Part shown: one piece after another, positions 1 to 64,000 of the stretch
Layout: every line of letters starts with the position of its first letter
How positions within the stretch are numbered: the first letter of the stretch is position 1
Origin: a virus
Taxonomy: Duplodnaviria > Caudoviricetes
Length of the DNA: 64,000 bases
Virus record (IMG/VR): IMGVR_UViG_3300037448_000016
Span: 1 to 64,000 of that record
Direction: 5' to 3' (one strand)
Made by a program: the position numbers and the translations under genes
The notes under the pieces: generated by a model
Databases searched by the model: none
The model's input: the letters and a program-made list of their open reading frames with translations, nothing else
What the model was told of the DNA's origin: nothing

Positions 1-54
1 CCGGCGCGAGACGCTCCGGCTGCTGCTGGCGGCCATTGAGCGGCTGAACAAGTA

Positions 55-351
55 ATGTCCCGCAGGTCGACGTCCCGGCCGGGCTCGTACGGCGCGACCG
101 CGAATCAGGCACTGCGGGGGACGGTCGGCAGCCGGGCGTCGTGGGGAGGGGTCAGCGGCATGGACAACGTCCCGGCGGGCCAGCGGTGGGATCAGGGTTT
201 CGGGGTCCGCCAGGACGACGACGGCGAGAAGTACGTGCCGTGGCTGAGCGAGCGGCGCGCGATCGAGCACTGCGTTCTCGCGGCCAAGGCGGGCTTCACG
301 CTGGACGTCGTTGAGCGGCCGACCGGCGTATGGGCCGTGGTGCGCCGATGA
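55..351 (+). CDS. hypothetical protein
   Basis: TAATG overlap with the upstream partial ORF (ends at 55) and ATGA overlap with the next gene. Confidence 0.55.
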   Translation: MSRRSTSRPGSYGATANQALRGTVGSRASWGGVSGMDNVPAGQRWDQGFGVRQDDDGEKYVPWLSERRAIEHCVLAAKAGFTLDVVERPTGVWAVVRR

Positions 352-527
352 CGTGGCTGTGGATCGCCCTGGTCTGCTGGTCCACCGTCGCGGTGGCCAT
401 GGCCTGGGCCTCGCTCGAAGAATGGGAGTCGGGGCGCCGGGCTCCGGCCGTCGTGGGGCTGGCGTACAGCCTGGGGGCGTCCGGCCTGGTCGTGCTGATT
501 CTCAGAATGCTGTGGTCGAGGAGTTGA
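348..527 (+). CDS. small two-TM membrane protein
   Basis: ATGA coupling; MTWLWIALVCW... with two hydrophobic segments. Confidence 0.65.
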   Translation: MTWLWIALVCWSTVAVAMAWASLEEWESGRRAPAVVGLAYSLGASGLVVLILRMLWSRS

Positions 528-553
528 CAACTCGTTGACCACTCCTGTAGGCT
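524..553 (+). promoter_or_regulatory. sigma70/HrdB-type promoter TTGACA-N18-TAGGCT, probably leaderless into ATG 561
   Basis: Direct reading; second TGACC lies 11 bp after the first TGAC. Confidence 0.8.
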
Positions 554-560
554 CCTGGAT

Positions 561-1292
561 ATGACGACGACGAAGAACACCCCGAGCACCCGGCTCCTGG
601 CCTTCCAGCAGCCGATCGCGCAGATCGCGGCAGTAGCCATCGTCGCCGCCGCGATCGTCCTCACCTTCAGCGGCACCGTGGAGTTCTGCGAGCGTCACGG
701 TGCCGCTGGCTGGCGAGGTGTCTCCACGGCGGCCATCACCGACGTCACCGTGCTGATCGGGATCCTCTGGCCCCGGCGCCCGCTTCAGGGCCTCGCCGCG
801 CTGGCCGCCATCTTCACCATGCTGGCCAACCTGGGCCACGCCTCCCCCGGCCTGTCCGGCGTCGCGGTGGCGCTGATCCCGCCGGTCGGCGCGATCCTGA
901 TGGTCGGCGCGCTGGAATACGTGATCAAGCACCCGCTCGACGTGCCGGACACGAACGTCGAGATCACCACCACCGTGATCTTCGACGAAGGCGCGCAGCA
1001 GGAGGCCGAGCGGCTGCGCCTCCTGGTCGAGCAGATGCGGGCCGAGATCGATGCCCTCCAGGTGCAGCCCGAGCAGCCCGAGGTCGAGGCATCCCGCCCG
1101 AAGGCCATCAGCCCTCGCCGTGGAGGGCAGGACCCGCTGCGGGACGTGTGGGACGCGAACGGCCGGACCTGGGACCTGGCCCGGGTCCAGAAAGAACTGA
1201 CCGCCGCAGGCCGTAACGGCGAACTGCGCCCGGCGCGCGAGGTGCTGCGCCGGTGGAACAAGTGGGCCGAGGCCCAGAACGGAGCGAAGTGA
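561..1292 (+). CDS. multi-TM protein with coiled-coil/basic C-terminus, DUF2637/Spd-like
   Basis: Four hydrophobic helices followed by a charged helical tail; architecture typical of actinomycete mobile-element membrane proteins. Confidence 0.6.
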   Translation: MTTTKNTPSTRLLAFQQPIAQIAAVAIVAAAIVLTFSGTVEFCERHGAAGWRGVSTAAITDVTVLIGILWPRRPLQGLAALAAIFTMLANLGHASPGLSGVAVALIPPVGAILMVGALEYVIKHPLDVPDTNVEITTTVIFDEGAQQEAERLRLLVEQMRAEIDALQVQPEQPEVEASRPKAISPRRGGQDPLRDVWDANGRTWDLARVQKELTAAGRNGELRPAREVLRRWNKWAEAQNGAK

Positions 1293-1426
1293 TGGCGACG
1301 ACTCAGGAGCAGGTCAATCGCGCGGTGCGCGAACTGGACCACGCGCTCTACCTGCTCGGATCGGAGGTCTCCCCCGTGGTCGATTCGGTCCGCAAGGCAC
1401 AGGAGATTCTGCGCGAAGGCCGGTAA
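1292..1426 (+). CDS. small hypothetical protein (44 aa)
   Basis: TGATG coupling; MATTQEQVNRAVRELD... Confidence 0.6.
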   Translation: MATTQEQVNRAVRELDHALYLLGSEVSPVVDSVRKAQEILREGR

Positions 1427-1457
1427 CGATCCACCTTCTCAACGGGCTGTCAGCGAC

Positions 1458-1487
1458 TTGACAGCCCGTTGACCATTTCGGTAACAT
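1458..1487 (+). promoter_or_regulatory. promoter TTGACA-N18-TAACAT
   Basis: Same motif with 11-bp-spaced TGAC repeat; followed by (GAC)n leader and GGAGG RBS. Confidence 0.75.
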
Positions 1488-1515
1488 TCCTGTTAACGAC
1501 GACGACGGAGGAATC

Positions 1516-2037
1516 ATGAACCTGACCAGAAGGCTGGCGCTCGGCGCCGGGGCCGCAGCGCTGGTGCTCACCGGCTGCTCGGTGCAGTCGGCGCCCCCGC
1601 AGTACGAGCAGGTCTGCCTCACCCCGCAGACGCTGGTGGTGTACGCGCTGACCGGCTCGTGCCCCTGGACCCCCTACTACGTGCCGTACGGCTACTTCTA
1701 CGCCCACCCGGCCTACTTCTCGCCGGGGCACACCACCAACATCACGTACATCAACGCCAGCCACGCCACCACGACCCGGCCGCGTACCGCGACGATCTAC
1801 TCCGGCACCGGCCGCAGCCAGACCGCGACGTCGGTGTCCGGCGGCAAAGTCTCCGGTACGAAGACAGTGAAGGCCGGTTCCAGCGGACTGATCAAGCCGG
1901 GCAAGACCTACAAGGCCGCGACCGGCTCCACGGCGGGCGTACCCAAGAAAACAGGCGGCCTGTTCGGCTCCTCCAGCAGCCGGAAGTCCTCCTTCGGCTC
2001 CGGCACCCGCTCGGTCTACAGCGGACGGCGCAAGTAA
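1516..2037 (+). CDS. putative lipoprotein with low-complexity K/S/G/T tail
   Basis: Signal peptide with lipobox LTGC; strong RBS GGAGG. Confidence 0.75.
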   Translation: MNLTRRLALGAGAAALVLTGCSVQSAPPQYEQVCLTPQTLVVYALTGSCPWTPYYVPYGYFYAHPAYFSPGHTTNITYINASHATTTRPRTATIYSGTGRSQTATSVSGGKVSGTKTVKAGSSGLIKPGKTYKAATGSTAGVPKKTGGLFGSSSSRKSSFGSGTRSVYSGRRK

Positions 2038-2267
2038 TGGGCTGGGGGACGCCGGACAGCGTCATCGTCCAGAGCGGCACCGTCCGGCGCTTGCTGGTCT
2101 CTTTCGAGATCGACAGGGGCAACGGCGACGTCCGGCGCGGCCGGGCCGAGGTCGAGTGGACCGGCCCGGTCGGCGGCATGGACGACATCGTCACCATGGA
2201 GGCTCTGATCGGTGAAGGCGAAGGTGGCAGCGTGGCCATCACCGGCTGGCAGCAGTTCGAGGACTAG
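2037..2267 (+). CDS. hypothetical protein
   Basis: TAATG coupling; MGWGTPDSVIV... Confidence 0.6.
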   Translation: MGWGTPDSVIVQSGTVRRLLVSFEIDRGNGDVRRGRAEVEWTGPVGGMDDIVTMEALIGEGEGGSVAITGWQQFED

Positions 2268-2286
2268 AGTTCGAGAATCTCGACCG

Positions 2287-2310
2287 GACCCCCGCCTCTG
2301 TGCGGGGGTT
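2287..2310 (+). terminator. intrinsic terminator-like hairpin
   Basis: ACCCCCGC/GCGGGGGT stem followed by TTCGTCGTT. Confidence 0.55.
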
Positions 2311-2327
2311 TCGTCGTTGTAGACATG

Positions 2328-2357
2328 TTGACAACTAGTTGACCACGAGAGTAGGAT
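2328..2357 (+). promoter_or_regulatory. promoter TTGACA-N18-TAGGAT
   Basis: Direct reading; 11-bp-spaced TGAC repeat. Confidence 0.8.
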
Positions 2358-2359
2358 TC

Positions 2360-2542
2360 ATGGTGACGGACGACGAGATAGACCGCCTGAGGGAGGCATT
2401 CATGCAGGAAATGTCCGAGACTCACTGCGGGAACACCTGGTACGGCCCGAACGCGAAGGTGGCGCTGGCCGACCACATGGCAATGAACCATCTGCGCGGT
2501 CACGACGAGACACCGCCGCCGAAAATACCGGAGCGTAAGTGA
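2360..2542 (+). CDS. small hypothetical protein
   Basis: Directly after the promoter; GTGA overlap with the next gene. Confidence 0.6.
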   Translation: MVTDDEIDRLREAFMQEMSETHCGNTWYGPNAKVALADHMAMNHLRGHDETPPPKIPERK

Positions 2543-4161
2543 GCCTGACCAAGTTGGAGCCCGAGCAGCGGGCGGTGGTGATCGACCGCGCTCGTGATGG
2601 GCGTGGCCGGATCCACTGCGCCGCCTGCCGTCGGGTGGTCCACAAGGGCGGGTTCGAGATCGACCACATCGTGCCCGAGATCGAGTCCACCCCTGAAATG
2701 CGCTCCGACCTGCGCAACCTCCAGATTCTCTGCAAATTGAAGGACGGTAATGGCTGCCACGCCCGCAAGACACGCAAGGAGGCCAAGCGCTACGCGCGCC
2801 TCAACCGGCCGTCACGTAACTGGGCCCTCATCCGCTGGAGCGCCTTCGGTGCGCTGGCCACGGGTGCGTACGGCGTTCAGGGGCTGGGCGAACTGCCTGA
2901 ATACGTCACCGGCGAGCGGATCGCCTACGGCCTGGGCGGAGTTCTGGCAGGCTACTTCTGCACCAAAATAGTCCAGAATGCTTTCGGGACCGCGCGCCCC
3001 CTGGAAAACAATCGGCCCGCCCCGGTTCCAGAACCTGAGATCGTCCCGGTCGAGCGGATCGAGGCCAGCGTCCGCGAACTGGTCGGCGCGAAAGGGTCCG
3101 TCAAGGTCATCGACGTCACCGACCGGCCCCGGGCTTTCACGCTCACCTACGCCGGGACCGGCTTCCCGGCGCGCGACACCGACAAGCGGCTCGACCTGGT
3201 GCTTCAGGTCAGCACGGCGATCGGCGGCCGGTGGGAAGCCGACTGGGACACCACCAGGGACCGTGTGCGCCTCACAGAGCGCCCCGTTCAGCCTCCCCTG
3301 ATCCACCACCCCGGGCTGGCTCCCGAGCGCCCCTGGTACCTGCTGCCGGTCGCTCCGGGGGTGTCTTTCAACCTGCTGGACACCAGCCACATCCTGATCG
3401 CGGGCGAGACGAACTCCGGCAAGACCGCGATGCTGCGCTCGATCATCGTGGCCGCGCTCGACTCGGCCCGCCGCGACGACAGCGTGCGGGTGATCCTGGT
3501 CGACCCCAAGCAGATCGAATTCCTCGGCTTCCGGGGCTGGGCGGGAGTCCACCGGATCGTGCGCAAGCCAGCCGACCTGTGGGACATCGCCTTCGCCGTG
3601 GAGAAGGAGATGAAGCGCCGGTTCGATGCGCTGGCCGACGACCAGGTGCCGCTGTCGAGCCACCCCAAATGGATCGTGATCTTCGACGAGTTCGAACAGT
3701 ACAAGATCCAGGTGGAGCGGTACTGGCTGACCGAGCAGGGCGACGACGGCAAGCCGCTGAAGAAGACCGGCCAGCGGATGTGCCCCCCACTGGTCGCCAT
3801 CGCCTCGGTGCTGGCCATGGCCCGCCGCGCCGGGATCCATCTGGTGATCAGCACGCAGAGCCCCGACGCGGACGTGTTCGGCAAGTCCGCGATCCGCCAG
3901 AACATGCCCGGCCGCGCCACGGTCGGCGCCATCGACGAGTTCCGCGCCCGGATGATGTTCAACGACTCCTCGGTGGGGCGTGACGTGCCGAGCAAGTCGA
4001 AAGGGCTGGCCACCTTCCAGATCGGGGACGGAAAGCCCACCGAAAGCCAGACGTTTTGGTTGAGCGACCCCGCCGATGCCGATCCGAACTACACCAACAC
4101 CCAGGAAGACTGGGCCAACCTGGTCCGCCTAGGAATGCCGAAAGAGTTGATGCCCGTATGA
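2539..4161 (+). CDS. HNH-domain / transmembrane / FtsK-SpoIIIE-family ATPase fusion
   Basis: N-terminal CAAC...EIDHIVP...NLQILC...CHARK (HNH); two TM helices; Walker A GETNSGKT, ILVDPKQIEF, Walker B VIFDE, ARRAGIHLVISTQ (FtsK). Confidence 0.85.
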   Translation: MSLTKLEPEQRAVVIDRARDGRGRIHCAACRRVVHKGGFEIDHIVPEIESTPEMRSDLRNLQILCKLKDGNGCHARKTRKEAKRYARLNRPSRNWALIRWSAFGALATGAYGVQGLGELPEYVTGERIAYGLGGVLAGYFCTKIVQNAFGTARPLENNRPAPVPEPEIVPVERIEASVRELVGAKGSVKVIDVTDRPRAFTLTYAGTGFPARDTDKRLDLVLQVSTAIGGRWEADWDTTRDRVRLTERPVQPPLIHHPGLAPERPWYLLPVAPGVSFNLLDTSHILIAGETNSGKTAMLRSIIVAALDSARRDDSVRVILVDPKQIEFLGFRGWAGVHRIVRKPADLWDIAFAVEKEMKRRFDALADDQVPLSSHPKWIVIFDEFEQYKIQVERYWLTEQGDDGKPLKKTGQRMCPPLVAIASVLAMARRAGIHLVISTQSPDADVFGKSAIRQNMPGRATVGAIDEFRARMMFNDSSVGRDVPSKSKGLATFQIGDGKPTESQTFWLSDPADADPNYTNTQEDWANLVRLGMPKELMPV

Positions 4162-4442
4162 GAAGGCACCATTTTGTTCCGAAACCGCTCGATGCCTGGT
4201 CCTGCGCCGAAGACGGGTGCGATTACAGCCCGGAGTATTTCGTCCACAAGCCGCCGAGTGAGGGGTTCCTGTTGCGGATGCAGCGCTCGACCCGGAGGGC
4301 GATGAAACTGGACGACGATCTTGAAGTGCTGCCTGGACTCACCGACCAGCAGCGCTATGCCGTCAGCGTCACCGTCCGCGACCTGGCCCAGAAGTTCCAC
4401 ACCGAGTACCTGAAAGCCAAGAAGACCCGGGAGGAATGGTGA
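4158..4442 (+). CDS. hypothetical protein
   Basis: ATGA coupling; MRRHHFVP... Confidence 0.6.
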   Translation: MRRHHFVPKPLDAWSCAEDGCDYSPEYFVHKPPSEGFLLRMQRSTRRAMKLDDDLEVLPGLTDQQRYAVSVTVRDLAQKFHTEYLKAKKTREEW

Positions 4443-4606
4443 CCTACAGCCACGCCGAAGTGATTGCCAACATCGAGAAAGCGATCAAGGAAGGCCGCGC
4501 CGCTCAGGCCGCAGGCCAGCAGGCCAGCGAGAACCCCTATCCCCCAGCGAGCCGGTACGGCTCCTGGTGGAACGAAGGCTGGTACCGCGAGCAGGAGGGG
4601 AAATGA
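4439..4606 (+). CDS. ribosome modulation factor (Rmf)-like microprotein, 55 aa
   Basis: GTGA coupling; A..EG..A..AG...NPY......WWNEGW resembles the Rmf CPY...W..GW motif. Confidence 0.6.
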   Translation: MTYSHAEVIANIEKAIKEGRAAQAAGQQASENPYPPASRYGSWWNEGWYREQEGK

Positions 4607-4953
4607 GCGACCGGCTGACCGAATGGTCTGATGTGAAGCGGGAATTCGACCGCTACGAGTTCACCTGGCCACAGTTCAAGATCGAACTGGTACGGCCGTT
4701 CGCGACTGATTGGGGCCCCGCCGGTGAACTGGCCTCGATCCGGCTCAGCATGTGGGTGCGCGACACCTACAACCCCGAGCGTGTGGCGGAGGTCGTCACC
4801 TACCGGACGGTCCCGTTCGCCCTGCCCACCGAGATGTTCGGACGCTGGTTGCTGGCTGGCATCCGCGAAGTCATCGACCACGAGATCCGCGAAAACTTCA
4901 AGCAGGACGGCGTTGTCATCTTCGACCCCCACAAGGAAGGAACCCGCTCATGA
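4603..4953 (+). CDS. hypothetical protein
   Basis: ATGA coupling; MSDRLTEW... Confidence 0.7.
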   Translation: MSDRLTEWSDVKREFDRYEFTWPQFKIELVRPFATDWGPAGELASIRLSMWVRDTYNPERVAEVVTYRTVPFALPTEMFGRWLLAGIREVIDHEIRENFKQDGVVIFDPHKEGTRS

Positions 4954-5147
4954 GAAAAGGAACGAGAGTTCGGCTGGTCGGAAAAGCCTGGCGGGAGGAA
5001 TGGCGCGGCCTGACCGGCACCGTCACCGACGACGATTACGTCGGGGTGTTCGAGGTCACCGTGGACGAACCGCCGATGTCGGCGCTGTTCAACCGTCCGG
5101 CTGGTCCCGTCATGGCCGATGCCAGCGAAGTGGAGGTGATCGCGTGA
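4950..5147 (+). CDS. small SH3/KOW-like beta protein (paralog 1)
   Basis: RKGTRVRLVG..W.GL.GTV pattern. Confidence 0.65.
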   Translation: MRKGTRVRLVGKAWREEWRGLTGTVTDDDYVGVFEVTVDEPPMSALFNRPAGPVMADASEVEVIA

Positions 5148-5338
5148 TCCGGAAAGGTGTAAGGGTCCGTCTGGTCGGCGACGTCTGGCTTCCCGAATGG
5201 AGTGGCCTGCCCGGCACGGTGATCAGCGACCGCTTCAACGGCTATTTCACGGTACAGGTCGACAACCCGCCCGCCAGCGCAATTTTCGGCGGCGAGGTCA
5301 TCGTCCACCAGGACGACCAGGTCGAGGAGATCGCGTGA
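5144..5338 (+). CDS. small SH3/KOW-like beta protein (paralog 2)
   Basis: RKGVRVRLVG..W.GL.GTV, similar to the upstream gene; perfect GGAGGTGATC RBS. Confidence 0.7.
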   Translation: MIRKGVRVRLVGDVWLPEWSGLPGTVISDRFNGYFTVQVDNPPASAIFGGEVIVHQDDQVEEIA

Positions 5339-5784
5339 TCATCATCCCGGACGCCGCCGAAGCGCGGCTGACCTGCGACCACCAGGCGATGACCGTCCAC
5401 GTCAAGGACGTCAACACCGAAACGGTGTCGGACGGCTTCCACACGTTCGGAGAACTGTACGACCAGCGGGCGCACCTGCTCGCGCTGGCGACCGCCCTCA
5501 GCCAGATGACCACGTACCGGTCCAGGCGACACGATGACGGCACGATGTTCGGCGGAATGTTCTGGGTCGGCACCGAGTCACCCGGTCGCGACGACGGGCC
5601 CCGGCCGGTCACCTTCCACATCGGTCAGAAGCACTGGGCCCTGTTCGATCACGCCGTCACCCTGGACAAGGCCCCGCCGTTCGACGGCCACACCCCGGCC
5701 GACGTCATGCACTCCATCGACGAGTGGATCGCGTGGCTGGCCACCTGGAACATGACCCGCCGGGACGGGAAGGAGATCCAGTGA
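5335..5784 (+). CDS. conserved phage protein (SDGxHTFxELY...FDGHT motif)
   Basis: Motif recognised in translation; coupled start and stop. Confidence 0.7.
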   Translation: MIIIPDAAEARLTCDHQAMTVHVKDVNTETVSDGFHTFGELYDQRAHLLALATALSQMTTYRSRRHDDGTMFGGMFWVGTESPGRDDGPRPVTFHIGQKHWALFDHAVTLDKAPPFDGHTPADVMHSIDEWIAWLATWNMTRRDGKEIQ

Positions 5785-6302
5785 CCCTGCTGATCACGCT
5801 GGGCCTGCCCGGCTCCGGAAAGTCGACCGAGGCTCGCACGTGGCAGGCCAACGGCCGCCTCGGCGAGCCGATGCGGGTCTACCTGGACCGCGACAACCTG
5901 CGCGAAATGCTCTGGAACGAAACGGGTCTGCTCACGCAGCAGAAGGAGATGGCCGTCACCGTCGCTCAGCATTCCATGCTCCGCCAGTTCCTGGTCAACG
6001 GGTACGACGTGGTCATTGCCGACACCAACCTGCGCATCGACCGGCATCTCGTCCTGGTGGACATCGCTCACGGGCTGGGGCATTCCGTGCAGTACGCCGA
6101 CCTGCGCCACGTCCCGGTAGAGACGTGCATCGAGCGGGACGAGCAGCGCCGTAAAGGCGGCGGCCGGTACGTCGGCCCCGACGTCATCCGTGACATGGCG
6201 AAGCGTTACGGCCTGCCGGTACCGGAAGGCTACGGCATCTCACCGAGCGCCCTGATCAGCACCTTCGGAGTGTTCAACTCCACGGACGGGAAGGACTTCT
6301 GA
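5781..6302 (+). CDS. polynucleotide kinase-like P-loop kinase (AAA_33)
   Basis: GLPGSGKST, DRDNLR, VIADTN, CIERD..R motifs as in the T4 PNK kinase domain. Confidence 0.85.
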   Translation: MTLLITLGLPGSGKSTEARTWQANGRLGEPMRVYLDRDNLREMLWNETGLLTQQKEMAVTVAQHSMLRQFLVNGYDVVIADTNLRIDRHLVLVDIAHGLGHSVQYADLRHVPVETCIERDEQRRKGGGRYVGPDVIRDMAKRYGLPVPEGYGISPSALISTFGVFNSTDGKDF

Positions 6303-6469
6303 TGGATTTCAACCAGGACGACCGGGTCTGGCACCGCGCCCGGCAGATGGCCGGGACGTACATCATCAAGGACGACTACGAGACCTCGTACGTCGAGTTC
6401 GACGACGGCGACACCCTGCGGATCACCACCGCGATGTTGGAGCCGTACGCCGGGCAGGAACGGAAGTAA
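6302..6469 (+). CDS. small hypothetical protein
   Basis: TGATG coupling; MDFNQDDRVWHR... Confidence 0.65.
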   Translation: MDFNQDDRVWHRARQMAGTYIIKDDYETSYVEFDDGDTLRITTAMLEPYAGQERK

Positions 6470-6627
6470 TGGCCAAGATCACCAGCCAGCAGATCAACCA
6501 GGCGCTCTGGCCGCTGATCGAGGCGGCTGACGAGACCGGCAAGTACGCGGGCGTCGAAGGATCGATCGTTGTCGAGCGGATGACCCGCGCCGTCCAGCGG
6601 GAACTGCCCGCCGAATTCACGAACTGA
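6469..6627 (+). CDS. small hypothetical protein
   Basis: TAATG coupling; MAKITSQQIN... Confidence 0.6.
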   Translation: MAKITSQQINQALWPLIEAADETGKYAGVEGSIVVERMTRAVQRELPAEFTN

Positions 6628-6677
6628 AAGGAAGTGATCATCATGGATTACAAGCCCCCGTTCATCTGATCGCAACC

Positions 6678-6716
6678 ACGAAGGCCCCGCACCGGATTGC
6701 CGGTCGGGGCCTTCGT
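6678..6716. terminator. hairpin between convergent operons
   Basis: ACGAAGGCCCCG...CGGGGCCTTCGT inverted repeat. Confidence 0.7.
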
Positions 6717-6734
6717 GCCGTTCAGTAGCTGATC

Positions 6735-7601
6735 TCAGTATCCGTGCTCGGCCTTCCAGGCGTCAAATGCGGTGCGCATCCGGCCCGCCTTTGTGATGCG
6801 GCTGAGAATCGTCTTCTCCCAGGCGTCCCCAGCGGCCACCAGTGCCGCGTCAGCGGTCTGCGGGACGGGGGTCGGCCCCGGGGCGGGGGACGACAGCGGG
6901 ACCAGCCAGGTGACGTCGCCCTGGTCGGCCAGCGACTTCGCGAAGTCCTCGAACGAGATCCAGGCGACCCCGGTCTGCTGGTAGCCCCAGGCGCCCCAGT
7001 GGTTGCGGAACCACAGCCGCTCGGCAGCGGCCTCCACCTTGTAGAGCGACAGTTCGTGCCCGCCCCGGACCGTGCCGGTGTACGTCACCTGGCCGGTGGC
7101 CTCGTCGACGTCGTCCATGCCGGTCATCCAGTTGGTGCCCCACAGCGCCGGGCCGGTCGACAGGCCCCGCAGCGCGGCCTCGGCGGTGAACGTGTGCTGG
7201 TACCCGCTGGCCAGCCTCCGCTTCACGGCCACCTTGGCGGCCGTGAGCCCGTCGCTACCGGTGTCGTCCGGCGGGTAGGTGCCCGGGTAGGAGTCGGCCA
7301 CCGTCTCGTCGTGGTAGAACGCCAGCGGCCAGTCCTGCGTACCGGAGATGACCTGCTGCACCACCGGCAGCGGCAGGGTGGCGAGGAAAGGGTCGGACGC
7401 CAGCACCTCGTCGGCCGACTGCGCGGTGCAGGAACCGATCAGCCCCTGGTCGAGCGTCTGCATGAGGTGGCATTTCCACTCCACGGACTCCACGGCGAGG
7501 CCCGTCACGTCCTTGGCGTACAGCGCGCTACGGGCGTCGTGGTTGATGTGCCGTTTCAGTCGCGGGTCGTCGCTGTGGATGCGGATCTTCAGATCGTTCA
7601 C
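6735..7601 (-). CDS. papain-like (C1) cysteine protease
   Basis: DQGLIGSCTA (Gln, catalytic Cys), GGHEL (His), RNHWG..WG (Asn). Confidence 0.8.
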   Translation of the reverse strand: MNDLKIRIHSDDPRLKRHINHDARSALYAKDVTGLAVESVEWKCHLMQTLDQGLIGSCTAQSADEVLASDPFLATLPLPVVQQVISGTQDWPLAFYHDETVADSYPGTYPPDDTGSDGLTAAKVAVKRRLASGYQHTFTAEAALRGLSTGPALWGTNWMTGMDDVDEATGQVTYTGTVRGGHELSLYKVEAAAERLWFRNHWGAWGYQQTGVAWISFEDFAKSLADQGDVTWLVPLSSPAPGPTPVPQTADAALVAAGDAWEKTILSRITKAGRMRTAFDAWKAEHGY

Positions 7602-7662
7602 GTGCTCCTCCAGGTCCCGGGTACCCCCGGCCGCGTCGGCGGCGACCGGGGGCGCCCTGAGC

Positions 7663-7926
7663 CTACTGGAGCCCTTGCAGATACTTGAAGACTGCCGGGT
7701 GGACCACCAGCACCCGGCCGGTCACCGCCGAGATGACGATCCGGTACCGGAGCACCTCATACGGCTGATCGAACGGCGTGGCCGCCTTCACGAAGTCCAG
7801 TTGGGGGACCTGTTGCTGCGGGATGTCCATGAAGATGGCATTGCTACGGATCATGATCGACTCACCGTCACGCACCCCCGGCTCAAGGATCGTCGCGGAA
7901 ATCGTCTGGGGCTTCAGAGCGGTCAT
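7663..7926 (-). CDS. hypothetical protein
   Basis: TGATG coupling, RBS AAGGAG. Confidence 0.65.
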   Translation of the reverse strand: MTALKPQTISATILEPGVRDGESIMIRSNAIFMDIPQQQVPQLDFVKAATPFDQPYEVLRYRIVISAVTGRVLVVHPAVFKYLQGLQ

Positions 7927-8750
7927 CAGTTCTCCTTACGGATTGACAGCCCGATGGCGGGCGGGAACGCTACGGCGAGCGCCTGAGTGAGGTCCGGCGC
8001 CATGCCCAGGTCGCCGTCCGAGGCCAGCACGATAGCCATGTGCTTGACGTGGCCGATCATCTCGCGCCGCAGCGCCCCGGCGCCGGGGGCTTCCCGGATG
8101 ATCTCGACGCGCCGGATCCGTTCTATCGGCAGCATGGTGGGCTTGTTCCGCTGACGGGCGTCCGGCGTGAGGCTCACCATGCTGCCGATGGTCTCCGTGA
8201 TCCGCGCCGTGGTGCTGGACAGTTCATCCTCAGGCTTCCGGACCCCCCGGTAGAAGATCTTGACGTAGTTGCCGGGGAACAGGGCGTACGGCGCTTCGGG
8301 TTCCTCCACGGCGGCGGCGACCTTGCTGAAAATGAGCCGGGCCTCCTGCACTTCCTTGACGCCGATGGCCCGCAGCGTCAGCCGCCAGGCTCGGGCCGTC
8401 GGCTGTGCCCCCCGTAGGCTGATGATCAGGTACGGCAGCGACAAGTCCCGGGCGGCTGAGATGTCGTCGTTGGACATCCGCGCCACGGTCGTCGGGTGGC
8501 TGTGGAACGTGGCCACCACGTCGAGCCCCGGCTTCTCCCGGTCGAGCGTGGTGTAGAACCTCAGAATCTCTTCGTCGTCCATCTTGTAGTGACCCACCGG
8601 ATCGGGGTGGACGTTCATCATCGGCACGACTTCCGTTCCGAGTCCTTCTGCCCCGACGATGAAACCGCAGGCTTCGCGCGGTTTGCTGTTCTGGCAGAAG
8701 GCGATCGCCTGACGCATCGCGTCGGCGGTCAGGTACAGCGGCTCGTTCAC
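7926..8750 (-). CDS. JAB/MPN+ metalloprotease with C-terminal extension
   Basis: REACG ... FHSHPTTVARMSNDD = E...HxH-x7-S-x2-D JAMM motif. Confidence 0.85.
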   Translation of the reverse strand: MNEPLYLTADAMRQAIAFCQNSKPREACGFIVGAEGLGTEVVPMMNVHPDPVGHYKMDDEEILRFYTTLDREKPGLDVVATFHSHPTTVARMSNDDISAARDLSLPYLIISLRGAQPTARAWRLTLRAIGVKEVQEARLIFSKVAAAVEEPEAPYALFPGNYVKIFYRGVRKPEDELSSTTARITETIGSMVSLTPDARQRNKPTMLPIERIRRVEIIREAPGAGALRREMIGHVKHMAIVLASDGDLGMAPDLTQALAVAFPPAIGLSIRKEN

Positions 8751-9244
8751 AGTTGGCCTCCCAGTTGATACCCGTAGAACAGAATTAGGAGAGCCCCCGC
8801 ACCCTGCATCAATCTGATATATACCGTTTCACCTCGCTCCCCCGTAACCATCCATCCCAGCGACACTTTCCGGTCGCTGAGCGGGTAGAAGAACCCCACA
8901 CCTTGCACGGTCAGCAGGTCGCACACCACGTGCGCCAGCCAGCCGGTGGACACCGCGAGCCCAGTGGTCGGCAGGATGAAAAATCCCACCAGCCAGCCGA
9001 ACCCGACGACAGCGAAGATCGAATGCATCCCCATCCGGTGGCCCCCCGCGAGGCGCCGGATCAGCCACGGGAATCGCCCGAGGTTTCGCCCCGCCGTGGA
9101 GGACGAGTGGTCCAGGTCTGGCAGATGCGATGCGATCATGGCGATCGGGAACCCCACCACCACGGCTTTCCAGTCGGGCAGAAGGAAGGGGACCGTCCCC
9201 AGCCATGCGACCTGACTGGTGACGATCCCCGCCTTCGCGTTCAC
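8747..9244 (-). CDS. membrane metal-dependent hydrolase (YbcI/YdjM-like)
   Basis: LPDLDH, HRMGMHS, AHVVCDLLT..GV motifs and TM helices. Confidence 0.8.
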   Translation of the reverse strand: MNAKAGIVTSQVAWLGTVPFLLPDWKAVVVGFPIAMIASHLPDLDHSSSTAGRNLGRFPWLIRRLAGGHRMGMHSIFAVVGFGWLVGFFILPTTGLAVSTGWLAHVVCDLLTVQGVGFFYPLSDRKVSLGWMVTGERGETVYIRLMQGAGALLILFYGYQLGGQL

Positions 9245-9636
9245 TCTTTCGGCAGATCAGTCACATCGGCCCGGATCACGGTGGGGTTGGCCGGGCGGCC
9301 GTTCTGGGTCCGGTAGGTCGGGCGCGGGCGGCCGATGGTGCCGCCCCGGTAGAGGCTGTTCAGCACGGAGCGCAGGGCGTCGCGCTCGGCCTTGTCGCGG
9401 GCCTTGCGCTTCTGCCGGGCCATGACGATGACGGCCAGCCACCAGTCCATGGATATTCCGCCCATCAGAATGCCGACGAGAGTTATCCAGGACACGTAAC
9501 GGTCGTGGCTGTCCTGGCCAACCCCACCGATGATCTTGTCGAATCCCCAGATGATCGAGAAGATCACCAGGCAGTGGAGCAGGAAGGAGAACACAACGCC
9601 CGCGTTGTGGGCGGCTTGCTGCGGTGTGCGGGCCAC
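9241..9636 (-). CDS. two-TM membrane protein
   Basis: Hydrophobic segments; GTGA coupling. Confidence 0.7.
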   Translation of the reverse strand: MARTPQQAAHNAGVVFSFLLHCLVIFSIIWGFDKIIGGVGQDSHDRYVSWITLVGILMGGISMDWWLAVIVMARQKRKARDKAERDALRSVLNSLYRGGTIGRPRPTYRTQNGRPANPTVIRADVTDLPKE

Positions 9637-9639
9637 GTC

Positions 9640-9969
9640 CTAGACCTCCAGGTTCCAGATGTAGACCGTGATGCCTTCGATCGAGCCGGACCGGGCCTGG
9701 CCGAAGCCGCCCTCGGCCGGGACGCGGAACCGCTCGCCAACCAGCGCATCGAAGCCGAGCGCGTTGGCCAGGTGCTGGCGGTGACCGGCGTCCTTGACCC
9801 GGATGCCCAGGCCCCGCTCCGTGTCGTACTGGAACGAGGTGATCGCGTCCCGCAGGTGCGGGCGGCGGGCGGCGGCGGCCAGCACGAGGCTGGTCACGGC
9901 CAGGCCGGTGCCGATGTCGGCCGGGTCGGGGTTGACGCTGTAGAGCGTGGTGCCAGTCGTCTGAGTCAT
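9640..9969 (-). CDS. hypothetical protein
   Basis: First gene after the promoter and (GAC)n leader. Confidence 0.7.
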   Translation of the reverse strand: MTQTTGTTLYSVNPDPADIGTGLAVTSLVLAAAARRPHLRDAITSFQYDTERGLGIRVKDAGHRQHLANALGFDALVGERFRVPAEGGFGQARSGSIEGITVYIWNLEV

Positions 9970-10001
9970 GATGACCTTCTTTCGTCGTCGTCGTTGGTAC
10001 G

Positions 10002-10031
10002 ATCCTACATGAACTGACCAGAAGTTGTCAA
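10002..10031 (-). promoter_or_regulatory. promoter TTGACA-N18-TAGGAT
   Basis: Read on the minus strand. Confidence 0.75.
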
Positions 10032-10038
10032 CTCTTTG

Positions 10039-10212
10039 TCAGAACCACCTGAACGGGTTGTCGGCCCAGCGCACACGCACGGCATGGTCATCGTTGGCCT
10101 CGGCAGTATGGAACCACCGGCCAGCGCTCGGAACGGCTGGTGTCAGCAGGAACACGATCTCCCCGAGGCACTCGGTACATACGTCCCGGTTGTCGTACGC
10201 CGTATCGTCCAT
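10039..10212 (-). CDS. small Cys/His protein
   Basis: TGATG coupling; MDDTAYDNRDVCTEC... Confidence 0.55.
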   Translation of the reverse strand: MDDTAYDNRDVCTECLGEIVFLLTPAVPSAGRWFHTAEANDDHAVRVRWADNPFRWF

Positions 10213-11207
10213 CAGAAGCCGAGCGGATCGTCCACCGTGAGCGTCACCGGATCCGGGTCGCGGTCCACGATCATGGCCAGCCCATCGCGGTTGAACGCGA
10301 GGAACTTGCCCGCCTGCGGATTGGCCTGGTCCTCCACGGCGCGGTTGTGCGCGTCGCGGTCCGCCCGCTGCTTCTCGTCCAGGTGCCGCTTGCGGATCCA
10401 TGGCAGCCGTAGCGCGGTGTGGCCCCGGGCGATACTGGCGTCGAGGTACCCCCGCTCGACGATTCCCGCGTCGGCCAGCGCGCCGAGCACCTCGATGTAG
10501 CGAGGCCAGGAGACCGGCTTGTCGATCACCAGGTGCCAGTGCCCCGGCGTGGACGACGGAACCAGCCGCACCGACTCGTCCACATCCAGGGCGACAACGT
10601 GCATCCCCTGGTTCGGGCCCGAGGCGATCTCGGACGACCAGACGTGCGATTCCTCGATCGGGGCCTTCTCCCGCGATTCGTTGACCATGGTGACGTCGTA
10701 ATCGTGATCGTCTTTAGTCGATGCGTAGTTGAAATCCACCCGGTAGGTGGGGTGCTCGAACTTCGACAGGTTGCCCATCACGGCGTCCATCTCCGTGGCG
10801 GGAGGCAGATCCGGCGCTGGCTTCCAGAGGTCCCCCCAGTCTTCGTGCATCAGGTCGGCGTTGTCGGCCAGCGCCCCGGCGCGCAGGCGCAGCGGGATCT
10901 CCCCCTGCGACCAGACGTTGTTCGACTCGACTTCGGTGCCGTCCATGAACCGGAAGCGCATGATCCGCCCACCGTGCCCGAGGAACGTCTTGTGCCGCTC
11001 GGCCGACATCGGGTTGATCACGTAGTGGCGGCCTTTCGCCCGGGCGACCCGCAGGCCGTCCGGCGTCACGTCACCAGCAGCGGCCCAGGCCAGTTTCTCG
11101 GCCCAGAAGGCGTGCAGGTGGTCCACGGACGGATCGCCGTGGACGGCGGCCATCTGCTGATCGGTGAGGTACTGCGCCGACTGGCCCTGCCTGTACTTGA
11201 TCGCCAT
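10212..11207 (-). CDS. two-domain protein; C-terminal half has AEP (primase-polymerase)-like motifs
   Basis: HVVALDVD ... SSTPGHWHL resemble AEP hDhD and sxH motifs; N-half has the GxHY..G.GGR..RF.DG....NVWSQG.IP phage motif. Confidence 0.55.
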   Translation of the reverse strand: MAIKYRQGQSAQYLTDQQMAAVHGDPSVDHLHAFWAEKLAWAAAGDVTPDGLRVARAKGRHYVINPMSAERHKTFLGHGGRIMRFRFMDGTEVESNNVWSQGEIPLRLRAGALADNADLMHEDWGDLWKPAPDLPPATEMDAVMGNLSKFEHPTYRVDFNYASTKDDHDYDVTMVNESREKAPIEESHVWSSEIASGPNQGMHVVALDVDESVRLVPSSTPGHWHLVIDKPVSWPRYIEVLGALADAGIVERGYLDASIARGHTALRLPWIRKRHLDEKQRADRDAHNRAVEDQANPQAGKFLAFNRDGLAMIVDRDPDPVTLTVDDPLGF

Positions 11208-11638
11208 CAGTTGTCACTCCAATCCTGGTATCCGTCAGTGGCTTCCATCTTGCGGAACGCGGCGTTCTGCTCGTCCATGTGCTCAGTCGAAGACAGCGCG
11301 GTGAGTTCGACCGGCTCGTCGTACAGGTACTCGCGCCAGTCCAGGTCGGGCGGCACCTGACCCATGAAGTTCTCGATCGCCTCGTGGGCACTCGTACCGA
11401 ATGGGTCGCGCTGATCCAGCATGGACGTCGGCACGTAGTAGCCACCCCAGGGCGTGTCGCCTTCGGTGGTGTAGTGCGCCTCGTCACCGGCCACTGCGTA
11501 GAGCGAGAAGGAGTGGTGGCGCTGGACGCGCTCTGATACCACCAGGTGGCCTTCGTATCCGTCCTTCATGAACGAAGGACGGTTCAGGGTCCGGCCGTCA
11601 TACCGGCCGCCCCGCAGAGTCAGTTTGGCTGTCGTCAT
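11207..11638 (-). CDS. hypothetical protein
   Basis: Leaderless-like position after the promoter; TGATG coupling downstream. Confidence 0.7.
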   Translation of the reverse strand: MTTAKLTLRGGRYDGRTLNRPSFMKDGYEGHLVVSERVQRHHSFSLYAVAGDEAHYTTEGDTPWGGYYVPTSMLDQRDPFGTSAHEAIENFMGQVPPDLDWREYLYDEPVELTALSSTEHMDEQNAAFRKMEATDGYQDWSDN

Positions 11639-11644
11639 GCCCTG

Positions 11645-11673
11645 ACCCTACGCTCTGGTCAGTGCGTTGTCAA
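11645..11673 (-). promoter_or_regulatory. promoter TTGACA-N17-TAGGGT
   Basis: TTGACAACGCACTGACC, identical core to the promoter at 61478. Confidence 0.75.
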
Positions 11674-12245
11674 CTCTTTATCCAGCGCTGAGCGGGGGGA
11701 TTCTCGTAGTAGGCCACCACGGCGCGGGCCTTCTCCAGCGTGTTCACCACGGGCAGCACCGCGAGGTTGCACCCGTACTCCCCGGGGTCCAGCAGGCCAC
11801 GCACCTCGCCGGTGACGTGGTCGTGGTCAACGGCCAGCCGCTTCGATACGCTGCGGCGTCCACAGATCGCGCACCGGCCCCGCTGCTTCAGGAACAGGAT
11901 GTCGTAATCGTCCGGGGTGAACGGCCGTCCGTTGATAACGTACGTCCGGGTCAGCATGGTGGCCCAGGCCCGGCTGTTGGTGCAGACCAGGCAGCGAGCC
12001 GCGCCCTTGCCGCAGTCGCTCAGCCGGACGAAGGTCTGGCAGCCCGAGCACCAGCGGCGTCCTGGCGGCCACTGAGCGCCCTGAACGCGAGCCACGTGCA
12101 GTTCGACCGGGATGGCCCGGCGGCGCCAGTCGGCGCGAACCTCGCGCTCCTCCGGGGCCAGCCTGGACGTCTGGCACTCGTAGCACTTCTGGCCACCCGG
12201 CGCCCGGTCGGCGCGGTGACAGGTCGAGCAGGGTGGGCGGGCCAT
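11670..12245 (-). CDS. recombination endonuclease VII-like protein
   Basis: QRGRCAICG...LAVDHDHVTGEVRGLL...CN plus N-terminal Zn-finger CxxC pairs. Confidence 0.85.
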   Translation of the reverse strand: MARPPCSTCHRADRAPGGQKCYECQTSRLAPEEREVRADWRRRAIPVELHVARVQGAQWPPGRRWCSGCQTFVRLSDCGKGAARCLVCTNSRAWATMLTRTYVINGRPFTPDDYDILFLKQRGRCAICGRRSVSKRLAVDHDHVTGEVRGLLDPGEYGCNLAVLPVVNTLEKARAVVAYYENPPAQRWIKS

Positions 12246-12262
12246 GATTCTCCCCAACGAAA

Positions 12263-12302
12263 AACGACCGCCGACACCTTCCCAGGTCGGCGGTCGTTCT
12301 TT
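12263..12302 (-). terminator. intrinsic terminator
   Basis: AACGACCGCCGAC/GTCGGCGGTCGTT 13-bp stem with T-run on the minus strand. Confidence 0.75.
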
Positions 12303-12316
12303 TCGGATGGTACTGG

Positions 12317-12673
12317 TTACGCCTGCGGGCTGTCCGCCACCGGAAGGCGGAACTGGACGGCGTTCTCAGTTCCCGGGCTGTGCGGCGCGTCGTGCTCGGC
12401 CTCCGCGTCTGCCTCGCTGACCACCGGCGCACCGGCCACGTTGTCGTGAGCGTCCAGGAACGCCTTGGTCTGCGTGACCCGGCCTTCGGCGGCGCGGACG
12501 TCGGCCTTCGCGTCCTCCAGCACCTTCAGCGCCTTGTCCGCCTTGGCCTGAAGGCCGTCCTTGCCCTCCTTGCCGGTGATCTTCTCGGCCAACTTGTCCC
12601 GGGCCGCGATGGCGTCGGCGTTGGACTTGACCAGAGTGGCGCGGTACTTGTCCGCGTCGAACGTCTTGGGCAT
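12317..12673 (-). CDS. coiled-coil hypothetical protein
   Basis: RBS GAGGAG; MPKTFDADKY... Confidence 0.7.
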   Translation of the reverse strand: MPKTFDADKYRATLVKSNADAIAARDKLAEKITGKEGKDGLQAKADKALKVLEDAKADVRAAEGRVTQTKAFLDAHDNVAGAPVVSEADAEAEHDAPHSPGTENAVQFRLPVADSPQA

Positions 12674-12801
12674 GGTGTGCTCCTCATGAGAAATTGGTTC
12701 AAAGATGTTGTGCGGGGTACCTTTACGGCTGGTCATACGCCGACTCCCGCTGCCCGGCCCGGAGCCCGGCCGCCGGAGGGGTGGCGGCCGGGCTGGTCGT
12801 A

Positions 12802-13581
12802 CTAGAAGGGGACGTCCGACTCCCTGATCGAATCGACCGGAGCGCTGGCCGGGATGGCCGCCCACGGGTCTTCGTTCTTCGCGGTGGCGGGCGTGGCCCA
12901 CGGGTCGTCACCGAGGCTGGCCGCCGGGGCGGCAGCCTTCGCTTCGGCCACGTAGCGGTCGACCACCGCGAGGGTTTCGGGAGTCGGCATCTCGATCTTC
13001 ACCGAGAAGCGGTTCGTCTCACCCTCGTTGCCGCCCTTGTTCGGCTCCCGCTTGTCCAGCCGGACCGAGAACTGCATCCCTGGCAGCGTTGCCCGCTGCC
13101 CGAGCGCCTTCAGGGCCTCGTTGAATTTGATCGGGATGTCCGGTCCGTCGATGAAGTACCGGCGCAGGCCGTCGTCGACGAACTCTGGGTTCTCGTTGGC
13201 CCGCTCCTTCGCCTTGCCGGAGAAGAACTCCTTGGCGCGGAAGGTGGTCAGCACGGTCAGAACCTTCATCGGCACGCCCTGGGCTTCCTTCAGCGCGGCG
13301 TCACCGTGGGCCCGAGCGAACTCGGCCTCGGTCATCGGGCCACGGTTCGGGTCGCTCTGCGGGGGCCACACCAGGAAGCCCTGCGGCGCCCCGGCGGTCT
13401 TGTCACGACCCTTGCCCCGGCGCTGCTTGACCTCGTACCCCTTTTTGGGGGCCGCGATCGGAGCCGGGGGCAGGATGATCCCGGTGAACACGTCACCCGG
13501 ATCGGAGTACTTCCAGGAGACAGCCTCGGGACCAACGGCCCCGCCTTCGCTGTCGTCCCAGTCATCACGTAGTTCGGCCAT
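12802..13581 (-). CDS. probable single-stranded DNA-binding/annealing protein
   Basis: Acidic flexible tail with DDPW, EDPW and terminal DVPF; located among replication genes. Confidence 0.6.
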   Translation of the reverse strand: MAELRDDWDDSEGGAVGPEAVSWKYSDPGDVFTGIILPPAPIAAPKKGYEVKQRRGKGRDKTAGAPQGFLVWPPQSDPNRGPMTEAEFARAHGDAALKEAQGVPMKVLTVLTTFRAKEFFSGKAKERANENPEFVDDGLRRYFIDGPDIPIKFNEALKALGQRATLPGMQFSVRLDKREPNKGGNEGETNRFSVKIEMPTPETLAVVDRYVAEAKAAAPAASLGDDPWATPATAKNEDPWAAIPASAPVDSIRESDVPF

Positions 13582-13659
13582 CAGTGCCTACTTTCGGTGT
13601 GGAAACAGTTTGCCATTCGAGTGCAAGTATCACTTTACATGACCCAGTCAGGAAGTCAA

Positions 13660-14031
13660 CTAGACGGCCGGTCCAAGCGCGCGATCGCGGACGTATTCGA
13701 TGTGCTCGAACAGGTCACCGATGGCCAGCCCCTGGTGATCGGTCAGGTGCTCGTACGCCCCCAGCGCGGTCAAGGCGACGTCCAACAGTTCCTTGCCGAC
13801 ACCGATCAGCGCGTCGCTGTCCTGCGGCTTGCGTGGGTTCTGACCGGTGAAGGCGATGAACGCGGCGATCACCTCGCCAAATTCTTCGCCGATCTTGGAG
13901 ATCCGGCCCCACGTGGCGGCCTCCCGGTCGCGGGCCGCGTTGCGCGGGGCCTCGTCGATCCACCGGCTGATCGCCACCAAGGACGTGGCGGCAACCGTCG
14001 CGGGGGCCTGGTCATACGTCGGGTAGTTCAT
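13660..14031 (-). CDS. MazG-like nucleotide pyrophosphohydrolase
   Basis: KIGEEFGEV...KELLDVALTA = EExxE...ExxD motif. Confidence 0.75.
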   Translation of the reverse strand: MNYPTYDQAPATVAATSLVAISRWIDEAPRNAARDREAATWGRISKIGEEFGEVIAAFIAFTGQNPRKPQDSDALIGVGKELLDVALTALGAYEHLTDHQGLAIGDLFEHIEYVRDRALGPAV

Positions 14032-14261
14032 GGTCGTCCTCCTAGGTACGGGGTGAGGCTGACGTCCACTCCGCTGTTGTCCGCCCGGCGGCGAGCCTGC
14101 TCGGTGATGAACTGGACTTGATCGAGTTGATCTGGCGTGCTGTCGCTGGAGATCGTCAGGTAATCGGCGATCTCCCGGTCGGTTATCCCTGGAGAGAACT
14201 CTCGGTGACCATCCAGCCATCGAGCAGCCGCCCGCAGTAGGTCGATCCGTTCGGGCGTCAT
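14028..14261 (-). CDS. hypothetical protein
   Basis: ATGA coupling on both sides. Confidence 0.6.
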   Translation of the reverse strand: MTPERIDLLRAAARWLDGHREFSPGITDREIADYLTISSDSTPDQLDQVQFITEQARRRADNSGVDVSLTPYLGGRP

Positions 14262-14494
14262 TCGTCCTCCAACGGTCCGTACAGGTCAGGGAACTCGCGC
14301 CGGTTGCGCTCGTTATCGGGTCTGGTCTCCAGCCACATCTGTCCCAGACGCTGCTCCATCGCGGCCTGGTTCCAGAGGACCCGGATGGGGGTCTCCTCGG
14401 CGAGGCGAACCGCGTCTTCCAGCATGGCATTGTCGATGTACTCGGTGGTTGGGTCGCTCACAGGACGACACCTCCATTGTCCATCGCGTTGCAA
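14258..14494 (-). CDS. hypothetical protein (start uncertain)
   Basis: Fills the gap in the coupled operon. Confidence 0.5.
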   Translation of the reverse strand: MQRDGQWRCRPVSDPTTEYIDNAMLEDAVRLAEETPIRVLWNQAAMEQRLGQMWLETRPDNERNRREFPDLYGPLEDE

Positions 14495-15639
14495 ATGGTG
14501 CTGGCGTATTTCAGCAGCGCGCCGTCGTTGTCCGTCCAGTCCGGGACCGGGTGCTGACGGTACAACTGGCGGATCTGATCGGACGTCGTGCAGGCGTCGA
14601 TCATCTGGTACAGGTCCGGCGCCGGGGTGAACGGGGACAGCCAGTTCTTGATGTTGCGGTGGTCTTTCACGGCTGGGACTGTCTCCACGGCGGCCTTGTA
14701 CCCCTTGGCGATGTCGGTCCAGATCGCCTGGCCATGACCGGTACCGGCCGGGAGCGAGAGAGTGATGGCCAGGTGCGGGCAGACGTCAGGGATGTCGTAC
14801 CGGGTCGCGCCGAGACCATCAGCCCACGGAACGTACTGCTTGCCGTGTGCGTAGATCGCTTCCTGCACACCCCACGACGCACCGTTCCACTGCACGGACT
14901 CGTTCTTTCCGGACTTCAGGTCACCGACGTAATGCCGCCGTCCGCACTGCTCGCCGGTCTTCTCGTTGATCACCATCAGGCACGGCCTGTACTTCCACAG
15001 CCGGTCGAATGTCCCTGCGAGCCGGACGTGATCGTGGTAGCCCCACTTGTTCAACAGTGGGCTGCCATCCTTGTCGAACCGGGGCTCGTCGAACGCGACG
15101 AAGCATTCCACTCCCGGCCGCCCGTCCGGCATGGTGGCGATCTCGAAGTACTGGGTGAGCCGCTTCCACGCTTCCAGGTCCGCCCGGAAGTCGTCACCCG
15201 GATCGACGGGCAGGCCGAGATCCCAGCGCTCGGTGATCGTGTGCAGCGCGGTGCCGACCCGGTCGGCCGAACTCACGATGCCCTTAGCCTTCTCGTACAG
15301 TTCGTTGTGCTTGCGCTTGGAGTCGCTGTCCTGTTCGGACGGGCCCAGCGCGGACCGCTCGGCTCGCAGCGCCTTGGACTGGTCACCGTAGTCGAGCATC
15401 GCCGAAACCACCATGCGCACCTCCCATTTGGAGAGGTTCGTGGTGTCCTCGACTTTCTTGCCGTGCGAAGAGGGACGACCGTAGAAGATCGCCTTGGAGC
15501 CGTCCGGCAGCCAGATCTTCGGCCGCCCGTCTTTCGGGTTGCGATGGACCGTGATCGAGTCTTCCACCCGGGGTGGCCGCTCGTATCCGTTCACCTGGGA
15601 GGCCGTAGCGTTGTCCCAGTCGTCGCGCAGTTTTGTCAT
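14458..15639 (-). CDS. PD-(D/E)XK exonuclease (RecE/Cas4-like)
   Basis: GTALH, AGTFDRL, VGDLKSG, Q.AIYA motifs. Confidence 0.75.
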   Translation of the reverse strand: MTKLRDDWDNATASQVNGYERPPRVEDSITVHRNPKDGRPKIWLPDGSKAIFYGRPSSHGKKVEDTTNLSKWEVRMVVSAMLDYGDQSKALRAERSALGPSEQDSDSKRKHNELYEKAKGIVSSADRVGTALHTITERWDLGLPVDPGDDFRADLEAWKRLTQYFEIATMPDGRPGVECFVAFDEPRFDKDGSPLLNKWGYHDHVRLAGTFDRLWKYRPCLMVINEKTGEQCGRRHYVGDLKSGKNESVQWNGASWGVQEAIYAHGKQYVPWADGLGATRYDIPDVCPHLAITLSLPAGTGHGQAIWTDIAKGYKAAVETVPAVKDHRNIKNWLSPFTPAPDLYQMIDACTTSDQIRQLYRQHPVPDWTDNDGALLKYASTICNAMDNGGVVL

Positions 15640-15651
15640 AGGCTCATTGTC

Positions 15652-16062
15652 TCACTGACCGCCGACAATCGGCATCGATCCGGTCTCGGCGAAAGGGTCA
15701 CGTCCCGCTACTCGCGCAAGGTATTCCGCTTCGCGTACCCGCTGCTCGTCGTGGGTCCGCCACGCCGTGGAGGACAGATGCGCGACGTCGATCCAGTGCT
15801 TCTCCCCCTCCATTTCCACGAGGGTCCGGCGGCGGAATTCGGCGAGCGTCCAGATGCGCATCACGCCCCTCCGGTTGCCCCGCAGCCAGAGTTCGGCACC
15901 TTCGTAGTGCCGGAATTTTGCCACGATCCGCAGGCCGATCGGGTAGGCGTCCTCCACCACGACCCAGGTGCGATGGGCGTCATCCTTGAACGCCTGCAAG
16001 GCATCGACCCAGCGGTGCCAGTAGACACGGTGCTTCACGTGCTGCCTCCACAGGAGCCTCAT
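15652..16062 (-). CDS. hypothetical protein
   Basis: ATGA coupling. Confidence 0.6.
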   Translation of the reverse strand: MRLLWRQHVKHRVYWHRWVDALQAFKDDAHRTWVVVEDAYPIGLRIVAKFRHYEGAELWLRGNRRGVMRIWTLAEFRRRTLVEMEGEKHWIDVAHLSSTAWRTHDEQRVREAEYLARVAGRDPFAETGSMPIVGGQ

Positions 16063-16352
16063 CCTTTCAGCCCCAGTCTGCGGCGGACCTTCTGGAGCGC
16101 TGTCCAGCGTTCGATGCCGACGTTCCTGTGGTTGCTGTAGTCCTCCAGCATGGAGATGGCCAGCGCGTCGGCCGTGCGGAAGTCGTTGAAGTCAGTGACC
16201 ATCTTGGTCACCGCCTCGGTGCTCATCGAGACGGATTCGGGCTGCGTCTCAGGCCAGATGATCCGCAACTGGCCGGTGTCGGTGTTGCGCTGGATGATCG
16301 GCGTGCCGTCCGGCGGAACCTCGGGGGGAGGCTTGTTCTTTCGCGTTGTCAT
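16059..16352 (-). CDS. hypothetical protein
   Basis: RBS GGAG; MTTRKNKPP... Confidence 0.6.
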   Translation of the reverse strand: MTTRKNKPPPEVPPDGTPIIQRNTDTGQLRIIWPETQPESVSMSTEAVTKMVTDFNDFRTADALAISMLEDYSNHRNVGIERWTALQKVRRRLGLKG

Positions 16353-16392
16353 CGGCTGCTCCAATGGGGTGGACACGGATCGTCGAGACTCC

Positions 16393-16422
16393 ATTGTCCA
16401 CCCCTTGACAGCAAGTTGTCAA
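16393..16422 (-). promoter_or_regulatory. promoter TTGACA-N18-GACAAT with inverted TGTCAA in the spacer
   Basis: TTGACAGCAAGTTGTCAA palindrome-like site. Confidence 0.6.
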
Positions 16423-16423
16423 C

Positions 16424-18697
16424 TCACGTGGCGTACGGTTCCGGCACCGGATCGGCAGCGTTCCGGACGCCACCACCCTTGATCTTCAGTCCCACCACGA
16501 ACCACGTTCCGGACGACTTCACCCGATGGAAGCCAGCGTTTTCCAGGCGGGAGTAGAACTCCCCGGCTCTCAGGCGGCCGTTCCCGTTGCGGTCGGCCCA
16601 CATCTTGTAGGTCGAGTAGCAGGTGGTCTGTAACTCCCGGTGGTCTTCGGTGAGCGTGCATTCCTCTTCGACCCACTGCCGAACCTGGTCTATCTTCGTA
16701 GCGAAATCCGCCTCGCCCTGGGCCACTTCGCCTTCGGACTTGAAGTTACGCCGGACCATCAGGACCCGGAGCGCCTCCACGGCGCGGGCGGCGACGGCCG
16801 GGAGTTCGGCGGCCAACTTGTCGTCCAGATCGGGATCGACTTCGGAGTCGGTGATCTGGCGGTCGAACTTGATGATCTTCCAGCGGCGCAGGTAGCCGAA
16901 TGACGTGTCGGCCGAACCCGGGGCCTTGTTCGCGCTGAACATCGGTACGGCCCAGCACGTGTAGCGGAACGACTGACGGTGTTTCTCCTCAGCGTCGAGC
17001 ATGTCGCCGCCGGTGAGTTTCTTGAACTTGCCGGTGTTCTCCTGGAACGTGGGGTCGATGTCCCCGGCCAGGTTGGCGATCCGGCCGAACAGGCTGGCAG
17101 CGGCGAACCGGTTGTTCGACAGCGAGTCCAGGTCCACGGCGGCGCAGTTCGCCGGGCCGAGCATGTGCTCGATCACCCGCATCAGCGTGCCTTTCCCGTT
17201 GCGCCCGTTGCCCAGCAGCATGAACGCCACCTGAAGCGGGTTGCCCGAGAACAGCATGTAGCCGAGCATTTCCCAGGTGTACTCGATGTAGTCGGGGGAG
17301 AGGATCTGGGACAGGAACTTGTCGAACAGCGGGGTGTCCTTGTCGCCCGTCCAGGCGAGCGGGAACTGCACGGTGGAGCCGAAATGCGGGGCGTGGTCGA
17401 TGAGTTCCCCGGTACGCCAGTCCAGCATCCCGTTCGTGAAATTCATGTAGTCCGCGATCGGCTCGACGTTGATCTCGCCGGTGTAGTGCCGGACCATCGT
17501 GGCCGCGTTGGAGGCGTGGTTGCCCCGGAAGCGCGGGCCGAGCAGCCGGACGGTGCGGGCCTCGACGACGTGCGGGTCGGACTTCCAGACGCCGTTCTTG
17601 TACGACCAGAACCCGCCGTCGCGTCCCCACAGCAGCGGGCCCATGTCCATCGCGTCGCGGGCCAGCAGTTCGGCGTCGATCCCTTCCTTGCCGAAGTACT
17701 CGTCAGGCCGCCGTGGAGGCTGCCAGGACGTCGTCACGCTCACCGGCGCCGTGGTCTGCACGCTGGCTTTCTGGGCGGCGTCCTTGGCTGCGAGCCGCCC
17801 CTGCACCTCAGCCTTGCGCTTGACCGGATCGGTGGCCAGCGCCTGCGAGACGGCCCAGGCGATGACCCCCTTGAACTCGTTGCGGGGGAACCGGTCCCCG
17901 GCCATGTACGCCTCGAAATCCTGCCACAGACCGTCGATCACGGACTGGGCCGGGTAGTACCCGGCGCGGGCCTCGCGCATCCCCCAGACCGCTGCCCGGA
18001 CCAGCGCCTCGTGCCGCGAGCCCCGGGCGTCGGTGCAGTCGTCCACGAACTTGGCCAGTACCGGCTTCAGCAGGTGGGCCATCTCGGAGTGGTTGTTCTC
18101 CGCGATGAAATCGGCCACCGTCTTGTCGTCGGCCACGTCTTCGGCCCGCTGGCCGTTCGGGAGTTTCGATGAGATCTCCGGCGGCAGAACGGGAACCTCA
18201 CCGGTGCGCACCCAGTGGTAACGCCCGTGGTCCTTGGTGTGGGCCGAAGGCGCGACGACGATGATGCCGTTGGTGCCGCGCACCTCACCGAATGCCTGCC
18301 CGAGTTCGCCCCGCCCGTTGCCGAGGACGCGCCCTTCCGGGACGGTGAAGATGTAGTGGCCCCGGCGCGGGTCGTTGTCCCGGGTGGACTGGAACGGCGC
18401 TGAGAGCAGGTGCGGAACAAGATCTTTCGGGAAGTCGTCCGGCGAGTCGACGTCCAGTGCCACGGCGCCGGACCGGCCGACGTGCAGGGCGAGCATCAGG
18501 TTGGTGCCCGCGAACCAGTCCGCGATCTCCATCGGATCGTTGGACGTCTTGTGCTGCCACTTGTTCCCGAGGATTTTCGCCGGGCGCTTCGTGTCGGGCT
18601 CGACGGGAAGCACGTACCAGCCAGCCCGCGCGTAAGCGATTGCGGCGGTGATGATATCGGCGTCGTCTGTGACCTCGGGAATGCGCAACGCTGTCAC
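16424..18697 (-). CDS. bifunctional primase-polymerase / D5-like SF3 helicase
   Basis: N-terminal Prim-Pol (GWYVLPV, ALDVD, GHYIF); C-terminal GNGRNGKGT, GRIANLAGD, FKKLTGGD, SANK. Confidence 0.92.
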   Translation of the reverse strand: MTALRIPEVTDDADIITAAIAYARAGWYVLPVEPDTKRPAKILGNKWQHKTSNDPMEIADWFAGTNLMLALHVGRSGAVALDVDSPDDFPKDLVPHLLSAPFQSTRDNDPRRGHYIFTVPEGRVLGNGRGELGQAFGEVRGTNGIIVVAPSAHTKDHGRYHWVRTGEVPVLPPEISSKLPNGQRAEDVADDKTVADFIAENNHSEMAHLLKPVLAKFVDDCTDARGSRHEALVRAAVWGMREARAGYYPAQSVIDGLWQDFEAYMAGDRFPRNEFKGVIAWAVSQALATDPVKRKAEVQGRLAAKDAAQKASVQTTAPVSVTTSWQPPRRPDEYFGKEGIDAELLARDAMDMGPLLWGRDGGFWSYKNGVWKSDPHVVEARTVRLLGPRFRGNHASNAATMVRHYTGEINVEPIADYMNFTNGMLDWRTGELIDHAPHFGSTVQFPLAWTGDKDTPLFDKFLSQILSPDYIEYTWEMLGYMLFSGNPLQVAFMLLGNGRNGKGTLMRVIEHMLGPANCAAVDLDSLSNNRFAAASLFGRIANLAGDIDPTFQENTGKFKKLTGGDMLDAEEKHRQSFRYTCWAVPMFSANKAPGSADTSFGYLRRWKIIKFDRQITDSEVDPDLDDKLAAELPAVAARAVEALRVLMVRRNFKSEGEVAQGEADFATKIDQVRQWVEEECTLTEDHRELQTTCYSTYKMWADRNGNGRLRAGEFYSRLENAGFHRVKSSGTWFVVGLKIKGGGVRNAADPVPEPYAT

Positions 18698-19212
18698 TGG
18701 CCCTCCAGGGGGTAAGCGAAGGGAGCCACTGAGTGGAACTGGCGGGCCATCCGGATCGTCTGCCAGGTTCCGGAGCGCGCCGACTTCGGGTGGGCCTCAG
18801 GGTACTCCGGGAAGCCACAGAGCACGTTCGACCAGCGCACGATCTCCAGGTTGCGGTCGGCGTACGTCGTCCCTGGCGGCATGAACCGCACGGTGATCTT
18901 GGTGTCGTCCGGAACGGCGTCGCTTTCCCACCACCGGATGACCCGGCTGATGCCGCTAGGCACCAGGATCAGGTGCGGCACGTGCGGGAAGACCTGGCTT
19001 AGCCAGAAACCGACGCGGTAGTCGATCCCGATGCAGGCTCCGGTGACGAAGCCTTTCGGGGTGCGCGGCAGCAGGGTGAGCCGGGCCTGGACGATCGCGG
19101 CGTGCTGCTCGTTCCTCAGGGGATCAAGACGTGACCCACTCCACCCGATAATCAGGTCTCGTGGTGGGGGCCAGGCTTGACCACTAGATGTGGGGTCGTC
19201 AATACTACTCAC
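18694..19212 (-). CDS. SLOG-superfamily (DprA/YspA-like) protein
   Basis: IGWSGSR, FVTGACIGID, YADRNLEIV, RSGTWQTIRMA. Confidence 0.7.
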   Translation of the reverse strand: MSSIDDPTSSGQAWPPPRDLIIGWSGSRLDPLRNEQHAAIVQARLTLLPRTPKGFVTGACIGIDYRVGFWLSQVFPHVPHLILVPSGISRVIRWWESDAVPDDTKITVRFMPPGTTYADRNLEIVRWSNVLCGFPEYPEAHPKSARSGTWQTIRMARQFHSVAPFAYPLEGQ

Positions 19213-19336
19213 AGCGGCTCCTCACAAGCCAAGCGGACCCTCATCAACCGGCAGGTGATGGGGGTCCGTACTTTTGTCCGGTCGGATGAACATACACCCG
19301 ACCGGACCGACCAGGGATCCCTAGCGCATACTTTTC

Positions 19337-19609
19337 CTACGCGAGGACACCGTCCTGCTCGACCGGCTCCGGGACGTCTTCGCCGGTCATCAGCGCGACG
19401 CCAGCCGCGACCAGTTCGTCAAAGGTCTTGCCGCGCGGCACCTCGCCGTCGTTCGCACCCTGGGTCAAGCCGAAGGTGTGGTTGATCGCGAACCGCATGA
19501 CAGCGGCCTTGGAGATGCCGAGTCGCTGGTCGAGCGCGTCGACCAGTTCGGTCTGGGTCTCAGTGCCCACGTAGGGGCGCTGGCTGGGGTAACGGCCACC
19601 GATAGCCAT
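19337..19609 (-). CDS. small DNA-binding regulator (RHH/CopG-like)
   Basis: YVGT...LVDALDQRLGISKAAVMRFAI strand-helix-helix pattern; RBS GGAGG. Confidence 0.6.
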   Translation of the reverse strand: MAIGGRYPSQRPYVGTETQTELVDALDQRLGISKAAVMRFAINHTFGLTQGANDGEVPRGKTFDELVAAGVALMTGEDVPEPVEQDGVLA

Positions 19610-19654
19610 GTTGTCCTCCTGTGGACAGAGCGTTGTCGAGTGCTTGCAGGTCAC

Positions 19655-19691
19655 ACCATAGTTGACGTCATGTCAACCTGTCAACTAGACT
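19655..19691. promoter_or_regulatory. overlapping divergent promoters (minus: TTGACA-N18-TATGGT; plus: TTGACG-N18-TAGACT)
   Basis: Both read directly from 19655-19691. Confidence 0.75.
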
Positions 19692-19719
19692 GCACCTACG
19701 ACGACACGAGGAGATGCAT

Positions 19720-19866
19720 ATGGACCCGAACGCCTGCCTGAAACGGCTGCGAGACGCCGTGAGCAACAGCGACAGCGAGGAGGCCGCCGAACTGCGCGCC
19801 GCCCTGCGCACCTGGGTGGGCCTCGGCGGCTTCGAGCCGTCCGACCGCACCTGGAGGGACGCCTGA
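19720..19866 (+). CDS. 48-aa protein MDPNACL...GGFEPSDRTWRDA
   Basis: RBS GAGGAG; TGATG coupling. Confidence 0.7.
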   Translation: MDPNACLKRLRDAVSNSDSEEAAELRAALRTWVGLGGFEPSDRTWRDA

Positions 19867-20024
19867 TGACCACCCTTCAGCGCGTCAACCGGTTGCTCCG
19901 CCAGGTCAAGGAAGCCCGCGCCAAGGGTCTCCACAGCGAAGGTGACGCGCGGATGCGCGAACTGCATGACGTGGTCGAGGAGACCGGCGTCGAGCCCACC
20001 GACATCTACTGGAGGAAGGCATGA
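19866..20024 (+). CDS. 52-aa protein ending GVEPTDIYWRKA
   Basis: Coupled; RBS embedded in the upstream gene end. Confidence 0.7.
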   Translation: MTTLQRVNRLLRQVKEARAKGLHSEGDARMRELHDVVEETGVEPTDIYWRKA

Positions 20025-20170
20025 CCCCTGACGAGACCCTGGTCGAGATCCGCTGGTCGATGAAGGAAGGCTTCTTCGACTCCGCCGCGAACTTGCGGCG
20101 CATCCTGCGCGAAGGCGTCGAGTCCGGCGCGCTGCCCGAGCCGTCCGACCCCACCTGGAGGGAAGCGTGA
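20021..20170 (+). CDS. 49-aa protein ending LPEPSDPTWREA
   Basis: ATGA coupling. Confidence 0.7.
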   Translation: MTPDETLVEIRWSMKEGFFDSAANLRRILREGVESGALPEPSDPTWREA

Positions 20171-20481
20171 CCTTCCACAGCGCCGCCCAGGACATCCGCT
20201 CCAGCACGATCGTCCAACTGGACTACCAGACCCGCACGCTGATGAACGACCCCGATGCGGGTGAGTTCGTCGGCGGCAACAGTCCGGCCGTCGTCCAGAC
20301 CGGACTGTCGGTGCTCAATGAGACGATGGACTGGTACGAGAAACTGGTGACCCAGACGCACAACGGCCGCCTTGCGCCGTATGCCGCACGCGACCTGCCG
20401 GAAGACGAGCAGGATGCTTACAAGAACGCCAAGCACCAGTTGAAGGTGCTGAACGCACTGTACGGCCCGCAGAAAGCCTGA
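20167..20481 (+). CDS. hypothetical protein
   Basis: GTGA coupling. Confidence 0.7.
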   Translation: MTFHSAAQDIRSSTIVQLDYQTRTLMNDPDAGEFVGGNSPAVVQTGLSVLNETMDWYEKLVTQTHNGRLAPYAARDLPEDEQDAYKNAKHQLKVLNALYGPQKA

Positions 20482-20517
20482 CCCAACGAGAGCCCAAAAG
20501 GCACAGGGAGCACGAAT

Positions 20518-21561
20518 ATGACTACCACTCGCACCGAGAACCAGATCGACCACATCGCGCTCGTGGTCGATGCCTCCGGCTCCATGAGTCACCTGGCCCG
20601 CGACGTGATCAAGGTCGTGGACAACCAGATCGCCTACCTCGCCAGCCGTTCCAAGGATCTGGACCGCGAGGTGCGGGTCAGCGTCTACACCTTCGACGAC
20701 ACGGTGAAGTGCGTGATCTTCGACAAGGACGTGCTGCGGATGCCGTCTATCCGCGACCTCTACCGGATCGGCGGCATGACCGCGCTGATCGAGGCCACGA
20801 TGAAGTCGCAGGAAGACCTGGCTACCACCAGCACGATCTACGGTGATCACGCCTTCCTCACCTACGTCATCACGGACGGCGCCGAAAATGCCAGCCGTCA
20901 TCGTCACGCCAGCCAGATGCGCTCCATGCTGGCCGGTCTCGCCGACAACTCGACGCTGGCCACGCTCGTGCCGGACCACCAGGCTGTCGATCGGGCCGTC
21001 CGGCTGGGTTTCCCGGCGGACAACATCGAGGTCTGGGACGCTTCATCCACGGCGGGGCTGGTGCGGGCTGGAAGCCGGATCCAGCAGGCGACCGACACCT
21101 GGATGGACAACCGCAGCAAGGGAATCCGCTCCACGAAGACCCTGTTCTCCACCGGCCCAGAGGTACTGAACAAGGCCACCGTGACCGCCGCACTGACCCC
21201 GCTGCCGATGGACAAGTACTCGCTGATCCCGGTCATGCCGGACGGCGTCCAGAAAGGCGACAAGGTCCGGGTCGACAAGTTCATCCGGGAAGACTGCGGC
21301 ATGACCTTCAGGCTCGGCACGGTGTACTACGAGTGGAGCAAGAAGGAGACGGTGCAGCCGCAGAAGCGCCTGGCCGTCGTCCAGAAGTCCACGGGCAAGG
21401 TGTTCGTCGGCACCGGCGACGAGGTCCGGCAAATGATCGGCCTGCCGTCCCTGAACACCCGCGAGGCTCCCAAGGCGAACCCGGACTTCACCGTGTTCGT
21501 CCAGTCGACCGCCCCGAACCGCAACCTGGTTCCGTTCACCAAGGTTCTGGTGATGCTCTGA
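20518..21561 (+). CDS. von Willebrand factor A domain protein
   Basis: VVDASGSM (MIDAS DxSxS), GGMTAL, ITDGAENAS. Confidence 0.85.
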   Translation: MTTTRTENQIDHIALVVDASGSMSHLARDVIKVVDNQIAYLASRSKDLDREVRVSVYTFDDTVKCVIFDKDVLRMPSIRDLYRIGGMTALIEATMKSQEDLATTSTIYGDHAFLTYVITDGAENASRHRHASQMRSMLAGLADNSTLATLVPDHQAVDRAVRLGFPADNIEVWDASSTAGLVRAGSRIQQATDTWMDNRSKGIRSTKTLFSTGPEVLNKATVTAALTPLPMDKYSLIPVMPDGVQKGDKVRVDKFIREDCGMTFRLGTVYYEWSKKETVQPQKRLAVVQKSTGKVFVGTGDEVRQMIGLPSLNTREAPKANPDFTVFVQSTAPNRNLVPFTKVLVML

Positions 21562-21725
21562 TGGCCAGCGAGTTGGCCTGGCAGGTCGCGGAACTGGAAG
21601 CGATCAAGCAGGCGACCGCCGTCGTCCGCAGCAAGATGACCCAGATCCGTCAGCGCAACTCAGGTGCCGACCCGATCAAGGTCAAGGTCGTTGACGTCGA
21701 ACTGGATGTCCAGGTGGCCGGATGA
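21561..21725 (+). CDS. small hypothetical protein
   Basis: TGATG coupling. Confidence 0.55.
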   Translation: MASELAWQVAELEAIKQATAVVRSKMTQIRQRNSGADPIKVKVVDVELDVQVAG

Positions 21726-22225
21726 CCAAGGTGCATTGGGCGACCGTCCAGATCGGAGACATTCTCCGGCTGGGCGGTTTCGCCTATGAGGTGATGGCCG
21801 AGGATCGCGTGGCCAACACGGTGACGGTGCGCAAGCCGGACGGCAGCCTGTTCACGAACGCCCGGCCTGACGCGCTGGTGGAGCGGATCTTCTCCGCCGA
21901 GGAGGCCATGTCGAACGCCGAGTCGGTCATCGTGACCCGGCTCGGCGGGGTGGTGTCCGGCCGCCAGCGCGCCGACGGCTCGTGGACCATGCCGGAGTCG
22001 TACCCTGAGCCGGGTAGCCTGCTCGCGCACCTGATGATCGGCCACGGGATCACCGAGTGGTCGGAGATCGATCCGGACGACGGTGGCACCGAGAGCCTGC
22101 GGGCCGTCACGAAATACCACGCCAGGAAGCACGATCCGGGCGCCAAGCAGGGCGAAGGCTACCTGCCTCACGTCCACGACCCGCTATTCCTAGGGAGCAC
22201 AGAACATGTCCGTCAGTCATCCTGA
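21722..22225 (+). CDS. hypothetical protein (His-rich C-terminus)
   Basis: ATGA coupling. Confidence 0.7.
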   Translation: MTKVHWATVQIGDILRLGGFAYEVMAEDRVANTVTVRKPDGSLFTNARPDALVERIFSAEEAMSNAESVIVTRLGGVVSGRQRADGSWTMPESYPEPGSLLAHLMIGHGITEWSEIDPDDGGTESLRAVTKYHARKHDPGAKQGEGYLPHVHDPLFLGSTEHVRQSS

Positions 22226-22493
22226 GTACGGGGCGCCGCCGATCGAGCGGCCCAACATGGAGAAGATCTGGGACAAGGCGCGGGCCGACGCGCGGGCGGA
22301 GGGTGCTCAGGAACGAGCCACCCTCCGCCGCGAACTCCATCACCAGACGCTGACCTGGCTGGAGACGACCTTCCCCAAGACGAAACTCACGGTCGCTCAG
22401 AAGGATTCTCTGGCTGAGGTGTTCGGGCTGGGTCCAGTACCAGCCGGACTGAGCCCGGACTCAGACCCAGCAGGGCAATCTCGGCTTCCGTAA
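22206..22493 (+). CDS. hypothetical protein
   Basis: RBS GGGAG; last gene of the rightward operon. Confidence 0.6.
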   Translation: MSVSHPEYGAPPIERPNMEKIWDKARADARAEGAQERATLRRELHHQTLTWLETTFPKTKLTVAQKDSLAEVFGLGPVPAGLSPDSDPAGQSRLP

Positions 22494-22716
22494 AGCCGTA
22501 CTCCCGCAGGAACTTGCGCGCCCTGCCGGACACCTGACGTTTCGGGCAGCCGCCCTCGTGGATCGCCACGAGGGCGGCTGTTTTTTCTGCCTGGGCCACG
22601 GCGAGCCGGGCCTTCGCTTTCAGCACGGACAGTGCCGCAGCGGACAGCCGTTCCATCGGGCTCTGCTCGATCGGCCGGGTCGCGAAGTGTGGCGGTGGGG
22701 GCATCTTGTCGACCAT
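22387..22716 (-). CDS. hypothetical helical protein, last gene of the conjugation cluster
   Basis: RBS TAGGAG before MVDKMPPP... Confidence 0.6.
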   Translation of the reverse strand: MVDKMPPPPHFATRPIEQSPMERLSAAALSVLKAKARLAVAQAEKTAALVAIHEGGCPKRQVSGRARKFLREYGFTEAEIALLGLSPGSVRLVLDPARTPQPENPSERP

Positions 22717-22724
22717 GGGTGCTC

Positions 22725-23678
22725 CTAGTGCTTCACTGAGACGTGGACGTGGTTGACGTGGTCGAGCGTGTCGCTGTGCCCACCGGAAGGGTGGGCGTAA
22801 GGGCGCCATTGCCCGGTCTCGCTGGTGAAGATCCGCTTGTTGAAGATGACGTAGTGCCCACCGACCTGGGCCAGGTTCGCGGCCCAGTAGTCCGCTATCT
22901 CCTGTCCGAGGTCGTGCTTGTCGGCGGATCGGTAGTCGCTGCCCAGCATGATGTCCACGGCGTTTCCGGTCGCGTGGTCGGACAGCGTGCCGGTGCCAGC
23001 GATCGTGCGGTAGGCGTACCCACCGATCGAGGAGATGCACGGCGGCGGGTTCGTGGCGCAGCCCCAGTCTTTCAGCGTCAGGGCTTTGATGTTCTCCGCG
23101 CGGGGGCGTAAGCCGTCGCCCCCTTGCGGTCCACTCCCCGGATCGGACAGCGCTCCGTCCGCCACGGCGTTGCAGTCCAGACCGAGCCCGTCGACCGCCT
23201 CCTGAGCCGCCCCGATGAACTGCCGGTACGATCCTGACCAGAACGTGACCCAGGGAGAGAAACCATGCGCATCGGTCCATATCTGGAAGGCCACCGAGGC
23301 ATTGAAGGCTGGATCGTGCCAGTCGCCGTGCGCCAGAAGGGCCGCGTGTACCGAGTTGATCTGCCACAGGCCGTAATCCGTGGACCCGTTGGTGTTCAGA
23401 TTCGTGATATTTGCGTTCCATCCGGACTCCGCGTGCGCAATGGCCACAGCAGTGACCAGGTTGTCTCCGCGAAATCCAGCGGCCAGCGCGGCTTTCGCTA
23501 CGGCAGCACCATCGCTGGCCGCGTGCCCCGTGATGGAGCACGCCTGGCTGGCCGGACCGCCGCCGAGAGCCAGCGATGGAACCGGCGGAGCGCCGCCGCC
23601 CGGCAGGCCCGTGAACAGGACCGCCAGGACGGCAAGGGCCGCCGCACCGGCCAGCGCTAGGCGCTTCAATCCGCCCAC
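22725..23678 (-). CDS. conjugation-associated cell-wall hydrolase: lytic transglycosylase plus C-terminal M15-like Zn peptidase domain
   Basis: Signal/TM; AIAHAESGWN..DYGLWQIN (SLT catalytic Glu); SDHATGNAVD...HVNHVHVS. Confidence 0.85.
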   Translation of the reverse strand: MGGLKRLALAGAAALAVLAVLFTGLPGGGAPPVPSLALGGGPASQACSITGHAASDGAAVAKAALAAGFRGDNLVTAVAIAHAESGWNANITNLNTNGSTDYGLWQINSVHAALLAHGDWHDPAFNASVAFQIWTDAHGFSPWVTFWSGSYRQFIGAAQEAVDGLGLDCNAVADGALSDPGSGPQGGDGLRPRAENIKALTLKDWGCATNPPPCISSIGGYAYRTIAGTGTLSDHATGNAVDIMLGSDYRSADKHDLGQEIADYWAANLAQVGGHYVIFNKRIFTSETGQWRPYAHPSGGHSDTLDHVNHVHVSVKH

Positions 23679-24142
23679 GTCAGGCCGGTGCAGAGCCAGT
23701 CGCCGGAGACGACGTCCATCGTGACGAGCAGCGCGCCCCGGTTGGTGGGTACGCTGATCTCCTGCTCGGTCGGGCCGTCTTTCGACACGGTGGCCGAGCC
23801 GGTGATCACGGCATCCTTGGGCGCCTCGTTCGTCGTCAGGTCTTCCAGCACCGGCGGGGAGTACAGGTCGTCGTTCATCACGCCCCGGAACCAGCCGTCA
23901 ACGGCGCTGATGGCGTCAGGGACGGCCGATCCGTGGGCGGGCCAGGTGAACGGGTCGGTGCCGGACGGCGATGGCGTCTGCGGGGTGTAGACGGGCGGCC
24001 GGGGCCCGGCCGTCGTGGTCGGGCTCGCTTCGGTCTTCGGGCCGGGCAGGTGGCTGACCGACCGGGCGATGTTGAACCCGGCCAGCACAGCGATCACGGT
24101 GAGCAGGGCGGCGATGGTGATTCTCTGGCGGTTGTTGTTCAT
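23666..24142 (-). CDS. single-TM protein, VirB8/TcpC-like candidate
   Basis: N-terminal TM, Pro-rich linker, small alpha/beta domain; position in the operon. Confidence 0.5.
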   Translation of the reverse strand: MNNNRQRITIAALLTVIAVLAGFNIARSVSHLPGPKTEASPTTTAGPRPPVYTPQTPSPSGTDPFTWPAHGSAVPDAISAVDGWFRGVMNDDLYSPPVLEDLTTNEAPKDAVITGSATVSKDGPTEQEISVPTNRGALLVTMDVVSGDWLCTGLTWAD

Positions 24143-26016
24143 GGCGTGCCTTCCGGGTCGCTGGTGCTGGTGTCGAACATCTGACGGTGCCTGTTCTGCG
24201 CGGCTTTACGCGCTTCCTCCCGGTCCTGCTCGGCGGCCATCCGGGCGTATTCCTCACGGACCACGTCCAGCGGCCGGGTGTAGAACTCGGTCTGCGTGTT
24301 GGCCGGTGGCGGTACCGGGTCCGGAACGAACTCCTCACCGGCCTGGGACGGCCGGTACAGCACCGCGCCGGGCGCCTCCGAGCCCTCGTCGTCGCTGGGC
24401 TCGGAGGCGGGTGCGGCCTGAGCCGAGGTGAGGTAAGACGTGACGTGGGCGTGGGCGTCACGGACCCGCTCCATCCGCTCCTCGTGCTCCTCCTCGCTCT
24501 CCCGCGCCCCGGCGGCGGCGCCCTTGCTGACGGCCCAGGCCATGGCGCCGATGCCGGTGACCTTGCCGACCACGTGCCGGACCAGCCTGCCGTGCCCGCG
24601 TATGCGACCGGCGCTCATCAGCGCGAGCGCTTTCCGGTCGGGCCGCAGCGCCGTCCAGAAAATGAAGACACCCAGGCCCATCAGCAGGAAAGACACCCAC
24701 GTCGGCCAGCCCGGCTGCATCACGGCCTCGGTGTAGACGGTATAGAGCCAGGTCCCGATCGCTGCGGTCACCACGATGCCGAGCGCCTGCGACGTGGTGT
24801 CGAGCAGCCCCTTGCCCGTCCGGTGCCCCTGCGGAGTGACCAGCCACGGCGAGGCGAGCAGCCAGACGATCCCGAGGATGGCCAGCAGCAGGATGCACAT
24901 GATCATCAGGAGGTTGGCGAAGATCCGGAAGAACGCCACCGTCAGCGCGAACGCCATCTCGTACAGCGCCGGGCCCGACCCGGCGGCCTGCTCACCGGTC
25001 AGCCACCGGTACGCCGCCGGGTCGGAATCTTTCACCTCACCAGCGATCTTCTTAAACGCATCCGACTTCTCTTTCAGCAGCGCCTGGCGATCCTTGATCC
25101 GTTCCTCGCGATCGGCCTTGTCCTTGGCGAGCGCCGGGTCGGTGGCCTGGGCTTGGGCCCAGGTGATCCGGGTGGCGGCCAGCAGCGCCGGGCCGTACGT
25201 GCGGGCGGTGTCAGACTCGTCGGTGCCGAACGTCCGCCGCAGCCAGCCGTCGTAGTGGATGGCCTCCATCGCCCGGTCGGTCGCGGCCTGGGCCGGGGAG
25301 GCGCCTTCGTACAGCGACGAGGTCACCGCACCGACTCCGGCCTGCGTGCTGGTCGCCACCTTCGTCGGGGCCATGATGACGAAACCACCGATCAGCAGGA
25401 CGATCATGACCCAGGTGATCTGGCTCATCACACCCGCCGTGTCGCCGCGCTTGGCGCGCCGGAACAGCATGACGGTGCAGAACAGCAGCCCCAGACCCAG
25501 GAACGGCAGCAGGATCCGCTTGGAGATCACCGTGATGGCCTTGTTCGCCAGCGTGCCGAGCAGTTTCGTCACCCAGGACGGATCGAACGCGAACCGGCTG
25601 GTGGCGTCCGCCGCCGCCGTGGAGGCTTGCCCGATGCCGACCAGTTTCCTGGCCAGCGACTCGTCACCCCAGGCGTTCAGGTGCTTGCCCCAGTTCGTCA
25701 CGTTGATCGAGCAGCCCAGGTCGTAGGTGAACGGCGACATTCCGGAGAAGCCGCTGGTCTCGTACAGGTGCGCGGGGTCGACCGGCTTCTCCCCGACGTC
25801 CGGCGGGTCACTGGGCCGGTCGGCGAACAGGCCGGGCACGCCGACGCTGGGCAACTGCGGTACGGGCGCGGACGGCTGGCAGACCCCCGGCAGGGCCTTC
25901 TCCACGGCGAGGGGCTCCGCCGCCTGGGCCCGGGAGCCGAGCGCGATGCTGAGCAGTACCGCGAGCAGCAGCACGCCGGAAGCGATCCGGCCGATGGTGG
26001 ACTTCAGGATCCTCAT
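24139..26016 (-). CDS. polytopic membrane protein, VirB6/TrbL/TcpH-like
   Basis: Signal peptide, multiple TM helices in two clusters, soluble tail; ATGA-coupled to VirB4. Confidence 0.75.
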   Translation of the reverse strand: MRILKSTIGRIASGVLLLAVLLSIALGSRAQAAEPLAVEKALPGVCQPSAPVPQLPSVGVPGLFADRPSDPPDVGEKPVDPAHLYETSGFSGMSPFTYDLGCSINVTNWGKHLNAWGDESLARKLVGIGQASTAAADATSRFAFDPSWVTKLLGTLANKAITVISKRILLPFLGLGLLFCTVMLFRRAKRGDTAGVMSQITWVMIVLLIGGFVIMAPTKVATSTQAGVGAVTSSLYEGASPAQAATDRAMEAIHYDGWLRRTFGTDESDTARTYGPALLAATRITWAQAQATDPALAKDKADREERIKDRQALLKEKSDAFKKIAGEVKDSDPAAYRWLTGEQAAGSGPALYEMAFALTVAFFRIFANLLMIMCILLLAILGIVWLLASPWLVTPQGHRTGKGLLDTTSQALGIVVTAAIGTWLYTVYTEAVMQPGWPTWVSFLLMGLGVFIFWTALRPDRKALALMSAGRIRGHGRLVRHVVGKVTGIGAMAWAVSKGAAAGARESEEEHEERMERVRDAHAHVTSYLTSAQAAPASEPSDDEGSEAPGAVLYRPSQAGEEFVPDPVPPPANTQTEFYTRPLDVVREEYARMAAEQDREEARKAAQNRHRQMFDTSTSDPEGTP

Positions 26017-28601
26017 ACCAGTTCCCCTTCGCGGTAGGCCCATCCTTCGGCACCGGCCGGGGTGGGGTTGGTCAGGACGACGTTACGCAGCGCCTGGTGA
26101 TAGTCGACGTCGACTTTCAGGCCGCCGACTCGCCCGTCCGCGTCCAGGTGGACGAACTCGCCGGGGCGTCGGGTCGAAAGTTCCATCAGCACACGGGCAT
26201 ACGACTTGTCCTCGATGTGGAGGATCGACAGCATCGCCTCGGCTGGTTCCGGGTTGGCCATCCGGCCGACGAACGCACCGGCCAGGAAGTTGCGCAGTTC
26301 GCCACCCATCATCTCGTCGGTGACGTTTTTCAGCCCGAGGTACACCGCGATGTTCCACTTGGAGTGGTCACGGCCCAGACGGTTCAGTTGCCCGCGCCCC
26401 GTTCCAGTGTCGAGCAGGTCCTCGGCTTCGTCGAAAATGCCGATGGCCCGTTCGTGGCGCGGCTTGCTGAACAGCAGCCGGTCCGTGTAGAGCGACGTCA
26501 AAAGGAGGATCGGGTCGGCGGCGTGCTCCGTCGCCGTCCAGTCGACCCGGTCCGAGGAGTCCGGCGCCCGGCGGATCCCGGGGGTCGAGATCACGGTCAG
26601 ACCGGAGTATGACGCCGGAGAAAAGTCGTCGGTCGACTTCTCCGGGGGGAACAGCAGGCGGAACAGCGGCATGTCGGCAGCGTCCCGCAGCGCGGCCGAG
26701 ACCTGGTCGGCGTGCTCGTCGCCCAGGGTCTCCAGCCCGTTGATCAGGTCCCACATCGTCGCGTACTGCGTCCAGCGGGTCAGGCCAGCCGCCCGGCGCA
26801 GCGCCCCGAAGGTGGCGGGGTGCCCGTACAGGTCGGGGGTCAGGCACCGCCGGGCCACATCGATCGTCAGGGCCCGGCGCTGGGCCAGCGCCTCGTCCTC
26901 CGACGTCGCCGAATCCGAGTCGTAGCGGATCAGGCTCGGCGGGTTCAAGATGCCGCGCTCGCCTTCGAGCAGGTTCAGCGAGCGGCTGATCCCCCGCAGT
27001 TCCGGCATCTGGCACAAGGCCATCATCGGGCCGGACGGGTCACGGGCGACCACCCGGCCACCGCGCCGGGCGCCGTGGTAGGCGATCGACTCCAGCAGCA
27101 CCGACTTGCCGCCGCCGAGGGTGGACACGACCGCCCACATGTTCTGCGAGCGGCCCAGTTCTCCCCGGCCTTCGGTGGCGTACCACGGGTCGTGCATGAC
27201 CGGGCGCCGGGCGGCCCCAAGCGTGAAGCCGATGTACGGGCCCCGGCCGTCCCCGATGGCGCTGGACACGTTCGGCATCCCGGCGGCCAGGTAGGACAGC
27301 CGGACCTGACGCTGGTAGCCGCTGGTGTCGTAGGACTCGCCGGGGACCGTTTCCCGCAGTCGCATCGCCTGGCCGTGCGCGGCGGTGAAATCCATCCGCA
27401 TCGCGCCGGAGCCGTACAGCCGCCGGAAGGCGTCGGCCCGCTCCTCACAGGACTGCTCGGCCGACTTGACCACCCGCCCGTCCCGCTCGCGCGTCTCCTC
27501 ACCGACGATGATCGCGTTGATCGTCCCGACGAACCGGGCCGCGTACCGGGGCTGGCCGGTGGTGACCTGGTCGCGGATCTCCTTGGCCAGCGAGATACCC
27601 CGCTCGGTGTACTCGGGCGGCAGTTCGTCGAACAGCCGGTAGGTGTCGTTGATGTTGATGGCCTTGTTCAGGTCGAGGGTGGCCTGCTTCGCCAGTTCCT
27701 CGCCGGAGCGGATCCGGCCCTGCAACGACCACTCCACGGCGATGGGGGAGCCGTCCGAGTCGACCAGACGCTCGGCGAACGCCTGCCACGGCTCCAGCCC
27801 GTTCTCCGGGTAGTGCAGGTCGGCCAGCCGCGCGGCGGTCAGCACCTGCACGTGCCGGGTCTGCTGCACGCCGTCACGCCATGCCGTGACCTCGACCGTG
27901 CGGTCGAAGCGTGACTCGGCCCACCGCACGTCGTTGGACAACTCGGGAAGGTCACGCACGTCCCAGCCGGTCTCGGCTGCACGCATGGGGGCGGGCATTC
28001 CGGGGGCCAGCGAGCGCTCGTGGATCCAGCCCTGCTCGCGCTCGGTCATGCGTACGGCACGCCACCCGGTCACGGCGTCATGCACACGCTTCTCCTCCGC
28101 CAGAAGCGTGCCGACCTCCGCCGACACGGGCGTGCCCGTGCGTGCGTGCGTGAGGATCTCGCCCCGCACGTCACGGCCGGGCTCCACCGTGCCGACCGTG
28201 AACCAGCGGAAGACGATCTTGTCTTCCATGCCGGACGCCCCGATCCGCCGCTGCATCCGCACCAGGTAGTCGTCCCAGGTCTCCCCGTCCACATCCGGTA
28301 CGGGAGCCGGGGTGCGCCGGTCCAGGTCGGCGGCCCAGGCCGCAACGGGGTGCGGGCGGTTCGTGACGCGCTCCCTGAAGTCCCGGCCCGCCAGTTCGGC
28401 CCAGACGTCGGCCGACGCCTCAATGAGCCCGCTACGGGCCTCCAGAGGCATGAAGTCCCAGCGGGACGCCCCGATCCGGTACCCGGCCCAGACCCGGCCG
28501 TCGCTGGCCACCACCAGATTGGAGACGATCTGCCGGACACCCGGGGCGATCTGAGCGTGCATCGGAGCCGAAAGGTCGGCTTTCGCCTTACGCCAGATCA
28601 T
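26013..28601 (-). CDS. virB4: VirB4-like conjugation ATPase (ConE/TcpF type)
   Basis: About 860 aa; Walker A STLGGGKS, VVARDPSG, LNLLEG..GILNP, Walker B GIFDEAE, GEFVHLDADGRVG. Confidence 0.8.
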   Translation of the reverse strand: MIWRKAKADLSAPMHAQIAPGVRQIVSNLVVASDGRVWAGYRIGASRWDFMPLEARSGLIEASADVWAELAGRDFRERVTNRPHPVAAWAADLDRRTPAPVPDVDGETWDDYLVRMQRRIGASGMEDKIVFRWFTVGTVEPGRDVRGEILTHARTGTPVSAEVGTLLAEEKRVHDAVTGWRAVRMTEREQGWIHERSLAPGMPAPMRAAETGWDVRDLPELSNDVRWAESRFDRTVEVTAWRDGVQQTRHVQVLTAARLADLHYPENGLEPWQAFAERLVDSDGSPIAVEWSLQGRIRSGEELAKQATLDLNKAININDTYRLFDELPPEYTERGISLAKEIRDQVTTGQPRYAARFVGTINAIIVGEETRERDGRVVKSAEQSCEERADAFRRLYGSGAMRMDFTAAHGQAMRLRETVPGESYDTSGYQRQVRLSYLAAGMPNVSSAIGDGRGPYIGFTLGAARRPVMHDPWYATEGRGELGRSQNMWAVVSTLGGGKSVLLESIAYHGARRGGRVVARDPSGPMMALCQMPELRGISRSLNLLEGERGILNPPSLIRYDSDSATSEDEALAQRRALTIDVARRCLTPDLYGHPATFGALRRAAGLTRWTQYATMWDLINGLETLGDEHADQVSAALRDAADMPLFRLLFPPEKSTDDFSPASYSGLTVISTPGIRRAPDSSDRVDWTATEHAADPILLLTSLYTDRLLFSKPRHERAIGIFDEAEDLLDTGTGRGQLNRLGRDHSKWNIAVYLGLKNVTDEMMGGELRNFLAGAFVGRMANPEPAEAMLSILHIEDKSYARVLMELSTRRPGEFVHLDADGRVGGLKVDVDYHQALRNVVLTNPTPAGAEGWAYREGELV

Positions 28602-29577
28602 CGATCTCCCCCTGCCGGACAGCGGCCTCTTCGGCAACGGACACCATGGCTTCGTACGCCTGACCGAACTCCGAGCGCTGCACGCAGAACACGCTCCCGG
28701 TCTCGGTGTTGAACACGACGACCGTGCCGTCTTCGAGCGGCACGCCGTTGGCCGTGACCGCTGCACGCACGAGCACCTCCGTGCCCGTGCCGTCCGCGTG
28801 CAGCACGCGCTTCATCTGCACGCGCGTGACCTGCACGCTGGCCCCCCGGTCACGCAACCACACCAGCACGTGCTGGCCGAGGCGCTCGTCGCGTGCAGTG
28901 GAGTCGAACAGCATCGCCTCCACCACGGGCCTGCGTTCCCTGTACTTGATCACCATGATGTCCTCCGGGTCGTAGTCGTTCAGGCTGGCCATGAAGTCGA
29001 GCAGGACCTGGTCGGCCTGCTCCGTGTCGAGAACGAGGGGAAGGACCTCCACGGCGAGGGGGGTCCGCAGCGGGGCGACACCGCGCCACTGCTCCGGCAG
29101 CGTGCGCAGCCAGAAGGTCACCGGCCGGTTCCCGTCGATGAACGGGCGGGCCTGGCGCACCAGCAGGAACGCGACCAGCACGGCCAGCGGCCCGGCGGCC
29201 CAGAACGGCGACGGGAAGATCCACTTCGCCGGATTCGGGACGATCACGAGGCCGAACAGCACCGCCACCCCAGCGATGACCACCTGGCCCCGCCTGCGGG
29301 CCGCTGCGGGCCTGGAGAAGGTCAGGCGGGCCAAGTGGTCCAGGGCCATCCCGTTGGCCGCCCAGCGGCCGAACAGGGCCGCGCTGAGGCCGACGATGCC
29401 GCCTACCGGGACCACCAGCCACAGCAGGGCGAACAGCACCGGCACCGACAGCAGGCCGATCGCCCACTCGGTGTACGTCGCGTCGAACGGCCAGCGCCAC
29501 GCACCGGTCGGCCCCAGCCACGGCGAGCGCAGATTGCGCGAGGCGTCCTCGCTGCGCTGGATCACCGCCACAACCAC
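28588..29577 (-). CDS. TcpE/VirB3-like membrane protein fused to a phage-type C-terminal domain
   Basis: N-terminal multi-TM part directly upstream of VirB4; C-terminal KYRERRPVVEA...F..AYE domain with an internal RBS; the start may be 29565. Confidence 0.6.
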   Translation of the reverse strand: MVVAVIQRSEDASRNLRSPWLGPTGAWRWPFDATYTEWAIGLLSVPVLFALLWLVVPVGGIVGLSAALFGRWAANGMALDHLARLTFSRPAAARRRGQVVIAGVAVLFGLVIVPNPAKWIFPSPFWAAGPLAVLVAFLLVRQARPFIDGNRPVTFWLRTLPEQWRGVAPLRTPLAVEVLPLVLDTEQADQVLLDFMASLNDYDPEDIMVIKYRERRPVVEAMLFDSTARDERLGQHVLVWLRDRGASVQVTRVQMKRVLHADGTGTEVLVRAAVTANGVPLEDGTVVVFNTETGSVFCVQRSEFGQAYEAMVSVAEEAAVRQGEIDDLA

Positions 29578-29657
29578 CGATCGAACGCCTCCACCGCGAC
29601 GAGCCCGGCCAGCACGGCACCGGCCAGCACCCCCGCCACGAACAGCACGGGCCTCAC
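29562..29657 (-). CDS. 31-aa single-TM peptide
   Basis: GTGA coupling; VRPVLFVAGVLAGAVLAGLVAV... Confidence 0.5.
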   Translation of the reverse strand: MRPVLFVAGVLAGAVLAGLVAVEAFDRWLWR

Positions 29658-30052
29658 TCCGGCTGCCCGTCGCGCGACGGCTCCGGGCCGAACCCGGCCG
29701 ACGTGAGCACCTGCTGGAAGGCGTCGAGCGCTGAACCGCTCGTGAGCGGCCGGTTGAGCGCTGGCGCCCCGATCCGGGCGAATCGGATCTCCAGGTTCAT
29801 GAGCCCGTGGCTGACGAGGTGGTCGACCTCCACGTTGGACAGCGTCCACACCGTGGCGATCGGCTCGGCGAAGAAATGCGCCTTCAGCGCGTCCGCGATC
29901 CCGTCCGGCAGGACGCTGGCCGGGACACGCCTGGGGAGGGACGGCCGGTCTCGTTCCGGGCCGCCCTCGCTGAACGTCAGGGTGACGTCGTCGATGTAGT
30001 TGCCTTCCACCTCCCGGCGGAAGTGGCTGAGGTGGTACTTCAGGTCGCTCAC
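29654..30052 (-). CDS. hypothetical protein
   Basis: GTGA coupling. Confidence 0.65.
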   Translation of the reverse strand: MSDLKYHLSHFRREVEGNYIDDVTLTFSEGGPERDRPSLPRRVPASVLPDGIADALKAHFFAEPIATVWTLSNVEVDHLVSHGLMNLEIRFARIGAPALNRPLTSGSALDAFQQVLTSAGFGPEPSRDGQPE

Positions 30053-30348
30053 TTGCTCAGGAAGGGGACGGACCAGCCGAGGAACGCGGCGGCGAAGGCC
30101 AGGCCGGTACCGGCGATCCCGATCGCGCCGGGGATGAGCGCGAGCAGGGTGGCGCCGACGATGTCGAAGATCTTGCGGGTGTTGCCCTTGCGGGCGTGCC
30201 CGGCGAGCGCTGCGAGCGTGATCCAGATCAGAACGAGGCTGATCCCGAGCAGCAGCAGCGCGCGGGCCTTGTTCAGAGTGCTGTTCGGCGTGAAATCGCC
30301 GGTGGCGGCCAACTCGGTGGCGGCCTGGAGAGCCTGCACGTGGGTCAT
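30049..30348 (-). CDS. small two-TM protein, VirB2/pilin-like
   Basis: 99 aa, two hydrophobic helices linked by ARKGN; first gene of the operon, RBS GAGAGGGG. Confidence 0.6.
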   Translation of the reverse strand: MTHVQALQAATELAATGDFTPNSTLNKARALLLLGISLVLIWITLAALAGHARKGNTRKIFDIVGATLLALIPGAIGIAGTGLAFAAAFLGWSVPFLSK

Positions 30349-30377
30349 GGCTTAACCCCTCTCGCTAGTGGGCTATC

Positions 30378-30408
30378 AACATAACACGTGTAGTCAGGCC
30401 GTTGTCAA
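30378..30408 (-). promoter_or_regulatory. promoter of the conjugation cluster, TTGACA-N19-TATGTT
   Basis: TTGACAACGGCCTGACT shares the phage-wide 11-bp TGAC repeat. Confidence 0.65.
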
Positions 30409-30446
30409 CCCGCCGTACGCGGTGCGTAACCGTCACAGGGCGCGGA

Positions 30447-30690
30447 ACCAGGGATTTTTTGGCAGGGACAGGGAAATTCAAAACACAGGCTCTATGGGCA
30501 CATAGGAGCAAATAGTTTCTGGAGTCCCTAGAGACCCTCTGAGCACGAAAAAAATCCCTGGCAGGGAGAAAACTTCCCTAGCCGGACGGCGCCAGCGGCG
30601 CACCCGCTACGCCGCGGAGGCAGTCCGCTACCCACTGCGACGGCAGGGAGAAATGCGAAAGGGGCCAGGATCGAAAAATCCCTGGCCCCT
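30447..30690. repeat. cluster of CAGGGA repeats with A/T tracts in both orientations
   Basis: CAGGGATTTTTT, CAGGGAC, CAGGGAAA, AAAAAAATCCCTG, CAGGGAGAAAA, CAGGGAGAAAT, AAAAATCCCTG. Confidence 0.6.
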
Positions 30691-30691
30691 T
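30659..30691 (-). terminator. terminator of the late/lysis operon
   Basis: AAGGGGCCAGG/CCTGGCCCCTT stem just after the holin stop. Confidence 0.7.
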
Positions 30692-30703
30692 CGTCACGCT
30701 CGG

Positions 30704-31069
30704 TTACCGGGTTGCGGTGTGCCCGAGCACCCGAACGCCGTAGTGGTCAGCCACGTTGGCCACGGTGCCGACCTGGATGGCGCCGACGAACGCGATCAGG
30801 ATGGCCGCCCGCTCCGCAGGGGAGATCACGCCGTCCGTCCAGGCGTCCACTACGGCCAGCACGACCGCCGTGAAGATGGCGATGGCCTCCTTGGCGTTGG
30901 GCTGGGTGACGGTGTTGGCCTTGAAGTACACCGCCAGCGCGCCCAGGAACGTCACCACGGCGCCGATGACCACCGGCCGGGTAAAGTCCCCGGCGATGAG
31001 CGCGGCGGCCCCAGTGGAGCCCAGGACGGCGATGAGCGCGTACTGAATTGCTTTCGCTGCGTAATCCAT
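30704..31069 (-). CDS. holin
   Basis: 121 aa, four TM helices, immediately after the endolysin. Confidence 0.75.
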   Translation of the reverse strand: MDYAAKAIQYALIAVLGSTGAAALIAGDFTRPVVIGAVVTFLGALAVYFKANTVTQPNAKEAIAIFTAVVLAVVDAWTDGVISPAERAAILIAFVGAIQVGTVANVADHYGVRVLGHTATR

Positions 31070-31092
31070 TGCTTACTCCTACGTCGCCCGGC

Positions 31093-31815
31093 TCAGCCGG
31101 TCCACTTGATGCCGAGGGCCTTGCAGGTGAGCGGGCCCACGGCGGGATTCCTGTGATCCGCCCGCAGCGCGGGGGATGGTGAGTGCAACTTGAACGACTG
31201 CACCGCAGCCGTCGTCTTCGGGCCGAAGTCGCCGTCTGCGGTCAGCCGTGCCTTGGCCACCGCGTTCAGCGTCTTCTGGAGCAGGATGGTCGAGCGGTGA
31301 TGGGACGTACCGGGCACCAGCACGAACGAGATCGACTTCGTCGGGGTCTTCGCTTCACGGGCCACGCGGATCTTCTTGGCCAGCGCGGCGACCGCTGCCT
31401 TACCCGCGTTGATCTCGAAGTGCATCTCGTCCTTGCGGGAGGTGTAGTGCCCGCCCCAGCGGACCACACCGTCGCAGAAGTCGAGGATCTTGTCGATCGC
31501 CGCGACCTGTTTCGTGGTGAACGTGCCCCGGGCCGCCAGCGGGTGCTGGGGGGCGTTCAGATCGATCGCCGTACCGCTGGCGTGGTTGGAGATGGCCGTG
31601 GAACTGCCCCGGATCGTGCGGGCCGCGTAGCCCCAGCAACCGGGGACGACCAGGCGCTCAACGGTCTTGTTGAACTCGTCCGCGACGTAGATCAGCACGG
31701 TGGCGACGTCGCCGGGCAGGATCGGCAACTTCACGGTGGTGGCGCCGGGCACGATGAAGGTGGCGATGTCGGCACGAGCGACGACCGGCCACCCGTTCTG
31801 GCTGTGATCGGTCAT
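31093..31815 (-). CDS. endolysin: M15-family peptidase plus PG-binding domain
   Basis: SQNGWP, WGYA.R.IRG, SNHASGTAID, RWGG, DEMHFEI; LQKTL...DGDFGPKT..AV..F. Confidence 0.9.
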   Translation of the reverse strand: MTDHSQNGWPVVARADIATFIVPGATTVKLPILPGDVATVLIYVADEFNKTVERLVVPGCWGYAARTIRGSSTAISNHASGTAIDLNAPQHPLAARGTFTTKQVAAIDKILDFCDGVVRWGGHYTSRKDEMHFEINAGKAAVAALAKKIRVAREAKTPTKSISFVLVPGTSHHRSTILLQKTLNAVAKARLTADGDFGPKTTAAVQSFKLHSPSPALRADHRNPAVGPLTCKALGIKWTG

Positions 31816-31919
31816 CAGTCATCCACCCCTTCAGGGAACTCGTCGGGGTCGGCGTAGTCATCCGGCTCGACGGCGGTGTCGTCCGGGTCTGTCACTTCCT
31901 CGCTCGGCTGGGTGCTCAT
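31815..31919 (-). CDS. 34-aa acidic peptide
   Basis: Coupled on both sides; MSTQPSEEVTDPDD... Confidence 0.5.
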   Translation of the reverse strand: MSTQPSEEVTDPDDTAVEPDDYADPDEFPEGVDD

Positions 31920-32302
31920 GGTGTGTGGTCTCCTAGGCTCGGGCGCTCCTTCAGATGGCGCACCTGTTCCAATAATGACTCGTATCGCCGGGCAAAATCG
32001 TCCCGCTCTGCCCGAATTTGCGCTTCCAGACGATTGATGTCGCTTATGTACCGCTGGCGCTCGGCATTGAACTGGGCCCGCTCCTCCGCGAGAGTCGTCC
32101 TCAGCCGGGCGTTATCCTCCGCGAGTTCGTCCCGGGCCCGCGCGATCGTGGCGATCGAGGCGTCCACGAAAGTATTTTGCGTGATCTCCTTGGGCGGGCG
32201 GTTCTTCCAGTCCTTATAGGTCTCGTAGGCGTACTTGGCGCCACCACCGGTCATGAGGACGGTGGCGATAGCGACCCAGGGGTCTGGCGTCGAATTAGGC
32301 AT
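31916..32302 (-). CDS. single-TM coiled-coil protein (lysis accessory)
   Basis: N-terminal TM and heptad region; position before the endolysin. Confidence 0.7.
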   Translation of the reverse strand: MPNSTPDPWVAIATVLMTGGGAKYAYETYKDWKNRPPKEITQNTFVDASIATIARARDELAEDNARLRTTLAEERAQFNAERQRYISDINRLEAQIRAERDDFARRYESLLEQVRHLKERPSLGDHTP

Positions 32303-32717
32303 CAGTTGTTCCCGAGGTCCGTTCCATCTCCTTGACCAACGCCGACTCGCGATCCTTAAGCCACCACCCCCTCAGGAGGCAGACGGCCGACAGCATTGCG
32401 AGGAGCCCGGCGACTGCTCCGCCCCGGCTCCAGCCCGACGTCCCGACCACGGTGGCCGCGTACGCGACCATTGTGGCTGAGAACAGATACATCCCACGGG
32501 CAACGGTTCGGTACCGCTTCTTCCAGAAGATCCCGCTCATCACCGAAACCCCGGCGATCAGCATCAGGACGCCCAGCCCCATCATGACCGCCGGGGGCAG
32601 GCCCCTCAGCGAACTGCTCGGCGGCTGCCCCAGAATCACCTCGACGGCGATGTAGAGACCCCATGCCGTCATGCCGCTCTCCAGAGGGAACTCGGCAAGG
32701 TTCCGGGGGAACGTCAT
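32295..32717 (-). CDS. four-TM membrane protein (lysis cassette)
   Basis: Hydrophobic helices; start may be slightly upstream. Confidence 0.65.
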   Translation of the reverse strand: MTFPRNLAEFPLESGMTAWGLYIAVEVILGQPPSSSLRGLPPAVMMGLGVLMLIAGVSVMSGIFWKKRYRTVARGMYLFSATMVAYAATVVGTSGWSRGGAVAGLLAMLSAVCLLRGWWLKDRESALVKEMERTSGTTDA

Positions 32718-32772
32718 CAGCAGGATCTTCCGTTGCAGACGGGCGCGGGCGGTAATCAAAAGAGGCTCCAGT

Positions 32773-33528
32773 TCACAGGATTCGCACGATGTACGGCAGC
32801 GAAAGGTAGGGCGGCATGTTGTTGTGCGCCGTGCCGGACCCCACAGATGAGTGAGTGTGCCCGCCGTTCGCGCTGGAGGTGTTCGAGCCGGACGGGGTCG
32901 GCAGGAGCGTGCCGAACAGGTCAGCCGTCTTCGAGCGGTTGTCCGTGACGTACGACTGCACAGTGTGCGTATGGTCGCCCACCCCTCCGTGATCATGGGC
33001 GGGCAGGTTGGCCACGGTCAGCGTGGCGGTCTCGGCCCCGCCGGTGGTGGCCTGCGCGTGGCTGGCCGACACGCCGAGCGGGAACTTGCCTCGCAGGTCC
33101 GGCAGGTTGAAAGTGGTTGACCCGTCGCCGGTCCCGTACGCGGTTCCCATCGTGGCGAACGCGACCGGGTAGTCCGTCCGGCTGATCGCTGAACCGTCGC
33201 AGACGGCCCACCCGGCAGGCGCCGTGGAGCCAGCGAACGGCATGATGGCCCCGATCGGGTTGGCGCTCGACTCGCCGGACAGCCGACCCCCGACGATCCA
33301 TACTGATGAGTATTGAAGCAACCACACACGGTCACCAACATGGAGGAAGGTGTCTTCGGAGCGCGACACCCAGCCGGTACCGGTCTCCGACGTCTGCACC
33401 TTGCCGCCCGCCCCCGCGTCCACTGCCGTGATGGTGGCGAATCGCATGGTCAGCGGGCGATCTCCCGACGTCGACAACTGGTCGGCCAGTTTCTCGATCG
33501 CGGTGGCGTTCGCCGATGAGTCAGCCAT
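32773..33528 (-). CDS. minor tail protein with tail-collar domain
   Basis: PIGAIMPFAG..APAGW..CDG..ISR..Y...FNLPDLRG..HNNMPPY. Confidence 0.85.
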   Translation of the reverse strand: MADSSANATAIEKLADQLSTSGDRPLTMRFATITAVDAGAGGKVQTSETGTGWVSRSEDTFLHVGDRVWLLQYSSVWIVGGRLSGESSANPIGAIMPFAGSTAPAGWAVCDGSAISRTDYPVAFATMGTAYGTGDGSTTFNLPDLRGKFPLGVSASHAQATTGGAETATLTVANLPAHDHGGVGDHTHTVQSYVTDNRSKTADLFGTLLPTPSGSNTSSANGGHTHSSVGSGTAHNNMPPYLSLPYIVRIL

Positions 33529-34645
33529 TGCTGGTGAAGCCTCCCAGGCCGATCTGCTGGCAGAGCAGCCGGACGTGATCACCTTGGGTGTTGATGATCG
33601 GAATGGTGCCGGACTTGATCAGGTAATCGGCGTTGATCTTGGTCCGGGGATCGATGATGGTGATCACGTCCCCGACGTCGTGCTGCGGCCCGCCGCGCGT
33701 GAAGATCTCGACCCTCTGCGGCATGTTGGTGACCCGGGGGAACAGGCCGTTGGCGATGTCGAGAGCCTGCGCGGACGTCGTGATGAACTCGCTGTAGTAC
33801 CCGTACGGACGGCGGCCGAACGGCCCCAGGGAGTACGTCGGGCTGGCCGGGTTGACGTCCCAGACGGCCACGGCGAACGAGGTGTGGTCCGGGTTGGCGC
33901 CTTTCACGATGACCCCGGAGTTGACGTCGGTGTTGTCCCACGTCTGCTCACTGGAGATCAGCAGGCCGTTCGGCCCCGTCGCGTAGGTGATTCCGGTGCG
34001 CTCCTCGGTGAACGGCTCGATGACCGCCGTCCCCAGCGGGTCGAAGTAGAACACCATGTTCGTCGCCTTGCAGATGTCGGAGATCCCGTCCCATGGGGAA
34101 GACAGTTGCGGCAGAATGGTTTCGCTGAGCACGTATGCCGAAGGCGTGACCCGGACCGGAACGGTGGGCAGCCGGTCCGCCATGATCATCGCCAGGCCGG
34201 TCGAAGCCAGCGTTCCGGCCGGGATGACGAACGGGGTCTCGAACTGAAGCGCCCGCAGGTGGTCGAGCCGGTCGAATCCCTTGACCTCGATCTTGGTCCC
34301 GGCCTCGTTCGCCCGCGTCGCCGGGGAGACCAGACCGAACACGCCCATCGGGACGTACTCGTAGTCACCGATGCTCGGGATGTAAAGCCCCCGGTAGATA
34401 CGGATCTCGGTACCTTTCGGCGCCAGCAGGTCAGTGGCCTGGCTCGGCGTCAGCACACCGTCCGCGTCCACCAGGGTGAAGTGGGCTTCCCGCCGGACCG
34501 CGACGTTGTCCAGGCTGACGTACCCCTGCACGATGACGTCCAGCGCGGTGACGATCTCGTTGCCGAAAATCACCTCGATGTACGTCTTCCACCGGCGCGA
34601 GTTCGAGAGCAACTGTTCCTTGTAGAGTTCCGAAACCGCCCACAT
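33521..34645 (-). CDS. minor tail (baseplate hub-like) protein
   Basis: Second gene after the tape measure; actinophage hub-type size and composition. Confidence 0.75.
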   Translation of the reverse strand: MWAVSELYKEQLLSNSRRWKTYIEVIFGNEIVTALDVIVQGYVSLDNVAVRREAHFTLVDADGVLTPSQATDLLAPKGTEIRIYRGLYIPSIGDYEYVPMGVFGLVSPATRANEAGTKIEVKGFDRLDHLRALQFETPFVIPAGTLASTGLAMIMADRLPTVPVRVTPSAYVLSETILPQLSSPWDGISDICKATNMVFYFDPLGTAVIEPFTEERTGITYATGPNGLLISSEQTWDNTDVNSGVIVKGANPDHTSFAVAVWDVNPASPTYSLGPFGRRPYGYYSEFITTSAQALDIANGLFPRVTNMPQRVEIFTRGGPQHDVGDVITIIDPRTKINADYLIKSGTIPIINTQGDHVRLLCQQIGLGGFTSNG

Positions 34646-34646
34646 A

Positions 34647-37600
34647 TCAGATCACTTCGACATAGTCGACGTCGATCTGGCGGTGCCGCTGCTGGTACAC
34701 GTTGTACTGCCTCCGGATGAGCCGCGCCTTGAAGGTCTTCCCGTTCGGCTGCTGGACGATGAAGATCGACGTGGAGCGCAGCACGGAGACGACCGCCTCG
34801 ATGTCGGTCGCGTAGGTGAAGATCGTGATGGTGCCGGTCGCGGCCTGCTCGCCCTCGGTATCCACGATCGGGTACTCGCGTCCCGAAGGGTGGCTGATGC
34901 TGGACTGCTCGTCGTCGATCCGGTGGTGGTTGGTCACCAGGGCGTACAACTCGTTGTCCGGCACGCTCAGGTCCCGGATCCCCCAGCGGTCGGCATCGAT
35001 CGTCAGCGTGGCGACCAGGCTGACGGCGCTCTCCACGGCGGAGCCGCCACCGGCGTCCACGTCGGTGAAACCCCGGTAGGAGACTTCCGTGTTGAACGGC
35101 ATGTACCGGTCGATCGCACTGGCCTGCTGCGCCAGGGTCGGCTTCACCCGGTCCAGGATCTGGGTCCAGGTCAGCCCGCCGTCGTCCGAGCGCTCCACCC
35201 GTACCGTCTGCGTAGCGGAGTAGCCGCCTGGCTGCCAGGCCACGGTCCGGCCTGGGTGGAACGAGGGGAACGCGCTGTAGAAGATCTCTCCACCGGCCGT
35301 CGCGCCCAGGATCTCGAACACGACGCGGGCCAGCACGGCGCCGACCGGCGCCACGTCGGTGACGAACGCCTGGACGTAGAACGTCGAATTGATGGTGAAC
35401 TGGTTGCCGACCGACTCGCTGATCAGCGTGCCGGTGCCATCGTCGGCGTCGTACCAGCGGATCCTCACTCGCGCCGACCGGCTGGCCGACGCACAGCGCA
35501 GCGAGGAGAGCGCGGTGTACGCGACCCCCGCCACCACGGGGAACGACAGCGGCCCGTTCGGCTGGACCTGACCGTACGGTGCCAGCGGGGGCGAGCCCGG
35601 CTTCGTCCGCACGCCGACGAGCCCCGCCGCCACGGAGGTGATCTTCACGCCCTGGTACAACTGGTTGACCGAGTCCGAAACCTGCTGCACGACAGTCGAA
35701 TTAGCGTCGTTCTCCCAGCCGTCCGAACCGTCGTTCTGCGCTGTCGTCAGGAACGACGACTGGGCCAGGATGCTCAACTGGGTGAACGGGGCCTGGGTCA
35801 GGAAGTCGACACCGTCGATCGTCTCGATCAGCGGGCCGGACGGCGGCGTGATCGAGATCGAGAACTGGGTGTAGACCCAGGCCGACTGCACTCCGGTCGC
35901 GCTGGTCGAGCGGACGTACGCCCGGTACGTCGCCCCGTTGGTCAGCGGGACGCCAGTGCGGGTGGAGCGGGCGATGGCCGAAGACACCACGCCGGAATCC
36001 CACGTCGCCGTGGTGACGTCGGGGTCGATGCTGGCCTGCTCAAGGATGATCTTCACCTGGTAGTCCCGCTGCGCGTCCAGGCTGGTGTACGTCCAGCCGA
36101 CCAGCGGGGTGGAGTCACCGAACACCAGCCCGGAGGGCGACGTCGGCGTGACGGCCGGGGCCGTGGTGGCGACCACGGTGCGCCCCGTGGCGAAGGCGCT
36201 GTTCGAGCCGGTGGACGATTTGGTGCTGACCGACCACACGTACGTGGTGCCGGTCGTCCACTTCCCGGCCGGGAAGATGGCCTGCGTCGGCGTGGCCGGT
36301 ACGGTCGTGTTGTAGACGACCCCGGCCTGCCACGCCTGCGTGCTGACGTTCCAGTACTCGGTGGTGCTGGAGTAGATCCGCCGGAAAGCCCACGCCTGCT
36401 GGGTGTCCCCGGGGGAGACCGGGTTGTAGGTCCAGGAGAAGACCTGGCCGACCGCGAGGTCGGCGCTCGCCCCCGACGCGGGGGAGACCAGCACCGGAGC
36501 GCTCGGGGCGCGCACGAGCGCGACCAACTGCTGGTAGTAGATCTGCCACGTCGTGCCGCCGCCCTGGGCGTAGATCATGTCCACGCTGTCACGGCTCGGG
36601 TGCCGGACCAATTGGATCTTGCCATCGTCGCCGGTGCTCGGCGGGGCCTGCGATACCGCGACGGCCCAGGCCGACCAGGTTGTCGTGGCGCGGGTGAACT
36701 TCGACCAGCGGATATCGCCGTCCGTGGCGTCGTAGTAGGCCAGGTAGACGTCACCGGTGGTCGGGTCGCACGACAGCGACAGGCCCAGCACGTTGCCGGT
36801 CCCGCCGGGCGCGGCCGGAGGGTTGCGTGCGGTGGGTGCCGCGACGCCGTCCCATTCGTAGACGTTGATCGTGGCCGACGTCTTGCTGTAGGCCACCATC
36901 AGCCGGGAGCCGTCCCAGACGGACGCCAGCGCGGTGTTCACCAGGTCGCCGGTGTCGACAGTGACCGGCGCGTCCCAGGTCCAGGTGCCGCCGGAGTAGA
37001 CCGCCCGGTTGAGCCGGATCGGGGCGCTACTGGCCTGCACGCCGGTGGTGAAGAAGATGTGAGGGGCGGCGGACGGCGTCCGGCCGTCACCGTTGTGCGC
37101 GAACTCCAGGGTGCCGTACTGATTGGCCTGAAGCCCGCTGGACGGGCCGGTGGCGGTCGTGACGACGCTCAGGGCACCCGAGGCACTGACGGCCACCCGT
37201 GAGACCTGTGAGCCACCCGTGGGGCCCTGGGTGAACTCGACGAACGCGACCCAGCCGGTGCCGTTGCGGAACGCCACGACGTCGGACTCGACACCGAGCC
37301 GCCCCGCCGCCGGGGAGATCGTCAGCGTGGTCCAGGACCAGCCTGGCGACGTCGTGCTGGTACCGGTCGGCGTGCCCCGGGCGTAGATGACCACCTGGGG
37401 GTTGTTGGACCAGACGATCCACGAGAGGTGCGCGTAACCGTCCGCGTCGATGAAGAACGACGGCACGGCGGTTGGCTGATTTAGGCCCAGGTCACTCGTC
37501 CCGGCGTAGGCCCACGAGTTGCCGCCGTCCACCGAGCGGAAGAACTTCGCCATGCCGACCGTTCCGGCCGCCACGATGCAGGCCCACATCGACCCGTCCG

Positions 37601-37676
37601 GGGCGAGGTCGAGCCGTTTCTCCGGGGAGCCCTGGAGCGAGTCGCCGTGGTTGCCATCCGTGATCTTGGTGGCCAC
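34647..37676 (-). CDS. large minor tail protein (repeat/FN3-like domains)
   Basis: 1009 aa, T/S/G-rich beta protein directly after the TMP. Confidence 0.75.
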   Translation of the reverse strand: MATKITDGNHGDSLQGSPEKRLDLAPDGSMWACIVAAGTVGMAKFFRSVDGGNSWAYAGTSDLGLNQPTAVPSFFIDADGYAHLSWIVWSNNPQVVIYARGTPTGTSTTSPGWSWTTLTISPAAGRLGVESDVVAFRNGTGWVAFVEFTQGPTGGSQVSRVAVSASGALSVVTTATGPSSGLQANQYGTLEFAHNGDGRTPSAAPHIFFTTGVQASSAPIRLNRAVYSGGTWTWDAPVTVDTGDLVNTALASVWDGSRLMVAYSKTSATINVYEWDGVAAPTARNPPAAPGGTGNVLGLSLSCDPTTGDVYLAYYDATDGDIRWSKFTRATTTWSAWAVAVSQAPPSTGDDGKIQLVRHPSRDSVDMIYAQGGGTTWQIYYQQLVALVRAPSAPVLVSPASGASADLAVGQVFSWTYNPVSPGDTQQAWAFRRIYSSTTEYWNVSTQAWQAGVVYNTTVPATPTQAIFPAGKWTTGTTYVWSVSTKSSTGSNSAFATGRTVVATTAPAVTPTSPSGLVFGDSTPLVGWTYTSLDAQRDYQVKIILEQASIDPDVTTATWDSGVVSSAIARSTRTGVPLTNGATYRAYVRSTSATGVQSAWVYTQFSISITPPSGPLIETIDGVDFLTQAPFTQLSILAQSSFLTTAQNDGSDGWENDANSTVVQQVSDSVNQLYQGVKITSVAAGLVGVRTKPGSPPLAPYGQVQPNGPLSFPVVAGVAYTALSSLRCASASRSARVRIRWYDADDGTGTLISESVGNQFTINSTFYVQAFVTDVAPVGAVLARVVFEILGATAGGEIFYSAFPSFHPGRTVAWQPGGYSATQTVRVERSDDGGLTWTQILDRVKPTLAQQASAIDRYMPFNTEVSYRGFTDVDAGGGSAVESAVSLVATLTIDADRWGIRDLSVPDNELYALVTNHHRIDDEQSSISHPSGREYPIVDTEGEQAATGTITIFTYATDIEAVVSVLRSTSIFIVQQPNGKTFKARLIRRQYNVYQQRHRQIDVDYVEVI

Positions 37677-37685
37677 GTCGTCCTC

Positions 37686-40600
37686 CTACCTCCGCTGAAT
37701 TGCGTTCAGCAACTTGTCTGCCAGTTGGTCACCAGCGCCCGAGATGGCCGCCTGCACCTGGACAGCGGAGGCGTTGTCGCCCACAGTGACCTGGACCGCT
37801 CCGGAGGCTACCTGAATGGTAGCCGCCCCGGCCCCGCTGGCTGGCCGGACGCTGCTCAGCCCGGCGTTGGCGATCTGATCGAACGCCGCCGAACCGTTCA
37901 ACTGGAGGGTCATCAGGTCAGCGATGTCCTTGGCCGCTGTGGCGATGGCCGGAGTCGAGTTGGCGATACCGGCGGCCAGGTCCTCACTGAAGTGCTGGCC
38001 ACGGATCTGCGTCCAGCCCTGCCCGGACAATGGGCCGGTCACGGCGGGCGAGCCTGGCAGCAGGTCGGTGATCTTTTTGACCGCGCCTTTCACGGCGTCC
38101 AGTGCCGAGCCCAGCCCGGACAGAATCCCCTTGGCGAAATCCTCCATCAGCGCCCGGCCTGCCGACAGGAAGCGGCCCGCCGAGCCGGTAATCGCTGAAA
38201 CCATCCGGCCGATCCCAGAGGAGACCGCCGAGACGGTACTGGAGAAGCCAGATTTCACGGCCGACACGATGTTGCTCATCCCGGTCCGCACCGCCGACAC
38301 CATGTTCGACCAACCGCTGCGGACAGCGCTGACGATGCTGGACAGAACGCTGGTGAACGTCGAGTGAATCGCATTCCAGGTCGAACTGATCACCGAGTGG
38401 ATCGCTGACATCGCGGCCGAGATGAGGCTGCGCATGGTGGACCAGGCCGAACTCACCCCGGCCACGATCGCGTTCAGCGCGGCGGTGAAAATCGCCCTGA
38501 TAGCGGCCCAGGCGCTCGACAGGATCGACTTCCAGGTGTCGGCCGCCGCCGTCAGCCCGGAAACGATGAGCGACCAGGCGGCTTTCAGCAGGGCGACGAT
38601 GGCATCCCACGTAGCCTTGCTCAGCGAGACGATCGTCTTCCAGGCCGCCGTCAACCCGGCCACGACCGCGTTCCATCCGGCGACGAAAATGGCGATCACT
38701 GCGGCCCAGAAAGCATTGATCCCGGCCTGGATCGCGTTGACCGCACCGGTGAAGATGCTCGTGATCAGGTTCCACGCCGCCGTGACGCCAGAAGTGATGA
38801 GAGACCAGGCGGTCTGTGCGGCGGTTTCCAGCCCGGCCCACATGGCGGCCCAGACCTGAAGCAGCACGGCGCCGAAGGCCACGACGATACCGATGACGAC
38901 CTCCACGGCGGCGCGCAGCAGGCCGAAGATGATCGTCCAGACGCCCTGGAGGATCAGGACGATCCCGTTCCACATCGCGGACCAGTCACCGGCCAGCAGG
39001 GCGCCGAAGAAGGTGATGATCCCCTCGATGATCAGGATCGCCCCGGAGATCACCGCCTTGATGGCGTCCCAGACGCCCTGAAGGATGATCAGCATCCCGG
39101 GCCAGATCGTGCTCCACAGGCCCGTGATGAACGCCAGCCCGGCCTGGAAGATGGCCGATATGACCGTCCAGGCGGCGGAGAAGAACGTGACGATGTTGTT
39201 CCAGGCGGCCTGGAAGGTGCCCGCGTTCTTGCTGGCCCAGTCCCGGATCTGGTTGAACTGCTCGATGACGAAGCCGACCACGGTGGCGACCACCGGGCCG
39301 AACGTGCTGCTCAGCCAGGCAGCGACCGCCCCCAGCCCGCCGACGATCGCGGTGAAGACGGTGGATGCGAACGCCAGGACCGCACCGGCGACCGCGTCCA
39401 CGACGGTACGGAACGTCTGAAAATGACCGTAGGCGTAGATAATCGCTGCCGCCAGGGCGACCACCGCGAGCACCACCAGGGTGATGGGCGAGGTGATGAG
39501 CGCCAGAGTCGAGGCGAACAGTCCGGCGCCGACTTCCGCCACACCGAACGCGACCGCGATCGACTCGACCAGGCCGATGACCGCCGTGATGGGGCCCACC
39601 ACGGCGAGGAACGCCGCCGCGAGCCCGGTCGACAGGAACGCTATGGCCACCAGGTGGGGCGCGATGTCGGACGCCACCTTGATGAGATCGAAGATCCGGG
39701 AGACGACGAAGACGATCCCCTCACCGACCGGCGCCAGCGCCCGGACGAGGGAGACGAACCCCTGGGCGAACGCCCCGATCAGCGCGAGCACGGCCGGGGT
39801 CTGGTCACGGATGTACTGCACGAAGTCCTGGAACGACGTGTTCGTGGCCAGGTTCGTGGCCCACTCGGCGAACCTGGCCGTCATAGCCTCCAGCCCGCCG
39901 GAGAACGAGACGGACAGCGGCATGAAGCCACTCACCAGACCGGCGAACGCCTTCAGAAGGTTGCCGATCGAGCGGCCCAGCGACTCCAGCATCGGCTTCG
40001 CCTGGCTGCCGACCATGCTGATGAACCCCTGCCAGAACGGGCCGGTCAGCGCGGACACCGCCGAGCGCTCCAGGTCCAGGAAGGCGTCGGCCGCGCCTTT
40101 CACGATCGGGGCCAGCGACGGCAGGAGCCCGCCGAGGCCGCGTAGCCCTTCCTGCGCGATCTGGAAGATCTCCGGCTGGAACTGGGCCGCGAACGTGTGC
40201 CAGGCCGCCTGAAACGCCTGGATCGACTTCACCATCTGCTGCTGCGCCGGGGTAAGGGAATCCATGATCCCCTTCAACTTGGTCAGCGCGGCGTCCCGTT
40301 GCGCGTCGGTGGTGGCCTGGTTGTACTGCAACTGCGCGGCCTTCATCTTGGTCAGCGCCTGAGTGACCGGCGAGAAGACCGACACTGCAACGGCGCCGAA
40401 CAGTCCGGCCGCCACGCCCGCGACGGTAAGTTCGGCGGCGAGCGCGGCGATCCCACCGACCGCGACCGCACCGATCGGGATCAGCGCCGGGGCCAGCAGC
40501 AGAACGGCGGCGACCAGCCCGCGCATGTTGCCTGACGCCCGGTTCGACGTCGTGCCGAGCCGGTCCATGGACTGCTCGGCCTCATCGATCGGCCCCCGGT

Positions 40601-41234
40601 TGATATCCACGTCGATGTCGATGCTTTCGGCCCGCACCCGATCGATCTCGGCCTGGAGACGGGCGATGGCGGCAGCCGCGTCGAAGTCGACGTCGATCAC
40701 CACGTCCTCTTCGCCGAGGCGATTGACTTCCTCGTCCAGCGCCGCGACATCAGCCTCAGCCGCCGCCGTGTCGACGTCGACCTCAACGTCCACATCGTTG
40801 AGTTCGTCGAGATTCTCACGTAGATCATCGATCTCCGCCGTGGCCTCGCCGGTGTCGACGTCGACCTCAACGGTCTCGTCCGACAGGTCGTTGAGTTCCT
40901 GCTCGATCTCATCGAGCGCGGCCCGCGCCTCATCGGTGTTCAGGTCGATGTCGACTTCTTCGTCCGACAGGTCGTTGAGTTCCTGCCGGAGTTCGTCCAG
41001 CGCCGCTTCGGCCGGTTCGATATCGGCGTCGACTTCCACGTCCTCGTTACCGAGGGCTTCGAGTTCGGCTTCCAGTTCGTCGATCGCGGCCTGGGCCTCG
41101 GACGTGTCCGCGTCGATGTCGACCTCGGGGTTCTGCCCCTCCAGTTCCCGGATCAGTGCGTCCAGGCGCAGGATCGTCTCAGTCGCGTCGTCTTTAGCGT
41201 TGATCTGAACGTCGAGTTCAGCGACTGTCGGCAT
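37686..41234 (-). CDS. tape measure protein
   Basis: 1182 aa, Ala-rich with W/F-periodic repeats; follows the tail chaperone. Confidence 0.92.
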   Translation of the reverse strand: MPTVAELDVQINAKDDATETILRLDALIRELEGQNPEVDIDADTSEAQAAIDELEAELEALGNEDVEVDADIEPAEAALDELRQELNDLSDEEVDIDLNTDEARAALDEIEQELNDLSDETVEVDVDTGEATAEIDDLRENLDELNDVDVEVDVDTAAAEADVAALDEEVNRLGEEDVVIDVDFDAAAAIARLQAEIDRVRAESIDIDVDINRGPIDEAEQSMDRLGTTSNRASGNMRGLVAAVLLLAPALIPIGAVAVGGIAALAAELTVAGVAAGLFGAVAVSVFSPVTQALTKMKAAQLQYNQATTDAQRDAALTKLKGIMDSLTPAQQQMVKSIQAFQAAWHTFAAQFQPEIFQIAQEGLRGLGGLLPSLAPIVKGAADAFLDLERSAVSALTGPFWQGFISMVGSQAKPMLESLGRSIGNLLKAFAGLVSGFMPLSVSFSGGLEAMTARFAEWATNLATNTSFQDFVQYIRDQTPAVLALIGAFAQGFVSLVRALAPVGEGIVFVVSRIFDLIKVASDIAPHLVAIAFLSTGLAAAFLAVVGPITAVIGLVESIAVAFGVAEVGAGLFASTLALITSPITLVVLAVVALAAAIIYAYGHFQTFRTVVDAVAGAVLAFASTVFTAIVGGLGAVAAWLSSTFGPVVATVVGFVIEQFNQIRDWASKNAGTFQAAWNNIVTFFSAAWTVISAIFQAGLAFITGLWSTIWPGMLIILQGVWDAIKAVISGAILIIEGIITFFGALLAGDWSAMWNGIVLILQGVWTIIFGLLRAAVEVVIGIVVAFGAVLLQVWAAMWAGLETAAQTAWSLITSGVTAAWNLITSIFTGAVNAIQAGINAFWAAVIAIFVAGWNAVVAGLTAAWKTIVSLSKATWDAIVALLKAAWSLIVSGLTAAADTWKSILSSAWAAIRAIFTAALNAIVAGVSSAWSTMRSLISAAMSAIHSVISSTWNAIHSTFTSVLSSIVSAVRSGWSNMVSAVRTGMSNIVSAVKSGFSSTVSAVSSGIGRMVSAITGSAGRFLSAGRALMEDFAKGILSGLGSALDAVKGAVKKITDLLPGSPAVTGPLSGQGWTQIRGQHFSEDLAAGIANSTPAIATAAKDIADLMTLQLNGSAAFDQIANAGLSSVRPASGAGAATIQVASGAVQVTVGDNASAVQVQAAISGAGDQLADKLLNAIQRR

Positions 41235-41238
41235 CCTG

Positions 41239-41744
41239 CTACACCTTCGTTCTCGTTATCCCGTGGCCATTTTCGACTCCTTGCGCTGCCAAGGCCCACC
41301 GCATCCACACGACTGGCTTCTCGGCCAGATCCCAGGGCGGCACGCCGAGGTAACGTGCCGCCTGGATCAGCGAGAACCACATGGGCACCTCACCCATCGT
41401 GCCGTCGGTGGCCGCCCACCGGCGGAGGGCCTTCAGGCTTCCCCCGGCGAGTTGTCCTCCCGGATCGCGGTCGTGATCTTGTTGTAGATCGAGATCGGGA
41501 CGTCCATCATGGCCTCGGCGTCCGCGATGTCGATCGGCTCGCCGCTGTTCCCCGTGAGATCCCAGGCCACCAGCAGACCCTGCATCTGCGCGACGACCCG
41601 GCGGATGTTCTTCTCGTCCGCCTTCATCGCCTCGATCTCACGGGGCGTCCAGTTCGGGGGCCGGTACTGAACATTCAGCACGCCCCCACCGTCGAACTCG
41701 ATCTTCAGGTCTTTCGGGTCACCGAGTGCTTCATTGATCCGCAT
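41239..41744 (-). CDS. tail assembly chaperone: short form 41433-41744; long form via -1 frameshift at GGGGGAA (41439-41445) ending at 41239
   Basis: CCG GGG GAA GCC TGA; the -1 frame is open for 67 codons (...YLGVPPWDLAE...). Confidence 0.8.
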
Positions 41745-41778
41745 GGTTCTTCCTTGCCGACGAGGAGTTGTTGACGGA

Positions 41779-42792
41779 TCAGAGCGTAGCGGTCGTGGTC
41801 ACGACCTCCGCGTGGAACGCCTTGGCCCACGTCGGATCGTAGACGCCACTGAAGGTCCACTCCACGGCGAAGACTCCGTCCTCGTCGCTCATGGTGCCCA
41901 CGTCGGTGATCTGACCGGCCACGTCCAGGGTGACCTTGTGGTTGACGATCAGCGGGGTTCCGCCGGTGCCGGTGTAGATGTTCGGGCCAACGCCTTCCAG
42001 CCGCATGAACACGGTGGAACCGGCCCGCAGCGCGACCAGGCTGGCCATGCCCTGGGCGTCGGCCTCCTGCGTCACCTTCATCTCGATCGTCGGCTCGGTC
42101 TCCACCGTGGCCACGAACGAGGTCTGAGCCGCGTCCACGACCCATAGTGGGTCGTACCGATCTCCGATCGTCAGTTCACCTTTCAGCGTCCGGAGCATCT
42201 TGGTGGTGCCCAGCGACGCCGCCGTGGAGTCCATGTAGAAGGACAGTTCGGACGGCCGGACCGGCAACTGGGCCAGGATGGTCGGGCTCGCGGTGAGGGT
42301 GACGCCGTCCTGGAGAGACTTCCCGAAGACCTTCCCACCGAGTTCGATCTTGTCCCGGCTCCACTTCCAGGAGTACTCCTGGAAGATCATCCCGGCCGCG
42401 CGGTGCGCACGGAACGAGGAGCCCTGCTCGATGGTGAAGGTCTTCGGGGTGTCGTCGTTGAAGTTGGCCGAGTCGAAAGCCCACTTCGTGGCCCCGGTCG
42501 GCGTGGCGCCGTCCGTGATCCCGGTGACCACCGGCGAGTTGATTACCGAGGACAGCGCGTATGGCAGTTCCGGGTAGACGGGCATCCCCGACAACTTGCC
42601 CTCGACCCACTCCTTGCCGACGATCTGCGCGTTGGCGTATTTCTGGCCGTCGGGCTTCAGGGCGTTGACGTCGATCGAAGGCCCGATCTCGAACCCCATC
42701 GACCCGAGCCGCTTGTTGGCGGCGACGGCGGTGCCCGGCGTGGTCTCCACGCCAATCTGCGCCGCCTGAGTGATACTTGACCTCTCTGCCAC
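41779..42792 (-). CDS. major tail protein
   Basis: 337 aa, IGVETTPGT N-terminus; position before the chaperone. Confidence 0.85.
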   Translation of the reverse strand: MAERSSITQAAQIGVETTPGTAVAANKRLGSMGFEIGPSIDVNALKPDGQKYANAQIVGKEWVEGKLSGMPVYPELPYALSSVINSPVVTGITDGATPTGATKWAFDSANFNDDTPKTFTIEQGSSFRAHRAAGMIFQEYSWKWSRDKIELGGKVFGKSLQDGVTLTASPTILAQLPVRPSELSFYMDSTAASLGTTKMLRTLKGELTIGDRYDPLWVVDAAQTSFVATVETEPTIEMKVTQEADAQGMASLVALRAGSTVFMRLEGVGPNIYTGTGGTPLIVNHKVTLDVAGQITDVGTMSDEDGVFAVEWTFSGVYDPTWAKAFHAEVVTTTATL

Positions 42793-42866
42793 TTCAACTC
42801 CTAGGTGTGATCGTTATGCGTTCGGCCGAGTGACAGAGAGCGTTGACACTCACTGCGGCGAGTCTA

Positions 42867-44474
42867 CTAGGCCGCCGCCAGCCCGAGGCTGGCGAAGTAC
42901 TGCGCCCGCGTGAGCGGGTTGTTGGAAATCAGATCCGAGACGATGTAACTGTTCGGGTCATCGAAGTAGGTCTCGTACGCCAGATCGCCAGCGTGCAGGG
43001 CGAAGTAGGCGATGTACCGCTTGACGTACTCGGCATCGTCACCGCCCGCGTTGCCCTGCCACTGGCAGCCGGACACACTGCACGCCACGCCCCACTCCGG
43101 TACTGACCACTTCTTGCCGTTGGCCAGCGCGTAGGTGCGGGATTCGTCCAGCCGGTTGAAGGCCGTCAGGTGCGAGTTCCAGCCGGAGCCGGACGACGTC
43201 ACCGGCGGCCAGGCGTCGTAGGTGTCGACCCCGAAGATGTCGACGTTCGCCTTGACCGCCTGGAACGCCCGGCGCGAGCAGTAGTTCGGCGCCGCATACG
43301 TGCCGCTGCTGCAACCGGTGGTCTGGTCCCCGCCTTCGTTCGGGTTGAAGTCGACCCGCAGGCCGGGGCAGCCCGCTTTCAGGCCGGTGGCGACCGCCTT
43401 GAACCGGGCGACCCAGGCGGTGTAATTGGCCGCCGTCAACGCGGCGCCGTTGGATCCGGCGCCGTCCGAGAGGTTCATCTCCCAGTCGAGCCGGACGATC
43501 GGCGTGGTGGCGTCTACCGAGCAGACGCTGGCACCGATGGTTTGACCTTGCGCCTGCGTCATGAACGCGCCGTCACTGGTCCACGTGGTCAGCGCGAGGA
43601 CAAGGTCCTGACGAAACCCGTTGAAATTGGTCGGCAGGCTGGCTTTCCACTGCGCCGGGGCGTTCTCCGTCGCAACGGTGTTGCGGGTGGCGTAGACCAG
43701 CACGTTGTCGAGCGCGCGGCCCTGCCGGACGATGGAGGTGAAGTTGTTCTCCAGCGTCGGATCGTTGTCGGCCCAGACTCCGGAGGACCAGGGCAGTCCG
43801 GAGACCCGGCCGGTGACCGGGGCGCTCGTCGTGGTCGCTGGCACCGTCGTGGTCGGCGGGGCGGTTGTGGTCGGCGGCGGAGTCGCGGCGGCGGCCGGGA
43901 TGACGGTGGTTGACACCTGCTTGTTCCCGCTGGCGTAGACGGCCTGGACGAAGACGGTGTACGCCGTCCCGTTGATCAACTTGTCCAGGGTGACGCTCAG
44001 CGTGGTGACCGGCTGCACCTCGGAAGTGAAGGCGCCGTAACCGGTGCTGTCGACACCGTTTCGGCCGTAGACGTACCCGGTCGGTGTGCCGCTCACCGGC
44101 TTCGCCCACGTCAGGACGATTTTCTGATCACCGGCCGTGGCGCTAAAACTGGACGGCAGCGTTCCGTCCGTGGTCGGAGTAGGGCTCGCGGTGGTCGGTA
44201 CCGGGTCAGCCGTCGTGGTGACCGGCGGCGGCGTCGGGCTGATCGTCGGTGTTGCGGTCTGCGTCGGGCTTGCCGTGGTAGTGGCCACCGGAGGCGTGGT
44301 GGCATCCGGGTGGGAAACGATGTAGTTGCGTACCGTTTCGTTGGCGTCCAGGGCCTGCTGCTGGGTCGGGTCGGTGATGGCCGTGCTGGGCTCCACGGCG
44401 AAGGCGACGCCGCCGACGAGCGCGGCGGTGGCCGCGACGGCGATCACCGCACTCCACGGGCTGATCTTCCTCAT
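42867..44474 (-). CDS. secreted FN3 plus GH26-like glycoside hydrolase
   Basis: Signal peptide, T/P linkers, FN3 (LTW..P...Y.Y...L.NGT.Y.V.V.A), RLDWEMN, DFNPN, GVDTYD, KKWSVPEWG. Confidence 0.75.
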   Translation of the reverse strand: MRKISPWSAVIAVAATAALVGGVAFAVEPSTAITDPTQQQALDANETVRNYIVSHPDATTPPVATTTASPTQTATPTISPTPPPVTTTADPVPTTASPTPTTDGTLPSSFSATAGDQKIVLTWAKPVSGTPTGYVYGRNGVDSTGYGAFTSEVQPVTTLSVTLDKLINGTAYTVFVQAVYASGNKQVSTTVIPAAAATPPPTTTAPPTTTVPATTTSAPVTGRVSGLPWSSGVWADNDPTLENNFTSIVRQGRALDNVLVYATRNTVATENAPAQWKASLPTNFNGFRQDLVLALTTWTSDGAFMTQAQGQTIGASVCSVDATTPIVRLDWEMNLSDGAGSNGAALTAANYTAWVARFKAVATGLKAGCPGLRVDFNPNEGGDQTTGCSSGTYAAPNYCSRRAFQAVKANVDIFGVDTYDAWPPVTSSGSGWNSHLTAFNRLDESRTYALANGKKWSVPEWGVACSVSGCQWQGNAGGDDAEYVKRYIAYFALHAGDLAYETYFDDPNSYIVSDLISNNPLTRAQYFASLGLAAA

Positions 44475-44476
44475 GC

Positions 44477-44914
44477 TCACTCCTGATGTCCCGCGCTGGC
44501 GCGGATGCGGAAAATGCCGCCAAGGTGGCGGTACTGCACGCCTTCGTCAATCTCCGGGTAGGAAACGACACGCTCCCTGATGCTGGAGAGCGAGCCGCCC
44601 CCCAGCGTCACCACCGTGTTGGGCAGGTGGAACAATGCGTCGATCCGGTTGGCGGCAGCACGCACATCGTCCCATGATCCGCTGGCCGCCACCGCCTTGA
44701 TCACGTACAGGTTCTCGGTGGAGATCCGGTCCCCACCGGCCGCCGTGATGACGTCGACCGTCGAATTCATCAGGAAGGTGACGTACGGCGGGGTGAGCGG
44801 AGTGGCCGACAGCGTGCCGGAGATCGAGTCCACGCCGACCAGCGCGAGGATCTGTGAGTCGCTGGCCAGCCGGTCGTAAATCCAGGGCTCGACCATGTCG
44901 ACGGTTTCGATCAC
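44477..44914 (-). CDS. tail terminator
   Basis: PPYVTF motif, 145 aa, canonical position. Confidence 0.75.
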   Translation of the reverse strand: MIETVDMVEPWIYDRLASDSQILALVGVDSISGTLSATPLTPPYVTFLMNSTVDVITAAGGDRISTENLYVIKAVAASGSWDDVRAAANRIDALFHLPNTVVTLGGGSLSSIRERVVSYPEIDEGVQYRHLGGIFRIRASAGHQE

Positions 44915-45264
44915 TGGGCGTCACACGCCTCGGACACGGCCTGGCTCATTTCCTCGATGTAGCGCGGCCGGAACACTTCCGACGTCGGCCCAACGATCGG
45001 CCGGGCCGCCTGCTTGATCGTCCCCCACTCCTGAAACCGCGAGTAGAAGCCATGGCCTCGGTTGTAACCGATCCATACCTCAGCGTGAAGATGTCTGCGC
45101 CCGGCGTCCGTGGTGACCCGGCGGACCATGCCCGTGTCGACCCAGAGGATGCCTTTCAGGATCAGCGCCAGCCCTTCTGCGGCCTCACCGACCGCGTCGT
45201 CCATCCGGCGCGGCAGTTCCTCACCGATCGCGCCGAGGTGGTTGTACCGCACCGTCCAGCCCAT
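44911..45264 (-). CDS. HK97 gp10-like neck protein
   Basis: VDTG...YSRFQEWGT..AARP motif. Confidence 0.8.
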   Translation of the reverse strand: MGWTVRYNHLGAIGEELPRRMDDAVGEAAEGLALILKGILWVDTGMVRRVTTDAGRRHLHAEVWIGYNRGHGFYSRFQEWGTIKQAARPIVGPTSEVFRPRYIEEMSQAVSEACDAQ

Positions 45265-45639
45265 TCAGATCACCTCCTGTGCGATGCCGTACCGGCACAC
45301 CGTGGCGATCTCGGACGGCGGCGTGATGTTGCGGACGATCCGCCACAGCCCGGCCTGAGTCAGGTTGCGGACCCGGTCGCCTTCCGCGAAGTCGTCCGCC
45401 CCGACGGCGACCTCCAGGATCAACTCGATCCGGCCGAACACCGAGTCGAGTTGCAGGCTCGGGTCGTTGTCCTTGGGCTGGACGAACCGGCACTTCAGGT
45501 CGGTGTTCCGCTCGGTGAACGTCTCCTTCTTACCGCCGGTCGAGTCCTTGACGATGGCCCGGTCCTGGATCCGGCACACGTCAAGCAGGGTCGTGCCGAC
45601 AAGGCGACGACCCGAGTTGACGATCGACCGGATGCTCAT
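45265..45639 (-). CDS. head-to-tail stopper (head closure)
   Basis: DSTGG.K..F, GDRV motif; position. Confidence 0.7.
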   Translation of the reverse strand: MSIRSIVNSGRRLVGTTLLDVCRIQDRAIVKDSTGGKKETFTERNTDLKCRFVQPKDNDPSLQLDSVFGRIELILEVAVGADDFAEGDRVRNLTQAGLWRIVRNITPPSEIATVCRYGIAQEVI

Positions 45640-45642
45640 GGA

Positions 45643-45807
45643 TCAGTCCTTGGGCAGAGGGATGTTGTTCTCGGCGAGGAAGGCTCGGTGCTTGTCACTG
45701 ATCGCCTCGCTGTACGGCCGGGCCGGGGGCGCGTCCGCCATGTAATCGACCTCGGTCTCAGTGGGGACCGGCGTCTCGTCTTTCGCCTGCTTACCAACGG
45801 TGGCCAT
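45643..45807 (-). CDS. small hypothetical protein
   Basis: RBS AAGGAG; 54 aa. Confidence 0.6.
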   Translation of the reverse strand: MATVGKQAKDETPVPTETEVDYMADAPPARPYSEAISDKHRAFLAENNIPLPKD

Positions 45808-45816
45808 CGGAACTCC

Positions 45817-46116
45817 TTAGTGGGTTGGGATGAAACTGGGCTGGACGTCGACGATGTACTCGTTGACGGCGTCGACGATCCCCACGCCTTCGGCGCGGAA
45901 CGCCCACTGGCCGGGCTCGTTCACCAGCACCGAACCCTCGTAGGCGCCGGTGCTCCGCCGGGTGTACGTGGCCGCAGGGTAGGTGAGGGTCGACACCACC
46001 CCGGACGGCGAACTGGCCGTCAGGGTGACGATGTTGGGGTCCTGCGGAACGCCGTTGAGACGGAAGATCGTTTCGATCAGCACGCGCTGGCCGACGAAGG
46101 TGGGGAAGTAGGCCAT
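45817..46116 (-). CDS. small Ig-like virion protein
   Basis: TGATG coupling; GAY.G....EPG.W.FR beta pattern. Confidence 0.6.
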   Translation of the reverse strand: MAYFPTFVGQRVLIETIFRLNGVPQDPNIVTLTASSPSGVVSTLTYPAATYTRRSTGAYEGSVLVNEPGQWAFRAEGVGIVDAVNEYIVDVQPSFIPTH

Positions 46117-47189
46117 CAGTCTCTCCTGTGCCGGACGGTGACGGTGGCGCGCTGAAGCAGTTGCATCGCAACGAGACCGGGGCGGCCGAAGACGCGCCCG
46201 ACGTTGACAGCGACGAGCGCACCGGCCGGGGCGATCGCACCGGACATCTTCCGGATTCCACTCCGGATCATGTTGGCGCCGGGCGTAGCGGCACCGGCGA
46301 AATTCTTCCGGGCCTGCTTCAGCAGGGTGGCGGCCGGGGTGATGGTACCGGCGAACGCCTTCGGGACGACCTTTTTCAGCGCGCCAGCCGGGGTGATGGC
46401 ACCGGCGAATGCCCGGGTGACGACCCGGAGCGCTACGAGCGCCCCGGTCGGCGTGGTGGCGCCGGTGAACTTCTTGCCCGCCACCTTCACCAGCGTGGCG
46501 CTCGGCGTGATCCCGCCCGCCGCCGCGAGCGTCGCCTGCGACGGCGTCTCGGTGTCGTGCAGGTCCACGTTGTCGATGAAGAAGTTCTTCGATCCGGTGC
46601 TGCCGGAGTTGGTCGTGAAACCCCAATACCCGGCCGTGTTCACGGTGTGGGTGTCGGTGGTGTTGATCTGCCAGGAGGACGTCGGCTCCGAGCCGCTAGC
46701 CAGCCACGTGCGGGCCTTTAGCGTCTTCGTGCCGGTGCCGCCGAACACCGCGATCCGGGTCCGGACCGTAGTGCCAGCGGTGAAACCATGGGTGTAGGTG
46801 ACCAGGTCGTGGCCGGAGTAGGTCGAGGTCGTCTCGGTGTATGACAAGGTCATGTCGCCGGACGCGAGCGTGAACGCATACCCGGACGCGGTGTCGACGG
46901 CCGTGGGCGTCCGGGCCCAGACGGCGGGGAACTGGTCGTTCAGCACCGGAACGACCCAGTCGAACACGATCTCGCTGTTCAGCAGGGCCGACGTCAGCAG
47001 CCGGACCGACGTCCGGTTGCCGGTCACCGTGCCAGTGGCGATGCGGCCCTGGTTGCCCTGGATCGTCGCACCGCCACCGGTGCCCTGGTTCAGGGCGATG
47101 GTCCAGTTGGTCGAGTTCCAGGCCGCGCCGTTGGAGCCGGTGAACGTGTCCGGCACGGCACCGTTGGGCATCAGGTCAGTACCGGTCAC
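46116..47189 (-). CDS. putative virion fibre/lectin-like protein with C-terminal G-x-x-T-P repeats
   Basis: RBS GGAGGTGA; DTFTG..W..W, GYWG; repeated AGxITPAGAL. Confidence 0.65.
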   Translation of the reverse strand: MTGTDLMPNGAVPDTFTGSNGAAWNSTNWTIALNQGTGGGATIQGNQGRIATGTVTGNRTSVRLLTSALLNSEIVFDWVVPVLNDQFPAVWARTPTAVDTASGYAFTLASGDMTLSYTETTSTYSGHDLVTYTHGFTAGTTVRTRIAVFGGTGTKTLKARTWLASGSEPTSSWQINTTDTHTVNTAGYWGFTTNSGSTGSKNFFIDNVDLHDTETPSQATLAAAGGITPSATLVKVAGKKFTGATTPTGALVALRVVTRAFAGAITPAGALKKVVPKAFAGTITPAATLLKQARKNFAGAATPGANMIRSGIRKMSGAIAPAGALVAVNVGRVFGRPGLVAMQLLQRATVTVRHRRD

Positions 47190-47236
47190 GATTCACCTCC
47201 GATCGGATCGACAACGGATTGACAACGAGTTGTTGC

Positions 47237-47968
47237 CTAACCTCCGGCCGTAATCGTGAAATCGTATGTGGCCTGCAATGACTCGCCGCTGGCCAGGTTG
47301 ACGGCCGAGAACAGTGTGCGGTCCAGCATGGTGCCGCCAGCGACTGCGGCCTGGCTGAAGATCCCGTGCTCGGTCAGCGCGACGGTGGCCGACACCGAGA
47401 TCGTCGCTGCGGTCTCGAAGACGTTCGAGTTACCGGCCTGCTCACCGAGCGATCCGGTGGGGCGCGTGTTCGCGGAGGCGTACTGCGTGGTCAGTTCGGT
47501 GACCAGCGCGGTCTGGCTGCTCGCCTCCGCCGTGGTGCCCGTACCGACCCCGTGGTACTTCAGATTCTCCAGTTCCGTCAGGTTCTGGAAGGCGTCCACG
47601 ATGAAGTTGACCCCAGCCGTGGTGACGACCCGGCACCCGGCCAGGCCGAGATCCTGTTGACGCCCGTCCCGGTCGACGGTGGCCAGCCAGAGATGGCCGA
47701 CGATGCTCAGGGCGCCACCACGCCGGGCATCCTCCACGGCGGCCTGTGCGGCGAGCGAGCGCTCGAAGATCTCCGCGTTCGCTTCCTGCCACTCCAGCCT
47801 GCGCCGGACCGGTCCGGGCCGCAGGAAGCCGGGCAGGGCCAGGCCGAGCCCCTTGGGACCGCCACCGTAGTGCAGCGCGTCGTCCACCGTCTTGATGGCC
47901 GGACGCTTCAGCAGCGCGGGGATACGCGCCGTGCGCAGGCCGCCGGAAGGGATCATCTCGTTGTTCAC
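47237..47968 (-). CDS. putative virion structural protein
   Basis: RBS AGGAG/GTG; VTTAG...GVGTGTTA.....TAL...TEHGIF motif seen in virion proteins. Confidence 0.6.
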   Translation of the reverse strand: MNNEMIPSGGLRTARIPALLKRPAIKTVDDALHYGGGPKGLGLALPGFLRPGPVRRRLEWQEANAEIFERSLAAQAAVEDARRGGALSIVGHLWLATVDRDGRQQDLGLAGCRVVTTAGVNFIVDAFQNLTELENLKYHGVGTGTTAEASSQTALVTELTTQYASANTRPTGSLGEQAGNSNVFETAATISVSATVALTEHGIFSQAAVAGGTMLDRTLFSAVNLASGESLQATYDFTITAGG

Positions 47969-47976
47969 TGCTACTC

Positions 47977-48438
47977 CTATGCCCAAGGCCAGGGCGTGCG
48001 CCGGTACGGGGTGGACGTAATCAACTGCCGGGACTTGACTCTGGTCGGGATGTAGCCCTCGGACTCCAGCACGGCTGCGTCGATGGCGTCGAGGTCGGCC
48101 TGGTCGATGTAGATGCCGGAACCGGCATCCGTGTCGAACGAGACGCCGACCGAGCCATCCGCGCCGATCTGCTGCTGGGTGTTCACGTCGGGATTGCGCA
48201 TGAAGCGGATGACGGCTTCGCACATGGCGATCTTGATCAGCGATTCAAGGTCGGCGTGCTGCTGGATGTGCGGCGCGGTGTCGACCGGCATGGCGTCCAG
48301 GAACGCTTCCAGTTTCGGGCGCAGGATGCGCATCTTCACCTGCGCCTGGGCCAGCCGCGTTGCCGCGACCGGAGTTTCGTCATCGTCAAGGGGACGCCAC
48401 ATCGCCACGATGTCGGCGGTGCTCACATCGAACGACAT
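47977..48438 (-). CDS. head-to-tail adaptor
   Basis: DI.AMWRPL..E...A; AVIRFMRNPD...Q.G..S motif. Confidence 0.8.
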   Translation of the reverse strand: MSFDVSTADIVAMWRPLDDDETPVAATRLAQAQVKMRILRPKLEAFLDAMPVDTAPHIQQHADLESLIKIAMCEAVIRFMRNPDVNTQQQIGADGSVGVSFDTDAGSGIYIDQADLDAIDAAVLESEGYIPTRVKSRQLITSTPYRRTPWPWA

Positions 48439-48463
48439 GGCGTCCCCTCTCGGACTTCTCGGG

Positions 48464-48832
48464 TTACTTGCTGGTGGGCGTGTGGACGACGGTCTCCGGG
48501 TTCGGAGTACCGGCGTTCACCCCGGCCAGCGTGTAGGCCGAGTTCGGGACGGCCTTCGCGCCACGTGCGCCCCGGAAGCCCTGCTCGGTCTCTTTGGCGA
48601 TGCGCTCGTGGACCGACTTCTGCGCGGCGGCCATGCTCGGCTCGTCCGCGATGTGGTCGGCGGGCAGTTCGTCCACGCCCCGGGGCGGGTTGGTGGACAG
48701 GATGCCGGTGACGGTCTGGTTGGGCTGGAGGTAGCGCGGGTCGACCGGAGCCACCTCCGGGCCGTTCGCGGTCACGCCGTCTGCCGGGGAACCGGCCTGC
48801 GGCTCAGTGGGCTTGCGGGGTGTCGTAGCCAT
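48464..48832 (-). CDS. hypothetical protein
   Basis: TGATG coupling; ends GF.G......Y..AGV..G.P.PET. Confidence 0.6.
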   Translation of the reverse strand: MATTPRKPTEPQAGSPADGVTANGPEVAPVDPRYLQPNQTVTGILSTNPPRGVDELPADHIADEPSMAAAQKSVHERIAKETEQGFRGARGAKAVPNSAYTLAGVNAGTPNPETVVHTPTSK

Positions 48833-49230
48833 CAGTCGTTCCTCCCGAAGGTGACGTCGATCTTTCCGCCCGGGTCGACCAGGCCGGTGCCGCCGACTGC
48901 GGCGGACCGGAACTCCAGTTCGTCCCCGGCGGCCACGACCAGATCGCTGGCTGTGGCGGAGTTGGTGAGCGTCTTCTCGTCGAATGCGACGAGGTTGACG
49001 CCGGACACCAGCGCCAGACTGGCGACCACCGTGGTGCCGGTGCCGTCCTGCTTGCGGTTGACGAGGCTCAGCGTCCGGCTGGCGGGGCTGGCGGCGCCGG
49101 TGACGGCCGCAACCGGTGTGTAGGTCACGCTGACCACGACACCGGTGTACGGAGCCTCCACGATGACGCTGGAGGTGGCCAGGATGGTGCTGGCCGGGAT
49201 GGTCTCGCTCTTGACGTTCTGCTGCGGCAT
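48832..49230 (-). CDS. capsid decoration-like protein
   Basis: 132-aa beta-rich protein immediately after the MCP. Confidence 0.6.
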   Translation of the reverse strand: MPQQNVKSETIPASTILATSSVIVEAPYTGVVVSVTYTPVAAVTGAASPASRTLSLVNRKQDGTGTTVVASLALVSGVNLVAFDEKTLTNSATASDLVVAAGDELEFRSAAVGGTGLVDPGGKIDVTFGRND

Positions 49231-49233
49231 GAC

Positions 49234-50262
49234 TCAGGCTCCCAGGGTGCGCAGGTACCCGACCGGGTAGCGGGTGCTGCCGTCCGGGTTGTCGTTGTTG
49301 ATGGTGTTGGCCACCTGCCAGCCGATCCGGAACTTGAGCCGGAGCGCCTGCATGTCCTGCTGCGGCAGGTTGTAGACGATGTTGTTCTGGTCGTCGGTGA
49401 TGACGCCCTCGGTGATCAACTTGTACTCGATCCCCGACTTCACGCCGATCACGAACTGCGACCAGTCGCCACCCATCAGGGCCACGCCGTTCACGCCCGC
49501 GCCACCGGCAGCGGGCCACAGGCCACGCATCGGGTAGAGGATCGGAACGCCGTCCACGGCGAGCAGGTTGCCCGCCACCCGGCCCTCGTCCAACTTCCGG
49601 CCCTGGGTGTCACGAGCCGAGCGGAACCGGGCTCGGGTGGTGATCGGAGAGAGGTAACCGGTGATGTCGTACCCGTCCTCTTCCACCTTGCTGATCAGCG
49701 CGTCCAGGTCGCCCATGAACCCACCGGCGGCAGTGGCGTGCGAGCCGACGTCGATGTAGTTCCCGGCCGCAGCGGCAGCCGCAGCGATGTTGGTGGGGAA
49801 GGACGACGGGGCGTTGGCGCCGAAGAACACGGCCGAGTCGAGCACCCGAGCGAACGCCTCCACGATCAGCGGCTGCGCCTCGTCCCAGATGTTGACCGAG
49901 ATGTCGTCCATGACGTTGTCCGCAACGGGCATGATCACGGCGATCTCTTCGATGGTCAGGTACTTGTTCGACCAGGCCATCTCAGTGGTCTGCTTCAGAC
50001 CGGTGTCGCCGGACACCCAGTACGCGATCGGCAGCGCGGTGAGGATCGGGAAGCGCATCGCGTTGCCCTGGACCGGGATCGGGCGGAACATGCTCAGCAC
50101 CGCCGACCCCTGCGTGGCCTTGCCGAGCATCTCGTTGGAGACCTGCTCGGGAATCAGGGCCTGGACGTCGGAGCGGGTGGTGAGGCTGTCGAAAGCGCCC
50201 CCCGAGAAGCCGAAAATCGGCCGCCCATCGGAGCGGAAGCCCAGGGGCTTGGAGTGGTTCAC
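49234..50262 (-). CDS. major capsid protein (HK97 fold)
   Basis: ALIPEQVS.E, AYWV...GLKQTT, GDWSQ, NLPQQDMQALR...RIGWQV. Confidence 0.9.
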   Translation of the reverse strand: MNHSKPLGFRSDGRPIFGFSGGAFDSLTTRSDVQALIPEQVSNEMLGKATQGSAVLSMFRPIPVQGNAMRFPILTALPIAYWVSGDTGLKQTTEMAWSNKYLTIEEIAVIMPVADNVMDDISVNIWDEAQPLIVEAFARVLDSAVFFGANAPSSFPTNIAAAAAAAGNYIDVGSHATAAGGFMGDLDALISKVEEDGYDITGYLSPITTRARFRSARDTQGRKLDEGRVAGNLLAVDGVPILYPMRGLWPAAGGAGVNGVALMGGDWSQFVIGVKSGIEYKLITEGVITDDQNNIVYNLPQQDMQALRLKFRIGWQVANTINNDNPDGSTRYPVGYLRTLGA

Positions 50263-50306
50263 TGCGTCTCCTACGGAGGTCAGGCGACCCCCGGACGGAG
50301 GCCGCG

Positions 50307-50987
50307 TCAGCCGCGCTTGTTGCGCGAGGCGCTGCGGAGGAAGTTGTCCATCGACGGCTTGCCGGTCGCGGTCTGACGCGCGCCCAACTCGAAGTCGGTG
50401 TCACCTTCCTTCTTCTTCACCCAGTGACGCTTCAGATCGGCCAGCACACGCAACTCACGGTCGATGTGCTTGACGTCGGGCCTGCCGTCGTCTCCCACGA
50501 AATCGTCCGCCTGGTCCCGGAAGTAAGCCACGACGTCGTCCGGGTCCTCGAAGATCCCGGCGGCGCGAGCCTCCACCTTGGCCAGAGCGATCATCCGGTT
50601 GGCCTGAGTCGTCGCTTTCGACTCGGCTTCCTTGGTGATCTTGGCGAGGTCGATCTGCTGGTCACCTGAAGCGGAGCCGTTGCCCTTGCCCTTGGTGCTG
50701 AGAATGTCTTTCAGCGCGTCCAGGCTGGTCACTCCGGCTTCACGCATCGCGACCTTGTACCCACGCGCTTCAGCGCGGGCCGCCTTGTGCGCTTCGCGCT
50801 CTGCTGCGAGAGCCTTCTGCACCTTGGCCAGGTCGGTCTCCGGCTTGTCGTCCGCGTCCTTATCGTCCGCGTCCTTGTCGCCGTCGTCGTCGCCCCCACC
50901 GTCCCCATCGCCTTCAGCGCCGGACATACCCCAGATCGGGCGTCCGTCGAGCCGAAAACCGAGTGGGTAGACAAGTTCGATCGACAT
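50307..50987 (-). CDS. capsid scaffolding protein
   Basis: Acidic G/D-rich N-region, coiled coil, DP.D.V motif, basic C-terminus; directly before the MCP. Confidence 0.8.
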   Translation of the reverse strand: MSIELVYPLGFRLDGRPIWGMSGAEGDGDGGGDDDGDKDADDKDADDKPETDLAKVQKALAAEREAHKAARAEARGYKVAMREAGVTSLDALKDILSTKGKGNGSASGDQQIDLAKITKEAESKATTQANRMIALAKVEARAAGIFEDPDDVVAYFRDQADDFVGDDGRPDVKHIDRELRVLADLKRHWVKKKEGDTDFELGARQTATGKPSMDNFLRSASRNKRG

Positions 50988-51097
50988 GCGTTGCTCCTTG
51001 GGTGTCGACGGCCTCACGCCGTCCGATCTGGTCCGTGGGCATCATGCCTACGAAGTTGGTAGGACATCACGTCCTGTCAAGGTGAAATATAGCGCAC

Positions 51098-52150
51098 CTA
51101 CCTGGCCGGACCTCCAGTGATGTATCCGAAGCGGCGCAGCAACTCGATCGCCTTGTCCTGGTCGCCGTCCGCTTCCTGATAGATCTGATACGGCGTCGGA
51201 CGGCGAGACTGCTCACTGCGGTACCCGTACCCGCCGTTCTTACGGGCCAGTTCCATCGTGTACCGGCCGCCGTCCGCGATGTACGTCGCGCCGCCGCGCT
51301 GAGCGTTGATGACCCGGTCGATCGCCGCTCCGTCGCGGACGGCCTGGGCCTGCGGGCCACCGAAGTACCGGTTCTGCTCGGCCTCGGTCAGCGAGTTGAA
51401 GTAGATCATCGGGTCGGTGAGAATGTCGCTGGCGTTCGCCTCGGAAACGCCTATGTGACGGCAGTCACAATTTGGATGTCTATAGAAGCCCTCGTTCCAG
51501 CGGAAGAACTTCCCGGCCAGCGCTACGCAGCGCCCGCACGACGGCGGATTGAGCACGCGGATCCAGCCCAGTGCGACGTCCTTGCCGTTCTGGTCCCTGG
51601 GCCCGGCCACCACGATGCTGACCTGCTCGGCCTCCCGCGCGGCATCGGCCGCCTGGGTCTGGGTGACCATCCGCAGCCAGTCGGCTCCACGGCGGGAGCC
51701 TTCGGCTGGCGGCCTGCCCTCACGCTCGGCCCGGCGCAGCGCCACCACAGCGCCAGCCAGCAGCGACTCCAGATCGCGCCCGTCACTGGCCCGGCCCGCG
51801 AACTTGAGCGGATCCAGGTCGGGACCGGTGTACGTCAGCCCCTGGAGCGCCATGACCTGCCGGACGTAGGTGTTCGAGTGCCGGGCCATCAACTCCTGGA
51901 GCATCGACACCAGGACGTAGATCTTCTCCCCGATGCCGGACTTCCACGACGCGATGGCCTTGCCGGTCTCGATCGTTGCCCAGGCTGCGAGGACGCTGGC
52001 GATCATCGCCGCTGTCGCGGCCTGCTGCTCAGCGATGTACTGGGTGCTGGTGGCCAGGATTTCCGCGCTGCCCGGCCGCTTCAGGGCCGCGCCCGGATTG
52101 ACCGGCGGCGTCTCGGCCCCGCCCGGCCGGGCCAGCGGCTGAACGGTCAC
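51098..52150 (-). CDS. minor head protein (MuF-like)
   Basis: W.RVLNPPSCGRC..LAG....HPNCDC. Confidence 0.8.
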   Translation of the reverse strand: MTVQPLARPGGAETPPVNPGAALKRPGSAEILATSTQYIAEQQAATAAMIASVLAAWATIETGKAIASWKSGIGEKIYVLVSMLQELMARHSNTYVRQVMALQGLTYTGPDLDPLKFAGRASDGRDLESLLAGAVVALRRAEREGRPPAEGSRRGADWLRMVTQTQAADAAREAEQVSIVVAGPRDQNGKDVALGWIRVLNPPSCGRCVALAGKFFRWNEGFYRHPNCDCRHIGVSEANASDILTDPMIYFNSLTEAEQNRYFGGPQAQAVRDGAAIDRVINAQRGGATYIADGGRYTMELARKNGGYGYRSEQSRRPTPYQIYQEADGDQDKAIELLRRFGYITGGPAR

Positions 52151-53829
52151 GTCGTCGCGGGCTTAGGGGCGTTCGGGCGGCGCTTGGCCGCGCTCGCGCT
52201 GGACTGGCCGCCGGACTGGCCGCCCGGGTTCGGGTTGCCCGCTGGTTTCTTCCTGGCCGGGGCCTGCGGCTGGCCGGTCTGCGTGCCGGTCGGCCCGCCA
52301 CCGGCCGGGGCCGGGCCAGCCACCGTCGCGGCAGCCTGCCGGAACCGGTCCGCGAGCACCACGGTGGCGTCACCGGCGGCGGCGCGGGCCATCTTGTCCT
52401 CCAACATGTCCTTCCAGCGCTCCACCTCGACCGGGCTGGCGCCCCAGCGCTCCCAGAGCGCTTCCTCCGGCACGCCCAGGTCGGCCATCTTCAGCAGGGC
52501 GTCGACCAGTTCGCCCTCGGTGCGGAACTCCGGGTTGCGCCACATCGGCTCGTAGTACTGCTGGGTGTTTTTCAGGTCGCCCAGCCCGGCCAGTTTCCGG
52601 ACCTGCGTGGCGCTGCCGACCAGCCCGCCCTTGTGCCCGCGCTGGCGCTGCTTCACCTTCGCCACCAGGCCGGACTCGCTGGCCTTCAGGGTGTCGCCGT
52701 TGACGTTGTTCATCTCGCCGAGGAGGTACTGCGCTGGGGTCCGGCTGCGGGAGGCGATGTCCTTGACGTCTTCGGGCTTGGCATTGATGTAGCCCTGAAG
52801 GTCGGCCGCCGAGAACTGACCGAACCGTGTCTCGACAACCTCGGTGGTGACCATCCGGTCGCGGCCCACCTCGATCGGGGGCGTCGGGTTGCCGGAGGCG
52901 TCCTCTTCCGGCCAGCCGGTCGCCCACTTCTGCGGGAACGCGCCGTAGTCCTGCGTCATCAGCCGGTCCGCGATCGTCTTGACGATCCGGTCCTGGCTGT
53001 CGGTCAGGTCGTACAGTTCGGACTGGCCGCCGGTCAGCAGCCGGGGGTTGTTCGGCAGTTCCCAGAACGGGACGATGCCCTGCGTGTTCGGGCTGGCCGA
53101 AGCGTCCTGGTTCTGGTTACGGAACTCCCACACCGGCGACACGATCTCGGACAGGCCACCGAACTGGCTGGGGATCACCGGCATCCGGTGCTCGGAGCCG
53201 TCCGTCTGGAACTTCCAGAGCACCTTGTCCAGGTAGAGCGTGGCGAACACGACGCCGGTCCACTCGTCCTGGAAGACCTTCAGCGCCGCGCGGGCCTTGC
53301 GCCGGTTGGTGCCCGGCACGAACGCCATGATCGTCTGGCTGGAATGCTCCACCGTCCAGATCGGCGTGCTGGAGTCCTCGGGGTTCGGCGCCACCGCGAC
53401 GTAGGAGACGCCAGTGATCGCGGCCTCCAGGAATCCCATGTCCATCTGAGAGTCCATCTCGTTGGCTTCCCAGATGCGCAGCAGTTCGTCGTCCACGATC
53501 GGCATGTCCGCGTCCTCGGAGTCCGCGTCCGGTGCGATCGACCCCTGCCCGGCCGGGCCGCTGCGCCGGGTCGACAGCCGGAAACCGTCGATCGCCATCC
53601 GCTCGCACTGCGCGTCGATGACCAGGCCCATGTAGTTCGCTCGCGCCATCTTCAGGATCCGGCGGAACTCCTCGGCGGCCTGCGGCGCGAGCCACGGGAG
53701 CGGGAAGTCGCCCCGGTAGTAGTCGTCCCACTTGTTGATGAGTGGACGACGGTTGAGCAACTCCTGATACAGCCGATTGACCCACCAGACAGGCTGACCA
53801 ACCTTGTAGGCATCGAGGCTGATCGCCAT
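52147..53829 (-). CDS. portal protein (SPP1 gp6-like)
   Basis: YYRG, ANYMGLVID, GFR, SGESL-like NGDTLKASE; follows terL. Confidence 0.9.
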   Translation of the reverse strand: MAISLDAYKVGQPVWWVNRLYQELLNRRPLINKWDDYYRGDFPLPWLAPQAAEEFRRILKMARANYMGLVIDAQCERMAIDGFRLSTRRSGPAGQGSIAPDADSEDADMPIVDDELLRIWEANEMDSQMDMGFLEAAITGVSYVAVAPNPEDSSTPIWTVEHSSQTIMAFVPGTNRRKARAALKVFQDEWTGVVFATLYLDKVLWKFQTDGSEHRMPVIPSQFGGLSEIVSPVWEFRNQNQDASASPNTQGIVPFWELPNNPRLLTGGQSELYDLTDSQDRIVKTIADRLMTQDYGAFPQKWATGWPEEDASGNPTPPIEVGRDRMVTTEVVETRFGQFSAADLQGYINAKPEDVKDIASRSRTPAQYLLGEMNNVNGDTLKASESGLVAKVKQRQRGHKGGLVGSATQVRKLAGLGDLKNTQQYYEPMWRNPEFRTEGELVDALLKMADLGVPEEALWERWGASPVEVERWKDMLEDKMARAAAGDATVVLADRFRQAAATVAGPAPAGGGPTGTQTGQPQAPARKKPAGNPNPGGQSGGQSSASAAKRRPNAPKPATT

Positions 53830-53843
53830 GCCGTCCTCCAGTT

Positions 53844-55526
53844 TTAGTACGCGCGGGCCTTACCCTTGGCTCTGGTGAGGCGCCGGGCCGGTCGCCATGC
53901 GTCAGGACCGATGGCGTGAAGATCGGCGGCTGCCTCGTGGGCCAGGGTATCCGCCATCGCGATGTCAATCTTCTGGTGTGCGCTGGGCTTGCCCAGGATG
54001 TACTTGTCGCCCGGCTTGGCCACCTTCCGCGCTGAGGAGATGTGCAGCGCGGCCACCGCGTCCGCGTCGTGCGTGCTGCGGCCCGATTTCAGGTCGTTGA
54101 AGGCCCGTTTCAGCGCGAGGAACATGGCATCGATGCGCCAGGTGTTCCACTCGAAGACCTCCTCCTCGCCGTACGCCAGGGCCCAGTCACCGATCTCCGA
54201 GCGCCAGTCCCTCGGGTCGCAGTAGAAACGCCGCAGCCGGTATCGCGTGGCGATCTCGTCCACGCACGCCTGCACTTCGCCGCGCGGGATGGAGCCGCCC
54301 CACTCGGCCGGGTTCCAGTAGGCCGGGCGCCGGTCGGGGCCGTAGTGCGGGGTGAAGCGGTAGCCGTCCTGCGTCTCCAGCCGGATCGCGGTCCAGTCGT
54401 CGTTCTCTGAGCCGTCGAAGCCACCGGCGACCGCCGTGCCGTCCGGCGGCTCGGGGCGGGTCTTGTCCTCGTGAGCCTCCCAGAGCGCGTCCTCGATCCA
54501 CTGGCCGAGGCCCGCCACGATCCGGTTGCCGTAGAACCGCTCGGCCATGCCCGGGTCGGTCAGGATGATCTCTTCGGCCTCCGCGTTGACTGCGGACAGG
54601 TCGACCCACCACGAGCCCCGGTAGACGTGCCGCAGGATGCGCATCCGCTCGCGCTTGTCGGTGAACGACAGGTGCGCGGGGGCGAGCCGGTGCAGCCGGA
54701 AGATGTCCTTCTTCACCCGGCTGGACAGTTCGGTCTGCTGGGCCACCGAGTTCTCGGACGGATCCCAGCCGTTGGTCGTCTCCACCACGCGCCCGGCCAT
54801 ACCGGAGACACCACGGCGCTGGGTCTGCGCGACCTTCACCATGTTGCCGCCCTTGCCGTCTTTCGACATCGGCAGCCACAGGCCGACCTCGTCCTGCGGG
54901 ACGAACGTGACGCGCTGGCCGAGCCGGGACTGGTTGTTGCTCGTCACCCGGTCGATCCGGCCGTCTTCCGGCAGCCGGATGAACTCCTCACCGGTGCGGG
55001 GGATGACGTTGGTCAGCGGGCCTTTCTCGATCATCGGGCGCAGCGCGTCCCAGACGTTCCCGGCCTGTTCCTCGGAGAAGGCGGTGATCTGGATCAGCGG
55101 CGTCGGCCGGACGGCGCCCATCGGCTCGCCGCGCTCGTACTCGTACTCCCAGCCGCACGGGCAGCCGTTGTCGTCGCAGCGGTAGACCTCGCCGCCTTCG
55201 GCCCAGCCCGCGAACATGCTCGGGCCGACCGCTTCCAGGCAGCACTGAGCCGCCGTCATCGGGCCCTTGCCCGCCTTCTGCGGCATGACGACCTGCGAGC
55301 GCCGGTACCAGAACGCCGGGGCCCCCACCGCCGGGGAGCGGGTCAGACGCGCCGTCGGCTTCACCCGGTAGTGGTTGAGGAAAAACCACTCCTGCCAATC
55401 GGCCAGAAGATACGGCTCACCGGCCGAAAACTGGTCCGGGATAACGCAGTGCGCTTCCACCCAGTCGACCGTGATGAACATCGTCGGCCATTCGACGACG
55501 AACTGGTCCGGGTCTTGCGGCGGCAT
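53844..55526 (-). CDS. terL: terminase large subunit
   Basis: PQKAGKGP Walker A, IQITA.SEEQA, FVPQDE, GFDGSENDD.TA nuclease, KID..MA..LA. Confidence 0.92.
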   Translation of the reverse strand: MPPQDPDQFVVEWPTMFITVDWVEAHCVIPDQFSAGEPYLLADWQEWFFLNHYRVKPTARLTRSPAVGAPAFWYRRSQVVMPQKAGKGPMTAAQCCLEAVGPSMFAGWAEGGEVYRCDDNGCPCGWEYEYERGEPMGAVRPTPLIQITAFSEEQAGNVWDALRPMIEKGPLTNVIPRTGEEFIRLPEDGRIDRVTSNNQSRLGQRVTFVPQDEVGLWLPMSKDGKGGNMVKVAQTQRRGVSGMAGRVVETTNGWDPSENSVAQQTELSSRVKKDIFRLHRLAPAHLSFTDKRERMRILRHVYRGSWWVDLSAVNAEAEEIILTDPGMAERFYGNRIVAGLGQWIEDALWEAHEDKTRPEPPDGTAVAGGFDGSENDDWTAIRLETQDGYRFTPHYGPDRRPAYWNPAEWGGSIPRGEVQACVDEIATRYRLRRFYCDPRDWRSEIGDWALAYGEEEVFEWNTWRIDAMFLALKRAFNDLKSGRSTHDADAVAALHISSARKVAKPGDKYILGKPSAHQKIDIAMADTLAHEAAADLHAIGPDAWRPARRLTRAKGKARAY

Positions 55527-55828
55527 TACCGGCTCAACGCGGCGGCGCGCTCCGGGTCGAACGAGTTCGGCACGTCAACGGTCCAGCGGCTGGCCACCAG
55601 CAGGTAGTCGCCACCCTCCACCAGATCGGAGCCGCGCCGGATGTAGAACTCCGGCGGACGGTCCAGACGCAGCCGCCCACCGACCTCGCGTGCGACCTGC
55701 TCGGCCTTCACCCGGCACCGCTCGACAACGTCCGCAGCCAATGCGTTCTTCCTCGCCGTGGAGAAGAGGTTCTCGGCCAGCATCGCCTCGTTGATCGCCA
55801 GTTCGACGTCCATCTTCACGGTCTTCAC
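55526..55828 (-). CDS. hypothetical protein
   Basis: RBS GGAG; TAATG coupling to terL. Confidence 0.6.
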   Translation of the reverse strand: MKTVKMDVELAINEAMLAENLFSTARKNALAADVVERCRVKAEQVAREVGGRLRLDRPPEFYIRRGSDLVEGGDYLLVASRWTVDVPNSFDPERAAALSR

Positions 55829-55830
55829 GG

Positions 55831-56127
55831 TTACTCCAGGGTGAGCGGTGGCATCGGCCACAAGGGGATCGGCACGGCAGCCGACTGCCGGGCTCGCTGG
55901 TCCCCCACCGGCAGGATAGCGACATTGGCCCAGCGCACCGTCGTGTGACCACCGTGGCCGTGGACCGCTCGGGCCTGGTCGATCGAATCCCAGAGCGCCG
56001 TGGAGGGGGTCGCGGTCAGCCAGCGCAGCGCCACGCGCCCGTCCGTGAACTCCACCCCCTCCGCGACGATCCCCGTGCCGGACACGCCGCTGACGTCGAC
56101 CTCCCTCACCAGATGGAACGGTCGCAT
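55831..56127 (-). CDS. conserved small phage protein (DVSGVSGTG..AEGVEF.DG...HGH.G)
   Basis: Recognisable motif; TGATG coupling to terS. Confidence 0.75.
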   Translation of the reverse strand: MRPFHLVREVDVSGVSGTGIVAEGVEFTDGRVALRWLTATPSTALWDSIDQARAVHGHGGHTTVRWANVAILPVGDQRARQSAAVPIPLWPMPPLTLE

Positions 56128-56711
56128 CAGAAGGGGATATCTCCTTCGGGCTCCTGCTCGTCGCCGTGCTCGTCGGTCTTCGGCAGGTCCTCGTCGGCCG
56201 TGGGCGGCACGACGGTGAACTTGTTCCGGCTGCCCTTGGGGCGGCCGACCGGTCGGCCGGTGGGCACGTAGTTGCTCGGCGGGGCGCCGGAGCGGATCGC
56301 CGAATCGAGCAGTTCCGCTTCCCGCGTGCCGTCGATGACGTACCGGCCGCTGGCCAGCGCCGCCGGGGTGAGGAACAGGTCGTTCGACAACTGCCGGACG
56401 AACATCCGGGCCTGCGCACCGGCCTTGGGGTTCATCGCCTCCAGGTAGGTGCGGACGTAGAACGCCACCAGGTCGTTGGAGCGGTCCATCTCCCAGACCA
56501 GCGCCTGGGGGAGCGTCCACACCTCGCGCCACTTCAGCAGTTCGTCCTCGTTGGGCTCCGGAACGGCAGCGGGCCACTCCGGAGCCTCAGCGAGGCGCCC
56601 CGCCGCAGGGAGTTTCGTCCACTCCTTGCCGTCCCGGTTGCGCTTCAGTGCCTGCATGTCCGGCGCCGGTCCGCTACGGACTCGTGCGCCGCCTGATCCT
56701 GGTCCGCCCAT
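56127..56711 (-). CDS. terS: terminase small subunit (actinophage type)
   Basis: GG.GSGG.R.RSGPAPD..AL.R.R; W..W..PQA..W; L.LTP.A. Confidence 0.8.
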   Translation of the reverse strand: MGGPGSGGARVRSGPAPDMQALKRNRDGKEWTKLPAAGRLAEAPEWPAAVPEPNEDELLKWREVWTLPQALVWEMDRSNDLVAFYVRTYLEAMNPKAGAQARMFVRQLSNDLFLTPAALASGRYVIDGTREAELLDSAIRSGAPPSNYVPTGRPVGRPKGSRNKFTVVPPTADEDLPKTDEHGDEQEPEGDIPF

Positions 56712-56720
56712 CCCCCCAGA

Positions 56721-57725
56721 CTAGCGCCGCAGGTCGAAGACCTGGTTCTTGATGACCAGGGGCTTATCCTCGGGGCCGCGAACGTGGTCGTTGATCCAGA
56801 TTCGCTTGCGCTCTTTCCGGCCTTCACCGTGGGCCTGCCAGCGCCAGAACCCGCGTACCAGCCAGCGGTGCGACCACTCCACGGCGCTGCCTTCGGCCTC
56901 GTCGGGCCGCTTGGCGTACCGGTGCTTGCGCAACTCCACGACGGTCACCTTGGAGTCTTTCGGCATCCGGGCCTTCTTGAGGCCAGGCTTCACGCTGGGG
57001 TGAGGCCGCTGCGTGCTGACCACGGTGATCTGCTGGTCGATCATCAGCCAGAAGGCGTGCAGCAGCCGGGCCGTATTCGTGACGGGCATCTCCGCGATGT
57101 TGCCGCTGATCTCGACCGGATCGTGAGCGTCGCCCCGGCTGACGTATTCAGGCAGCACGGACGGCCCGAGCGACAGACCGTTGGGCCGGGAGACGATCTG
57201 GGTCCAGCGCCACCGGCCGAACACCTTCTGGCTCACGCTGGACGCCACCGCCGTGGTCACGCCTTCCTCAGGCCGGTCGACGGCGTCCATCATCAGGATG
57301 TAGGTCACTCCGGTTGCGCCAGCCCGCCAGAGGATCCAGTCGACCCAGGTATCGATCTCGCCCACGATGATGCGCAGACCGCCGTCGAACCGGACCAGCC
57401 CCGACGACGACGGCGCGAGCGCCGCATTGGTCACGTCGGACTCGTCGAGTCCCTCGGCGGCGTGCTGGATCACCTTGGTCATGTCGGCGGACACGTGGAA
57501 CGCCTCAGCGTTGCGAGCGATGACGCTGGTGTCATGGGCCAGTTCGGCAGCGATGCGGAGTTTCTCCCGCTCCTGGATCGGGAGCAGCACACCACTGAGC
57601 CGTTCCCTCGTCGCGGTCTGGTAGAAGAACCGCGCGGTGTAGATCATGAATTCGTCGTCCTGGAAGCGGCGGAGCAGATCCGCCTGCGCTTCAAGGACTT
57701 TCGCCGGTGCCATCTTCGTCGCCAT
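56721..57725 (-). CDS. hypothetical protein with C-terminal HRWLVRGFWR.Q..G.GR..RK.IWI motif
   Basis: 334-aa ORF; leaderless start 5 nt after the -10 box. Confidence 0.75.
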   Translation of the reverse strand: MATKMAPAKVLEAQADLLRRFQDDEFMIYTARFFYQTATRERLSGVLLPIQEREKLRIAAELAHDTSVIARNAEAFHVSADMTKVIQHAAEGLDESDVTNAALAPSSSGLVRFDGGLRIIVGEIDTWVDWILWRAGATGVTYILMMDAVDRPEEGVTTAVASSVSQKVFGRWRWTQIVSRPNGLSLGPSVLPEYVSRGDAHDPVEISGNIAEMPVTNTARLLHAFWLMIDQQITVVSTQRPHPSVKPGLKKARMPKDSKVTVVELRKHRYAKRPDEAEGSAVEWSHRWLVRGFWRWQAHGEGRKERKRIWINDHVRGPEDKPLVIKNQVFDLRR

Positions 57726-57730
57726 GGTTC

Positions 57731-57760
57731 ATTGTAAGCGTCCAGTCAGTGACTTGTCAA
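57731..57760 (-). promoter_or_regulatory. promoter TTGACA-N18-TACAAT, leaderless
   Basis: Near-consensus; 11-bp TGAC repeat. Confidence 0.8.
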
Positions 57761-57764
57761 CTAC

Positions 57765-57885
57765 TGGACAAATAGAGAGAGGCCGATCGCATGGCCTCTT
57801 CAGGCGTTTGCGTTCGGCCCCTCTCGGCGGCGGCCAACCCTGGGATGAGGTTTGACGACGACGACCCAGTTTCGCAGCACCGCTG
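57765..57885 (-). ncRNA. putative sRNA with GUCGUCGUCGUC loop
   Basis: Upstream TTGACA-N17-CATAGT; CUGGG/CCCAG stem with 20-nt loop; GAGA tetraloop hairpin; GAGGCC/GGCCUC terminator-like hairpin; no ORF. Confidence 0.5.
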
Positions 57886-57891
57886 TGGTCA

Positions 57892-57920
57892 ACTATGGGC
57901 GATGGTCAGCCCGTTGTCAA
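57892..57920 (-). promoter_or_regulatory. promoter TTGACA-N17-CATAGT
   Basis: TTGACAACGGGCTGACC phage motif. Confidence 0.55.
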
Positions 57921-57921
57921 C

Positions 57922-58236
57922 CTAGACGCGCGAGGTCGGCTCACCAGCCGACACCACGATCTCGGTCACCTCGCCGGTCACGACGTCAATCGCCAGGCTG
58001 CCCTGGAAATTGACCGTGCCGTCGCCGTCCGGGTCGTCGTTCACGGTCACGACGGCGGTGCCGAGGGTTCCCGTGGTGACGACCAGCGCGGTGCCGTCGC
58101 CGTTGTCGGTCAGGGTCAGGATCGACTCGTCGTCCACCGTGAACGCCAGGCCGGTCGGCTGGATCGGTACCGGGTTGCCAGCGGCATCCACACCGGAAAC
58201 GGACAGGGTGACCTGCTGGGAATCGAGCAGTTGCAT
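57922..58236 (-). CDS. small Ig-like acidic protein (the ORF may extend to 58488)
   Basis: RBS AGGAG before MQLLDSQQVTLSV..DAAGNP; beta-sandwich pattern. Confidence 0.7.
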   Translation of the reverse strand: MQLLDSQQVTLSVSGVDAAGNPVPIQPTGLAFTVDDESILTLTDNGDGTALVVTTGTLGTAVVTVNDDPDGDGTVNFQGSLAIDVVTGEVTEIVVSAGEPTSRV

Positions 58237-58844
58237 GGTGACGTCTCCTAGGTGAGCGGAACTCGCCGGGCGGTGCTTCCGCTTCCGGCGGTGAGGGTTT
58301 CCAGAGAGTGGGCGGCTGGTGACAGGACCGATCGTCCAATGCACCCCTCCACGGCGAGGCGGGCCCGCGAGCGGGACAGCGGTCGTCGTGGTGGTCACCG
58401 TCCAGCCGAGCGGGAATTGGCTCGACAGGTCCATGAGTGGCAATTCGATGACGCACCTCCCGGTAGCGAAATCAGGGTGCCACAGCAACGGCCGAACGGG
58501 CGAGTACGGACACAGAAACGGCCCACCGGGGTCGAGTCCGGTGAGCCGTCCTGCCAGACAGATAACACGCTGTCAACCGTGGCGTTTACCGGCCGCTCGC
58601 CCTGTCCGCCGTGCGGCTACGATCCAGTCATTGACCGGGCGCGATGTCGCAACGGTTTCCAGATCTGGGATCCTACACCGGATGGTGCCCGGAGCGCACC
58701 CCGCCGGGCCGGGTGGAACGACGGATCTGGAGCACCACTCCATCACCGTCGAGTGCTGGGCCGCGATCCGGGTTCCACCCCGGGCCGACCGTATGGCGCT
58801 CAGTTCGCAGTCTCTGGCCTTGCGGCGTAGTGCTGCTCACCTTC

Positions 58845-58907
58845 TGCGTGCCCCTGCCGGTCTCGAACCGGCTCGACGGGTGCTCCACCGTCTTTAACCT
58901 AATGGGC
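58845..58907 (-). ncRNA. tRNA-like module (T-arm GCCGG-TTCGAGA-CCGGC, stemless D-loop)
   Basis: GCCCAT/AGGGGC acceptor-like stem, TAGGTTAAA, GACGG/CCGTC arm. Confidence 0.5.
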
Positions 58908-59084
58908 GCGTCCGCCCGGGGCTTGCGACCGGCGGTAGGCACCGGGAGGAACCGAAGTCCCCCATCGGGGAGACGCTATGCGCCCCGAACCCATACCACC
59001 GGCCCACCAGGCACTGCCGTCCTCGGTCTCCGGGTCTGGAACCAGGTTCCTTTACGGCTGGACCTACACGCGGCAGTGCTTGGC

Positions 59085-59159
59085 TGGTGGAGCCCCAGGG
59101 AATCGAACCCCAGTCGGTTTCCGCCGAGATAACTCGGCCCCCTGCTGCCAGCGTGCCCC
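59085..59159 (-). ncRNA. tRNA-Ala-like / tmRNA tRNA-like-domain RNA with encoded ACCA
   Basis: GGGGCAC...GG-TTCGATT-CCCTG-GGGCTCC-A-CCA; G3.U70 pair; no canonical D stem or 7-nt anticodon loop. Confidence 0.65.
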
Positions 59160-59230
59160 TTGACCCTCAGCGTCCGCCGGAGGATCGCTCCAACGCTGCG
59201 AGGGTACAGCCGGTTGGGGCTGCGAGACAC

Positions 59231-59271
59231 AGTCTTCCACGCTTGACTGGACGCTGTCAAGGTTTTGTCAA
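59231..59271 (-). promoter_or_regulatory. tandem TTGACA x2 (11 bp apart); promoter TTGACA-N18-AAGACT
   Basis: Direct reading. Confidence 0.55.
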
Positions 59272-59774
59272 TTGCCAATGCGGTCTCGCTTGTCCAGGTT
59301 GCAGCCCAAATGAGCCAGTTGGACATTGGCCAGCACGTGCTTGCCACCGCGCGAAATCGGGAACCGGTGATCGAGGCTTTTGCTCGCTCGATCCGGATAC
59401 TCCAGCGTCATATCCACCAGTCCGCCGCAGAGACGGCACGTCCAGCCGTCGCGGCGGGCGACCTCCGTCAGCAGGATGCGCTCACCGGAGTCCATCTGTG
59501 CTCGGCGCCGGTGGTAGGCATCGCGGCGCCGGTCATTCCAGCCACCAGCCGATTCGTACTCGGCCGCGTAGTCCCGAGGCGGACGTGACTCTTTCAGGTG
59601 GGTGTTGCAGAGACCTTTCGCGCGATGCGGCCGGTTGCAGGATTTCCGCGAGCAACGGCGGGGGTTCGCTCGCTCCTGGCATTGCTTGCAGCAGTACAGC
59701 CTGGGGCGGCCAGATCCGGTACGGAATGGGAGCAAATTGGCGCATGGAAAGGCTTGACAGGTCGTTGTCGTCAC
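59268..59774 (-). CDS. HNH endonuclease (packaging-associated type)
   Basis: RDGWTCRLCGG...SLDHRFPISRGG.H...NVQLAHLGCN. Confidence 0.85.
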   Translation of the reverse strand: MTTTTCQAFPCANLLPFRTGSGRPRLYCCKQCQERANPRRCSRKSCNRPHRAKGLCNTHLKESRPPRDYAAEYESAGGWNDRRRDAYHRRRAQMDSGERILLTEVARRDGWTCRLCGGLVDMTLEYPDRASKSLDHRFPISRGGKHVLANVQLAHLGCNLDKRDRIGN

Positions 59775-60145
59775 GGCTTCAGCCTACCAGTTCACGCTCC
59801 CCCGTGCGACGCCCCGACAATCAACTGACAACTGACTATTTGAACCAACTTGTGGAAAAAGTGCTCTCCCCCTTAGGTCCAGGCGCGCGAGGCGGGGAGG
59901 GGGCGCCCCCCAGGGTGGGGCCCGAGCCGAGCCGGAGCCGCAGCCCCGAGGCGCCCTGTGGTCAGCCGCTTGACAAGCCGTGGTCAGCCGTGAGAGGGTG
60001 GCCCCATGCCGCAGTGAGGGGCACCCGGAAGGGGCTCGCACAGCAGCAGCAGCACCCCCGCTGCACCCCTGCACCGCACGGAGCCTCGCTCCCTCTGCAC
60101 AGCACGGGTCCGGAGGGGCAGGCACCACAGCACGGCAAGGCAGGC

Positions 60146-60176
60146 TTGACAAGCCCCTGACAAGGGCTGGTAAGGT
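60146..60176 (+). promoter_or_regulatory. promoter TTGACA-N19-TAAGGT
   Basis: TTGACAAGCCCCTGACAAG repeat. Confidence 0.6.
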
Positions 60177-60410
60177 ACGACCAGCACCACCGAGGACCGC
60201 ACTACATGCAAGAGCCGTGTGCCGAAGGCGCCCGTGAGCGGACCCCCTGCGACAGGACCCCCTTGTCGCTAGCAGGGACCTACGCTCCGAGCCACGCTAG
60301 GCCGTACGGAGGGTGAGGGTTCCCAACGCTGAAACGCGGGAACGCCGTAACCGACCACAGGGGAGTCCTGTGGGAGGGGCGTTCAAACCGGGCGGACGGA
60401 ACGCGATCCA

Positions 60411-60463
60411 CCCCCCCGGACCTACGGAACACGGTAGGCGGGCTGCGAGAGCCGCCGGGGGGG
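60411..60463 (+). repeat. diverged copy of the three-way-junction element
   Basis: CCCCCCCGG/CCGGGGGGG, CCTAC-GGAACACG-GTAGG, GGC-TGCGAGA-GCC. Confidence 0.55.
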
Positions 60464-60475
60464 CTAGTCAACGGC

Positions 60476-60505
60476 TTGACAAGCCGCTGACAAGCACGCT
60501 AAGGT
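60476..60505 (+). promoter_or_regulatory. promoter TTGACA-N18-TAAGGT
   Basis: TTGACAAGCCGCTGACAAG repeat. Confidence 0.75.
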
Positions 60506-60550
60506 TCCACCACGACGACGACGCACCGACACCGCCCCTGGAGGCAACCA

Positions 60551-61090
60551 GTGAAGTACCGCCGCACCCGGACCACTCGCACGGCCAAGATCGTGATCGG
60601 CCTTGCCGCAGCAGCAACGGCGATCGTGAGTCAGACACAGCACGCCGAAGCCGCCACTACCGACAGCGTGGCCTGGGGCAAGGCGCTCACGCTCTGCCAG
60701 ACCGTGAAAGCGTATGGACCGCACGAAGAGTGCGTGGTCGGCGCCACCGTGAACGCCACGGGGAGGGTGCTGACCGGCGACGACTATCACATGAGCAAGA
60801 CGGGGCTGGTCCTGGACCACGCCACCCGGCCGATCACGTCAACGGTGAGCAAGCCGACCACGGCGGACAGGGCTCGCATGGTGACGGCGAACGCCGAGTG
60901 CAAGAGCGTGCCGAACCATACCGTCAAGTGGTCAGCATGCATCACGGGCAGTGCGAACGCCAACGGTGGTGACACGGCTTTCGTGACGTCGGCTGACTGG
61001 TTCGCCATCCGGGTACGTCAGCACGTGGGGTACACATGGAAGGCGTACGCCGTCCACCACGCTCACGCTCTGGTCACGCCCCTGCCGTAA
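60551..61090 (+). CDS. secreted Cys-containing hypothetical protein
   Basis: Signal peptide (KYRR...AEAA), RBS GGAGG. Confidence 0.7.
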   Translation: MKYRRTRTTRTAKIVIGLAAAATAIVSQTQHAEAATTDSVAWGKALTLCQTVKAYGPHEECVVGATVNATGRVLTGDDYHMSKTGLVLDHATRPITSTVSKPTTADRARMVTANAECKSVPNHTVKWSACITGSANANGGDTAFVTSADWFAIRVRQHVGYTWKAYAVHHAHALVTPLP

Positions 61091-61096
61091 GGCACA

Positions 61097-61145
61097 GGCC
61101 GGAGGACCGCGAACACGGCGGTACGGCTCGACACCTCCTCCGGCC
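61097..61145 (+). repeat. 49-nt structured intergenic element, copy A
   Basis: GGCCGGAGG-ACCGC-GAACACG-GCGGT-ACGGCTCGACACCT-CCTCCGGCC. Confidence 0.85.
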
Positions 61146-61179
61146 ACTCGACCCACCAACGACGAAAGCGAGGCGCGAC

Positions 61180-61470
61180 ATGAGCGAACGGGTCAGCACG
61201 GGACGTGTCCGGCACCTGCTCAGCGAGGAGGTGGAACGGGCCGTCACGGAAGCGATCGAGTACGGCAAGGTACCGAGCAACGCCGTGGCTGCCACGATCG
61301 CATCGTGGTACCAGACGCCAGGGGGCCATGGGCTCACGTTCGCCCTGCTCCAACAGGGCAGCGAGGTGCTCCGCGAAGACCTGAGCGACGCCATCACGTC
61401 CGAGAGCGCCGAGAGCGCCGAGCACGACCGCCACATGTGGACTCTGAGCATGTGGATGGAAAGCCGCTGA
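61180..61470 (+). CDS. hypothetical protein
   Basis: MSERVSTGRV...; RBS GAGG. Confidence 0.7.
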   Translation: MSERVSTGRVRHLLSEEVERAVTEAIEYGKVPSNAVAATIASWYQTPGGHGLTFALLQQGSEVLREDLSDAITSESAESAEHDRHMWTLSMWMESR

Positions 61471-61477
61471 CAGCGAC

Positions 61478-61507
61478 TTGACAACGCACTGACCAGCACG
61501 GTACGGT
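61478..61507 (+). promoter_or_regulatory. promoter TTGACA-N18-TACGGT
   Basis: About 44 bp near-identical to the site at 62295. Confidence 0.8.
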
Positions 61508-61536
61508 TCAACCACCGACGACAACGAGGAGTGACC

Positions 61537-61818
61537 GTGAGCCACAGGTACGTGATGGACTTCCATCCACACGACGGAGCGCCGACCGGGCCGATGATGG
61601 AAGAGGTCAGCGAGAGCGAGGTTCTCGCCGGACGGTCCGGATCGGGTGAGGAGTTCCGCCGCCGGACCCGCAACGAAGGCGAGGAAAAGCCGCCCGTGGA
61701 CGGCGGATCATGGGCCGACCTGTACGACGCCGAAGCGTGGGACGGCGTGTCCTACGGCTACCCGGTCTACCGGCTCACCTGGAACCGGAACCGATCGATC
61801 CACATCGAATCCCACTGA
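61537..61818 (+). CDS. hypothetical protein
   Basis: RBS GAGGAG then GTG. Confidence 0.7.
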   Translation: MSHRYVMDFHPHDGAPTGPMMEEVSESEVLAGRSGSGEEFRRRTRNEGEEKPPVDGGSWADLYDAEAWDGVSYGYPVYRLTWNRNRSIHIESH

Positions 61819-61824
61819 ACCCCA

Positions 61825-61875
61825 GCCTCTGGCAGCGCACCTCGACGGCGCTACGGCTCGAATCCGGCCAGGGGC
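61825..61875 (+). repeat. structured intergenic element, copy B (51 nt)
   Basis: GCCTCTGGC-AGCGC-ACCTCGACG-GCGCT-ACGGCTCGAATCCG-GCCAGGGGC. Confidence 0.85.
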
Positions 61876-61907
61876 ACGCACACCACTCCGACAACGAAAG
61901 GCCCATC

Positions 61908-62123
61908 GTGATCAAGGTCATCGACTCCATCGTTCGGCTCAGGAGTTCCGTCAACGGAAACCCGCGCTACGAAATCACGTTCACCGACGGCACGGTTGCC
62001 CGTACTGCTTCCGATCACCAGTTCGCTACCTTCGTCGAGAACCAGGGAATGCGGAACGGCGACACGGTGCGGGTCGAGATCAACGGTAAGGGCACGATCT
62101 CGCACATGGAGCCGAAGTCCTGA
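61908..62123 (+). CDS. small OB-fold-like hypothetical protein
   Basis: RBS GAAAGG; S.NGNPRY.ITF.DG motif. Confidence 0.7.
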   Translation: MIKVIDSIVRLRSSVNGNPRYEITFTDGTVARTASDHQFATFVENQGMRNGDTVRVEINGKGTISHMEPKS

Positions 62124-62152
62124 CCACGGCAGCCGCCCCGACGACGAAAGGC

Positions 62153-62287
62153 ATGGCGATGCAACGGTATGACGTGCTAGACGACAATGGAGACGTCTTG
62201 GAGTCGTTCGATTCCTGGGCCCTGGCGAACATCAAGGCGCGAGAGCACAGATTCACGGTCCGCGACAACATGCCGGATGAGGACTGA
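62153..62287 (+). CDS. small hypothetical protein
   Basis: RBS GAAAGG; MAMQRYDVLDD... Confidence 0.55.
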   Translation: MAMQRYDVLDDNGDVLESFDSWALANIKAREHRFTVRDNMPDED

Positions 62288-62294
62288 CCAGCAG

Positions 62295-62324
62295 TTGACA
62301 ACGGACTGACCAGCACGGTACGGT
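62295..62324 (+). promoter_or_regulatory. promoter TTGACA-N18-TACGGT with three TGAC at 11-bp spacing
   Basis: TGAC at 62285, 62296 and 62307. Confidence 0.8.
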
Positions 62325-62358
62325 TCAACCACCGACGACGACGAAACGAGGCCACACA

Positions 62359-62673
62359 GTGAGAATGCATTTCGACAACGTCCGAGAGCGTGACCTGCGG
62401 GAAGCGTTCCAGGAAGCCGACATCCCGCACGCTTCGCTCACCATCAAGGGTGAGCATTCCAGCCGCTCGCACCGGACGGCTTTCGAGGTCCGGCTCACGG
62501 GTGACGGCATCTCCAACGGCCGGAAGACCCAAGACGGGCAGGACTACGCCGCGACGTACGACGAGTGGGGCGAGTTCATCTCGCGGCTCTACGACCGCGA
62601 CGTCACCGCGAAGATCGGCCCGTACACCTCCCGGGCCGACTTCCAAGACCGAACCGGCAGCCGGTACACCTGA
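62359..62673 (+). CDS. hypothetical protein
   Basis: RBS GAGG; ATYDEWG.F...L motif. Confidence 0.7.
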   Translation: MRMHFDNVRERDLREAFQEADIPHASLTIKGEHSSRSHRTAFEVRLTGDGISNGRKTQDGQDYAATYDEWGEFISRLYDRDVTAKIGPYTSRADFQDRTGSRYT

Positions 62674-62679
62674 AACCCG

Positions 62680-62728
62680 GCCTCTGGCACCGCGAACACG
62701 GCGGTACGGCTCGAATCCAGCCAGAGGC
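62680..62728 (+). repeat. 49-nt structured intergenic element, copy C
   Basis: GCCTCTGGC-ACCGC-GAACACG-GCGGT-ACGGCTCGAATCCA-GCCAGAGGC. Confidence 0.85.
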
Positions 62729-62785
62729 ACGCAAGGCAAGAGCGGAAGTCCTTGCCTCCCACCCCAACTCACCCAGGAGAGCACC

Positions 62786-63028
62786 ATGCGCTCACTGTCC
62801 AGCATTGCCAACGAGATCGAAATCCTATGGTCCGCGAAAGGTTCCGGCGTCAACTACGCGGCACGCCCCTACCTAGACGCCATGAAGACCCTGACCACGG
62901 TCGATGACCGGTACTACGACGACTCTGCCAAGTCGATCGTCCTCTACTTCCTGAGCAACGCTTCAGGGTTCCGGGGCGAACGCGCCAAGGAGATTAAGGC
63001 CGAACTGAAGTCCATGATCGGCAAGTAG
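62786..63028 (+). CDS. conserved small phage protein (A.PYL.AM..L...D.Y..D...SIVLYFL.N...RG..A..IK.EL)
   Basis: Recognisable motif; RBS AGGAG. Confidence 0.8.
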   Translation: MRSLSSIANEIEILWSAKGSGVNYAARPYLDAMKTLTTVDDRYYDDSAKSIVLYFLSNASGFRGERAKEIKAELKSMIGK

Positions 63029-63034
63029 AACTCA

Positions 63035-63083
63035 GCCTGGCGGACCGCGAACACGGCGGTACGGCTCGACACCGCTGCCAGGC
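63035..63083 (+). repeat. 49-nt structured intergenic element, copy D
   Basis: GCCTGGCGG-ACCGC-GAACACG-GCGGT-ACGGCTCGACACCG-CTGCCAGGC. Confidence 0.85.
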
Positions 63084-63115
63084 ACGCACACCACCCCGAC
63101 GACGAAAGGCGCATC

Positions 63116-63271
63116 ATGACCGAACAGGGCAAGTGGATCATGTGGGCCGATCCCAAGCGCGGCACTCAGCCGCTGGGAACGATCCTGTCCAGCGACGACG
63201 ACACCATCACGTACCAACCGCGTTTCGGGCGGCCGATCACGGTCAAGCGGGCCGAAGTGAAGATCCGCTGA
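63116..63271 (+). CDS. small hypothetical protein
   Basis: RBS GAAAGG; 51 aa. Confidence 0.6.
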   Translation: MTEQGKWIMWADPKRGTQPLGTILSSDDDTITYQPRFGRPITVKRAEVKIR

Positions 63272-63405
63272 TGCCACGTCCAGCCGGATCATTGGCCACG
63301 TGCCCGACCTGCAACGCCATCGTGCTGATTACGCCCAAGGGCGTGGTCAAGCATTTCCCGGGAGCGACCGACTGCCCCACCGAGGGCACTACGCTTAACC
63401 AGTAG
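63271..63405 (+). CDS. small Zn-ribbon-like protein
   Basis: TGATG coupling; CPTC...H...C. Confidence 0.55.
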   Translation: MPRPAGSLATCPTCNAIVLITPKGVVKHFPGATDCPTEGTTLNQ

Positions 63406-63435
63406 TTGACAACTCCCTGACAACTCCGATAGCCT
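63406..63435 (+). promoter_or_regulatory. promoter TTGACA-N18-TAGCCT, leaderless into ATG 63442
   Basis: TTGACAACTCCCTGACAAC repeat. Confidence 0.8.
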
Positions 63436-63441
63436 CCCATC

Positions 63442-64000
63442 ATGACGACGACGAAAGGTGCTCCCGTGGCAACGCTGGCCGACATCCTCCCCTCCGAGAC
63501 TGCGATGGTCCGGAACATCCTGAAGGTCTACCGTTCCGCCACCGACGCGCAACGAGGCCAGGGAATGGCCTGGTACGACGAGGCGCACAGCCTGGCGGTT
63601 GCGCTGGACCCGGAGAACCCGATGCGAGCAGCCGGTGTCATCTCGGCGCTCTCCCCTCGGATCCAGTGGTCGTACAACCAGAAGTTGGCCATCCGGCTGT
63701 ACGCCGACGGCGTGCTGACCGGCGGCTGCCTGCCTGCGAACTACACGAAGGCGAACAAGATCTTTAACGGGGCCGACGTGATGGCCACGCTGAAAGCACC
63801 CAAGACGCAAGCGTTCGCCGCGACCATTGCCAATCCGGCAGGCGATCACGCTCCCGTGATCGACCGTCACGCTTTCAGCGTTGCCGTCGGATACGCCAGT
63901 ACCGACGACGACACGTCGATCCTGGGACGCAAGGGGGCGTACGACCTGTTCGCCGGGGCGTACCGGAAGGCAGCGAAGCGGGCCGGGATCAGCCCGAGCC
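63442..64000 (+). CDS. conserved phage protein, partial (WY..A...ALSP...W..N...IDRHA); possibly HhH-glycosylase-like fold
   Basis: Open frame running off the window end; alternative GTG start at 63466; fold call is weak. Confidence 0.6.
   Translation, partial: MTTTKGAPVATLADILPSETAMVRNILKVYRSATDAQRGQGMAWYDEAHSLAVALDPENPMRAAGVISALSPRIQWSYNQKLAIRLYADGVLTGGCLPANYTKANKIFNGADVMATLKAPKTQAFAATIANPAGDHAPVIDRHAFSVAVGYASTDDDTSILGRKGAYDLFAGAYRKAAKRAGISPS

Follow-up and report, generated by a model that had tools for sequence, protein, structure and literature searches.

Non-decoding tRNA-like modules in the tRNA slot of an uncultured actinophage genome and the domain of about 340 nt that follows them

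Which kind of RNA, a single large molecule or several smaller ones, might be encoded by the gene-free stretch that lies between the HNH endonuclease gene and the packaging genes of the phage genome analysed here (hereafter W)? W is an IMG/VR virus record of 77.9 kb with 66.5% GC, and the window, i.e. the whole stretch of DNA that was analysed, comprises its bases 1-64000 (64,000 nt). The 127-nt 'terminal repeat' of W is an exact overlap of the record ends. Its large terminase shares no more than 55% identity with the terminases of isolated Arthrobacter, Gordonia and Mycobacterium phages, which makes W, a phage from soil, an uncultured actinophage. Every gene around the locus is carried by the minus strand, in the order HNH, gene-free stretch, small ORF and 104-aa gene, 334-aa gene, terminase and portal. 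The HNH gene (59268-59774, minus strand; protein of 168 aa; Pfam HNH, E = 1.6e-5) is located directly upstream of the locus, while the 3' limit of the non-coding stretch is set by the small conserved ORF (58236-58449, minus strand, containing FPLGWTVTTTTT), which reads in frame into the 104-aa gene (57922-58236). The small ORF likely starts at an AUC at position 58449, with a ribosome-binding sequence GGGAGG 6 nt before it, and the start region GGAGGUG-N4-AUC is kept in eight relatives. The protein of the small ORF is conserved in relatives L009 and L012 and is encoded by a separate ORF in L074; gene callers begin the 104-aa gene at an ATG in the relatives.

A preliminary description of this DNA had proposed an ORF-free structured RNA locus on the minus strand, and this was borne out for about 800 nt (58450-59267) by the absence of coding signal and by the folds. 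The GC3 frame spread was at most 0.22 across approximately 58250-59150, compared with 0.35-0.54 in the flanking genes, and 59267-58450 showed no GC3 periodicity, unlike the neighbouring genes. Substitutions relative to the relatives were distributed over the codon positions as 18/19/21 and 34/32/32, that is without three-base periodicity, and the lengths of the indels were not multiples of three. The folding energy of the whole locus corresponded to z = -2.75, and 150-nt sliding windows over the locus gave values from -0.5 to -2.3. The locus folds beyond chance, though energy alone gives a modest signal. In the homologues that were collected, paired stems are kept through compensatory changes, and these changes are stronger evidence of structure than energy. 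Neither ARAGORN nor Rfam at gathering scores detected anything across the genome, the window included. The locus fits no Rfam class, in line with the preliminary description, which could not assign it to a known one.

Two close relatives, L073 and L074, were found via homology to the 104-aa protein, and homologue searches over 5.8 billion proteins returned no further close genome. The L073 contig (76 kb) matches W 59666-59157 at 97% identity and W 58869-57901 at 90%, while L074 is 72-78% identical to W. No match to the locus was returned by blastn among 50,697 isolated phage genomes, and a 75-nt query recovered only T-arm similarity to ordinary tRNAs. Searches with nhmmer, using the whole locus and a profile of its 3' domain (block C, see below) against about 200 fetched loci, recovered L073 and L074 only. 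Of the stretches that share an exact 18-mer with block C, 6 viral and more than 120 from metagenomes, none is related; a 22-mer of the hairpin module M3 had zero matches in viral contigs, and a peptide-pattern search with the downstream 177-aa protein gave no match.

Inspection of the locus showed that all the elements listed in the preliminary description are in place, among them a promoter with its -35 and -10 boxes at 59231-59260, a 9-bp helix (59079-59071 with 59019-59011), a UUCG hairpin around 58963-58945, two T-arms (UGGGG-UUCGAUU-CCCUG at 59112-59096 and GCCGG-UUCGAGA-CCGGC at 58872-58856) and a closing 12-bp hairpin at 58549-58518. Its suggestion of tRNA mimicry is supported by the sequence and folds of two tRNA-like modules. 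Two of the listed elements need qualification. The helix GGGUGGAAC/GUUCCACCC (58780-58772 with 58719-58711) is present in W but weakened in the relatives, with an A.C mismatch in L073 and just 6 bp left in L074. The letters C(GCAA)G are found at 58922-58927 but are better read as the junction into tRNA-like module #2; a cleaner GCC-GCAA-GGC hairpin is located at 58826-58817.

The promoter (59231-59260, minus strand) consists of a -35 box TTGACA (59260-59255), an 18-nt spacer and a -10 box AAGACT (59236-59231), and it overlaps the region of the HNH stop codon. Its spacer contains the inverted repeat TTGAC-N8-GTCAAG; the inverted-repeat motif has nine matches (five sites) in the window where 0.78 would be expected; four of the five sites fall at 59.2-60.5 kb. 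The arrangement TTGACA-N18-AAGACT, together with the downstream GTGTC..GCA that forms the first bases of the leader, is common to nine relatives. A generic sigma-70 scan did not call this putative family promoter, from which transcription is predicted to start near 59225. The 5' leader that follows (59160-59226, minus strand, about 65 nt) comprises hairpins at 59223-59206 and 59205-59163 and ends with GAGGGUCAA at the 5' end of tRNA-like module #1. It is near-invariant across W, L073 and L074; its inner hairpin GGAG/CUCC is replaced by GGCGAC/GUCGUU in L074.

Comparison of the position that follows the leader revealed what it holds in other genomes. About a dozen IMG/VR and metagenome contigs whose terminases are 65-89% identical have a genuine tRNA-Met(CAU) downstream of this promoter and upstream of the packaging genes, and one lineage (L076-L078) carries a tRNA-Arg(ACG) there. 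In W, L073 and L074 the leader ends in GGGUCAA and the next base opens three different, unrelated tRNA-like modules, and in L076 the same leader end (GGGGUCAA) is followed at the next base by the true tRNA-Arg. No canonical tRNA was found in W: ARAGORN called 0 genes in the window, and RF00005 (cut-off 29 bits) had no match in the 77.9-kb genome. Across these genomes the position reads as a conserved 'tRNA slot', which is occupied by tRNA-Arg in L076-L078 and by non-decoding mimics in W, the tRNA-Met lying further downstream in most of the others.

The first occupant of the slot in W, tRNA-like module #1 (59085-59159, minus strand, 75 nt), was read from the sequence and is 81% identical to L010:923-995. 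Its acceptor GGGGC/GCUCC has 5 bp with G3:U70 followed by an A.G mismatch, and it carries a 6-bp T-stem, a T-loop UUCGAUU, a discriminator A (A73) and an encoded CCA; the 6-bp T-stem brings the coaxial stack to 12 positions, the length of that in tRNA. The D-region (13 nt) is unpaired, and a 6-bp hairpin GCCGAG-UUAU-CUCGGC takes the position of the anticodon arm. With a 4-nt loop on this 6-bp stem the module lacks the canonical tRNA form, it was not called as tRNA or tmRNA by ARAGORN, and it is unable to decode. Model R1 found the module in W, L010 and L013, and no more copies in other relatives identified by TerL. In L010 and L013 the homologues come after tRNA-Met; their T-stem is CAGAGG/CCUCUG in place of CUGGGG/CCCUGG with pairing kept, and the middle hairpin has a changed sequence that still pairs, with loops of 5-6 nt. 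Among the features of a TLD-only RNA, module #1 possesses the GGGG 5' end, G3:U70, A followed by CCA and the UUCGAnU T-arm, and a P2-like helix stands in place of the absent anticodon arm. The D-loop motif ..GGnnUCGAC.. is absent from the module in W, L010 and L013. Judged by these features, module #1 weakly resembles a TLD or an alanine minihelix, a likeness that falls short of establishing membership of the TLD class. A permuted two-piece tmRNA was rejected, as the 5' strand of module #1 is its own and the sequence downstream of it contains no conserved tag reading frame.

Downstream of module #1 lies the hairpin module M3 (59011-59079, minus strand), closed by the 9-bp helix GCACUGCCG/CGGCAGUGC around a conserved interior that includes GUAGGUCCAGCCGUAAAGGAAC. 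This interior is 95% identical to L074:492-549 in genomes that are otherwise 72-78% alike, and L074 retains the closing helix, though with a bulge and altered pairs; M3 is absent from L073. The branched module M4 (58923-59010, minus strand), which includes the GGGGGAC-UUCG-GUUCCUCCC hairpin, is specific to W and has no counterpart in L073 or L074. It is followed by tRNA-like module #2 (58849-58922, minus strand, 74 nt), a four-way junction with an acceptor-like helix GCCCC/GGGGC, a D-like hairpin, a conserved single strand ..GUUAAAG.., a hairpin GACGG/CCGUC and the T-arm GCCGG-UUCGAGA-CCGGC. Module #2 lacks a CCA, has an 8-nt loop and is not a canonical tRNA. Its homologue at L074:193-262 has the same fold, and of the 19 shared pairs three are changed on both sides and two on one side. 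Folding energies differed among the modules, with z = -4.09 for tRNA-like #2, -3.24 for M3, -2.74 for the leader, -1.29 for M4 and -0.8 for tRNA-like #1.

Alignment of W with its two close relatives revealed that the middle of the locus has been exchanged. The 287 nt at W 59156-58870, with the first T-arm module (#1), the 9-bp helix, the hairpin capped by UUCG and the larger part of tRNA-like #2, correspond to 59 nt in L073, while the T-arm of tRNA-like #2 from about 58869 still aligns with that of L073. These 59 nt complete an 85-nt cloverleaf with G3:U70, which ARAGORN called as 'tRNA-???'. In L074 modules of these kinds recur in rearranged order, with the homologue of module #2 first, that of M3 later and at least two other tRNA-shaped modules. 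The replacement in L073 and the shuffling in L074 indicate that most of the helices listed earlier belong to dispensable, separately evolving cassettes, and the proposal of a single ornate RNA of about 700 nt in the manner of GOLLD or ROOL is not supported. The fallback offered in the preliminary description, a processed cluster, is the reading favoured by the evidence, namely the swapped middle and its base-exact junctions. On the downstream side 0-2 nt separate the 3' end of a tRNA-like module from the start of block C in each of the three genomes, the abutting modules being tRNA-like #2 in W, the ARAGORN-called cloverleaf in L073 and L074:566-652 (z = -3.2). It is above all these base-exact junctions, set around a freely swapped middle, that argue for a precursor cleaved at tRNA-shaped units. 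The locus is real and unusual yet composite: a string of mimics followed by a domain of about 340 nt, not one giant RNA.

Block C (58505-58848, minus strand, about 340 nt) starts with CGCAGAAGG (CGCAGA(A/C)GG) and is 90% identical to L073 and 72% to L074. It contains the GCAA-capped hairpin at 58826-58817, a long hairpin with a hypervariable tip (about 58790-58700), an invariant GCCCGG-CGGGGUGCGCU-CCGGGC, a covarying hairpin AUCC-GGUGUA-GGAU at 58683-58670 and an invariant GGACAGGGCGAGCGGCC..UAAACGC (58607-58580). The consensus fold of W, L073 and L074 has 83 pairs, with 93.5% of cells pairing. Eleven pairs are changed on both sides, compared with 4.3 +/- 1.6 in column shuffles (1 of 500 reached this number) and 0-3 in slid controls, and the compensatory support clusters in the tip of the long hairpin, in the 58683-58670 hairpin and in the terminal hairpin. 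The 22-pair helix is invariant, or broken in L074, and is therefore uninformative. Because block C occurs in only three to four lineages the covariation statistics are weak, and there is moderate evidence, drawn from these few lineages, that it is a structured RNA. A compact form is found in L076-L078, with CACGCAGAAG at the 5' side, then GGACnnGGCGAGCGGCCnnUAAAACGC, a hairpin and UUUCGUGUGUCC. No Rfam family matched block C in W, L073 or L074. A protein-coding reading of block C was rejected: although W, L073 and L074 all have an open antisense frame of 109-120 codons, frame-breaking indels and non-periodic substitutions speak against it. A trans-acting antisense RNA was likewise set aside for the locus, the best match elsewhere in the genome being an unconvincing 15 nt (E = 0.044).

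The terminal 12-bp hairpin (58518-58549, minus strand) carries a conserved loop ACUCGACC and is followed by UUUCUGUGUCC. Its stem differs in the five lineages W, L073, L074, L012 and L076 with pairing kept (8 of 26 pairs compensatory), and the loop is conserved in four of the five sequences. The tail UUUCUGUG falls below the 5-T-in-8 rule of the generic terminator scan, and the U-tract is thus too weak for the hairpin to be called; with so poor a U-tract the transcript may read on into the next genes. The hairpin would be either a weak intrinsic terminator or the arm of a 3' multi-branch structure in which GGACA (58607-58603) pairs with UGUCC (58512-58508).

The reading that we prefer, with a probability of roughly 55%, is that the locus is a polycistronic non-coding RNA precursor, processed by RNase P and RNase Z, that yields several RNAs from one transcription unit. 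The transcript would begin near 59225 from the family promoter, and host RNase P would cut at the end of the leader, i.e. at the 5' end of tRNA-like #1, as on any pre-tRNA. Next would come an array of variable cassettes, represented in W by tRNA-like #1, two hairpin modules and tRNA-like #2. Processing of the last tRNA-like module by RNase Z or RNase P would create the 5' end of block C (CGCAGAAGG), and the terminal hairpin at 58549-58518 would form or protect its 3' end; block C itself may be a stable structured RNA or a leader. With cut sites placed at tRNA-shaped units, the tRNA-like modules would act first as processing punctuation. By analogy, module #1 is probably also an effector: its G3:U70 alanine identity pair, A73, CCA and capped helix follow the layout of an isolated tmRNA tRNA-like domain, so that it could be charged with alanine and, by binding SmpB, EF-Tu or other host factors that recognise tRNA, titrate them, as has been reported for the TLD-only RNA of DS6A. 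The sequences themselves show the lack of coding signal, the module boundaries, conservation with compensatory changes, the equivalence of the slot with true tRNAs and the lack of a canonical tRNA in W; transcription, the cleavage sites, charging and an effect on the host are inferred. Neither SmpB, Ro, a CCA-adding enzyme nor RtcB is encoded in the phage genome, so nothing encoded points to a tRNA-centred function, which counts against this reading. Also standing against it are an energetically unremarkable module #1 (z = -0.8) with an A.G mismatch in its acceptor and 18 against 47 bits on the tmRNA model, and an M4 that has no homologue.

The whole stretch could instead be a long cis-acting 5' leader of the AUC-start small ORF and the 104-aa gene, in which no piece acts alone and the modules stabilise or process the 5' end of the mRNA, or in which attenuation or antitermination occurs at the 58549-58518 hairpin. 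The weak U-tract of that hairpin, which may instead close a multi-branch structure with the downstream UGUCC, would suit such a leader, as would the canonical terminator at about 57822-57772, past the 104-aa gene, which is much stronger and to which the unit may extend; similar reduced tRNA-like junctions are also found at mRNA ends elsewhere in the W genome. A mere leader has no need, however, of an encoded CCA and a G3:U70 acceptor; moreover, L010 and L013 keep module #1 in different surroundings, behind a tRNA-Met, and true tRNAs hold the same slot in relatives, which makes excision the expected fate of the content of the slot. We consider a cis-acting leader, the strongest of the rivals, rather unlikely.

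Less probable again is a decaying tRNA cluster, in which the modules would be pseudogenes left after loss of tRNA-Met or tRNA-Arg and the invariant blocks would be protein-binding DNA sites, either operators or terminase/packaging sites near a genome end, the folds being a by-product of GC-rich DNA. Decay would accommodate the mostly modest energy z-scores, the position of the locus about 600 nt away from a motif that in four relatives marks contig starts, the strong variation in content between close relatives, and a longest predicted helix that is invariant and not covarying. Against decay stand compensatory changes that preserve pairing in modules #1 and #2, in the terminal hairpin and in the tip within block C, as well as T-loops, CCA and promoter that share one strand direction, an M3 interior 95% conserved in a relative of 72-78% identity (L074), and boundaries between leader, tRNA-like module and block C that are base-exact in three genomes. 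That the locus is one RNA of about 700 nt folded as a single molecule, a new class comparable to GOLLD and ROOL, is very improbable: a promoter and a closing hairpin flank it, its overall z-score is -2.75 and the start of block C may pair with the tail after the terminal hairpin, but L073, at 90-97% identity, lacks the central 287 nt, the modules of L074 are reordered, the consensus fold contains no long-range helix between the 5' modules and block C, and no large-RNA model of Rfam matches.

Comparison of the preferred reading, a processed precursor, with known systems indicated that its parts are precedented, in phage tRNA operons with extra stable RNAs, in the TLD-only RNA of phage DS6A and in tRNA-like processing modules, while a tRNA slot wholly filled by non-decoding mimics and a narrowly distributed RNA domain of about 340 nt are new. 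In phage tRNA operons a polycistronic precursor is cleaved by host RNase P and 3' nucleases that excise the tRNAs and free neighbouring non-tRNA stable RNAs, and in the tRNA cluster of T4 the stable RNAs species 1 and 2 are co-transcribed with the tRNAs. The W locus would share with operons of the T4 type a promoter-driven polycistronic precursor with tRNA-shaped units; it differs in having zero decoding tRNAs, a partner RNA of about 340 nt and unrelated sequences.

Module #1 finds its nearest counterpart in mycobacteriophage DS6A, for which a 'TLD only' (CDS-less) tmRNA is on record (PMC4131195). Inhibition of tmRNA by an RNA of this type has been reported, with titration of SmpB as a possible mechanism (PMC4131195, PMC11915505). 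The DS6A element used as control is located at JN698994, 28478-28560. Both RNAs are of actinophage origin, measure about 75-83 nt, start with GGGGC... and have G3:U70, the T-loop UUCGAUU, a discriminator A and a short capped helix that replaces the anticodon arm or mRNA domain. On the Rfam tmRNA model (RF00023) the alignment of each spans the full length with the interior deleted, at 34.7 bits for DS6A and 18.1 bits for module #1 against a gathering score of 47; a similar element in the unrelated phage L040 scores 24.4 bits on this model. Unlike DS6A, module #1 has neither the D-loop motif ..GGUnnUCGAC nor, ahead of the T-arm, the GGAC/GCAC, its acceptor/T stack is 5+6 bp with an A.G mismatch where that of DS6A is 7+5, it encodes CCA where DS6A has CUA, and it shares a promoter-leader tRNA slot with other mimics.

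The arrangement around block C also recalls the mascRNA of MALAT1/MEN-beta (RF01684), in which a reduced tRNA-like structure within a longer non-coding RNA sets the end of its neighbour via RNase P and RNase Z. The mascRNA model scored 20.4, 21.1 and 15.8 bits on the tRNA-like modules of W (module #1), L073 and L074, all far below the gathering score of 42.5, and mascRNA is a eukaryotic nuclear family whose module lies downstream of the long RNA while that of W lies upstream, so that the likeness is an analogy of mechanism only. GOLLD and ROOL are likewise phage-borne, several hundred nt long, multi-helical and sometimes beside tRNA genes; the W locus differs in that it is not conserved as a unit, about 340 nt being shared by three to four lineages only, and GOLLD, ROOL and other large-RNA models of Rfam gave no match at gathering score or E<=10. 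With bacterial Y RNA (YrlA) the locus has in common a T-arm-like module within a longer non-coding RNA. TROVE/Ro (PF05731) is absent from the phage genome, no Ro-binding closing stem was identified, and the Deinococcus_Y_RNA model reached 13.6 bits on the T-loop against a gathering score of 80; with no Ro partner gene and a score so far under that value, a Y RNA was rejected. A group I intron was rejected as well (no Intron_gpI match at E<=10 in 58300-59400 and no complementary acceptor halves in the sequence), and so was a HEARO/IscB omega-RNA beside the HNH gene (no model match; an HNH protein of only 168 aa).

Phage tRNA genes are usually viewed as a codon supply or as replacements for tRNAs cleaved by host defences. 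The presence of non-decoding tRNA-shaped RNAs in a tRNA slot points to selection on shape, be it for processing, charging or binding of host factors. If module #1 acts like the DS6A RNA, phage interference with ribosome rescue would be wider than the single recorded case. An RNA of about 340 nt that abuts any tRNA-like module placed upstream of it would be a bacterial or phage parallel to end formation of the mascRNA type, and it supplies a model, open to direct test, of the production of defined non-coding RNAs by phages. A bolder version, which we consider doubtful, is that the slot swaps true tRNAs (Met, Arg) and mimics, that module #1 is an alanine-type, CCA-bearing mini-tmRNA (TLD-only) which disables host trans-translation or decoys tRNA-targeting defences, and that the mimics are universal RNase P/Z sites releasing a novel structured RNA of about 340 nt that controls the adjacent late or packaging genes.

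Elements similar to module #1, of the form GGGGCCG...GGGCUCCA, were also found in four unrelated IMG/VR phages (L040, L053, L059 and L067). Within W, the 3' half of module #2 together with its AGGGGCACGCA tail resembles repeats of about 50 nt that form three-way junctions on the other strand at 61-63 kb.

Comparison of the contig ends of related phages with the window revealed that a homologous motif, GGG[C/G/T]AAAA..TCCACAAG..GGTTC, forms the start of four independent contigs from relatives (L010:1-30, L074:1-35, L075:1-30 and L076:1-30); its counterpart in the window, TTTTTCCACAAGTTGGTTCAAATAG, is located upstream of the HNH gene at 59836-59860 on the minus strand. The motif probably marks where the genome physically ends on its left side, which would place the RNA locus about 600 nt from that end. 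Bases 1-127 of the record are identical to its last 127, an exact 127-nt overlap of ends labelled 'direct terminal repeat'; a circular assembly closed by k-mer overlap fits better than a true terminal repeat.

Within the genome, tRNA-like module #2 (58849-58922, minus strand) and the three-way-junction repeats found on the plus strand at 61095-61157, 61826-61885, 62678-62740 and 63033-63095 have the tail ..GGCUCGAAUCCGGCCAGGGGCACGCA.. in common, with 12 nt identical throughout in 58856-58845 and 61869-61880. These repeats may be reduced forms of the module family to which module #2 belongs. Two copies of the 9-mer GGGGCACGC, at 59151-59159 and at 58846-58854 on the minus strand, border the segment missing from the close relative L073; if they recombined, the leader would be joined without any intervening sequence to the conserved 3' domain, block C.

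The first ORF past the RNA locus has an apparent AUC start 6 nt downstream of the ribosome-binding site GGGAGG (58449-58461, minus strand), as it does at the corresponding position in L073, L074, L075, L076, L079, L012 and L009. The motif GGAGGUG-N4-AUC is kept in eight relatives and divergence sets in immediately after it, which would make AUC a conserved non-canonical start codon.

The 196-nt spacer between the genes coding for the 104-aa and 334-aa proteins (57726-57921, minus strand) showed the strongest folding nearby (folding-energy z-score, z = -5.1). Besides a structured segment and a family promoter immediately past the stop codon, the spacer contains, on the minus strand, the canonical terminator GAGAGGGGCCG...CGGCCUCUCUC-UAUUUGU. 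Another promoter, TTGACA-N18-TACAAT, lies just 5 nt upstream of the ATG, an almost leaderless arrangement. Across 59780-60600 GC3 periodicity is weak or absent, three further copies of the promoter/operator motif TTGAC-N8-GTCAAG occur at 59969, 60145 and 60475, and 60351-60500 is a folded segment (z about -3). The region has the appearance of a divergent regulatory hub whose rightward promoters follow the pattern TTGACA-N18-TAnGGT.

Elements of 65-76 nt lacking the anticodon arm, GGGGCCG...GGUUCGAUUCC..GGGCUCCA, were observed in unrelated IMG/VR phages (L040:2282-2930, L053:3841-3913, L059:582-654 and L067:7892-7959). The L040 element scored 24.4 bits on Rfam tmRNA, and the ARAGORN call there is a doubtful permuted tmRNA; RNAs resembling the tmRNA tRNA-like domain alone may be recurrent in phages. 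The AT-richer phage contig L067 also contains, at 11157-11398 (minus strand), a match to the Rfam model of group I introns that stays below threshold (35.8 bits; gathering score 50). In the relatives L008, L013, L014, L024 and L032 the match to the large terminase is split into 2-4 separate pieces with gaps of 0.4-1.2 kb, a pattern that suggests inteins or introns within the large terminase gene.

Follow-up and report, generated by a model that had tools for sequence, protein, structure and literature searches.

The soil phage analyzed here encodes, between an HNH gene and its late genes, a 75-nt RNA that ends like a tRNA and appears to lack a working anticodon arm. Is this RNA a detached piece of tmRNA, a tRNA in decay, or a molecule with a use of its own? 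An earlier note on the DNA had likened it to an isolated tRNA-like domain (TLD) of tmRNA. The source is a 77,934-bp IMG/VR virus record rated complete, with 127-bp direct terminal repeats and a G+C content of 66%; "the window" denotes the whole stretch of DNA that was analyzed (64,000 nt), which is the first 64 kb of the record. The large terminase (TerL; 53844–55526, minus strand) is ~55% identical to Arthrobacter phage terminases, the matches to cultured phages are all to actinobacteriophages (1,586 of 1,586), and the stretch occurs only in DNA contigs of three soil metagenome runs, no RNA data set being listed among its sources. The phage appears lytic because a domain search of the complete 77.9-kb genome found neither tyrosine nor serine recombinases (PF00589 and PF00239), and as a whole it looks like a lytic-type soil actinobacteriophage. 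A search of the phage genome found no SmpB gene, and there is no tRNA gene at all in this phage, unlike those relatives that have tRNA-Met.

Anatomy and setting of the 75-nt RNA

The RNA gene occupies positions 59085–59159 of the minus strand, precisely as the earlier note had placed it, and comprises 72 nt to A73 plus an encoded CCA, as read directly. The acceptor 5′ strand GGGGCAC (59159–59153) pairs with GGGCUCC (59095–59089) through G1–C72, G2–C71, a G3·U70 wobble, G4–C69, and C5–G68, followed by an A6×G67 mismatch and a C7–G66 pair; with A73 at 59088 and the CCA at 59087–59085, the 3′ side of the acceptor spans 59085–59095. The T-arm (59096–59112; UGGGG/UUCGAUU/CCCUG) carries a GGUUCGAUUCC-type loop. 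The acceptor GGGGC/GCUCC-A-CCA with its wobble and the UUCGAUU loop, all described in the note, were found on direct reading, and so was the 6-bp, UUAU-capped hairpin in place of an anticodon arm (GCCGAG-UUAU-CUCGGC, 59138–59123), which is regarded here as a degenerate anticodon arm. It lies between a 14-nt D region (59139–59152) without a conserved stem and a 10-nt linker resembling a variable loop (59113–59122). The D region had been called unpaired, and this holds for the hairpin fold; the window copy, however, could instead form a 4-bp D stem (UGGC/GCCG) together with a weak anticodon stem (anticodon CGG) that would replace the hairpin. Relative to the hairpin fold, this alternative cloverleaf is disfavored by 9.4 kcal/mol, and the orthologues do not share it. 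The window has a single occurrence of the T-loop word GGTTCRAWTCC (0.13 expected), and a composite pattern of acceptor, T-loop, and 3′ strand occurs once in the window and in 0 of 100 shuffles; because of the latter result, the RNA is not a chance pattern. The fold energy of the RNA alone is ordinary (z = −0.78).

ARAGORN with default settings called 0 tRNA and 0 tmRNA genes (permuted forms included) in the window and the whole genome, and its relaxed thresholds gave mostly noise. RF00005 had no match to the RNA at E ≤ 10, and no Rfam family matched it at the gathering thresholds; in E-value mode, only sub-threshold fragments of mascRNA, tmRNA, permuted tmRNA, and Y RNA appeared. The similarity to the mascRNA-like tRNA mimic (RF01684; 20.4 bits versus a gathering score of 42.5) is a likeness of shape only. 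The central hairpin loops of the window copy and of one orthologue are 4–6 nt long, and the anticodon readings conflict among the orthologues. Judging from these features, the anticodon arm is probably unusable and the RNA is predicted to be incapable of reading codons, in agreement with the earlier note. The same note had denied it a tag function, and no tag reading frame ending in the ...(A/L)AA manner was found within 59300–58440. A split or permuted tmRNA that would use a second GGGGCACGC at 58857–58849 was considered and rejected, as it gave no plausible tag frame and no ARAGORN call.

An HNH endonuclease gene (59268–59774, minus strand; Pfam HNH 1.6e-5, PHROG 338 9e-18) lies 109 nt upstream on the same strand, and the first late-operon ORF (57922–58488, minus strand) begins ~600 nt downstream. 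Little coding signal is present in 58490–60550 except in the HNH gene, and there is none in 58490–59084 (minus strand), the structured region that leads from the RNA to the first late gene. The ~770 nt of 58490–59260 (minus strand) are far better folded than 20 shuffles (z = −4.1). Within this structured region, ARAGORN at -ps90 gave a noise-level "tRNA-Pro(cgg)" at 58931–59022, in the very part that is exchanged in the soil relative described below. A second T-arm-like hairpin, GCCGG-UUCGAGA-CCGGC, is located at 58849–58875 (minus strand) and is followed after one base by a repeat of the first nine bases of the tRNA-like RNA, the GGGGCACGC mentioned above. The hairpin and the repeat may have arisen when the tRNA-like gene was partly duplicated; neither a matching 3′ acceptor/CCA nor a tag frame was found for the repeat. 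A scan of 58300–59900 detected no sigma-70 promoter. Two TTGACA words (59254–59270) sit in a hairpin, CUUGAC...GUCAAG (59242–59270), directly after the HNH stop codon.

Orthologues and selection on the helices

TerL-based retrieval gave 34 related viral loci. In a BLAST search with the 2-kb intergenic region, almost nothing was alignable except the tRNA-like RNA itself in L010 (924–989). A motif scan added L013 (434–503), to which the metagenome locus L058 is identical, so that the distinct orthologous sequences number three (window, L010, and L013). Exact and degenerate pattern scans of viral sequences returned no orthologue beyond L010 and L013, and the metagenome pattern scan returned L058 and unrelated tRNA-like sequences. 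Among cultured phages, the region had no megablast match, and no blastn match covered at least 80% of the RNA, the matches being to the T-arm only.

In L010 and L013, a genuine tRNA-Met(CAU) precedes the RNA by ~100 nt, and in L058 an HNH gene also lies upstream of it. The gene order is HNH gene, tRNA-Met (in the relatives), tRNA-like RNA, and late genes, and the position is considered orthologous because the HNH gene is also upstream in L058. Only tRNA-Met is present at the locus in L002, L008, and L009, and L012 has tRNA-Met and a different odd tRNA-like gene. No copy of the RNA was found in these four or in a complete 80.7-kb relative when five full records were searched with our own model R1, an unspecific model with which true tRNA-Ala genes score 30–40 bits. 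From its patchy occurrence among the relatives, the RNA is an accessory gene, its site being a tRNA locus of variable content. In the relatives, whichever tRNA or tRNA-like gene comes last has GCACGATAT, possibly the −10 region of a late promoter, directly behind it in every case; the motif is absent from the window.

Several further features of these loci were observed. The tRNA-Met(CAU) genes at L002:1086–1159, L008:889–962, L010:747–820, L013:246–319, and L012:1441–1517 have an A1×C72 mismatch. The odd gene of L012, the closest relative (TerL 89%), is 81 nt long (1251–1331) and combines an alanine anticodon loop (CGC) with G3–C70, the opposite of the combination in the window RNA; its D region is similar to that of the window (CUG..GGCAGC). 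In L013 (4515–6782) and L014 (2889–5156), the match to TerL residues 144–560 spans 2,268 nt instead of the expected ~1,250 nt, which implies that the terminase gene holds an insertion of ~1 kb (an intein or an intron/homing element).

The window and L010 have a TerL identity of 72%; their RNAs match at every position (42/42 nt) of both acceptor strands, A73, the entire T-arm, and the 5 bp at the core of the central stem. Their unpaired parts differ in both length and sequence: the D region has 14 versus 11 nt, the hairpin loop is UUAU versus GUCAAA, and the linker has 10 versus 7 nt. Across the three orthologues, the acceptor 5′ strand with G3 and the mismatched A6 and the 3′ end GGGCUCCA are invariant. 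The D region (11–15 nt) varies in sequence except for a UGG/GG motif, with the UGGC/GCCG pairing being possible in the window copy only, and the linker (7–10 nt) conserves only its last C. The encoded CCA and the GAC preceding the T-arm are likewise peculiar to the window copy, and L010 and L013 run on with CGC instead of CCA. When folded singly, each of the three sequences gave the acceptor, the central hairpin, and the T-arm, the hairpin being part of every minimum free energy structure. The T stem of L013, AGAGG/CCUCU, carries five substitutions, all of which preserve pairing (5/5; U·G to A–U, G·U to G–C, and G–C to A–U); if placed at random, this would have P ~0.0125, a covariation statistic that is thin with three distinct sequences only. 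These T-stem changes could predate the loss of decoding.

The surroundings of the RNA have changed much more. The flanking noncoding DNA is unalignable between the window and its relatives, and the HNH protein of L058 is just 44% identical to that of the window. In a soil relative from run X2 (~90–97% identical), 59017–59168 is kept with three substitutions and the flanks differ by 8–11%; the adjacent 93 nt (58923–59017) are replaced by 47 other bases. From these sequence comparisons, we conclude that the RNA helices are very probably under purifying selection. This selection seems to have gone on after decoding was lost, as the window and L010 copies both already have noncanonical loops. The invariance of G3·U70 is indistinguishable from that of the whole acceptor stem.

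Relation to tmRNA and to tRNA-Ala

The tmRNA model RF00023 scored 26.6 bits (global) and 18.1 bits (cmscan) on the RNA, compared with a gathering cut-off of 47 bits. The alignment begins at an internal GGGGCC (59141), a 5′ start that the orthologues lack, and deletes nine consensus positions of the tmRNA D-loop; its score comes from acceptor, T-arm, and ACCA positions. L010 reached 11.5 bits and L013 had no match. Sub-threshold matches also occurred in archaeal control genomes, which should be without a tmRNA gene, and true tRNA-Ala genes had no match in the one viral record searched. The junction of the tmRNA D-loop with P2a is a known contact region of SmpB; its motif GG(A/U)UUCGAC is absent from the window, L010, and L013. 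The D region and the linker, which correspond to the SmpB contact area in the TLD of tmRNA, are the least conserved parts among the orthologues. Because of this low conservation and the missing motif, titration of SmpB is doubtful for the window lineage. The check proposed in the earlier note therefore gave a divided answer, with nothing from default ARAGORN and an RF00023 match that stays below threshold.

A closely comparable molecule is known. Mycobacterium phage DS6A was listed as "TLD only" by Hudson, Lau and Williams in 2014, and a similar molecule strongly inhibits tmRNA, perhaps via SmpB titration (PMC4131195). Inhibition of the endogenous tmRNA of E. coli by the DS6A form has been reported (PMC11915505). 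We located the DS6A RNA (tmRNA Website tmID 11587) at JN698994:28478–28560, where it has no annotation; its RF00023 score is 43.2 bits. Both RNAs occur in actinobacteriophages, are 70–85 nt long, and have a GGGGC.../...GCUCCA acceptor with G3·U70, A73, and a UUCGAUU T-loop. Both are without a D stem and have a capped helix in place of the anticodon arm or P2; neither contains a tag frame, and neither is annotated or found by ARAGORN. However, DS6A retains the tmRNA D-loop signature (GGUCGAC), which the window RNA lacks, and has a perfect 7-bp acceptor, in contrast to the A6×G67 mismatch. The 18–27 bits of the window RNA, moreover, are obtained only from a different 5′ start. Detectable sequence homology between the two is limited to generic tRNA features, and the aligned center of the DS6A-like set is too heterogeneous for a discriminating model. 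The comparison with a tmRNA TLD made in the earlier note is thus borne out in the build, which is that of the DS6A RNA; the link to tmRNA itself is not supported, given the low RF00023 score and the deleted D-loop signature.

Other RNAs resemble it in part. CDS-less tmRNAs of ~65 bp have been reported in plastids, and those of jakobid mitochondria and Mallomonadaceae plastids share with the window RNA a ~65-nt tRNA-like domain without a tag frame; they differ in being organellar and in co-occurring with imported SmpB (PMC11915505). They are traceable to tmRNA by homology, which could not be demonstrated for the window RNA. Further GGGGCCG...GGGCUCCA elements of similar build are found in GC-rich viral contigs (L118, L131, and L138) and an AT-rich one (L146). 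The stable RNAs C and D of phage T4 (species 1 and 2) also have tRNA-like ends and adjoin tRNA genes in a tRNA cluster; they are larger (~120–140 nt) and belong to another phage lineage, and to our knowledge they have no decoding role. The class of anticodon-less alanine-acceptor RNAs is thus one already known, of which the window lineage is a variant failing the tmRNA-specific features.

Some unusual loci were noted in the course of these comparisons. In the 41-kb GC-rich viral contig L118 (record G010), two sub-threshold RF00023 matches (13018–13093 and 13369–13408) lie ~280 nt apart and may be two tandem TLD-like genes. A 33-kb GC-rich metagenome contig (L105:3672–4067, minus strand) has three tandem aberrant tRNA-like genes, one with G3·U70 and no anticodon arm, one with G3–C70, and one 85-nt "tRNA-Gly." Seven metagenome loci (L039, L044, L055, L076, L088, L091, and L092) form an AT-rich family of 72–73-nt GGGGCA(A/G)...GGGCUCCACCA RNAs, which are uncalled by ARAGORN and adjoin tRNA-like matches; this family is another anticodon-less alanine-type lineage.

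The features that the window RNA shares with tRNA-Ala and with alanine-accepting minihelices are the five acceptor pairs from G1–C72 to C5–G68, A73, and a canonical T-arm. It differs from tRNA-Ala in having no conserved D stem, no RF00005 match, and no default ARAGORN call, and in the anticodon loop of 4–6 nt, as in L010. The earlier note had set against its own reading a degenerate tRNA, recognizable by a normal anticodon arm in homologues. On this point the orthologues are split: the L010 loop is noncanonical, but the central arm of L013 is compatible with a 5-bp stem that contains one mismatch and closes a near-normal 7-nt loop, GUUGCUC, in which U33 is followed by the alanine anticodon UGC. 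The window loop (GUUAUC with the closing pair opened) is one substitution and one deletion away from it. The GC-rich viral contigs L124 and L147 contain near-canonical phage tRNA-Ala genes that share the 3′ end GGGCUCCA. The L013 loop, with its U and UGC, indicates a degenerated tRNA-Ala and descent from a phage gene. Based on these sequences, the most likely ancestor of the RNA is a phage tRNA-Ala(UGC), of which the D stem and then the anticodon loop disappeared while the top half stayed selected; it looks like a worn-down tRNA-Ala rather than a tmRNA piece.

Such a descent brings up the possibility that the gene is a functionless pseudogene and that what remains is merely the slowest-decaying part of a former phage tRNA. 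The short distance between the window loop and the U33-UGC loop of L013 fits this explanation, as do the patchy distribution among relatives and the nature of the locus, a variable tRNA site with other odd tRNA-like genes (e.g. L012:1251–1331). Simple decay agrees poorly, however, with helices that are fully identical between the window and L010 next to scrambled loops, at a TerL identity of only 72%, and with flanking intergenic DNA that can no longer be aligned. The X2 relative, which retains the RNA even though the adjacent 93 nt were replaced, also speaks against it. We consider a pseudogene unlikely.

Possible roles of the RNA

Here, we tentatively propose, at slightly less than an even chance, that this is a functional, selected, non-decoding tRNA-like RNA gene whose product would be co-transcribed, excised, charged with alanine, and used as a mimic acting on host factors. 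The proposed mechanism, inferred from the anatomy of the RNA and the DS6A precedent, has four steps. The RNA would be part of minus-strand transcription that also covers the HNH gene and the late genes. Its excision would follow the tRNA route, in which RNase P makes the 5′ end and trimming the 3′ end, with CCA being encoded in the window copy and presumably added by a host enzyme in the orthologues. In the third step, the host AlaRS would charge it with alanine through G3·U70 and A73. G3·U70 minihelices are substrates of AlaRS, and the invariance of G1–C72, G2–C71, G3·U70, G4–C69, and A73 in the three orthologues fits the alanine type. Since codons could not be read, the RNA would therefore act as a mimic, and in the last step it would occupy host factors that recognize the acceptor/T-arm half of alanyl-tRNA or tmRNA, in the manner reported for the DS6A RNA, an inhibitor of trans-translation. 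The A6×G67 mismatch in the acceptor and the patchy distribution count against this functional-mimic reading.

A more specific version is a dedicated decoy or sponge, an alanylated but never decoding RNA that would capture host factors acting on the acceptor end of tRNA. Candidate targets are the tmRNA–SmpB rescue system and the abortive-infection toxins of actinobacteria that modify the acceptor end (nucleotidyltransferase/pyrophosphokinase). We regard this version as distinctly doubtful. If it were true, mimics derived from tRNA-Ala and from tmRNA would have converged on one counter-host strategy.

Alternatively, the element could act in cis, as a cleavage site for RNase P or RNase Z that parts the HNH mRNA from the long late-operon leader, in which case alanine charging would be irrelevant. 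tRNA "punctuation" separates transcripts elsewhere, and an acceptor, a T-arm, and A73 are the minimal substrate of RNase P and 3′ processing; these are the conserved parts of the RNA, which is flanked on its own strand by the HNH gene and the late genes. The constant GCACGATAT directly behind the last tRNA or tRNA-like gene in the relatives also suits a processing signal. Against it, this motif is missing from the window, several relatives have only tRNA-Met or nothing at all there, and the window and L010 also share an identical stem in the central hairpin, a part dispensable for RNase P. A role restricted to processing is thus improbable, although not strongly so.

Integration can hardly account for the RNA. 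The ends of tmRNA and tRNA genes on the 3′ side are classic integration sites (PMC4131195), and the 3′ 31 nt of the RNA are similar to the tmRNA consensus 3′ end, as would be expected of an attP site or of a host gene end captured by site-specific integration. However, the matching acceptor 5′ strand is conserved as well. The RNA is not attP because the complete genome encodes no integrase of the tyrosine or serine type and because the exact 24-nt word from the T-loop to A73 occurs in no actinobacterial genome, its single occurrence among ~185,000 species genomes being in an unrelated Clostridium tRNA-Phe. A decoding tRNA with a proline anticodon (CGG) and alanine identity, inserting alanine at CCG codons, is also very hard to sustain: ARAGORN at -ps90 reports tRNA-Pro(CGG) exactly over 59085–59159 and a D stem with A14, G18, and G19 can be drawn in the window copy, but the same setting yields 14 calls in 78 kb, mostly within genes, the cloverleaf is the energetically inferior fold described above with an A×A mismatch in its anticodon stem, it is impossible in L010 and has a different anticodon in L013, and RF00005 has no match.

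The published anticodon-less alanine-acceptor RNAs come from a single phage, DS6A, and from a few organelles, and the case described here adds a lineage missed by standard annotation. This lineage very probably stayed under selection after the loss of decoding and seemingly arose from tRNA-Ala, not from tmRNA. This suggests that the "top half of alanyl-tRNA" is in itself a useful object for phages, and it supports the testable idea that phages routinely tamper with the machinery that handles alanyl-tRNA and tmRNA.

Follow-up and report, generated by a model that had tools for sequence, protein, structure and literature searches.

Mitochondrial tRNAs embedded in long transcripts are said to define the ends of mRNAs by way of RNase P and RNase Z, a mode of punctuation that Ojala reportedly described in 1981, and in work attributed to Wilusz from 2008 the tRNA-like fold of the MALAT1 mascRNA is said to define the end of a lncRNA through the same enzymes. 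These are eukaryotic systems that employ full tRNAs or a full cloverleaf mimic, and we know of no counterpart in bacterial or phage mRNA. In phage T7, the early polycistronic mRNA made by the host polymerase is cut into units at RNase III sites, which are conserved intercistronic hairpins. Plant mitochondria contain reduced tRNA-like folds, the t-elements, which signal to RNase P and RNase Z where to cut at the ends of mRNAs; simple acceptor-like stem-loops have been proposed to act in the same manner (Forner et al, 2007; PMC1920247). In Escherichia coli, secG and the tRNA leuU that follows it are co-transcribed, and RNase P makes the cut between them; 14 nt remain beyond the secG stop codon, and the upstream secG message is then degraded in less than 30 s (Mohanty and Kushner, 2008; PMC2241853).

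Here, we describe six copies of a miniature tRNA-like element in the early region of an uncultured actinobacterial phage with a 77.9-kb, high-GC genome. The window, that is, the whole stretch of 64,000 nt analysed (positions 1 to 64,000 of IMG/VR record IMGVR_UViG_3300037448_000016), contains all but one of them. The elements resemble plant t-elements in their reduced tRNA-like folds, conserved T-arm motif, acceptor-like stem, and location next to mRNA ends. However, plant t-elements belong to an organelle, form cloverleaf-like structures of about 70 nt, and have mapped RNA ends, whereas the phage elements are 43–62 nt long, lack a D-arm, have a T-stem of 2–3 bp in this genome, and are locked 6 nt after stop codons. 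The secG–leuU arrangement similarly places a tRNA shortly past the stop codon of a bacterial mRNA, but the tRNA there is genuine, occurs at one locus, and lies 14 nt away, whereas here a dedicated, multi-copy mimic sits at 6 nt. The RNase III sites of T7 are irregular double-stranded hairpins of about 20 bp, in contrast to the 9 + 5-bp or 12-bp helices with a T-loop seen here. The early region of phiC31, also an actinophage, has U-less stem-loops just after genes (hairpins after gp4 and gp12); these are plain, start 7–11 nt past the stop, and carry no T-loop, and our covariance models of the elements found no match in phiC31. Judging from the sequence comparisons below, the elements probably mark cut or end points of the long early message, and we assign a probability of roughly 40% to the reading that they are tRNA-like punctuation, putatively read by host RNase P/Z.

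The initial annotation had proposed four tRNA-like elements of 49 nt. All four were found again at the same starts (61097, 61825, 62680, and 63035); the length holds for copies 1, 3, and 4, and copy 2 measures 51 nt. With two further copies, the genome contains the following set, all on the transcribed strand:

61097–61145, + strand: copy 1 (covariance model 74.9 bits, E 4e-16)
61825–61875, + strand: copy 2 (62.3 bits)
62680–62728, + strand: copy 3 (74.4 bits)
63035–63083, + strand: copy 4 (72.1 bits; MFE frequency in the ensemble 0.77)
genome 64643–64704 (= L132:744–805), + strand, just past the window: copy 5 (63.8 bits)
60411–60463, + strand: copy 6, diverged (weak match, 13.2 bits)

A covariance-model search matched only these six copies, all on the + strand. 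Their closing stems are GCCTCTGGC/GCCAGAGGC and similar. Copy 1 combines a 9-bp closing stem with the inner hairpin ACCGC-GAACACG-GCGGT and the mini T-arm GG-CTCGACA-CC; here and in copy 3, the proposed structure is the MFE structure (z −3.4 and −3.5, respectively). In copy 2, the inner stem reads AGCGC/GCGCT, a compensatory change, the T-stem is the 3-bp CGG/CCG, and the closing stem includes a U.G pair. The same 3-bp T-stem in copy 4 is continuous with a 9-bp closing stem that contains a G.U pair, forming a 12-bp stack, and copy 5 has an additional hairpin inside the inner loop. The diverged copy 6 folds into a three-way junction: its closing stem has 9 bp (CCCCCCCGG/CCGGGGGGG), its inner hairpin reads CCTAC-(G)GAACACG-GTAGG, and its other arm reads GGCT-GCGAG-AGCC. 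Four GAACACG loops in the genome have a closing stem of 4 bp or more, all of them in this family (copies 1, 3, 4, and 6), and the core 19-mer has four exact occurrences in the window, compared with 0.56 matches in shuffles at up to three mismatches. Downstream, copies 2, 3, and 4 are flanked by ACGCA, as initially described for three of the four, copy 1 by ACTCG, and copy 5 by ACGGG. A second hairpin of 7 bp lies at 62734–62757, after copy 3.

Covarying stems, including compensation in the inner stem, had been suggested from the original copies. In the five-copy alignment, 16 pairs are paired in every copy and 7 of the pairs are changed on both sides; no more than 1 of 500 shuffles matched the observed values, and slid controls were 31–49% paired. 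Since the G.U pairs (position 4 in copy 2, position 8 in copy 4) fit the + strand only and would become A.C mismatches on the opposite strand, the structure acts as RNA, in agreement with the earlier argument for RNA-level function.

The elements are not tRNA genes, as neither ARAGORN nor Rfam recovered a cloverleaf with a D-arm and an anticodon arm with a 7-nt loop: ARAGORN reported no tRNA gene in the window, L132, or the related phage L430, and Rfam gave no hit at gathering score and none at E ≤ 10. The G3.U70 acceptor pair and 3′ ACCA of a tmRNA tRNA-like domain are absent from all six. An ORF-less minus-strand locus at 58.5–59.3 kb of the same genome harbors further tRNA-like modules, and the RNA at 59085–59159 (− strand) has both G3.U70 and ACCA. 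By blastn in near and distant modes, the region remained unmatched among 50,697 phage records. An exact 15-mer scan of IMG/VR returned 112 matches, all unrelated as judged by their flanks; a degenerate type-A pattern had no match in IMG/VR; and gapped core-pattern scans of genome and metagenome collections yielded, among the matches listed, only a conserved Streptomyces coding region and chance matches. Model R2 had no match in 151 Streptomycetaceae genomes, a weak test in which few candidates were scored; both this search and the core-pattern scans bear on a REP-type host repeat, which would recur in many scattered copies along the host chromosome. A search of IMG/VR found no relatives of the 104-aa protein, and an L430 protein of matching size is not homologous to it.

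Homologous elements are present in L430, which was reached via a protein database (cmsearch 47.6 and 45.0 bits, plus further subtypes), whereas model R1 detected none in 10 relatives chosen by terminase similarity (65–89% amino-acid identity) and none in 14 DUF7178 loci. The T-arms of L430 are fuller than those described above, with 4–5-bp stems; TTCGAYT loops are present in CCGG-TTCGACT-CCGG (four copies) and GGCCG-TTCGATT-CGGCC, and two further arms read GCGG-ATCGAAT-CCGC and GGGG-ACCGAAT-CCCC. The T-stem covaries (GG/CC to GC/GC), as do the extended pairs, and in the 13-sequence alignment the observed covariation score was reached by none of 500 shuffles. In our genome, the corresponding arm is the degenerate (C)GG-CTCGAMW-CC(G); the likeness of GG-CTCGAAT-CC to a T-loop is real, with C in place of U54. 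As in t-elements, an acceptor-like closing stem is stacked on the T-stem, and in all 14 elements with a G-NYCGANN-C loop exactly 12 nt separate the loop from the 3′ terminus of the closing stem, the same as in tRNA. The lengths of T-stem and acceptor trade off to keep it (2–3 + 9, 4 + 8, or 5(6) + 7(6)), and genuine tRNAs of the relatives have the 5 + 7 split. At the acceptor end, G1:C72, A73, and C74 hardly vary, and the T-arm fold is the MFE structure or lies within about 3 kcal/mol of it. A scanner for a T-loop with a coaxial stem, which misses bulged stems, found 18 matches at L3=12 versus 7.75 in Markov shuffles; this background is too high for a genome-wide test, and the 12-nt ruler therefore relies on elements found by homology or as repeats. 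Together, the L430 T-arms, the covarying T-stem, the ruler, and the G1:C72 pair with its 3′ A-C strengthen the tRNA mimicry proposed at the outset. In the relatives, real and odd tRNA genes are located just upstream of the early region and are a possible source of the elements.

Each of the four copies described initially was said to begin exactly 6 nt after a stop codon. This is correct for these four and also for copy 5; no stop codon precedes copy 6. The relevant features are as follows:

60551–61090, + strand: ORF before copy 1 (stop TAA, 61088–61090)
61091–61096, + strand: 6-nt spacer (GGCACA) from stop to closing stem, before copy 1
61531–61818, + strand: ORF before copy 2 (stop TGA, 61816–61818)
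62359–62673, + strand: ORF before copy 3 (stop TGA, 62671–62673)
62786–63028, + strand: ORF before copy 4, an 80-aa gene (stop TAG, 63026–63028)
genome 64376–64636, + strand: ORF before copy 5 (stop TGA)
61819–61824, 62674–62679, 63029–63034, and genome 64637–64642, + strand: 6-nt spacers before copies 2–5

The spacer sequences (GGCACA, ACCCCA, AACCCG, AACTCA, and CCGACA) are not conserved, and it is thus the length that is kept. Of 130 stops of early genes surveyed in seven phages, 18–22 are followed by a first helix that begins at +6, against about 1.5 per offset in shuffles, and late genes show no such peak. The fixed spacing is hence clade-wide and applies to every type of post-stop structure, which fits a constraint from the terminating ribosome.

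The early region is organized by the following further elements:

60476–60505, + strand: early promoter of the TTGACA-N18-TAnnnT type (repeat family D1/D4/D5; pattern scan)
63084–63118, + strand: C/A-rich conserved leader that includes a ribosome-binding site, ACGCACACCACYCCGACRACGAAAGG-N6-ATG/GTG (found as repeat families D2, D6, and D7)

More promoters of this type start at 60146, 61478, 62295, and 63406 and, past the window, near genome position 64740; they start short operons that the elements subdivide. GGTACGGCTC resembles the −10 of the phage's own promoters (GGTACGGTTC), but lacks the final T of TAnnnT and a −35 and was rejected as a promoter. The same C/A-rich leader follows copy 2 (61876–61910) and connects the element to the next gene.

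According to the punctuation reading, these miniature tRNA-like folds, which combine an acceptor-like closing stem with a reduced T-arm and optionally a further hairpin, would be transcribed within early polycistronic mRNAs and serve to punctuate them. Host enzymes recognizing the 12-bp acceptor/T-arm minihelix would cut the transcript at the element borders; the candidate cuts are one by RNase P where the closing stem begins on its 5′ side, one by an RNase Z-type enzyme after the discriminator A, or both. RNase P is known to cleave hairpins composed solely of an acceptor stem, T-stem, and T-loop, and its substrates also include some mRNAs and phage RNAs (PMC11143913). Once cut apart, the cistrons would meet different fates: upstream, the message would finish a few bases past its stop, and downstream, it would begin with a compact structured element or immediately behind one. 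With the stop codon in the A site, the 6-nt spacer would bring the first pair of the helix to roughly +13 relative to the P site, at the mouth of the mRNA entry channel, so that the terminating ribosome could abut the fold without melting it. Against tRNA-like recognition, the elements of this genome have a T-stem of only 2–3 bp, a T-loop that starts with C instead of U54, no D-arm, and no CCA. Moreover, going by the secG–leuU precedent, RNase P cleavage would produce a short-lived, unprotected upstream message, a strange arrangement to build in at every early gene. We found no phage-encoded CCA-adding enzyme, RNase Z-like metallo-beta-lactamase, or RnpA, and searches of the equivalent gaps in relatives revealed no self-cleaving ribozymes and no other Rfam families.

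The main rival is a generic RNA 3′-end element, either a factor-assisted or partial terminator or attenuator, or a barrier to 3′-to-5′ exonucleases that protects the upstream cistron, with the T-loop-like motif merely stiffening the fold and no involvement of tRNA enzymes. We regard it as possible, albeit doubtful. Transcripts should end where a promoter follows directly, as is the case for copies 6 and 5 (2/6) and for several elements of relatives; copy 6 stands at the end of an ORF-less transcript of about 280 nt from the promoter at 60146, and the promoter at 60476 lies 12 nt further on. Orthologous gaps in the relatives contain differing element types, including plain 12-bp hairpins and three-way junctions without a T-loop, and plain GC hairpins fill them in G002, L432, and L434, implying that the shared function may need only a stable fold. 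The U-less hairpins of phiC31 point in the same direction, and Ingham et al (1995), cited in PMC3993855, reportedly describe terminators without poly-U in the phiC31 early region. However, intrinsic (rho-independent) termination does not match the 3′ flanks, as all six copies lack a U-tract, in line with the original description, and mycobacterial RNA polymerase needs one according to PMC3993855. Because the genome uses canonical hairpins with T-tracts elsewhere (after the stops at 2265, 76607, 30706 (−), and 12319 (−)), the U-less branched folds form a class apart. In addition, most copies precede a gene without its own promoter, which efficient termination would silence, and a plain barrier leaves the invariant unpaired bases, the covarying T-stem, and the 12-nt ruler unexplained.

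Less probable, and in our estimate unlikely, is a translation device, placed where mRNA enters the ribosome holding the stop codon. It might adjust termination or recycling, or bring the next ribosome-binding site closer so that ribosomes re-initiate there. The +6 position of the first helix irrespective of element type, the variable sequence of a spacer of constant length, and a nearly constant stop-to-start distance of 87–89 nt at copies 1, 2, and 4 would all suit such a device. Yet the spacing may equally reflect the closest position that a terminating ribosome tolerates, and there is no downstream gene to couple at 60411, at copy 5, or at L430:1412, 1683, and 5886, elements that are followed by a promoter or end an ORF-less RNA. 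Read-through and frameshifting were rejected: the stops are TAA, TGA, and TAG, there are no slippery sites, and the downstream frame varies, with the next start in frame with the upstream ORF at copy 4 only.

We consider it improbable that the mini-tRNA itself is the product, serving either as a small regulatory RNA or as a ligand or decoy that engages a tRNA-binding factor of the host, such as EF-Tu, the CCA-adding enzyme, or a tRNA-targeting defence toxin. The conserved unpaired bases of the GAACACG loop and T-loop, the multiple copies within the earliest transcripts, and the minus-strand tRNA-like modules at 58.5–59.3 kb speak for this option, but neither the immediate post-stop position nor the replacement by plain hairpins in orthologous gaps would be expected of a decoy. 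Finally, DNA-level linkers or attC-like cassette sites for shuffling early genes, the last of the initial proposals, are highly improbable: although the early genes are mosaic among relatives, the 80-aa gene at 62786–63028 is located elsewhere in G002, and the elements flank small genes, every copy is oriented with transcription, the G.U pairs are workable on one strand only, the fixed distance from stop codons has no DNA-level rationale, element sequences differ at orthologous positions between phages and hence cannot be shared homology for exchange, and integron attC is contradicted by the lack of RYYYAAC/GTTRRRY cores and by the copies that directly precede promoters rather than cassette borders.

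Returning to tRNA-like punctuation, its most specific form is one that we put forward tentatively. In this uncultured clade of actinobacterial phages of about 75–80 kb, early polycistronic transcripts may be cut to single-gene messages by host RNase P/Z via mimics that obey the 12-nt ruler and sit 6 nt, a ribosome half-footprint, past the stop, and the spacing would leave mRNA for normal termination instead of non-stop rescue. Such a system would parallel, in a virus of bacteria, the tRNA punctuation of mitochondria.

The two spacing rules, 6 nt from stop to fold and 12 nt from T-loop to stem end, make the idea testable by mutation, and they bear on how near a stable structure can approach a bacterial ribosome during termination. 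Should the elements prove to be end-forming hairpins and no more, a sharp 6-nt rule shared by unrelated folds is still a constraint that had not been quantified before, and it can aid the annotation of phage operons. If the punctuation reading is true, the elements would provide a compact, portable part of 43–50 nt for separating cistrons in actinobacteria. And if host tRNA-processing enzymes do cut here, mRNA punctuation by tRNA mimics would be a routine phage tool and no longer a curiosity of organelles and eukaryotes.

The source genome (77,934 bp, with direct terminal repeats, its first 64 kb forming the window) has a G+C content of about 66%. No nucleotide match was found among 50,697 deposited phage genomes, and the large terminase shares no more than 55% identity with Arthrobacter phage terminases. 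Structural genes occupy the minus strand up to ~58.5 kb, and from ~60.1 kb onward the plus strand carries a block of small genes, most of them without a family assignment and one encoding a DUF7178 protein. This block is driven by TTGACA-N18-TAnnnT promoters. Repeat analysis and a pattern scan (TTGACA-N18/19-TAnnnT) gave the following sites, with more past the window:

60146-60176, plus strand, early promoter
60476-60505, plus strand, early promoter
61478-61507, plus strand, early promoter
62295-62324, plus strand, early promoter
63406-63435, plus strand, early promoter

They form a family of strong consensus promoters, each followed by a (GAC)n-rich leader, CGACGACGAAAGG; the spacer contains a second half-repeat (TGACAA/TGACCA), which may be an operator.

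The initial annotation had placed four 49-nt tRNA-like elements within this block, and the sequence bears out all four positions, although copy 2 measures 51 nt. A covariance model built from the copies and searched against the whole genome recovered a fifth just beyond the window, with no further match above noise and every copy on the plus strand; a diverged sixth is also present:

61097-61145, plus strand, copy 1
61825-61875, plus strand, copy 2
62680-62728, plus strand, copy 3
63035-63083, plus strand, copy 4
64643-64704 of the genome, plus strand, copy 5, with an extra 7-bp hairpin inside the inner loop
60411-60463, plus strand, sixth copy, with a 9-bp closing stem, a 5-bp inner stem CCTAC/GTAGG and the GAACACG loop also present in copies 1, 3 and 4

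The sixth copy has an additional arm (GGCT-GCGAG-AGCC) and ends an ORF-less transcript of ~280 nt, the next promoter lying 12 nt downstream. A 1,257-nt Logan contig (L437, run SRR12917871) spans window positions 60.0-61.13 kb, and the 858 nt compared (L437:400-1257, ~60.28-61.13 kb), a stretch that takes in the sixth copy and the first part of copy 1, match the window, so the same phage is present in a second public sample. A weak model match at 46880-46916 on the minus strand (18 bits, E ~0.08; a 9-bp stem around ACGG-CCGTCGACA-CC) falls on the strand that encodes the structural genes, apparently within an ORF, and is probably due to chance. Second small hairpins lacking a U-tract follow copy 3 (62734-62757, plus strand) and copy 5 (genome ~64705-64730).

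In the five-copy alignment, all 16 proposed pairs form in every copy and seven have changed on both sides. At most 1 in 500 column shuffles reached the observed pairing and covariation values, and pairing fell to 31-49% when the 3' partner was shifted by 1-3 columns. On the opposite strand, two plus-strand G.U pairs would turn into A.C mismatches; the structure is thus one of the transcribed strand and so of RNA, as the initial annotation had argued. The downstream start codons lie 83, 83, 106, and 81 nt away in differing reading frames, which rules out a conserved peptide. The unpaired core of copy 1, CGGCGGTACGGCTCGACACC (61117-61135), is similar to the -10/discriminator of the phage's own early promoters, CACGGTACGGTTCAACCACC (61496-61515), and in the complete relative G002 the hairpin tail TAGCAT is similar to the -10 sequences TAGCGT/TAGAGT; this likeness could reflect common descent, recombination among intergenic modules, or chance.

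The model found no match in ten contigs with 65-89% identical terminases, most of which stop short of the early region. In the syntenic region, G002 has a family of its own, made up of six plain hairpins with 12-bp GC stems, ACAA tetraloops and, as a conserved tail, TAGCATCCAA; plus-strand G.U pairs occur in all six. They lie directly past stop codons, at offsets of 6, 6, 5, and 20 nt for four verified ORFs, and two further hairpins have a TGA 6 nt upstream. Six loci from more relatives were taken via the DUF7178 protein in a large protein collection. Among these, the 74.6-kb contig L430, whose DUF7178 protein is 65% identical, carries true homologues of the elements (47.6 and 45.0 bits) with the inner stem ACCGG/CCGGT and a compensatory change in the mini T-stem (GC/GC vs GG/CC). 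Its neighbouring gaps hold further subtypes:

L430, four copies of a 43-nt form, T-arm CCGG-TTCGACT-CCGG
L430, one copy, T-arm GGCCG-TTCGATT-CGGCC
L430, one copy, T-arm GCGG-ATCGAAT-CCGC
L430, one copy, T-arm GGGG-ACCGAAT-CCCC

These qualify as textbook T-arms, so that the GG-CTCGAAT-CC form of the present genome is the degenerate end of a real series, and the proposed T-loop resemblance holds. Another family of post-stop hairpins in relatives (L429:269-320, L429:1379-1430, L433:5416-5451, L433:5923-5958, and L432:3400-3430) has the conserved apical loop AGCATCGA(A/C)G(T/C)AGC, which echoes the TAGCATCCAA tail; the two hairpin families may share a recognition motif, AGCATCSAA.

All five typical copies start exactly 6 nt past a stop codon (TAA, TGA, TGA, TAG, and TGA) with variable spacer sequences, in agreement with the gap first described. 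At 130 early-region stop codons, we scored where the first helix of 7 bp or more starts, taking gene calls from the database for six relatives and making our own for the present genome. Eighteen helices begin at offset 6 and seven at offset 7, compared with ~1.5 per offset in shuffled downstream sequence; four additional L430 elements with 6-bp stems also lie at offset 6. Late and other ORFs of this genome and G002 (191 stops) show a flat distribution, with three at offset 6; their canonical terminators begin 7-18 nt past the stop. The 6-nt rule is valid for every element type.

A second regularity concerns the 3' halves, which align without gaps across all subtypes in the model-based alignment. 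In 14/14 elements with a G-NYCGANN-C loop (five from this genome, nine from L430), the closing stem ends, on its 3' side, exactly 12 nt past the loop, with the T-stem and closing stem splitting by subtype as 2 or 3 + 9, 4 + 8, and 5 or 6 + 7 or 6. This is the geometry of tRNA positions 61-72 (5+7), and real tRNAs in the relatives' contigs give the same value in the same scan. In nearly all elements the first pair is G:C and A-C follows the stem, corresponding to G1:C72, A73, and C74. Folding gives the tRNA-like form as the minimum-energy structure for the copies in this genome and for L430 type A; for the other types it lies ~3 kcal/mol or less above the minimum. In L433 and L434, a family of three-way junctions with a GTCATG loop lacks the T-loop motif and also measures 4+1+7 = 12 nt; among the plain hairpins (G002, L432, and L434), 12 bp is the usual length. 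The background of a genome-wide geometry scanner was too high for a clean test, so the basis of the ruler is the set of elements that homology and repetition had identified independently; since paralogues do not count as independent, about six subtypes bear the argument.

Gaps at orthologous positions differ in their folds. Homologues of the 179-aa protein, whose gene precedes copy 1, occur in three relatives and are followed by a type-B tRNA-like element (L430), a AGCATCGAAGTAGC-loop hairpin (L433), and the GTCATG three-way junction (L434). Homologues of the 104-aa protein preceding copy 3 are followed by a promoter (L430), a AGCATCGAAG hairpin (L433), and a 12-bp ACAA hairpin (L434). Position is thus kept while the fold is exchangeable, and any explanation must let plain 12-bp hairpins replace tRNA-like forms. 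No ribozyme was found in the equivalent gaps within this clade.

An ORF-less locus 3' of a minus-strand promoter contains two further tRNA-like modules:

59085-59159, minus strand, 75-nt tRNA-like RNA
58848-58942, minus strand, perfect T-arm CCGG-TTCGAGA-CCGG, then CAGGGGCAC, then GCAGA

The 75-nt RNA, which ARAGORN does not call, has an acceptor GGGGC/GCTCC with G3.U70, a 3' ACCA, a T-arm whose TTCGATT loop lies 12 nt from the end of the stem, and, in place of the anticodon arm, a hairpin with a 4-nt loop; it resembles the tRNA-like domain of tmRNA. Six relatives (L433, L431, G003, G001, G006, and G008) have real tRNA genes at the place equivalent to the second module, some with odd anticodon loops of 6 or 8 nt.

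The invariant loop bases, covarying T-stem, exact 12-nt ruler with compensating stems, and G1:C72-A73-C74 of the early-region elements go beyond a simple stability element; all of them point towards factors that recognise the acceptor/T-arm minihelix. RNase P cuts hairpins consisting of acceptor stem, T-stem, and T-loop alone, and some mRNAs and phage RNAs are its substrates (PMC11143913). The mRNA ends that RNase P and RNase Z generate in plant mitochondria are marked by t-elements, which are reduced tRNA-like folds, and even by stem-loops resembling an acceptor (PMC1920247). In E. coli, RNase P parts the secG mRNA from a tRNA located 14 nt past its stop (PMC2241853). The unexplained features and these precedents together lead us to rank first, at a probability of roughly 0.4, a punctuation in which host RNase P/Z would read the elements as tRNA-like; no such enzyme encoded by the phage itself was found. 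The structural part of the tRNA-mimic reading is supported by the T-arm series, T-stem covariation, and ruler. The secG precedent is, in our judgement, also a weakness of the punctuation model, as the upstream message there is degraded within 30 s of the cut (PMC2241853).

The main rival, somewhat unlikely in our estimate, is a structure-only 3'-end element, either an attenuator or an exonuclease barrier: some copies sit directly ahead of promoters and relatives carry plain hairpins, but the loop bases, T-stem covariation, ruler, and G1:C72-A73-C74 would be left unaccounted for. A translational role ranks lower still and seems improbable. For a ribosome with the stop codon in its A site, a spacer of 6 nt means that pairing begins at ~+13, counted from the first base of the P site, at the mouth of the mRNA entry channel, the same spacing as in frameshift-stimulating structures; the fold thus lies maximally close to the stop without being melted by the terminating ribosome. 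The ribosome-contact reading is supported as a constraint on spacing, given the offset-6 peak at early stops, but is weakened as a role by copies without a downstream gene to couple to. The elements are not ordinary intrinsic terminators. Most precede a gene with a ribosome-binding leader and no promoter of its own, and a U-run is absent after every copy, as initially observed, although hairpin-plus-T-tract terminators do occur in this genome at four or more places, 11-18 nt past the stop:

2265 (genome stop), plus strand, hairpin-plus-T-tract terminator
76607 (genome stop), plus strand, hairpin-plus-T-tract terminator
30706 (genome stop), minus strand, hairpin-plus-T-tract terminator
12319 (genome stop), minus strand, hairpin-plus-T-tract terminator

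At such places in this phage, ordinary terminators evidently suffice for the host polymerase. The attC-like sites once suggested are contradicted by one-strand G.U pairs, absent core sites, and uniform orientation, and the pairs and orientation exclude other DNA-level sites as well.

The elements belong to a known kind, tRNA-like cis-elements. They have no match in Rfam 15, even at E<=10, and ARAGORN does not call them as tRNA genes; a literature search of incomplete coverage found no description of tRNA-like punctuation of phage or bacterial mRNAs. In phiC31, where the element models find no match, plain U-less hairpins stand behind gp4 and gp12. Between its early genes gp13 and gp14 (31424-31511), ARAGORN calls an 88-nt irregular tRNA-Gly(ccc) with a perfect T-arm and a 7-bp acceptor stem, which is missing from the RefSeq annotation. 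From the comparison result two exact, testable rules, the 6-nt spacing and the 12-nt ruler.
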